Of a stretch of 38,617 nucleotides of DNA, positions 1-38,617 are shown in pieces. The position numbers were made by a program, and so were the translations under genes. Numbering within the stretch: position 1 is the stretch's first letter; each line of letters begins with the position of its first letter. Source of the stretch: Parasitella parasitica NRRL 2501 (lineage: Eukaryota > Fungi > Mucoromycota); the NCBI GenBank assembly GCA_025201805.1, contig MU619404.1:13476-52092 (forward strand). Reading direction: 5' to 3'. The notes beneath the pieces were generated by a model that saw only the letters and a program-made list of their open reading frames with translations, did no database searches and was not told the origin of the DNA.

Positions 1-478
1 CAGATCTTCCAAGTCTTTCAAGAATTGTTTTAGTCAATTCATCAACAGGACTACCTTCAACAATTGCAATAAATTCTTCTTCTTCTCTTTCAATAAAGGC
101 ACGATCAATGTAAAGATCATCATCGTCCTCTTGGTTATCATCACTTTCCTCGTAGTCCAGAGGTTCAAAGGCGCCATTTTCTTCTTGGCTTCTTGAGGGC
201 AAGAAATCTCCATTACTTGCAGTTGAATTTTTCTTTATTGGAATGTATGAGAGGTTTGACACTTTTTGATTGTCTACGCAATGTTCACCTACCTCTGGAG
301 AAAACGTAGATTCACTAATACTTGAAAAGTTAGTAGAATTGGAGTTTCCAGAGTAAATTTCTTCTTGAGTTGACTTTTTTTGAATGAATGCATCCATTCT
401 TTTTTGCGATGCATCTTTTTTTGGTTTATTTTTAGAGCCTGCAAGACGGCCACGACCTTTGCCTGTAGATTTTGTCAT
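1..478 (-). CDS. 5' part of an ORF running off the window edge; AT-hook-like N-terminus plus acidic region; possibly transposon-encoded
   Basis: ATG at 478, with no stop for 159 codons to position 1: MTKSTGKGRGRLAGSKNKPKKDASQKRMDAFIQKK...EPLDYEESDNQEDDDDLYIDRAFIEREEEEFIAIVEGSPVDELTKTILERLGRS. GRGRLAGSKNK resembles the GRGRPxGSKNK AT-hook. Not listed in the ORF track, presumably because it has no stop in the window. Confidence 0.6.
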   Translation of the reverse strand, partial: MTKSTGKGRGRLAGSKNKPKKDASQKRMDAFIQKKSTQEEIYSGNSNSTNFSSISESTFSPEVGEHCVDNQKVSNLSYIPIKKNSTASNGDFLPSRSQEENGAFEPLDYEESDDNQEDDDDLYIDRAFIEREEEEFIAIVEGSPVDELTKTILERLGRS

Positions 479-948
479 TGTAAAAAGATTTTAAAGATGT
501 TGTCCAAAGTAAAGCTTTCGTAAATTTATAAATTTAAGCGTTGTATCCAAAATTTGTATATATTTTGAATCTTTCCAAGTGAGACAGCAATAAACCAAAC
601 CAACGCTTATTTTATACACTTTGTGTGCCCCTCGCTTCATGGGTTTTGGGACAGCGCATCACAATTGACGATTGATGTTGTATTTTGTGATCCAGGAGAT
701 ATGATATTAATTGAACTATTTGAAACCCAATAACCTCGTTTTGAGCATTTTCATTGGTCGTTTAGAATTAATTGCTCAATTTTATTGGCTTAAAACCACA
801 TTTAAACCCAATAACCTGTAAACTAGAGGTTATGATTGGATTACATGACCCCACTTATGAGCAGTGAGCCGTTACAAGTCGGTATCTGGTTGCTACGCCA
901 ATTTTCAATGCCTGGTTGCTATAGACGCAAAGTTTTGATCCAATATCT

Positions 949-1196
949 TTGATCCAATAAATTATGCTGTCCGGACCGAAACAAATGATTTCCATTCATA
1001 ATTAAAATGCCGCTCAATTAGAAGTAGAGTTTTGGCCAATCAAAAATTAAGTTTCGCTTTCACAGGAACAAAATACTGTCCAATCAGAAATCTAATATCG
1101 CTGCCCTAGGAATAGCATTTGATTTCTCTGGCGGCGACGCTCTGTCTGATTGGGTGGTAGTTTGTTCGGTCCGGACAACATAATTTATTGGATCAA
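949..1196. mobile_element. MITE-like element or transposon end bounded by ~35-bp inverted repeats
   Basis: 949-985 TTGATCCAATAAATTATGCTGTCCGGACCGAAACAAA versus the reverse complement of 1161-1196 TTGATCCAATAAATTATGTTGTCCGGACCGAACAAA (31/32 identical over the first 32 bp). No coding capacity and no clear TSD. Confidence 0.65.
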
Positions 1197-1366
1197 CTGA
1201 CAGAGTATAAGAAAGGGGTTTTTAAACGATTTTTTTATATATAGTAATAGAGAGACAGAGAGAGAGAAATGCATTGGATTAGTTATTTTTTGTCAGAGGG
1301 TTATTCTTTTTTTGTGTTTTGTTTAAATACGCTCCCATTTTCTTTTCTTTTTTTTTTTCATTTTCT

Positions 1367-1916
1367 TTAAATTTTCTTTCCAATCTTTGTGTTTCCAATA
1401 AGAGATTTGTGAATATGAGGAAGGACACCACCACCAGCAATAGTAGCCTTGATGAGCGCGTCAAGTTCTTCATCGCCACGGATAGCCAATTGCAAATGTC
1501 TGGGTGTAATACGTTTTACTTTAAGATCCTTGGTAGCGTTACCGGCTAATTCAAGAACTTCGGCTGTGAGATATTCAAGAATAGCAGCAGTGTAAACAGC
1601 AGCCTTTGCACCAACGCGTGCATTGCTGTTGCCCTTTGCTTTTAAATAACGATGAATACGACCTACAGGGAACTATAAAAGTATTATATATTGATTTTGT
1701 GTTGAGAGATATTCAATACCACATGTTGGAATTGATATATGAAAGAGACATTTACCTGAAGACCAGATCTAGCACTTTGAGATAAAGCAGGTGCTTTATC
1801 GTTTTGATCTTTCTTGTTGTTATGGTTGTCAGGTGCAATATCAGCCTGTAGAAAATGTTAGATACAATGTCTAGAGTTTTTTTTGCAATTTTTTCTTCAA
1901 ACGCAATCCATACCAT
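1367..1916 (-). CDS. H2A.Z: Histone H2A.Z, 132 aa, 3 exons (1916-1914, 1845-1756, 1672-1367)
   Basis: Spliced translation [165 protein letters not shown] is the H2A.Z signature. Both introns are GT-AG, phase 0. Confidence 0.96.
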
Positions 1917-2326
1917 TTTGATTATATGTGCGAAATTCAATTAAAAAGTGCTCTTTTATATTTTTTAATGATATTATATTTCCCAAATATAGTGAGAAAG
2001 AGAGAAAGAGAGAAAAAAAAAGAGAAAGAGAAAGAGAAAAAAATAAATAAAAAATAAAAAAACTTAACAACGCGCCTTTTTTCTTTCGCTGATTGGCATT
2101 TATAGCCATAGAGAGGGAGAGAGGGGCATCAAAGGGAAGTGCAGGAAGGGAGGGGGCTTGTAGTGCCGCTATTCTCTGGCTGCAAATTGATGGAAGAAGG
2201 AGCTTCGAGATGATTTCATTTTCGTGCTACATAAATTATAGTAATTTTCGAGGGAATAACTATTTCCATTTCTTTCTTTTTTCTTTCCTTTCCTCTTTAT
2301 TTAAATTTGCCTAAACAACACACAAA

Positions 2327-5300
2327 ATGGCCAAGGTAAAAAGAGACAATGAATACACTAATAAAGCGTATTAAGCTGGATTACAGAAAGTATTAGGCAA
2401 GAAAGGAGAGAAAAAGGTTATCAAAGCAAATCGTCCTGTAAAGGCAGATTGGAAGGAAGGCGTTAAAAAGAAGCAAGTGGGCGTATCTGATATGACATTG
2501 CTCACAAAAATTACAAACGAAGCAATCAATGAAAACTTGCAAAAGAGATGGCAAAATGCCGAGATTTATGTGAGTTGTAACGTTGTCTTGCTTTCCTTAT
2601 GAGCTAATCTTTACAATTGTTAGACTTATATCGGCCATGTACTCATTAGTGTAAATCCCTTCCGAGATTTAGGTATCTACACAGACAACGTTTTGGCTAG
2701 TTATCGAGGAAAGAATTTATTAGAGGTAAGATGGACAAAGAAGAAAGGCACATATACTTACGCTACATTTAGATGCCTCCTCATGTTTTTGCTATAGCTG
2801 AATCTTCTTATCGTCATATGAACAGTTACAAGGAGAATCAATGTATTATCATCAGTGGTGAATCGGGTGCTGGTAAGACTGAAGCAGCCAAGAGAATCAT
2901 GCAATATATTGCTGCCGTATCTGGCGACGGACAGAACTCCTCTATTAAAGAAATTAAGGAAATGGTCTTGGCAACAAATCCCTTGTTAGAAAGTTTTGGC
3001 TGTGCAAAGACACTTCGAAACGACAACTCTAGCCGACATGGTAAATATCTAGAGATTCAATTCAACTCGCAAGGTGAGCCTGTGGGTGCTGTGATTACAA
3101 ACTACTTGTTGGAGAAGGTGAGTTGCAGCATGTAAAAACGTAAATTTACAGTGTGTAACCAGCTCTATTTAGACCCGTGTTGTCGGTCAAATTGATAATG
3201 AAAGAAATTTTCATATCTTTTATCAGCTAACGAAGGCAGCACCTCCTGAATATCAACGTGAGTTTTTCTTTGTCTGCCTTGGTACATGTCGCCTAACTTT
3301 TTTATGCAGAATCATATGGTCTTCAGGGCCCTGAAAGCTTTTTGTATACTAGCAAAAGTGGTTGTTTGGACGTCCCAGGTATCAATGATGCAAATGATTT
3401 TCAAGCAACTTTGGTAAGTCAATGCAGGGGAGAGTATGCGGATGCAATCCATTAATACCGTCCATCCCATTATAGAATGCTATGGGTGTCATTGGATTAG
3501 AAAAGCACGAACAAGATGAAATCTTCAAGATGCTGGCAATCATTCTCTGGCTGGGTAACGTCGTCTTTGTTGAAGACGATAGTGGCAATGCGGCCATTTC
3601 AGATGGAGATGGTAATGTTCAACGATAATAATGACAATTCTGCACAGTCTCACAAATATTGAATGCATAGTGGCCAACTTCATTGCGTACTTGATGGAAG
3701 TGGATAGCGAGTCATTATCAAAAGCGCTCACAAGCCGTATCATGGAAACCCAGCGTGGAGGTAGACGAGGCAGTGTATACGAAGTACCACTCAATGTAGT
3801 CCAAGCAATATCTGTGCGGGACGCACTTTCAAAAACAATCTACGAGCGTTTGTTTGAATGGATTGTAACTCGAGTCAATATATCGTTGCAGGCACGTAGC
3901 GCTCATCAATACACTGTGGGTGTCCTCGACATTTACGGTTTTGAAATTTTTGAAGAAAACAGTTTTGAGCAATTATGTATCAACTATGTCAATGAAAAGC
4001 TGCAGCAGATCTTCATTGAGCTGACGCTCAAGGCTGAACAGGAAGAATACGTACGGGAGCAAATACAATGGACTCCCATCAAGTTTTTCAACAACAAGGT
4101 GGTGTGTGATCTGATCGAAGAAAAGCGCCCTCCAGGATTGTTTGCTGCCCTCAATGACGCTTGCGCTACAGCCCATGCTGATTCTAGCGCTGCTGATAAT
4201 TCTTTTGTGCAGCGCTTGGGCTTCTTGTCCAGCAATCCTCATTTTGAATCGAGAGGCTCCAAGTTTTTGATCCGCCATTATGCTGGTGATGTATTGTACA
4301 ACGTGGAAGGAATGACAGATAGAAATAAGGACTCCTTGCTTAAGGATTTGTTGAATTTGGCAACCGGCTCATCCAACCAATTCATTGCAAATACCTTGTT
4401 CCCTGAACGTATTGACCCCAATTCCAAGAAAAGGCCTCCCACTGCTGGTGACAAGATCAAGGCTTCCTGCAACACGCTTGTCACAAAGTTGATGCAATGC
4501 CATCCTAGTTATATCCGTACCATCAAATCCAATGACAATCGAAGCCCTTCCGAATATGATGAAAAGAGAGTGCTGCATCAAGTTCAATATCTTGGTTTAT
4601 GTGAAAACATCCGTGTCCGTAGAGCTGGTTTTGCTTATAGAACAGTAAGTTGTGTTTGCGTATTGAGATCATGTGGTATTCAATCCAGTATTATCTACTA
4701 GACTTTTGATAAGTTTATGGAGCGATTCTATTTACTATGCCCTACTACAGGCTACGCTGGTGAGTACATCTGGGGTAGAGATGCTATGAGTGGAACGTTG
4801 GAAATTCTCAAGCATAACAACATCGCCGCCGAAGAATGGCAAATGGGTACCACCAAAGTATTTATCCGCCATCCCGAAACTGTAAGTACATGCTTGCATG
4901 CTCAGGAGCAGATACTCACAAGATTCGTTTGCTATTACACAGATTTTTGCATTAGAAACTCTTCGAGACAGGTACTGGCACAACATGGCCACCCGCATTC
5001 AACGTGCATGGAGGGCCTACGTGCGATACAAGATTGAATGCGCTAGGAAGATTCAAAGATTTTGGAGACAAAACAAGTACAACATCGGGTACCTTCAAAT
5101 GCGCGAATATGGCCATCAAATCTTAGGCGGTCAGAAAGAAAGACGCAGATACTCGCTTGTAAGTATGAGACGATTTACTGGAGATTACATGGACATCAAG
5201 ACAGGCTCTGGGTTATCCACTATGATCAGAAACGCTGTGAGTCTTAAAGGCAACGAAGATGTTGTATTTAGTATGCGCGGCAGCACACTTGTTTCGAGAG

Positions 5301-6712
5301 CGATGAGATCCAGTGTCCCCAGCCCAAGAACTTTTGTATTAACAAACCAAAGCTTGCATATTGTCATGGCTACTAAAAACGGGAAAGTGCTGAGCATGAT
5401 AGATGAAAAGGTTATTAGTTTGAATATCATAAGCGGCATTAGCGTGTCGTCGCTTCAAGATGATTGGGTCGTTTTGCATTTAGATGGCTCGCCTGATGGC
5501 GACACTATCTTATCCTGTACCTTCAAGACTGAATTATTAGCCCACATGCTGCAGCAGACGGGTGGCAGAATCAAGGTCTTGGTTGCACCCCAAATTCAGT
5601 ACAAAAAGAAGGGAAATAAGGCTGTTACAATGAAGTTTGTAAAGGATGAAACTGCCAAGGGCGATGGCATTTACAAGAGCCACGTTGTCAAGATTTGCTC
5701 TGGTGCCCCAGCTAATAGTCGTAAGTTGTAACTCGACCTATTAGTGTCTCATCTAACATGGTAATATATTAGAATCTGCCCCTCCTTGTGCTAGAAAACC
5801 TCCTCAGTTAAGTACCAGGTCTACATCAGCCCCTCGTAAGAAAGCCAATCCGGTCCGCAGTGCTCCTCGGCCTACTGCTCCTGCTACTGCTGCTACTGCT
5901 GCCAATAATCGACCTGTCGCCAACAATATAGGTCGTTCTGCTCCACCTCCGCCTGCCCCACCAGTAGCAGCAAACAATGCTCCTCTGCCTCCCCATCCAC
6001 CACCTCCACCTGCCCCATCTTCACCTTTATACAAAGCCATTTATCCTTTTGCATCTCAAGAGGCTGGTGAAATCGCTTTTGAAAAGGGCGATATATTGGA
6101 AATTGTCGAAAAAGATGAAAATGGGTGGTGGTTGGCTCGCAAAGATAGCATTGAAGGATGGGTTCCCAGTAATTATCTGGAAGAATATGTTCCTCCTGTT
6201 GCTCGCTCAACTCCTCCACCTCCGCCTCCGCCTGCTAGAAGAGCCCCTCCTTCTGTGCCCACACCAAATAATGCAAGAGTCCCATCTCAACCACAACAGC
6301 CACAAACCTCAAACGTGCCTGCTTGGAAGCAAGAATTAGATGCCCGTAAAGCTGGTGGTGTTGGCCCGCTTTCAGCCAATACTCCTGTACCAGCTGCTAG
6401 AAAGCCGGCTCCTGCTCCTGGGCCTAAACCAGTAGTGCCTGCTAAGCCTAGTATACCTGGTAAACCAGTGGTCCCATCTAGACCTAGCGCTAATGGCCCT
6501 ACACCTGCTCCTCGTGCTCCTCCTCGTCCTGGTGGATCCAATGGCACACCACCTTCTAATGCTGCGGCTTCTTTGGCCGATGCGGTATGTTCTACTACCG
6601 TTTCATGTAAATAGTGTGCTAATAGCTCTTTTTTATTTATTTATCTATATAGCTTCGTGCTCGTAGACAACAAGCTCCTTCACAGCATGACGACGACGAT
6701 GATGAATGGTAA
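2327..6712 (+). CDS. MYO1: Type I myosin (motor, IQ, TH1, SH3, Pro-rich region, acidic DDEW tail), multi-exon
   Basis: P-loop GESGAGKT, switch motifs NDNSSRHGK and LDIYGFE, TEDS site GRRGSVY, IQ motif IQRAWR, SH3 ([14 protein letters not shown]), and C-terminal HDDDDDEW* (Arp2/3-activating acidic motif). ATG at 2327 followed by GCC AAG|GT; stop TAA at 6710-6712. Confidence 0.97.
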
Positions 6713-7030
6713 CGGCGATAGCAATATAACTAGCCAACTTTTGATCAACCGATTAGACTTGATTTTATTCTATTCAAAATACATTTCATAAACAAACATA
6801 TGTTACAGTAAACACTTTAGTATGTAAAGGCTAGGTATATATATATTGTTGTAGCGTGTAATATGACTGCACCAGCTTGATTGATCTGAAAATATACTCA
6901 AGGCACACAGGCTCTGTTTTATTTAGATTTTGGTTCAAATTAAAGCCGTTATTTAAGAAACCAGGCGACTTGTTCAAGATACAAAGTCTCACTGCGTAGT
7001 GGCATATCGCATAATATGTTATTGATTCTT

Positions 7031-7263
7031 TTACTTTATTCTCTTCTTGAAAGCATTCGCTTTATAAATGGCTAATGGCACTTCATCTTCCTTTTCCTTT
7101 TGTGAGATGACAATCTTCTCAGTTATATTCTCTTGTTCATCGTCGCTATTCTCGTCGTCATCCTCTTCGTCATCATCGTCTGACGTAGAACTATCACTGC
7201 CTTGTTGTGGTTTATGATACATTTGCGTCTTTTTTTTATTGCCTAGCGTGGGTTTCTTTTTGA

Positions 7264-7302
<39 letters not shown>

Positions 7303-9280
7303 GCTGCTCTTGTTGTTTTCGCTGTTTGGGATTCAAGTAATTGTCCGGTACAACGAATCCAGTTGATTCGGCGGGACGAGGATTTGACATGAACATGGAA
7401 GTGTTTCCTTTTTGATTGCTAGCATTTGGATTGTTTGATCGTTTTTTCGATGATTGCTGCTGCTGCTGCTGCTGGCTTTGTGGTTGTTGAGGGGCAGGTC
7501 TTTGCTTCTTGACCAATCGTTTTCTAGGTATCTTTTTTTTAGGCTGCTCTTCTATTGGTATGTCATACGCTGCTGAATACGGTGCATTGGTAGCAATCAC
7601 AGACAAATACCAAAACATCTGGTTGGAGATCAGCACTTGTTCATGTAAGGGTCTTCTTGGATTGGCGAGCTTGACATGCGACATTTTATAAATGTTTCTC
7701 TCTACATGCAGCGGTAAACGTGTCATATGCATGCGATTGAGTTGGAAATCTTTGGGTGCTTTTTTAGGATCGTCAGCAAGGAAATCAAAAGTGGAGGTAT
7801 ATGAGCCATTGTTAAGGTTGTTGGCTTTTGATTTCCTGGAAAACAACGACGAGAGTGTAAATCTTTTAGCAATGCTTGTCGTAGTTGCAGTCGCTGCAGT
7901 AGTGGTGGTGGAGCTATCATTTGATTTCTCATCTTCTATTAATGGTGTAATGCTTGTCGCCGTGCTCAGGGTAGCCGTAGAAGCAGAAGCATTAGGTTCG
8001 ATTTTATTGTTCTTTTTGGAAGATTTCTCATCAGACCAAAATGCCCATGACCATGCACTTTTTCGGCCTTGATTAGATGATGGTGTCGATGTTGAAACGG
8101 ATCTAGCCAAAACGACTGGTGCTGGTGGTGACAATGACGATGAAGACGTTCCCTTCTTTTTATCTCTAGTGGCTATACATAAATCCCTCACTTCCTCATT
8201 TTCCACAACTGGTGAAAGCAGCGCTGAAGACTCTTGTTCCAGAACAGCAGATCCCTCTTTTCCATTCATGGCATCTGATAATATTACTCCTTCGGCTGAT
8301 GTCGATCGAACGATACTGCTCTTTTCAAGACGCTCAGAAGAATCCATACAATCAGATTCACTTTTTCGATTTCTTTGAGGTCCATTGACGGACGAATTTC
8401 GCTTAAAGTTAGTGCGAGCACCTCTTCTAAGCAATGGTCGATCTCCTTTAGGCACCAGTGCTCTGGATTCATCCAACGGTGATGAGTTTCTGTCGAAAAC
8501 CAAAAGGTCTGGCACATTTCTAGCATAGCCTACAAGTAGCACACATTATGAATACAGCACACAATGGCCAACCCCAATGAACCTACCTCCTGTAGTTGGT
8601 AGATGCAAACTCACGCTTCTTCGAAGTGCTATTTTTCGTTTTTTAGTGTCTTCTACTTCCTGGTCTTTTCCCTCTGTGGTATCTTTCTGTTTATGGGGTT
8701 TGCTCTCCAAAGCGTCTAGAGCTGCGTGGCGATCCTTCGCAGCTTCAACTGTATCGCATTCCTCCATGAGTTTCTGTTGATCGCTTGCCGTGAAATAAAC
8801 AGACAACACAGATTGTCTACGCTTCGTGCTCTTTTTTCGTACAATGAGACCATGCGTATCTACATACTTTTCAAATTCTGCTGGTGCAATTTCTGGATGC
8901 TGAGAAGCAGGTACCCTGTTTTGTTACAAAAAAAGGGTCAACAACACTGTATAGAGGAAGCATGTTTTACTCCTTTTGTGAAGTTTTTTACCCATTTACC
9001 AAAATAAGTGAGAAGGATTTGCTGTAGGAATATTAATTACTTCTGTACGTATACTTTCTTCGTCTGTGGATTTATTTAGCTGCCTTGGTAAAGAGAGCGC
9101 TCGAGTCAGGCCTGTTGTTTTTGATTCAGAATCTGATGTCGCTTGCTGTTGGGTATCTTTGGGTGGCTGCTGCTCACTTCTGTCCTCTTCGTCGATAGCA
9201 GTTGGCTTGGAGAGAAAATCCCAATCATCTTTACTCGATACATTTATTTCTGGCAATGCAGTGTTCGGCAGTTGATCCAT
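7031..9280 (-). CDS. ZDS1: Zds1-family protein (PP2A-Cdc55 regulator, Zds_C domain), 3 exons
   Basis: N-terminal motif NPSHLFW|VPASQHPEIAPAEFEKY spans an intron. C-terminal RLPLHVERNIYKMSHVKLANPRRPLHEQVLISNQMFWYL matches the Zds C-terminal domain. PolyQ and acidic tail. Confidence 0.88.
7266..7299. repeat. (CTG)n/(CAG)n microsatellite encoding polyQ in the Zds1-like gene
   Basis: About 11 consecutive CTG units, with a second shorter run near 7456-7473. Confidence 0.9.
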
Positions 9281-9411
9281 TGTGTCTTTCGTATATTTCT
9301 TAAGAAGAAGAAAAAAAGAAATTAAGGAGATGTATACTGTAGCTTAATATATATAGTTATGCAAAATTATTAAGGGGGAGGGTCAAGTGGGGCAATCGCT
9401 GGAGAGACCTA

Positions 9412-9514
<103 letters not shown>

Positions 9515-12500
9515 TGGAGTTTAATAAGCCTTGACAACAACAATAATTGTCTAAAGAAACCTAAATGAATGAACAGTGACGAACTAAAAATCAATGATTG
9601 CCCCCACCAAACCTACAAAAAACTATTCTTAGGTGTGGTTACATTCGTGTTACAAGTATTTTCTTTATTCGTATTGATGACAGGAGGATAGATACGGGTT
9701 TCAAATGTTTAAAATAATTGGAATTACATGACACTGCAACTTTAAAATCTGTAATATCCATGTAGACAGCAGCACTAAGAAATTATCAGAAGAACGAGGC
9801 AGATACAGATTGCAAAAAAAACTTGACATGTTCCAAAGCAAACTTGTTCTATTATTTATGAAAAGTAAAACAGAAGTTTAATCGTGTTCCTCAAACCGAG
9901 ATGAACAGCGCATCGAAAGTGACACGGCCCAGCAAATCTGTAGCTCCTTTTCCACAACATACTTATTTATTGTACTAAATGTTGGTATGTTACCAATTAA
10001 TTTCAAAACATAAAAGGTAACAGCTGCATATCTAGCATGTTTACTAGTCATATTACATCATATTTCCTTTCCTTTCAAAATAATAAACTGCAGCGTATGA
10101 TTATAATTGAAAAAACAAAAATGATTAAAAGAAAGGACGCTAAGAGAAGGAATTAGTATCCAAACCCAGTTTCTTTTTCTTTGTTTCTTTAGCTTTACTT
10201 GTTCTGGGTGTATCAGAGGTGCTGGTTTTGTGTGACATTTGGCATAGTCACCGATCAGCACAGAGATGCAGCATAATTACGATTTTATCAGCTTTTGGAA
10301 AGGGGTCCAAACAACGGGAATTTGGTTAGAGAATTGAACTAATGTCAATAAAAAATTTCTATCAAGCTATGATGGTAATTTTTATCAAGACATTTTAAAT
10401 ATTACTGGCAATTCATAAAATTATACATTTCCCGTGAAAATTAAGAAAATACATCACTTTTCAAATATGGGACTATTCTAAAATGAGGCTCATCTACATT
10501 TAAAAAAACATATTCACAGGCTTGGTACTAATTGTGAGCCACCTTAAGAATTACGCACCTCTCTATATCTATTGGAGACCGATTTAATGCATACCACAAA
10601 TGTGATTATCTTTATATAGCGAAAAAATTGGAAGTATCACATCCTGTATCGGCTTTAGGGATTAAAGCTTGGTTCGGTGAGCAATGTATAAACAATGGTT
10701 GATTGAAAGCTTTTGTAGCTAGAAGTGCTTGCAACTTACCACTTACACAAATAATCCTCTGCTTAAAAATATAAAAATCAGCCAGAAAATGCATCAGCAT
10801 AGGTAAATTTCATGAAAAGTAGTTAATTTAAACACTGCGTCCCAAAATGCTATGAAACTTGATTGGAACCTGTTGGAAATTGACAATAGAAGATGATGAA
10901 GGATGCTCTTTTCCTTAAAAAGATCTACTTGACTCTCAAAAGAGCTGCAACCGGCTATGGTAAAATATTGTTTAAGAAAGTATCTATGGGTTTCCTGAGA
11001 ATATGCTAGCAAAATATCTTCGTGTAAGATTTCATTGCTTGAATATGTAGAAAGCATATGCATACCATATATAAGATCATGAATAAAATACGATGGTAAT
11101 ACACAAACGTGCGTTATTCTATAACGCATGTTTGTCCTTATGCATTTTATAGGAAAAATCATACTATGGCCCATCATCTACTATTAAGAAATAAATCTCA
11201 AAACGCTTTTACTGGGATCGATAACAACACATTATGTAGCAACAAAATATACATAATCGTAATGAAATGATAACTTCATTGCCATATCATTATATATCCT
11301 CTGTGTTGAAATCTATGCCATGCTTTGATGTTTTACTCCTCACATGAGTTTATGCGAATTTGATATCGGGTAATAGGATTGATGATGATCAATAATTAGT
11401 GTTATGTCAAAAGTCTGATTAAATAAATCTGTCAAAGAATTACACTTTTATTCAGAATACATCTCTCGATGTATTATATACACATTCATTACACTAAGGT
11501 TCTACTGCCTAATTGCATAATGTAAATCATGAGTACCATTATTTACTGTAAGAACCTGGGACTGATGTTAGACCCTGATGTGAGACCTTGCCATGTTATT
11601 TATATAACAATTAGGATGCAATCCTTCCAATTTCAAGCTTCATCAACATCAGTAAATTATCATACTAACAAATATTTTAGCATACATCCTAGTAAAAATA
11701 TCTTACCAGCCAAAAAAGGTAAAATATATCACGTGACAAAAAATTGCAAAATCCGACACCAAAAACGTGAACGTATTTTTTGCAGATAACTTTTGATAGA
11801 GACATCGTCCAGTGGAGACCAAGTTATGCTCAGATAGCGATGATTATGCCTGACTTGATGGCGCATAAGACAGGCTTTGATTTGCTCTTTATCACAGCCT
11901 ATCATTGATTATATGCAATTCTGATATGTTAATTTGTGATATCATCTAATAATTTTATAGATGTCAATAAAAATATGAAAGCCAATGTTGTTGCAAGATA
12001 GCGCCAAGTCAACGCCAAGTTTTCCAAGTTTGATCTCGGTGTTACAAATGCTCTTGTTGTTGAACTTTGAAGAAATGTTGAATTTTCCAACATAGCTTTT
12101 GATGACGAGTAGTGACAGCAATAGAAAACTGGGTAACACCCTATTTTCCATAAATCATATTTCTTCTTTAGGTTCCCCCCAATCTCTTTGTGCCCTGCAG
12201 GATTATAATTCTTGTAATTTTTATTTAAGCTTTTCACTTCTCTATTTTTTTTTTATTGGTTTGCGACGTACGTTGGCTTTCCGACTTTGAATAATATGTA
12301 TTCTATATTTTTTTTTCGAAGTTATTTCGAGGCCGAACCTGAAAAGATCGTAATAATATACTTTAGAAGCATGAAACATAGCATATATATGAAGTATCCT
12401 ACAGTATATTATTAGTTTTATGGAAATCGGAATGTTTGATTGAGTCGGATTTGACATATCGTATCGGCACCGACATGGTGTGGTTTTACCGTTATTTCTG

Positions 12501-12533
12501 CAAAGTGAAAAAGGTTTTATTTATCAGACGGGA

Positions 12534-13435
12534 TCACTGCAGATCTTCTATTTCCTTTTGAAGTGCTTTGATTTCTGTTTCTTTCTTGACGACTTCATCT
12601 ATAGCTTTTTTTAAAGCCGCTATGGAGTGATTATACATGTTATCAAATTGATTGATTATTAAGCTTGTAGGTGACATGTTAGCTAATAAAATGTTGCTAA
12701 TGCAAAATACTAGCTGTTGAGATATTCATAAAATTCGAAACTAAAGAGTCGGTCATACCTAGATTGGTCTAATAATTTGTATGGAGAGTTTGACATGAAA
12801 TTTTTATATCCAAGTGTACTTTCAGCCATGTTGGAGATTTCGATCGGCAGTTTCGTATCTGGGGATTTCATGTCCCAAAAAGCAAACTCGTAAGTTTGTG
12901 TTGATTTGTCAGTGAGCTCATTAAGCTTCGATGCTATGATTGCAAAGCAACCATGTGGTATATTTTTAGAGTATGATTGCATCCATAATTCATCTCGTAG
13001 CGAAATCGATACACTTGTTTGTCTTCTAAACTTGAAATAGCCTACTATTGATGAGAGGTCTTTTTGTTGCGTCTGGACAAGGTTCTTGTTGATGTTTCCT
13101 TGGTCGTCGTATGGTTTTTCTTTTAGTATCTGGAACCCATGGATAACTAAATACGTTTTAGTAAGTTAGCAAGAGTTGTATGAACACCAATCACAAGCTT
13201 ACTGATAAAATCTTCTCGTTTTTCATACGCTTGCTCAGAGGAATCATCGTTTGTTAGCGTTGATTTGTAAGACAAAACACCTAAAAAGAAGCCTTCCTAG
13301 TACGTCAAAGGATGGTTGTTAATAAACGCAGAGTGGGCTTGCTAAAATTACACACACAATGTCAGTCTGTGAATTTGCACACTCGTAAAGTAAGGACGAT
13401 AACGCAGTTCCGCCTATACGAACAGAATAGGCCAT
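12534..13435 (-). CDS. Abraxas/ABRO1 (FAM175) family MPN- scaffold protein of the BRISC/BRCA1-A deubiquitinase complexes; ~229 aa, 4 exons (13435-13358, 13296-13203, 13146-12759, 12663-12534)
   Basis: Spliced translation MAYSVRIGGTALSSLLYECANSQTDI|EGFFLGVLSYKSTLTNDDS...KPYDDQGNIN...IVGYFKFRRQTSVSISLRDELW...KSTQTYEFAFW...LPIEISNMAES...QFDNMYNHSIAALKKAIDEVVKKETEIKALQKEIEDLQ*. This matches recalled Abraxas motifs (SANSNADHEGFLLG, VIGWYRFRRNT..MSYRE, STHxLE, C-terminal coiled coil). Intron phases sum to one intact frame of 690 nt. The last acceptor is AAG, preceded by a GCTAAC branch site. Confidence 0.88.
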
Positions 13436-13588
13436 CGTTTAAGGAAAAGAGACGAAAGTTTATTCAGTGAGTGCAATTTATGCTTTGTGAGAGAAAAAAG
13501 GGACGTAGTAAAAGGAGAGGGAAAGGGATAAAAATATATTACAAACGGAGAGTATGTTTTGAGATTGAATCTATATGATTTTGATTTT

Positions 13589-15052
13589 TCATGTCTCAAC
13601 TTTAAGCTTCTTGGATGTAGGAGCATGCTCAGCATAAGAATATGTTCTCTTTTCTCCTCCTCCTCCTCCTCCTCCTCCATTAGATTCAGGCCGCACACTC
13701 AGAGGCGACGAACGATAATCCCTTGCGTTGGATGGCCAGTGAAATGCACCTGGATTTGTGGGTGTGGCAGAAAAATTCAGAGGGCTAGGCAGCTCGTTTT
13801 GTTGATAGAATTCAGGATAGAAAGTGGACGGTGAGGGCAGGTTTTGAGCAAATTGAGACGGTAATGCGGAAGGTGGGCCGACAGCAGTGGCAGCAGAGCG
13901 ATTCGATTGCAACTACAAAGAAACGTTATTATTGTACAATTTAAAACCATTATATTATTTTTACCTGCTGTTGCTGCTGTTGCTGCTGTTGCTGCTGTTG
14001 CTGCTGTTGCTGCTGTTGCTGTAGTTCCTGTGATTGCTGCTGTTGCTGCTGTTGCTGTGGTTGCTGTGGTTGCTGTTGTTGCTGTGGCTGTCGAGGTTGT
14101 TGCTGGGAGCTTTGGTCAGCATGGTAATTGGTTGGTTCAGGGCTTTCATTTGGAATTTGTACTCGAAGATTTGGTCTTTTTGCTGCATCATTTTTACCGT
14201 CGAATTCAGAAGAAGGAGAGGAGATGGGCATAGAAGGAGGAGGCATAGAGTTTTCTTTCGTTGATAAATGATGCAGAGGTGCAGGCTGAACATACATTGG
14301 CTGAGGTGGAGAGGGATAAGTCATTGCGTTGTGTCCTTGGATGACAACTTGTTGCGGCGGAGGAGGAAGCGGAGCATACATTATCGGCCGTTGATGTTGA
14401 GGATGTTGCTGTGGTGCATAGTTTGGCTATGCACCTTAAATGTGAGTGAATTTTACCATCGGATCAAATCAGTGTCTTACCATATTATAGACTGGATACA
14501 TTTCATAAGGTGGCATTTGGCGGTGGGCCATATTTGGATCTGCTGTTGAAGTATGATAGTCCATTACCGGCGCAGCATTCGGCTGATACTGTTGAGATTG
14601 AACAATTTGATATGAATCCCTTTCGTCCGCATCAGATAAATCGTGAGAGTTATCATCATCGCCTTTCTCGCTTGCATTGATAAACTAGGAAAGGGTTAGC
14701 TGAAAAGCATTATGCAGAGCAAATAAAACAAAGGCACATACATCATCATTGGATTTACTTTCATATGGTTCATCGTACTAAAATAGATCTTTAGTTGATA
14801 AAATGGATAAACGGCTACATCATTTTACACACTAACCTCCGTGTATCTCATCAACACTTTATCAATGTCATTGCTAGCGTATTGAACAAGCTTGTTGTTT
14901 GAGTTGTTTAGGATGATTAATGCAATTTCACAGTTGCAGAGAACACTCAGTTCGTAGGCTTTCTTCATAAGGCCATGCTTTCTCTTTAAAAATGTAACCT
15001 GTCTGTTACGGTCATCTGTAATAGGTTGGATTCTGATCTTTTTGCGTCCCAT
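13589..15052 (-). CDS. MEF2-type MADS-box transcription factor (Rlm1/RlmA-like), multi-exon, polyQ
   Basis: [47 protein letters not shown]...[18 protein letters not shown] is a MADS+MEF2 domain. Downstream RPNLRVQIP docking motif and [31 protein letters not shown] motif typical of fungal Rlm1. Confidence 0.93.
13966..14103. repeat. (GTTGCT)n hexamer array encoding CAG/CAA polyQ in the MADS gene
   Basis: Near-perfect GTTGCT repeats at 13966-14021, degenerate continuation to ~14103. Confidence 0.9.
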
Positions 15053-15296
15053 GGTTTGTTATTAAGGATGAGGGTATATCTACAAAAATAATTAGCAATT
15101 GTCCCCCCAAGACTATATATACATCTACCTTTGGTTTTATGTTGNNNNNNNNNNNNNNNNNNNNNNNNNNNNNNNNNNNNNNNNNNNNNNNNNNNNNGGA
15201 AATAGTAACAACGTTATAAATAGTAACGGTCTAATGTATATACATGCTTTATTGGTCGTCTATTTTTAGCTCAAGGCATGCACTTGTTAGGACATG

Positions 15297-16223
15297 TTAC
15301 GACAGGTTGAGGCGATTCAAATCAGACATGATGATGGCTCCAGCAGTAGCCACATTGAGTGATTCAACCGACGAATCCATTGGAAGAGATACTCGCAATT
15401 CCTTGGCGAGCGCATTGTCCACGCCATGGTGTTCTGAACTAAGAATTAATGCCATCTTCTTGATTGGCAATGACTTTGGTTGATTCCAAAACCATACTCC
15501 TGTTCCTGGTAATGGTGTGGAGTGATTTTCTGGCGACCAAATCTCAGCATTTCGTCTTTTTGATGGCAACATGTCTGCTACAATGGGTGTAAATCCATGC
15601 TTTTTCAATTGAGCCAGTAGCTTGTGCGCAGGAATAGCAACATGGGGCCAAGTTAGAGTCAAGCCTCTACTTGCCCGAACGCATTTATCATTGAGCAGAT
15701 CACATGAGTGATGCGTGATTAAGCCTGATTGCCATCCTAATGCCTTTGCTGTTCTTACAAGTGTGCCTATGTTTCCGGGATCAGATATTTTATCAAGCAC
15801 CAAGATGTGATCATTATCGAAAATCTTTGGGTCATCTTCACTGTATTGAGGGACTATGGCTTCCGCAAAGACTTCATGATTACCAGGCTTAGAAGCCGTG
15901 CCTAATATCCGTCTTGCCAAATTGATATCGCTCGCATAGTAGTTTTGAGCTGGGAACTGCTCTGGATGTTGAATTACTTGCAGAGCGGGGGATTTAATGT
16001 CTGTTTCTGCCTCTAGTTCTTTCTTGGCGGTCACTATCAATGATTTGAACTTGATGCCTTGGTCGCGCAATTCCTTCAAGGTTTTGTAGCCTTGCACTAC
16101 GACAGTGCCCTGGTCCAGTCTGTATTGCTTCTTTTCTCTTAGGGCAATAAAGTGCTTTGCGTGAATAATTTGTTGGCTTTTGAGTCGATAGAACAGGCGT
16201 GGTAATTGATATGTGCTGGACAT
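15297..16223 (-). CDS. SpoU/TrmH-family (SPOUT) RNA 2'-O-methyltransferase, MRM3-like, intronless, 308 aa
   Basis: SPOUT motif 1 LDKISDPGNIGTLVRTA, motif 2 LILSSEHHGV, motif 3 LPMDSSVESLNVATAGAI. Confidence 0.9.
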   Translation of the reverse strand: MSSTYQLPRLFYRLKSQQIIHAKHFIALREKKQYRLDQGTVVVQGYKTLKELRDQGIKFKSLIVTAKKELEAETDIKSPALQVIQHPEQFPAQNYYASDINLARRILGTASKPGNHEVFAEAIVPQYSEDDPKIFDNDHILVLDKISDPGNIGTLVRTAKALGWQSGLITHHSCDLLNDKCVRASRGLTLTWPHVAIPAHKLLAQLKKHGFTPIVADMLPSKRRNAEIWSPENHSTPLPGTGVWFWNQPKSLPIKKMALILSSEHHGVDNALAKELRVSLPMDSSVESLNVATAGAIIMSDLNRLNLS

Positions 16224-17520
16224 GAGGGAGGCGCTCTTTTATGTATATATATATTATTATTCAAGGAGTACAGTAAGAAACAACGTTGACGGAAAGTTCA
16301 AAAAGCAAATTTTTTACCTGGTTGTTTTTGGGATTCAAATTCATTTGGTTTGCCGTAATGTAACCCTGTTGCTGTCAAATGCTAATGCTACCTGTCCTTG
16401 TCCTGTGAGACGACACACACTGCATCTCGACATGTATTTGAAGATATCTATGAGCTCTTGTAATCATAGATTGATTGGTATCGAGACAATTTTTTTTGTA
16501 TGTGTCGAGGGCAGTTTTTCCCTCCTGTAAACAAGTTTTTACGGGTAACTCCTTTCTTTGCCATATTATCATTAAACATCACTCTTTGCCGTCAGCCCTG
16601 TCTTTTCGCCAAATCACACATAGCAATTGACGCAAACACTAATCTATTTTCATTGAATTAGTAGCACGTTGTGGAATAAAGTTTACAAAACGTTTCATTG
16701 GCAACAATTAACCCAGTTGCTGTACAATATTGCTCAATTCAATATATAACACGCTGAAATTTCCATGTGGACACTGCAGCGGCAAGTAAAAGAACACGTG
16801 TGAGCTGTAATTCTTGTTGTGCAGTAGAGCCTCATTATCATGCAAAGATTTGTAAGGTTGACTACTTGGGCTTTGGGCTGTTGTTTATTTTGATGTATGC
16901 TTGCATTTGCGTGAGAAGTGTTTGTACTCTGCATACGTACTGCAACGTGGTACCTTGCTATTACTTCAACAGATATATTATATAACATACTGTACATAAC
17001 ACAACAATAGCGTGGAAATGGAACGACCACTTGACATTTGGTCGACGGAAGCGCCAAGTGATGGTAGGGTTACCTCCTTGCTTTCAAAGAATTTCTTTCA
17101 AGTCTACAGATAAACACAGTAACTCTGATTTATATCAAAGCTACTTTATCATTTAAGGTTTTTCACAAAAAGTGTGCCAAACATGTTATAACTTCCTATT
17201 ATTACTATCTTGATACAGGGATTAATTTTAGTGCATTACGCAAAAGAATATTCGGCTCAGCATTTATTTACGCTGTATTTAATGTAGTCATCCCTTACAC
17301 AACAAACAAAATGATACAAATGGAGCTAGAAGAATAACATTGAATGTTGTTTTCTCGACTGAAACATGAATTCGCGGATATCAAGTACATTTGCAAGACC
17401 AGCAAACTTACTCTGGCTTGAAAAACAGTCGTTTTGTGTGGCTTTACTTGGCATTAAAAAGCAAATAAGAGCTCTGGTAGTTATTTAGCAAGAAAGCTTG
17501 TCAAAAGTACATTAATCGCC

Positions 17521-18786
17521 ATGGCAGGGCCAGAATCCAGCGAACTTGAAATACCTTTCTATGATATACCGCCGACTTACAAAGAATTTTTAAAGAACCA
17601 TCTCATCCCTAATAAGCCTTGTATCATAGGCCCTCGTTTTACTAGTTCCTGGAAAGCAAACAAAGAATGGATTGTGCCAACAACTGACAGTGCCGTGGAC
17701 AACAAGACACTAGCACCGGCATATAAACCCAATTATGATTATTTATGTCAGCAATATGGTACTGCTCAGGGTCTAGTTGCGCGGTGCGATAGGCGCTACT
17801 TTACAGATCAAGAACGCATAGAAATGTCCTTTGCTGATTTCTGTAAAAAATGGGAGCAGGATGACGGGAAACCTTCTCAGGATTATCTTAAAGATTTACA
17901 TTTGCAAAAAATCTTTCCTGGTGAAGAGTTCTATGGTGTGTCAGACTTATTTGAAGGTTTGTCTGAATCCATTTATTGATACATGACATTTGCACGTCTT
18001 AAGTAAGATCTATTTGTAGATGATTGGCTTAATGAATACTGGCTTCAGCAAAAAGAACGAGACGACTACAGATTTGCTTATTTTGGTGGCCATACAACAT
18101 TTACACCATTTCATGCTGATGTCTACAGATCTTATTCTTGGTCCAGCAACATTTGTGGCATAAAGAAGTGGACCTTATTTCCACCTGGACAAGAAGATTT
18201 ATACAAAGACAAATTCGGCAACTCTGTGTACGATGTGCGAGATGTGGATCCTACACAATTTACAAAGTTTGATCAAGCTAGAAAAATAGAAATATACCAG
18301 AAAGATGGCGAAACTGTTTTTGTTCCTTCAAATTGGTTTCATCAAGTCGAAAATATAGGCGCTGCTATTTCAATCAATCACAATTGGATTAATGCAAGTA
18401 ATATTATGTTGACGTATGAATCTCTGCGAAAGGACTGGAATGATTGCAAGCATGCTATTAACGATTTGGAGGATATTTTATCACCTGTGGAATTTTTACA
18501 GTCATCCCAGAGACTATTACTAGCACATAGCGGTTGGGATTGGCAGATATTCTTGAATATGATGGCACATGTGGTGGCAAACAGAATTAAAGAGCCAAAT
18601 GTGCCTGAGCATCAACCTGATTTAGTATGGCAAATAGATCGTATAAAAGACGTCTTGAAGCAGTGGGAAAGCGATGAATCTCAATTACTAGACTATTTTA
18701 AAGATAACAATTTAATTGGAGTTTATTCACAACTTTGTTCCAACATAGACATCATCAAACAGAAGTTTGCAATTTCAAAAGCATAA
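17521..18786 (+). CDS. JMJD4: JmjC 2-oxoglutarate/Fe(II) oxygenase, JMJD4-like, 2 exons (intron ~17957-18019)
   Basis: YLKDLHL, DDYRFAYFGG..TFTPFHADVYRSYSWSSNICGIKKW and FVPSNWFHQVEN..ISINHNWIN, with an intact HxD...H triad. Confidence 0.92.
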
Positions 18787-19108
18787 AGAAGAAGACTAAT
18801 TGAATATACTAATATCAGTCCATACATAACTTTAATGCAGCTGATTGACTACTGTTTCTTGTAGCACGGATATCGATCCATGATGATCTTATGCTCATTA
18901 TGGACTCTAAAGGTCTGATAAAGTCTAAATCTGCCCATTGTTTTTGATGGCTAATAATCCGCTGGGACAATGTTCCAGATAGACCTATTTTCAAAAATTT
19001 TAACTGGCAAGGTTTCTAATTCATTCAAGAGATCTTTTAGATTGAGCAGGTTCTCTTGAAATTATCCTTTTTCTTCCCTGAATTCTATTATACTTTACAA
19101 ATATACCA

Positions 19109-20281
19109 ATGACGAAAAAACTAAGACCTTCACATACAAGTCAAGCGAGTGGAAGTTCCACAATCGGGTCTAATGAGATCCACTTGTCAACAAGAACAAG
19201 GAAATCAATTAGCAAGTCAAGACGTTCATCTGCTGTTGAAGAAAATCCATCGTCTAGGAGAACCAGTGTAGCTGCTGCCCTGAGCTTATTATCTTTGCCT
19301 TCTTTTAATGAGCAATTGAACGTTGCTCAGGTCTCGGATGCACTCGACGTCCATGCTATGTACAAGATTAAAATCAGCAGATCGCATCAAAAACTGGAAT
19401 ACTTTTTCGGTGAACCAACGCCTGTTGATGTTTGCATCAGGGAAATCGACAAGGAGGGTCTCAAAGCTATGCTTGAATCCAAAGTCCCTTTGTGCTATTT
19501 TCTGTATCATTTGTTGAATGAATATAGCTCTGAAAATTTGGTAAGAGAAACATGACCGCGGTCATATATGTCTTTCTCTAACAAATCAACAAAATAGTTT
19601 TTCTTCTTAGAAGTCGAGCAATTTGAGAATCATATAAAGAAATCATCAAAGAAACACAAAGAAATAGCTCAGCGTATTTACGATACCTACATGTCAAGCA
19701 ATTCGTATTTAGAAATCAATCTGGATGATAGAGTCAAGCGAAGCATTGTAGATCAAATGAATGCTAACAATGATGGGATCTACAGTCGCATATTTAGTGA
19801 GGCTCAAGCATCTGTCTATGTTTTACTAGAATCAAGCTTTGTGCGATTCGTACACACATCCACTTATCACGATATGGTAGACACTTGTGGTCGATTGAAC
19901 ATATATTATGATGATGCGACTACAAGCATTGCTTTAAATTACTTGACTCAGTATCTCCGTGATCAGCACGATATAGGCCTGATGTACAGCTCAGATCATA
20001 GTCCTTTAGGCAATAGTCTGAAGGATATGAATAGGCAACATCACAGATTGACAAAGGCTATACTGAGGGGATTTATCGAGGACTTGTTTGATGTAGATTA
20101 CTTTAGCTTAATTTCGTCATCTGCTTCATCTGCTTCATCTGCTTCATCTGCTTCATCTGCTTCGTCTGTTTCATCTGCGTCTTCTTGTTCCTCAACAAAA
20201 TCATTGCATCCACCATCGACAATCAAAAGAATCCACAGAAAGAAGGTGGCTGCTTGTAGAAAGCTGTCGACTCATTTGTAA
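19109..20281 (+). CDS. RGS (regulator of G-protein signalling) domain protein, 2 exons (intron 19541-19597)
   Basis: YFLYHLLNEYSSENL|FFFLEVEQF...AQRIYDTYMSSNSYLEINLD...IFSEAQASVYVLLE.SFVRF follows the RGS fold consensus. Ser-rich tail encoded by (TCATCTGCT)n. Confidence 0.9.
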
Positions 20282-20358
20282 ATATGATCAATAAAGTATA
20301 CCCTCTTGAGAAAATGCTTTACTTATGTTTAACAAGTTGTATACAATGTACAATATAA

Positions 20359-20360
<2 letters not shown>

Positions 20361-20414
<54 letters not shown>
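20361..20414. repeat. 54-bp poly(dT) tract between the convergent RGS and CDC50 3' ends
   Basis: Uninterrupted T run. Confidence 0.9.
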
Positions 20415-20520
20415 CAAAAGATTGGTACGAAAAAAAGGATAAGGTATCCATTTTATACTGATGGTTTATTAATTGAATAAAGAAATGAACGAGTTACATG
20501 TATGAAAAAAGAGAGAGACC

Positions 20521-21981
20521 TTATGGGCCGGAGCCAGGGGTTTGCTGCCAAGAAAGACGATCGTGATCTCCAAGTTTTCTGCAGTATTACAGTCAGTAAA
20601 AAAACGGTTCATCAGTCTAATTATATAGTTACCTTGGCTTGAAAAAGTGCCAACCCAAGAATACAACACCCAAAAAGGTACAAACACACCCCATCACGAT
20701 CCAAGCTAAACCCATGAAAGGATTTCTATCACCCAAAAATGATGTGCCAGTGAGTACAATGGATTTCGTACCTCCATAAGCAGTTATATCGTAATCTAGG
20801 TTGAAAAGGTCAATAAATGCTATACGCCAATGCCTGCTACTATACATACTTAATGTAACATTGACCTCATAGGTTCCTGCTTGAAGGGTTCCTTCTCTCA
20901 GAGCAGAATAGAGCTTTCTAAATGTAGGATACCAGCTGGTTCTCATCCAAACCTGGAAATGCTCATCATCCTGTGGGTGGAACATTTCCTCTGCTGAATA
21001 TCCCCTGGGATATTTCTTTTGCCAATTTGGCGGAGGAGCAAGTTCTGCAAGGTTCATTGTAGTGGTTGCAAGTCTCTTCTTATCTGCCGGCCACGCAATG
21101 TCCCTCTCACTGAAATTCATAGGATAACTTGCTGCGTTTCCAGGAGGATTCACGAATGTAACAGCAAATGTATCTAATAAAGTCAAGTTTAATCATATAT
21201 CACTTTGCCCCCCCCCCTTATTATGTGCTGCTTGCTTACCGTTGAACATAGAGTTGGCAATCAACCCGCAAGGATAATAGATTTTGTTGTCTGGACTGAT
21301 AGCTACAGGCGAACATGAGCTGAGTGCATCGGTCGCTGTGATCACATCCCCATGAAGTTGGTTGTAGCTGAGACTTTTGACATATTTACGATGGTTCTGA
21401 TAGAAATTGGTGAGTCGGTAGTAGAGAAAAACGGGCGTTTTCAAGTCGATGGGCACAGTAAATCGAATAGCACAAACACCAGCATCTCCAGCGACAGCGT
21501 TAGGGACAAATCGAACAGTGGGTGCATACATTTCTACGAGAGATGTTTCATTTTAGGAATGTTTAAAAGTTTGCATGATATCTTCTTACGTCCAGATCCT
21601 TCAGCTGTAAATTTGTATGAATATGAGCTTGGGTCCAAAGGGGTAGGAGTTGAGTTTGCATTCAAACAGTTGGTATAATCGATAATAACCTCGTTTACCT
21701 ATAGATAGTAGCAGACTGAGCATATCGTGTAGAAGAAAAAAAGTGTACTAGAAACTATTTACTGTATCGCTTTCATATAAAAACAGACCACCAAGTGGAG
21801 CAAAGATGATACCGGCGACAAAAAGTGTAGGAAGGACAGTTTTAGGTGTTAGTAATGGTTGCCAAGCCTTGAGACGCTGCTGCTTGAAGGCAGTATCTAC
21901 AAGCAAATGTTATTTATCAAGTCCTTTTTTCGTTTTTGCGCAGTATTTACTAGCAGGCTTTCTGCTCTTTTCTTCAGACAT
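20521..21981 (-). CDS. CDC50: CDC50/LEM3 family P4-ATPase (flippase) beta subunit, multi-exon
   Basis: [79 protein letters not shown]-terminal TM then KPRKLGD; stop at 20521-20523. Confidence 0.95.
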
Positions 21982-22046
21982 TATCTTGATGAGTTGATTG
22001 CAATGAAAAAGATGAAGCTCAATAGAGGAGAGGGAGAGGCTACACA

Positions 22047-22331
22047 CAGCATTTGTGACCGGGGCGAGAACTGAGCCCAATCCCTCCTATTTGGGAACCC
22101 ATTGTGTCTATCTTGGAACAATGGATCAGTCCACCAGTTACAGACTGACTTGAATGCTGGAATACGCTGAAATGACTGTAGATGTCCTTCTTTTTTTTTA
22201 TTATTATTATTAAACTGCAAAAACGATGAGGATCAATTGAAATGCTTGTTCAAGCTGCTAGTCTTTCGGATCATCGTGCTGAGTGACTTTTTCTTGGCAC
22301 AAATGGGCTTGCAACCGTGTTGCATATGCTG
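22047..22331 (+). ncRNA. Candidate structured non-coding RNA (or decayed fold-back element), unassigned family
   Basis: The 5' end CAGCAT-T-TGTGAC-CGG-G-GCGAG pairs with the 3' end CTTGC-AA-CCG-T-GTTGCA-T-ATGCTG, and CCCATTGTGTC (22098-22108) pairs with GGCACAAATGGG (22296-22307). Several internal hairpins. Transition mismatches are G.U-compatible on the + strand. Confidence 0.35.
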
Positions 22332-24092
22332 GTAATGCTGATAAAACATGGCTTATTTCTATTACATTCAAAGATAATAGCTCTATCCTTGTATACACAT
22401 TTCACTGAAACCGAATAAGACTAGTATATCTTGATAATTTATGGACAATTAACGAGTTTGGGCTTAGCATTTTTTCTATTAGACACTTAGAATTAACCAG
22501 AATTACTTGTTTGATCTAGATTAACTATTTAAAGCACGTTTATACGTAGCATGGCAAATAACATTGCAGCCGCTGCGATCAAACCAGCAAATGCGGCATC
22601 AAAAGTATAAAATTGAACTTTGAATAACAACCTGCATTGGTTCTACTGAGGTTACATAATTTTTGATGTGGCCTATAATACCCAATTCTCCAAGATAGTA
22701 CTAATGTCGAGACGAACATGCTTAATTTTCTTCATGCATTGATATTGAAATATTTAGAGAATTACTGCAATTACTGTATTTCTGGTAGCTTCATGATATA
22801 AAACACATAAACATCAATATTCAATAGAGCTTAATGAATACAAGGCTATGTATAGTAAAAGCTAACTAACCTTTAGTCACCTTTGAAGATCACTGACGAT
22901 GCTCTTGGTACATTTAAGTAGCAATTTATGCAACTTTTTGTAAATTATTATTGAAGGCTGGCTATTAGAGAAACATAATCTCCCCAAAGTTAACGAATAA
23001 TAAAACTACAAGTACATCTTTCTCTCAAACACTGAGTCTTTATACACTAGTTTTACATTGTAGGTAATAGCATAAAGTTTCTATGTATACCTGCAAGCCA
23101 AACGCATCAATGTTACTAGCTGAGACAAATATTTATCATCAGCTGCGGGTCTTCTAAACAGATAGAAAAGAGTTTAATATCTGGCTATGTTACTACGAGC
23201 CCCGAGTACACTGAAATGATTTAATGAAGGTATTTTTTTCTTCTAGAGAGCAGTATATAAAGAATCTCAATTTGACTTCCTTCGAGGCTGCTTAAGAAAG
23301 TTTCGGCCACTACATTGTACTTTCGAGGAAGTGATTTGTGAGATTAGAGCAAGATGGTGCCTATAAAATATCCATATACGGTACGCAAGTATCACAATCT
23401 CATTACACTGATTTGGATATTGATTATTTCTTTTAGACTCTAATGTACACTGAGAACGGTTTGTATGTCACTTCCCAAATTCAGGCTACTTGTATCGCTT
23501 TATTCAATTTAATAGGTTACATCTATTTCTATATGTTGTATCAGTTTGAATAAAAACTATTCAAAATGATACCAATATAAATATACAAAAAATAAGAACT
23601 AAATAAAGTGATGCAAGCATTTTGAATTATTCAGACATATATGGTTATTTCATGGATGGCTATAATAATGATATTAGAATCATAATATCAAATGATTCTT
23701 TATGCTATTATTATCATTAACTAAATTACCTCATGTTATGGCATTCGCATTCATTGTTCAAATACACACAATCCGCTTGGCATATATTTGAGCATGTTTC
23801 TTTAAAACTTCTTGAATTTGATTTATCAGTTTGCATGCAACAAGCCTGTAATTCATTCCATGCACAAATGTTCAATTGAGCTCTGAAGAATGCTTTCTAT
23901 GAACTGATCTCTTTCATACGAGATCTAGGAAGGTGCGAAGTCACCCAGAAGAGGGGCCAATTAAATCAAATTCCCTCCTTTATTTGGACAATGTCACCAG
24001 AGCAATGAGCGCCCACTTTTCCATTTTATACCACAATTGCTAATCTCTTTGTCTCTTCTCTTTTTATTCCACCTTTTATACCACATTGATTC

Positions 24093-24903
24093 ATGACCAA
24101 GACTAGTAAAGATACTGCAGAAGCGAAACGATGGCTGATAGTCGGAGCCTATCAAGCTGGAGCTACTGAGAAGCATATTGCTCGCATTGCTGGACTTTCG
24201 AGAACCGCTGTTCGCAACATTATTCTGAATTATAAGCGAACTGGCAAACCATGCATTCCTAAAAAGATACCAAACAAAGGTAATTTACATTGGTGATTCA
24301 TAAAGCAATATAGCTTATCAGGATTGTATGCTAGTGCGACAAAAGCTGATAGTCGAGTACGATGAGAATGGAAATCTGATTGATTCTGACAATGACGATG
24401 ATGATGAGAACGATCATGAAACAGTAGAGCAAGTACATATACCACAGCGGCCTCATAAGCATATTAATGGCAAGAGATCAATACTCGATAACAAAAAAAG
24501 AGCTGTACAGCATTCATTTAGAAACGGTATAACTACAAAAGACGTCATTAGCTATGCGATAGATCAGATACGAATATCAGCATCAGAAGATCAACAATTA
24601 GCAACAGCTGCAACATCACAGTCTACAATGGCATCCCCAATATCCTTAGCATCATCATTACCAGTAAAATTGTCACCGCCATCAAAGACTGATCAGGATA
24701 TTCGTGGATACGAACTGTGGTCTCATGAGGATGATATGCTTTTATTAAATCATGTGTTATACCACCTTCATGGAGGCGGCTGGGCCGACCTTGAGGTCAA
24801 ATTTGAAGGCAGACATTCAGCACGGCTTTGTTATGACCGATGGAAACATTTAAAGGGTTTATTGATAACCGGTATAACTGATAAGCCAAATACCCCCTGG
24901 TAA
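24093..24903 (+). CDS. Putative DNA-binding protein: N-terminal Tc1/paired-like HTH plus C-terminal Myb/SANT repeat, 2 exons (intron 24280-24334)
   Basis: KRWLIVGAYQAGATEKHIARIAGLSRTAVRNIILNYKRTG resembles transposase N-terminal HTHs. WSHEDDMLLLNHV......GWADLEVKFEGRHSARLCYDRWKHL has the three spaced Trp of a Myb repeat. A GT-AG intron joins the two ORFs in frame. Confidence 0.8.
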
Positions 24904-24962
24904 AGCTTGTTGCGTTTCTCCATAGTCATGATATAGTCTTATAATGCTACATATAAATACTC

Positions 24963-27492
24963 TTATTTTTTCATAATTTTTTGAACATGCTCGACAAATG
25001 TGGGGGCAATTCTCGGGATAATTTCAAGCTGAGGCGGCCGAAGTGTCATTTCATGAGCGACTAGACTGCTGCTGCTACCGCTTGTGATAGATTGCTCGTC
25101 ATCACTGTCGTAGTCAATCTCGGCCATATCATTAAAGACGCCCATCACCTCTTTGTTTTCAGGTAAAAAGTCAAATATCTCTTGAGAGTCCGCTACATCG
25201 GTCGTAGACATTAATTTTTGACGCTTTCGCTCCAAATGTCTTTCCTTGCGGCTGCGGTGGTAGGCGCATAGTTGGTCAATCTCGTTTCTTAACGCAGGAT
25301 ATTCAGACGAAGGGATGCCAGCTTGTGCGACAATTTGATCAAGATCAATCTTGGTGGGAATACCGTTCGACACAAAGCTAAAAAGTTTATCCACATAACC
25401 TAGAAGGTTATCAAATAGTTTAGATTGGTCTTGGGCGTGCACGTTGTGCACAAACTGGTAGAATCTGTCTTCATGGCGCTGAACAAGATCGATAAAAGGC
25501 TGCGCTGTGTTGGTGACATCTTGGACGTCCATTGCATCAATCACTTGGATCAAATCATTTATAAACGTAGCCACATGGCCAATAGTATCACCAATATTTG
25601 CAGCCTTGTAAACTTGGGCTAAAGGTTCGTAAAAGATAGCAAAAAGGTCTTTGATGATTTCTCCAGTGACGCCTTGGAACACAAGAGACATCAACACCTC
25701 TTGCTCTTGTTTTCTAGCATAGAGAACCCAGAGCTTGTATAGGTTTTCAACCAATACACGAGCTTCTATTTTACCAGGTTGGTTAGCAAAAGCAACCTTG
25801 ATGATTTGTTCAGGTGTCAATACAGGCTCAATATTAGAATTCTTCAAAAGTTCAAGAGTCTCTGTGATGGGAGTGGTCTTGCCCAACGTCACACCAGAAG
25901 GCAATTCAGTTTGAACAGCGTTGGCAATCTTTTGGCAAAGAGGAGGATCGCTGATCTTTGCTTCCAGATCCTGGATATCTTTGTTGAGCTCCTTCGATTG
26001 TTCGCTCATGTTTGTTAGCATGATTCTAACGTCTTTACGTGAGATCNNNNNNNNNNNNNNNNNNNNNNNNNAGTACGTAGATATGGTTTACCTTTGGAAA
26101 AGACTTTTACCACCAAAAGGCTGAGCCAAAAACAAATCCAAAACACCTTTTACCATGGAGAAGGGGTTTGATAGTTTCAATATTTGAGCAATGGTACGAT
26201 AAGGCATCAAAGAGTGAGTGCGCTTCAAATTGGCAACATTTTCAACGGACCTATCCGAGGTAACAAATTGGGTATGTAGAACAAAAGCAAAACTACAAAG
26301 CTTGGGCATGAGTTACACGGTTGCGCAAATGCGATGCGCAGACCTCTATTTTAGCCACTTACTTGATCCTACCCCATTCAATAGCGTTACGCAATTCGTG
26401 AGGCAGCTGGTCAATAGTCTCGGTTTTCTTGATTACTTCAAACACTTGCAAAAGGCCATTGGGTTCCATTATTTGCTTTTTAAGCATATTCAACAAACCG
26501 TCCAACTCAACAATTTTCTTATCCACTTCGGCGCGGAAGCGTCTTTCCTCATTGATGCGATTCTCATCCATCTTCAGACGCTCTGCGGCATCTTTTTGTT
26601 CGTCAGCAGACAGCTGGAAAGAGTCGTTCATCAGGAAATCCCTGAAAATGTCACTGTTTGCAACCTCTGTTTCAGCCGACAGACGGCGCAGAAAAGATCT
26701 CAACATAATGCGGTCCTTCTCGCGATGAAGATGCTGCGTCGCACTGTTGGTGTCATGCGCCTTGGATGGGATACTGGGCAGCTCGAGAGTCGGGAAAGCT
26801 TTCTTGAGATCATCACGAAGCTGGCGGAATTGGCCATGACGCCTGGCAACGTACACTGGTGGAACATCACCACCATCGGCCATAACCAAGTATGTTTCAA
26901 TAAGGAATTCCGTGTGTATATGTTGGCGAACGGTGCGCACTTCACTGACATCTCTTGTAGTTACAACATTCAATTTGAGGCCATTGCATCCCAGCCATTC
27001 CAGGCAACTCTCTTCGCTTTCGAGGCTTGTCAATTTGAGCCTGGACACCAGCTTTTCATCATCGTCTTGGCTGACTAGAGGCTCACCACCGGGCAAAAGG
27101 TTAATGCTTTCCTCGTTGCCTTGGACAGTCTTGATGCTAGCACAAAGAGAGATGATAAGCAGTTTTTGCACCTTATACCAGAGCACGCGTCTTTGGGAAT
27201 CTCTTGAACACTTGGGAGCATAGGTGTCCAATTTCAACTTGCTGTATTCATCTAAAAATGTCTGCAGTTTCTCGAAAAATCCCTTTTCATTTCCATCCCT
27301 CAGCAGTGGAAATTCAAGCACGAAATTCTGAGTCAAATACTGCAGAAATGGATAGTCTTTACTGGTTTCTGCAGTAGGCTTTACCAATGACGACAATTCA
27401 GTTGACCTTCTGATGCTGTTGATTTCACCTTCGAGCTGCTGAGAAATAAGCTCTCTTTTGAAATAATGCAATTGCTGAGGATTCAACTCCAT
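24963..27492 (-). CDS. PX-associated + PX + DUF3818 domain protein (YPR097W/Lec1-like), 3 exons; assembly gap at 26047-26071 lies in an intron
   Basis: N-terminal QLHYFKRELI..QL, PX core YVARRHGQFRQLRDDLKKAFPTLELPSIPSK, LHREKDRIMLRSFLRRL, LKRTHSLMPY...GVLDLFLAQPFGGKSLFQR, IIKDLFAIFYEPLAQVYKAANI. Confidence 0.88.
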
Positions 27493-27737
27493 TTTAAATT
27501 TATATGCAATAGATGAAGAAAAAGAGAGAAATGTTGTATTACTGATGTCCGTTTCTTTTTTTTTTTTTTTTTTTTTTTTTATTAAAAACGGAGTTTTTGT
27601 CTATAAGCTTCATATCAAACAAAACGAGATAAATATGTATACCAAAGGCTGATTTTTGTTATGTGGAACCCTTGTTCTTGGCAAACTGGTCAATTCAGAA
27701 TGACGTTTTTTTTTCTTTTTAATTATCACTTTGCCTA

Positions 27738-29442
<1,705 letters not shown>

Positions 29443-29929
29443 TTACCGAGTCACGAACGATGACAAGTGTTGCAAGATGGATACTGGTGACAGCATGCTG
29501 TAGTGTATCCAAATCTATGTTCATCAACATTGGGATTTTTTTTCTATTGGTACGCATAACGACTGCAAGTTTTATACTATAGAGGCATAAAAAGAAAAGC
29601 GAGAGAGATTGGATCTGCATATAAAAACGAAGAGCATGACAATAAAATAGAAGGTTTCTCCTAAAATAGCAACTTTCTGCTTATTTGACAACTTCTGCCT
29701 GAATAAAAATTCGACTTCACCATGCAGGCTACGCTGAGTAATATGAAAAGTGTGCATTTTGAAAAAATGAATCTACAATTCTATATACTATGTAAAGTCA
29801 GTATCCTACTCAGCTAATACACATGAAATCAATAGTAAACTATCTCATAATCCAAATATAAGCATTTAGTAGCGATTAATTAAAGCAAACATCTCAAGCG
29901 AAACAAAAGCTCTTATTGCTGAAATTGGA

Positions 29930-30460
29930 TGACTTTCATTTCAGCCAAAAAATAAAGCTAGATTAACATGATTTTAGATGCCTTGTTTTACAGTATCTTA
30001 TTAGCTAATGATTTATATCGAGACATATTCAAGTTACTTATGAAGTTCGTGTCCTGTTTCTCTATTAAAAAATTAATGTTGCCTCCAGTAATTGTTTTCC
30101 AGCAAGAAGCAGTGATTTCTAACCCAGTACACTGCTGAAACTTGGTCCTGAATAGCTCCAAACATTAATAGATATATAACGTATGTTTACTAAATGTTTT
30201 ATGTTGGACAATTAGTTTACATCAAACCATGTAAATTGAAAGGCTATACCAACTATTTTCTATATTGACGATTTGCAAATTTTGCTTTTGGACCATTTTT
30301 AATACATTTCTGATGAAAACAACCTCTATTTTGAGCAGAGAAACATTATAAAGCCAATCAATCAATCCATCCATATTGATATTTTATTCACAACAGCAGC
30401 TAATTGCTGTCAAAAATTGAAAACTTGTCTTCATTTTTTTTATTTCGAGGGCCAAAAATT
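29930..30460 (+). repeat. Old, diverged partial copy of the ~1.48-kb repeat family
   Basis: By-eye similarity, e.g. GTATGTTTACTAAATGTTTTAT..CATCAAACCATGTAAATTGAAAGGCTATACCAAC versus ~33570-33645 ATATGCGTTCTAAATATTTTAT..CATCCAACCATATAAATTACAAGGTTATACAAAC. Shared GAGGGCCAAAA at 30447. 29940-30050 matches the reverse complement of ~36770-36880. Confidence 0.7.
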
Positions 30461-30564
30461 TCCCCCCCCCGGGGCTACAGGAAAGGAGTAGACCTTTCAA
30501 AAAGATAAAAAATAAACCACTTTTGGTCACCCAAAACGCATCTTTTTTTGGACAAAACAAGTAC

Positions 30565-30952
30565 TGTTGTATCCGTATAAAGGCTGCATATGTCATACCT
30601 GACGTAGTTATAGTACGGATCATGATTTATCTTTATTCAAAGATTGTATCAAGGTCAGATCGCGAGATGTCGGGGAGACATCTTACTTCACATCTTCTCT
30701 TTAATGTAAAATAAAAGAATAGGCCTGTCCTGGAAATGCTGTGATTCAATAATGTTTGACATTTCCTGTCATCAGATATTATTATATGGATAAACATTGA
30801 TTAGGATATAATTTTGTCTAAATAGAGATTGTATCTTATTTCTATAAAAGTCTTCCGTATAGTATCTGGTTTTATTCAAAGAAAGTCTTTTTTACTTCTT
30901 TTCATATAACATTTACACAGCATTTCGCAGCGCTCTTTACACTGGCACAACA
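30565..30952 (+). mobile_element. Solo LTR-like element (family A), 388 bp
   Basis: TGTTGT...ACAACA inverted termini. A second copy at 36208-36528 shares the same 3' end (ACACTGGCACAACA). No PBS follows and there is no clean TSD. Confidence 0.75.
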
Positions 30953-32521
30953 CTGTTCTTTCAATTTTTGACGTTTTCGTTTCGCAGTAAAAATACCTAA
31001 TATTATGAGCAGATACAGACGCATGGAGTCGAACAAAACACGGATATGTAACAATAAAAGCATATAAAACCCAATCAATTCAAAATGATAGATTTAAATA
31101 TTCAATGTATTGGTAAGTTACTGTCCTGATAAGTATCAAAATCATTTGCCATGTTCTCTTTTTTCTTTTTTTTTTTTTTGGTCATTTAAAAATACCCGTT
31201 ACCTTTTTGAAAACACTAAATTTCAAAAAAGCTAGAAGAGCGTATCAAATATAGACAACTGTTGTAAAAGCTAACATCTAAATATGCTTTAGATACTAAA
31301 ATCCAACACATGTAAATTTATTACAAATGGTTAAAAAAGATAGATACGGCATGCTGGTAAAAAGGCAAACCCCTTTTTTTTTCGTTGCGAAATGCTTGAT
31401 TTATCAGAAAAAACTCGATAAAAATCATTGTTGAGATTTGCAAGATCGAAAATAAGAAAAGTATAAAACAAAATGTTGAATTAACGAGATACAAAAACTT
31501 AAAGATACTTTATTTAAGATCGAAATTGCATCTGCTATTTATACTTTTTACAGCTACATAAATTTATGGTGACTTATTTAGATTACTAATTATTGACAAG
31601 ACTAATTCACATTGACAATCTACTTGACAGGGTACGATATGAAGTTATACAGCAAGGGCTACACGTCTTTGACCTGACAGTGCCTTAACCTTTATCCTGG
31701 TGCTCAAGTCTGTGTTACTTACAGGAATAACCTTCTTGATTTGAAACAGAGACTTTTGTGAAATACATTCACTATGATGATCTGCATTCCACTTCTAGAT
31801 TCATCCAATTATCTTAAATTGATATAGACTATATAGGCGCACAGATAATAAAATGTGCAATACAGATTTATACTATATAAGATATAAGCTAGAGATGGCA
31901 CCATTAGGATGGATGACGCTATAGACTGATACTTATATCTCGACACGAGCCTTAGACATTTACTAAATTTAGTATATGCTACGGGCTTGTTATAGATCAG
32001 TATAAACTGATCATCACATAAAAAGAATCTCCGTAAATAGTATCAATATGAACTTCAAATTACCCAGAATATTCCACAAAGATTACAATCGTCAAGACCA
32101 GGCTAGCATGGATTTAAGAATACGTAATCCAATATCAAGAACAAATAGAAACAACTCCAACACTCGTCAAATCCGCCATTGGTTATCTCTTTATCAATCC
32201 TCGCTGCCAAAACGTCCTGGATGAATAATCCAATATAATTTAGCTTCATATCCATAATCATTTACCCTTGGAAAACTAGTATAAAAAGATAGTTTTTAAT
32301 TGACATTTTGATGGGCTTCATCTAAAAAATAAATAACAGTTTTAAAAAGTATTTTTTTTTACATATTTTTTACTAGTAATTTCACAGGGCTTATGCTATA
32401 TAAGATTTATGCTTCAGATGCGTATTCCCAGTTTCTAGATACGCAATACAAGACATATACTTATATCCATGATACTAGCTACAGATACATCATGTACTAC
32501 AGACTTGTACAATATGTGCAA

Positions 32522-32998
32522 TGTTATAGATAGGCTTATGACATGCTATATAGACATGCTACATATACCGATATATGCTAAGATGAATACCAAGTGATAT
32601 ACACTCATACATGTACTATTAATATAGACTGGATAAGACTATACAAGAAATGATATGCGCTTATGGATCGATATTAATAATCTTCGCATAGAAGATTGAT
32701 CAGGGTACCACCTCGGGTAAAGTCTATCTCCTCACTCAAATAGATTTAACTTATTTTGAGTCTGCTGATATGTAGAGTAGCACAAAGTTAAGATGCTTAC
32801 TTACGCAGTATTGTCGTACATTTTAAATTGCGAGAGTAGAACCTTTATCCACAGTTTAAGTATATAAAGGCTCATCTACCTGTCCAGTAGATGAACGGCA
32901 TCTTTATACAACTGTCGATTTGATAATAAAAACCTATACCTTTATCAAGTTGACATTATTGTTTTTTATTATATTTTTTTCCGTGAATCCATATAACA
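32522..32998 (+). mobile_element. Possible solo LTR (family B), ~477 bp
   Basis: TGTTATA...TATAACA inverted termini, TATATAAA at 32861, AATAAA at 32925, then a T-rich stretch. No TSD and single copy in the window. Confidence 0.4.
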
Positions 32999-33124
32999 AA
33001 TTATACCGATTCCACAACTTTATTCTCCAATTTACACAAACGTATCACATCACATCATTGGACAATCTTCAATTTTCAATTGAAGTGCATTGCCATGATC
33101 TCCTGTCTATAATTATGGCAGCTC

Positions 33125-34722
33125 AAAAATCTGAATAATGATCTGAAAAATTTGAAAATTGGGTACGTTGTTATAGAATAGTTCAAATAGTAAATATTCT
33201 GGCTGAAAGTTGTACCTTCATCGCTTAATAGTTTTTTAAAGATAGCAGTAATTGCAAATTATGCATTTAAGCTTTGAAAAGAGTTATATGCTTGATTTGG
33301 TGGTCTGTACTTCATCTAAAAATGAAGATATGAGTTCGTATTATGCAATATCCCAGCTAGCGATTCATATTGAGACATCATACCCAAGTTGTCTATTAGA
33401 GTCGTGCTTTTTTCCTGAAATGAAAATAAGTGGTGCACTCATTTACAAGGAAAAAAATTGGCTATAAATTGAATCCCAGCAGTGTGTGTCCATTTGGCCC
33501 AAACCAGATTCTCAAAAATCTTGCATAGTTCGCTGCTAGATATCTCAAGAAAGTAATAGGTATATCGGATATGCGTTCTAAATATTTTATAACAATATAT
33601 CAATTCTGCATCCAACCATATAAATTACAAGGTTATACAAACACATTTTCTTATTACCAATTTTCAATTTTTCAAGAAACGGCATTTTTGATAGTTTTTG
33701 AGTAAAATCAAGTGCATTTTGAGCACGTTCAACTCTATAAACTTGACTAAACAAACCATCATGTCAATACCTACACATTAATATCTTGTTCGCAACTGTA
33801 GCTCTATTATATCTGCCAAAAATCGAAATCTTGTCTCGACCAAAATGCATCTACAATTTTCCAGTCCTATGTTTAGAGGGCCAAAATGAAGCCATTCAAA
33901 AGGGTAAAAATCAATTCCGTTTTTCGAGATTTTCTCGCTCAGAAATTGGAATTTTTGGACCAAACAAAATCCTTTCCGTAACTATGTTGTAGCTTTATTT
34001 TAGTATTGCTATATCATGTATCTTTATATACCATTTATTACTCTGTAAGTTACGAAAATAAATTAAGCCTCTGCTAAAAACATATGAAAAAATATTTTTT
34101 TCGACATTTCTATCTAAAAACTAATACATCTAGTAGAGAATCAAGTTTCAAACAGATTTTAATAATCACTTAAACCAAAGTGTCATAGTAGTTTTCTGGG
34201 AATTGGGGGAACAAAGTTTAACGTAAAAAGACAAAAATGGCCCAAGCTTGTCAAATTCGAGCTTGAATACAACATGTTTATTACTAGTAGGTGTACTAAA
34301 ACGTGCTTTATTACTTTACTTAGGAGCTTGAGCATAATTTAATTGCAAAATTTTGTACTTGTTATAGGAACATAGGGTGCAAAGTTTGGAAAATTTGCAA
34401 AAATTGGGTTTTGGGAAAATCTCGACAGCAAAGATATATAACGAGAATCGGAAGGCGTAGTGAGGTACAGCTTTTATGCCAGTATTAGCCTGTATTATTT
34501 GTTTGAACCCCATATCCGCACCGAAAAATGAACGTGAAGGTTGAACCAAAGTCCAAAAAAAGTGAAAAATCCAATATGAGGTTTGGGGTTCAAAGATAGC
34601 AAAATCTGAAAAATGGTAAGGGGTCTATGAAACTCGGATAAATTGTAGATTGGTGTAAAACAAGAAGATTATAGTTGAAGGTTGTTTCTCTATCACTTAA
34701 TAATTTATAGATTTCAAAGATT
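33125..34722 (+). repeat. ~1.48-kb repeat unit plus the start of the next tandem unit
   Basis: Colinear with the reverse complement of ~36930-38545. The unit start AAAATCTGAA recurs at 33126 and 34601 (period 1475). Confidence 0.9.
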
Positions 34723-35340
34723 GCAATACAGGTGCAATAAAATTGGGATCAATTTTATGTGAAAATAAAAAAAAATAAAAAAAATAAAGCCAGAGAAATA
34801 CAATTATAGTCTTTCCACCTTTATTTTCGATTAAAAGAAAACTGAAGAAAAGATACATGATCTTTAAGAGAGCTTGTATTTATACTACTTGTAAAATTGC
34901 CTCGCTACAGTGAGAATGCTTATTTTACAGCTTATTTGAAGAATGACTTTTGTTGACATTCTCTCACTTGTATTGTAGTTGAGATTTCGATATGTTGGTA
35001 TTGAAATTGATACTATGGTTTTGGGCAGGATTGTCATATTTGAGGATCCTGATTATTTCTAATGCGACTGAGCTTTCCTTATTGTGTAATAAACAAGCCA
35101 TTTCTGGCATCTAGAATTATTGCAATTGTTTTGACAATTGCATTGTTTATACATGTTTAGAATTTGTTTATTTGTAATTATGAGTAGCGTTGTTCAACAT
35201 TAGCATGTGCCAGGGTTGTAGGAGATTGTACTTTGATCAAGAGTGCAAGCCTCTACCAACACTTGTTAATGTTTACTTGTGCTTTTCATGTATTTCTTTC
35301 TTGGATGGATCAGCCATGATCCATCTGGATTTTATTTTAA

Positions 35341-35665
35341 TGTAATTGTGGTGCTATATAATAGGTGCCATTTCATTACAACATGTTCATGGACAATAGA
35401 TACAATCTATTATTCCACTCTCTAAATCACACCATGTCTCACACTTGTATCTTATCCACCCATCAGTCCACTTAGATTCTATACACTAGTAGTATATAAA
35501 CCATCATTTTTCCATGTAATAAACGAGATCTTTACCTGATTTTAATTCACAACCGTGTTATTTGAATAATTCCTCATTTTGATAAATCCAAAAATACGCA
35601 TTGTTATATTATTGTTCTGAGGCAACCCTCAGAATACAATAATCCCGCCAAAAGAGCGTGTTACA
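35341..35665 (+). mobile_element. Possible solo LTR (family C), ~325 bp
   Basis: TGTAA...TTACA termini, TATATAAA at 35493, AATAAA at 35518, internal hairpin at 35608-35643. No TSD. Confidence 0.4.
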
Positions 35666-36207
35666 AGATCGCCCATAAATAAAATATAAATACTACTACC
35701 CCACTCTGATCATCCACTCCACCTTTTCCATACCACATTAACATCTCAGCTATTTACTANNNNNNNNNNNNNNNNNNNNNNNNNNNNNNNNNNNNNNNNN
35801 NNNNNNNNNNNNNNNNNNNNNNNNNNNNNNNNNNNNNNNNNNNNNNNNNNNNNNNNNNNNNNNNNNNNNNNNNNNNNNNNNNNNNNNNNNNNNNNNNNNN
35901 NNNNNNNNNNNNNNNNNNNNNNNNNNNNNNNNNNNNNNNNNNNNNNNNNNNNNNNNNNNNNNNNNNNNNNNNNNNNNNNNNNNNNNNNNNNNNNNNNNNN
36001 NNNNNNNNNNNNNNNNNNNNNNNNNNNNNNNNNNNNNNNNNNNNNNNNNNNNNNNNNNNNNNNNNNNNNNNNNNNNNNNNNNNNNNNNNNNNNNNNNNNN
36101 NNNNNNNNNNNNNNNNNNNNNNNNNNNNNNNNNNNNNNNNNNNNNNNNNNNNNNNNNNNNNNNNNNNNNNNNNNNNNNNNNNNNNNNNNNNNNNNNNNNN
36201 NNNNNNC

Positions 36208-36528
36208 AGGCTTATTCAAAGAATACATCTAGATCAGATCGCGGGATGTCGGGAAGACATCCTACCCAATCTTCTCTTTAATGTAAAATAGAAAGATAGG
36301 TCTGTCCTGGAAATGCTGTGATTTAATAAGGTTTGACACTTCTTGTCAAACATCAGATGTTATGTGGATAAACATTGATTGGGATATATTTTAGTATAAA
36401 TAGAGATCATATCTTATGTCAATAAAAGTCTTCAGTTTTGTATCTGGTTTTATTCAGAAAGTCTTTATTACTTTATACAAATCTTATTTACATAACATTA
36501 CGCTGCGCCCTTTGACACTGGCACAACA
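36208..36528 (+). mobile_element. LTR-like element (family A), 5' end hidden in assembly gap 35760-36207
   Basis: Direct repeat of 30628-30952 (shared TCTTCTCTTTAATGTAAAATA, CTGTCCTGGAAATGCTGTGAT, GTATCTGGTTTTATTCA). TATAAA at 36395, AATAAA at 36421, ends ACAACA. Confidence 0.75.
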
Positions 36529-36579
36529 AATAATTCGCTTATATTATACTTTCACTACAAATACTAACGTTAATAATAG

Positions 36580-38617
36580 TTGGTCCATATTTCGTTTATA
36601 AACCCGTCTTTATTTTCAGATCGAACTTAGTCACTCAAATTAATATATACTTTTTTATTTCTGGGGATATTAGCGCAAGTTGCAATAGCGACATATTCTG
36701 AGCTCGAATTTATCACTGCGAATATAGGCTTTTAGCGGTGAAGCACCTATTTCAATTAAGGAGCACAGCATGAACTTCATAAACAAATGGTTATTTCTTG
36801 ATACACATCAGTAGCCAAGATGCTGTAAAATATGACTTGAAAAGCTATTTTTATGTAGCTTTATGTTTTGGTTAAAATAATTGCGGTCTAATCATGACCA
36901 TCACCTTTTTCCCCGCTTAAAAGCATAATCTACAATCTCTGAAATCTTTACAAACTATTAAGCGACAGAGACACAACCTTCAGCCAAAATCTTCTTTTTT
37001 TGCAGCATTTTACAACATATCCGAGTTTTATGTACATATGGCCATTTTTCAGATTTTGTTATGTTTGGAGCCCAAACCTCATATTCGATTTTCAGTTTTC
37101 AACTTTGGGTCAACCTTCAGGGTCATTTTTAGGTACGGATTTGGCGTTCAAGCCAAGTATACATCCAAATACTGGTATGATAACTGTACCTCACTACGAC
37201 TTCCGATTCTCGATATCTATCTTTGCTGTCAAGATATTGCCAAAACTAAATTTTGCAGATTTTCCAAATTTTACAGCATATGGTCCTATAAGAAGTACAA
37301 AATTTTGCAATTAAATCATGTTAAAGTTCCTAAGTAAAGCAATAAAGTACGCTTCGGTACGCCTACTGGTAATAAACATGTTGTATTCAAGCTCAAATTT
37401 GACAAGCTTGGGCCAATTTGGTCTTTTTACGTTAAAATTTGTCTGCTTGTTTCTCCAAAAGCTATTATGACACTTTGGCTTGAGTGATTATTAAAATCTT
37501 TTTGAAACTTTGTTCACTGTTAGATTTATTAGTCATTAGATAGATATGTCAAAAATATATTTTTTCATACATTTTTAGCAGAGGCTTCATTTATTTTCAT
37601 ATCTTTCAAAGCAATAAATGGTAGTATTTAAAAATACAGGATATGTTAATACAACAGTGAGCTAAAAAATAGCTACGGAATGGTTTTTTTTTGGTCAAAA
37701 AATACAAATTTTTGGGCGAGAAAATCTCGAAAAACGGAATTGATTTTTACCCTTTTCAATGGCTTCATTTTGGCCCTCTAAACATAGGGCCAGAAAATTA
37801 TGGATTTATTTTGGTCGAGACAAGATTTCGATTTTTGGCAGATACAGTAGAGCTACAGAAGTGAACAAGATATTGATGTGTAGGCATTCAGATGATGGCT
37901 TGTTTGGTCAATTTTATTGAGCTAAATATGCTCAACCTATGCTCGATTTTACTCAAAAACTATCAAAAAAGGCGTTTTTTGAATATTTACAAATTGGTAA
38001 TATGAAAAGGTGTTTCTATAGCGTTGTAATCTATATGGTTAAATGCAAAATTTATTTTTTGTCATAAAACACTTAGTACGCATATCCGATATACCTATTG
38101 CGTTTATGAGATATTTAGCAATGAACTATACGAGAAAAAGCTCGAAACTGGTTTAGGTCAAATGTAAACACAGTGCTGAGATTCAATCTACAGCCTCTTT
38201 TTTTTTTTCGCTGTAAATGAGTACAACAACTATTTTCAATTGAAGAGCAAAGTATAATTCTAATAGGTACCTTGCGTATGTCTCCATATGAATCGATAGG
38301 TGATATACGGCATAATACGGGCTAAAAAACCATTTTTGTATACCTTTATTTTTGGATGAAATAAACACCAGCAAATCTGAAGTGTTACCTCTTTTCCTGC
38401 TTAAAGACATAACTTGCAATTACTGATGTCTTTGCAAACTATTAAGCGATGGATACACAATTTTCAGCCAAAATATTTCCCGTTTTTTGAACTATTCTAC
38501 AATATATTCAATTCTCAAACATTTCTGACCATGATTCGGATTCTGCGATGTTTGGACCCCAAACCTCATATTCGATTTTCAATTTTCAACTTTGGGTCAA
38601 TCTTTAGGGTCATTTTT
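36580..38617 (-). repeat. Tandem array of the ~1.48-kb repeat in inverted orientation, running off the window
   Basis: 38548-38617 repeats 37061-37130 (period 1487). 36580-37060 is a more diverged neighbouring unit. Confidence 0.9.

Follow-up and report, generated by a model that had tools for sequence, protein, structure and literature searches.

The list of open reading frames for the locus at 12534-13435 records a single 90-aa piece (12710-12982), and the question raised by this locus is whether the piece belongs to a longer, spliced gene and what such a gene would mean for a fungus. An earlier note on this DNA had read four short exons here as a hidden Abraxas/ABRO1 gene implying a K63 deubiquitinase system of the BRISC or BRCA1-A kind, and its remark that the list shows only the 90-aa fragment was borne out. 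To our knowledge, work on BRCC36 complexes has been confined almost entirely to animals and Arabidopsis, and the complexes are absent from yeasts. The DNA analysed, hereafter the window, is the whole 38,617-nucleotide stretch from Parasitella parasitica (Mucorales), and positions given without a prefix refer to it.

Gene model and Mucorales orthologues

The Abraxas/ABRO1-type gene is encoded on the minus strand of the window in four exons, which join into a frame devoid of internal stops:

exon 1, 13358..13435, minus strand: 26 codons, beginning with the ATG; encodes the first strand and the helix that open the MPN- domain
intron 1, 13297..13357, minus strand: 61 nt, GTGTGT..TAG, phase 0
exon 2, 13203..13296, minus strand: EGFFLG strand and "ABRAXAS finger"
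intron 2, 13147..13202, minus strand: 56 nt, GTAAGC..TAG, phase 1
exon 3, 12759..13146, minus strand: core of the MPN- domain, with GYFKFRR replacing the JAMM HxH; STQTYEF; Asn163
intron 3, 12697..12758, minus strand: 62 nt, GTATGA..TAG, phase 2; left unspliced in the partial public model
exon 4, 12534..12696, minus strand: linker and C-terminal coiled-coil helix, with the stop (12536-12534) immediately after

All three introns are bounded by GT..AG, and their phases (0, 1 and 2) are consistent. The motifs on which the earlier reading relied are present, with the EGFFLG codon at 13296, IVGYFKFRR with its G at 13042, STQTYEF at 12904 and a terminal coiled coil. Sequence searches of the Parasitella gene were run exon by exon, while public orthologues (A3, P0009) were used for full-length searches and folding. 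Exon 1 matched positions 2-20 of the Pfam profile PF21125 (E 0.035), and 18-22 of its 26 residues are identical to those of Mucorales orthologues. The position of intron 1 is common to Mucor circinelloides, which has the same donor, and to a locus from another Mucorales lineage (L032), which has a GTGAGT donor. Intron 2 is precisely missing from the M. circinelloides orthologue and is found in L032 at an identical position; the position of intron 3 is common to both.

Intron 3 offers two in-frame acceptors, yielding a protein of 240 or 229 aa. The 229-aa model, with its acceptor before 12663, was rejected: orthologues align gap-free to the 33 nt immediately upstream of that point, the splice position in M. 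circinelloides and L032 corresponds to 12697/12696, and the orthologous proteins run straight into the longer exon 4. The protein is therefore 240 aa long, so that the four exons and intact frame of the earlier reading were retained and its length of about 229 aa was not.

Exon 3 alone scored 33.6 bits against PF21125 (cut-off 27, E 3.8e-8), and its substitutions relative to M. circinelloides (17/9/56 by codon position) fall mostly on third positions. This score and the third-position bias confirm, at the level of sequence, that the gene is real far beyond chance, and the same comparison indicates that it is under purifying selection relative to Mucor. It is present as a single copy in the genome. 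The description of the gene as hidden held for the open reading frame list but not for public annotation, where a partial model of 163 aa exists (BD408DRAFT_459869) that retains intron 3 and is 100% identical to exon 3.

The orthologue survey was made by word-based searches and covered Mucorales and a few further sequences. Orthologues of ~230-260 aa were found in Mucor, Rhizopus, Benjaminiella, Helicostylum, Cokeromyces, Sporodiniella and Cunninghamella; nearly all of the Mucorales orthologues are named "hypothetical", yet they carry the Pfam domain. Several irregularities were observed among the public models. That of M. circinelloides 1006PhL (P0010; L025:8001-8949) has a wrong C-terminus created by a spurious last intron, the genomic frame continuing through the coiled coil. 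The L032 locus (L032:6001-6800) has an extra intron after a FAFWDMK motif, and many public models are truncated at 128-155 aa because of this intron. In several Rhizopus models (P0028, Rhizopus arrhizus) the Abraxas orthologue is joined to a histone resembling H2A.Z; these fusions are probably mis-joined neighbours.

Family assignment and scaffold residues

The assignment of the gene product to the Abraxas/ABRO1 (FAM175) family, as a predicted MPN- scaffold of the ABRO1/KIAA0157 type, is supported by Pfam, PDB and fold searches, all of which place Abraxas/ABRO1 first. A full-length orthologue scored 72.5 bits against PF21125, and the PDB matches of exon 3 are Abraxas, ABRO1 and KIAA0157. A profile built from 13 Mucorales orthologues aligned nearly end to end with ABRAXAS 9-253 and ABRO1 4-247 in a PDB search (E 1e-16 to 4e-9), and no other MPN protein was matched by this profile at E below 1. 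Foldseek with the predicted structure of an orthologue (pLDDT 61) returned Abraxas, ABRO1 or KIAA0157 for all of the top 10 (E 3e-14 to 3e-9). The coiled-coil helix that follows the MPN domain is present, spanning residues 198-246 in the orthologue model.

The alternative anticipated in the earlier note, a best match to another MPN- protein such as CSN6, Rpn8 or eIF3f, did not occur in the profile and fold searches. All that speaks for such a protein is the common MPN fold: the next family appears in the Foldseek list at E 2e-6, with Rpn11, Rpn8 and CSN5 far behind at ranks 12 and lower. The genes for eIF3f, eIF3h, Rpn8, Rpn11, CSN5 and Prp8 are separate loci in the genome and are not scored by the Mucorales profile (E > 1). 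An artefact of exon stitching is countered by junctions that are conserved or exactly absent in orthologues. On these comparisons, both forms of this alternative are considered already refuted. The pairs CSN5-CSN6 and Rpn11-Rpn8 resemble the proposed system in combining an active JAMM protease (MPN+) with an inactive MPN- partner, but they are encoded by separate genes in this genome and score much more weakly.

Two known scaffolds come closest. ABRO1 (KIAA0157/FAM175B, Abraxas 2), the scaffold of BRISC (insect BRCC36-KIAA0157, 5CW3; human BRISC, 6R8F and 6H3C), shares the MPN- domain and coiled coil over the aligned ABRO1 4-247, the Asn that supports the E-loop, the finger Asp and the absence of pSxxF, and it has BRCC36 and BRE as partners, both of which are encoded in this genome. 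The fungal protein differs in stopping right after the coiled coil, at 240 aa compared to more than 400, a length close to the trimmed constructs of 267-289 aa used for ABRO1-type structures. ABRAXAS1 (FAM175A), the BRCA1-A scaffold (6GVW, 9SMN), has the same core and scored slightly higher in the profile and fold searches (64 bits versus 59 for ABRO1); in contrast to it, the fungal protein lacks the RAP80-binding region, the pSxxF BRCT motif and a proline at the Pro137 column. Since ABRAXAS and ABRO1 are described as products of a duplication in vertebrates (PMC7692841), the fungal gene would be co-orthologous to both.

The zinc ligands of an active JAMM protease are missing, with GYFKFRR in place of GWYHSH and no HxH in any exon, in agreement with the inactive scaffold proposed earlier. 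The residues known to activate BRCC36 were located by alignment. Activation involves contact of BRCC36 Glu30 with ABRAXAS Asn170 or ABRO1 Asn164 (PMC6695476), activity is lost in an Asn177Arg mutant of the insect scaffold (PMC4579573), and Asn163 of the fungal protein (12832-12830) aligns with the human asparagines. Asp47 of the "ABRAXAS finger" pairs with BRCC36 Arg89 (PMC13462734); Asp44 of the fungal protein (13245-13243) lies 17 residues after Glu27, the EGF glutamate, which is the spacing of human ABRAXAS Asp47 after Glu30, and Asp43 and Asp44 are invariant in 12 aligned sequences. As judged from these alignments, both known BRCC36-activating residues, Asn163 and the finger Asp44, are kept.

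The scaffold ends after the coiled coil, its alignment stopping at ABRAXAS 253, before the RAP80-binding region at ABRAXAS 277-287 (PMC6695476). No pSxxF BRCT-binding motif is found in the Parasitella scaffold, as had been stated earlier. An SxxF ending occurs in one of 20 related sequences, that of Sporodiniella umbellata (P0020), and is probably due to chance.

BRCC36 and BRE in the Parasitella genome

The partner subunits were sought in the same genome. A single BRCC36 gene was found (G000:C3 304691-303493, minus strand, 6 exons, 296 aa), with the JAMM metal ligands and with an intron 2 that needs a GA-AG donor; a genome lacking BRCC36, which the earlier note named as refuting the complex, was thus not what was observed. 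The best match of its exons is BRCC36, with Asp88, Arg89, His122, His124 and Ser132 in register and Asp135 formed across a junction. The equivalents of Glu30 and Glu33 are presumably those of the motif STE-N-EE; a PDB search with the exon carrying this motif gave no alignment. The C-terminal helices scored just below the cut-off on PF18110, and a genome-wide search with that profile gave no match although BRCC36 is present; because of this miss, blank genome scans are treated here as weak negatives. A metagenome search for Mucorales BRCC36 loci returned nothing close, and the six distant loci obtained (L026-L031) were left out.

Intron 2 of BRCC36 (L013:2466-2524; G000:C3 304523-304465, minus strand) is 59 nt long, with a GA-AG boundary in an AG|GAA context. 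The boundary may be genuine and non-canonical, or it may reflect a lesion or an error of assembly, and BRCC36 would be truncated if the intron were left unspliced. The enzyme could accordingly be decaying in Parasitella, with the GA donor a splice-killing mutation and the scaffold an orphan, a scenario which the non-canonical donor and the lack of any GT donor yielding an intact frame would suit. We regard this scenario as highly improbable. Spliced GA-AG introns have been reported in just this AG|GAA context, mainly in animals (PMC7072748), the six exons are free of stops and frameshifts and retain the catalytic residues, and the scaffold is under purifying selection relative to Mucor.

BRE (BRCC45/BABAM2, PF06113) was likewise found, as one gene on the plus strand at about G000:C68 127364-128936 (L014:1865-3437); orthologues suggest an earlier start ATG than the one used in its public model, KAI8640662.1. 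Mammalian BRE has a UEV-RWD-UEV architecture (PMC6695476), and in Mucorales the BRE proteins align to BRE over two regions that are not contiguous. A predicted structure of moderate confidence (pLDDT 65, 8 sequences) for the BRE protein of Spinellus was used as a stand-in for that of Parasitella. Its residues 6-126 superpose on BRE 8-131 (Z 10.4, rmsd 3.6) and residues 167-317 on BRE 259-380 (Z 10.8, rmsd 3.5); the 40 residues that link the two UEVs are low-confidence in the model and 15% hydrophobic. The idea that the C-terminal UEV is absent, considered at first, was wrong, as the superposition placed the gap at the central RWD. Across 8 Mucorales sequences the linker measures 40-200 aa, is 15-32% hydrophobic and low in complexity, and is poorly conserved.

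The predicted architecture of Mucorales BRE therefore differs from that of mammals: both terminal UEVs are kept and the central RWD (about 132-258) is replaced by a linker, which is well supported for the short-linker species. In Parasitella the linker is 137 aa, about the length of an RWD domain, and we infer that the RWD is lost there as well. A search of the genome revealed no RWD encoded as a piece of its own, which is a weak negative. The missing part holds the elbow ubiquitin site (Arg137/Phe140), and a motif search of 9 Mucorales BRE sequences gave no SPRW-like wrist motif. Both ubiquitin sites, which have been called conserved across eukaryotes (PMC13462734), thus appear to be lost in Mucorales, the wrist site as judged by the motif search. 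The RWD-less Mucorales BRE is a new observation of this analysis.

Candidate complex, evolutionary setting and neighbourhood

The genome encodes a scaffold that is free of zinc ligands and keeps the MPN- domain and coiled coil, together with one BRCC36 and one BRE. The best reading, and in our judgement a likely one, is that these subunits form a core deubiquitinase for K63 chains whose arm has degenerated. By analogy with solved homologues, the scaffold would pair with BRCC36 via the MPN domains and coiled coils, and two such heterodimers would form a super-dimer in which Asn163 props the BRCC36 E-loop and the finger Asp44 contacts the counterpart of BRCC36 Arg89 in trans, and K63-chain cleavage would thereby be turned on. 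BRE would dock through its N-terminal UEV. More speculatively, exchange of the rigid RWD middle for a flexible linker could leave a tethered arm with a weaker preference for long chains. Arm mutations in human BRCA1-A cost only 2- to 4-fold (PMC13462734), so the core should remain active. The fuller proposal is that Mucorales possess a naturally reduced BRISC, i.e. a super-dimer with both activating residues and a BRE devoid of the RWD and of both arm ubiquitin sites, which would cleave K63 chains but have no arm of the kind described for BRCA1-A, where it provides avidity and feeds in the chain; the case for this proposal is about evenly balanced.

It is unlikely that the complex is instead an ordinary four-subunit BRISC, in which MERIT40 is present, BRE, though diverged, still forms the canonical arc, and the whole functions as in animals. 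Such a complex would account for the retained C-terminal UEV of BRE, which holds MERIT40 in animals (PMC6695476), and BABAM1 has been tabulated for a chytrid (PMC3969565). Generic VWA profiles (PF13519, PF04056 and PF00092) applied to the genome matched one Rpn10-like, one Ssl1 and one midasin-like gene and no MERIT40; a MERIT40 gene would fit the reduced core equally. The two SHMT genes in the genome, which might be taken as a further point in its favor, are uninformative because SHMT is universal. Against the canonical arc, a 40-aa linker of the Spinellus composition cannot fold into an RWD of ~125 residues, and linker length varies five-fold. A nuclear DNA-repair complex similar to BRCA1-A, relying on a fungal counterpart of RAP80 and on a protein that resembles BRCA1/BARD1, is less probable still. 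It draws on plant BRCC36A, which is reported to function in the repair of DNA crosslinks and to show epistasis to BRCA1 (PMC3017590). The Parasitella scaffold, however, ends short of the RAP80-binding region and lacks a pSxxF tail, and hence would not be a BRCA1-trapping protein of the BRCA1-A type; the RWD of BRE that sandwiches RAP80 is missing; the RAP80 UIM profile PF18282 had no match in the genome, a weak negative for the gene; and BRCT scans of the genome, which give lower bounds, revealed no BRCA1. The complex may nevertheless serve repair in a way that does not involve BRCA1 binding.

The earlier note suggested that the fungus may keep a minimal ancestral core, a suggestion that was not supported. 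Plants, insects and vertebrates have the subunits, and Mucorales BRE lacks a domain of the solved mammalian protein. Lineage-specific reduction fits better because the RWD missing from Mucorales BRE is present in mammalian BRE and RWD-containing BRE is treated as ancestral in the literature; by this sequence comparison, the short form is probably derived rather than ancestral.

Our literature search found no paper on a BRCC36 complex in Mucorales and no fungal study, in keeping with the earlier statement that functional work in fungi is lacking, and the main review names plants, insects and vertebrates with fungi unmentioned (PMC7692841). The novelty was nevertheless overstated: a 2026 paper states that ABRO1 occurs in all eukaryotes (PMC13462734), and a supplementary table of 2014 already listed orthologues of BRCC3 and BABAM1 from the chytrid Batrachochytrium (PMC3969565). 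The occurrence of the family outside animals is not new, and the gene is a further member, belonging to a BRISC variant marked by a short scaffold and an RWD-less BRE. Presence in an early-diverging fungus was to be expected and is partly on record, which limits the surprise. The compact Mucorales version would provide a microbial genetic system for studying the complex without RAP80 or interferon signalling. The RWD-less BRE amounts to a natural deletion that tests the need of the rigid arm and ubiquitin sites for long-chain preference and, if the reading is true, provides a natural test of the BRCA1-A arm model in a genetically tractable fungus (Mucor).

Parasitella and Mucor have the same gene order, JmjC, SpoU, MADS-box, Abraxas, whereas a DEAH helicase that comes next in Mucor is not adjacent in Parasitella. 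The annotated neighbours in the window are as follows:

13672-18735: JmjC/cupin gene, SpoU methylase and Q-rich MADS-box gene, upstream of the Abraxas gene and syntenic with Mucor
3631-5731, 7031-8542, 19691-21186 and 24963-29130: Pfam matches to class I myosin, Zds_C, RGS (weak), CDC50, PX/DUF3818 and protein kinase

Only ~240 nt separate the end of the MADS match from the Abraxas ATG, and part of this spacer is conserved, with a stretch of 66%. A long A-rich run was also observed in the window at 9385-9515 and may represent either a poly(A) remnant or an artefact of the assembly.
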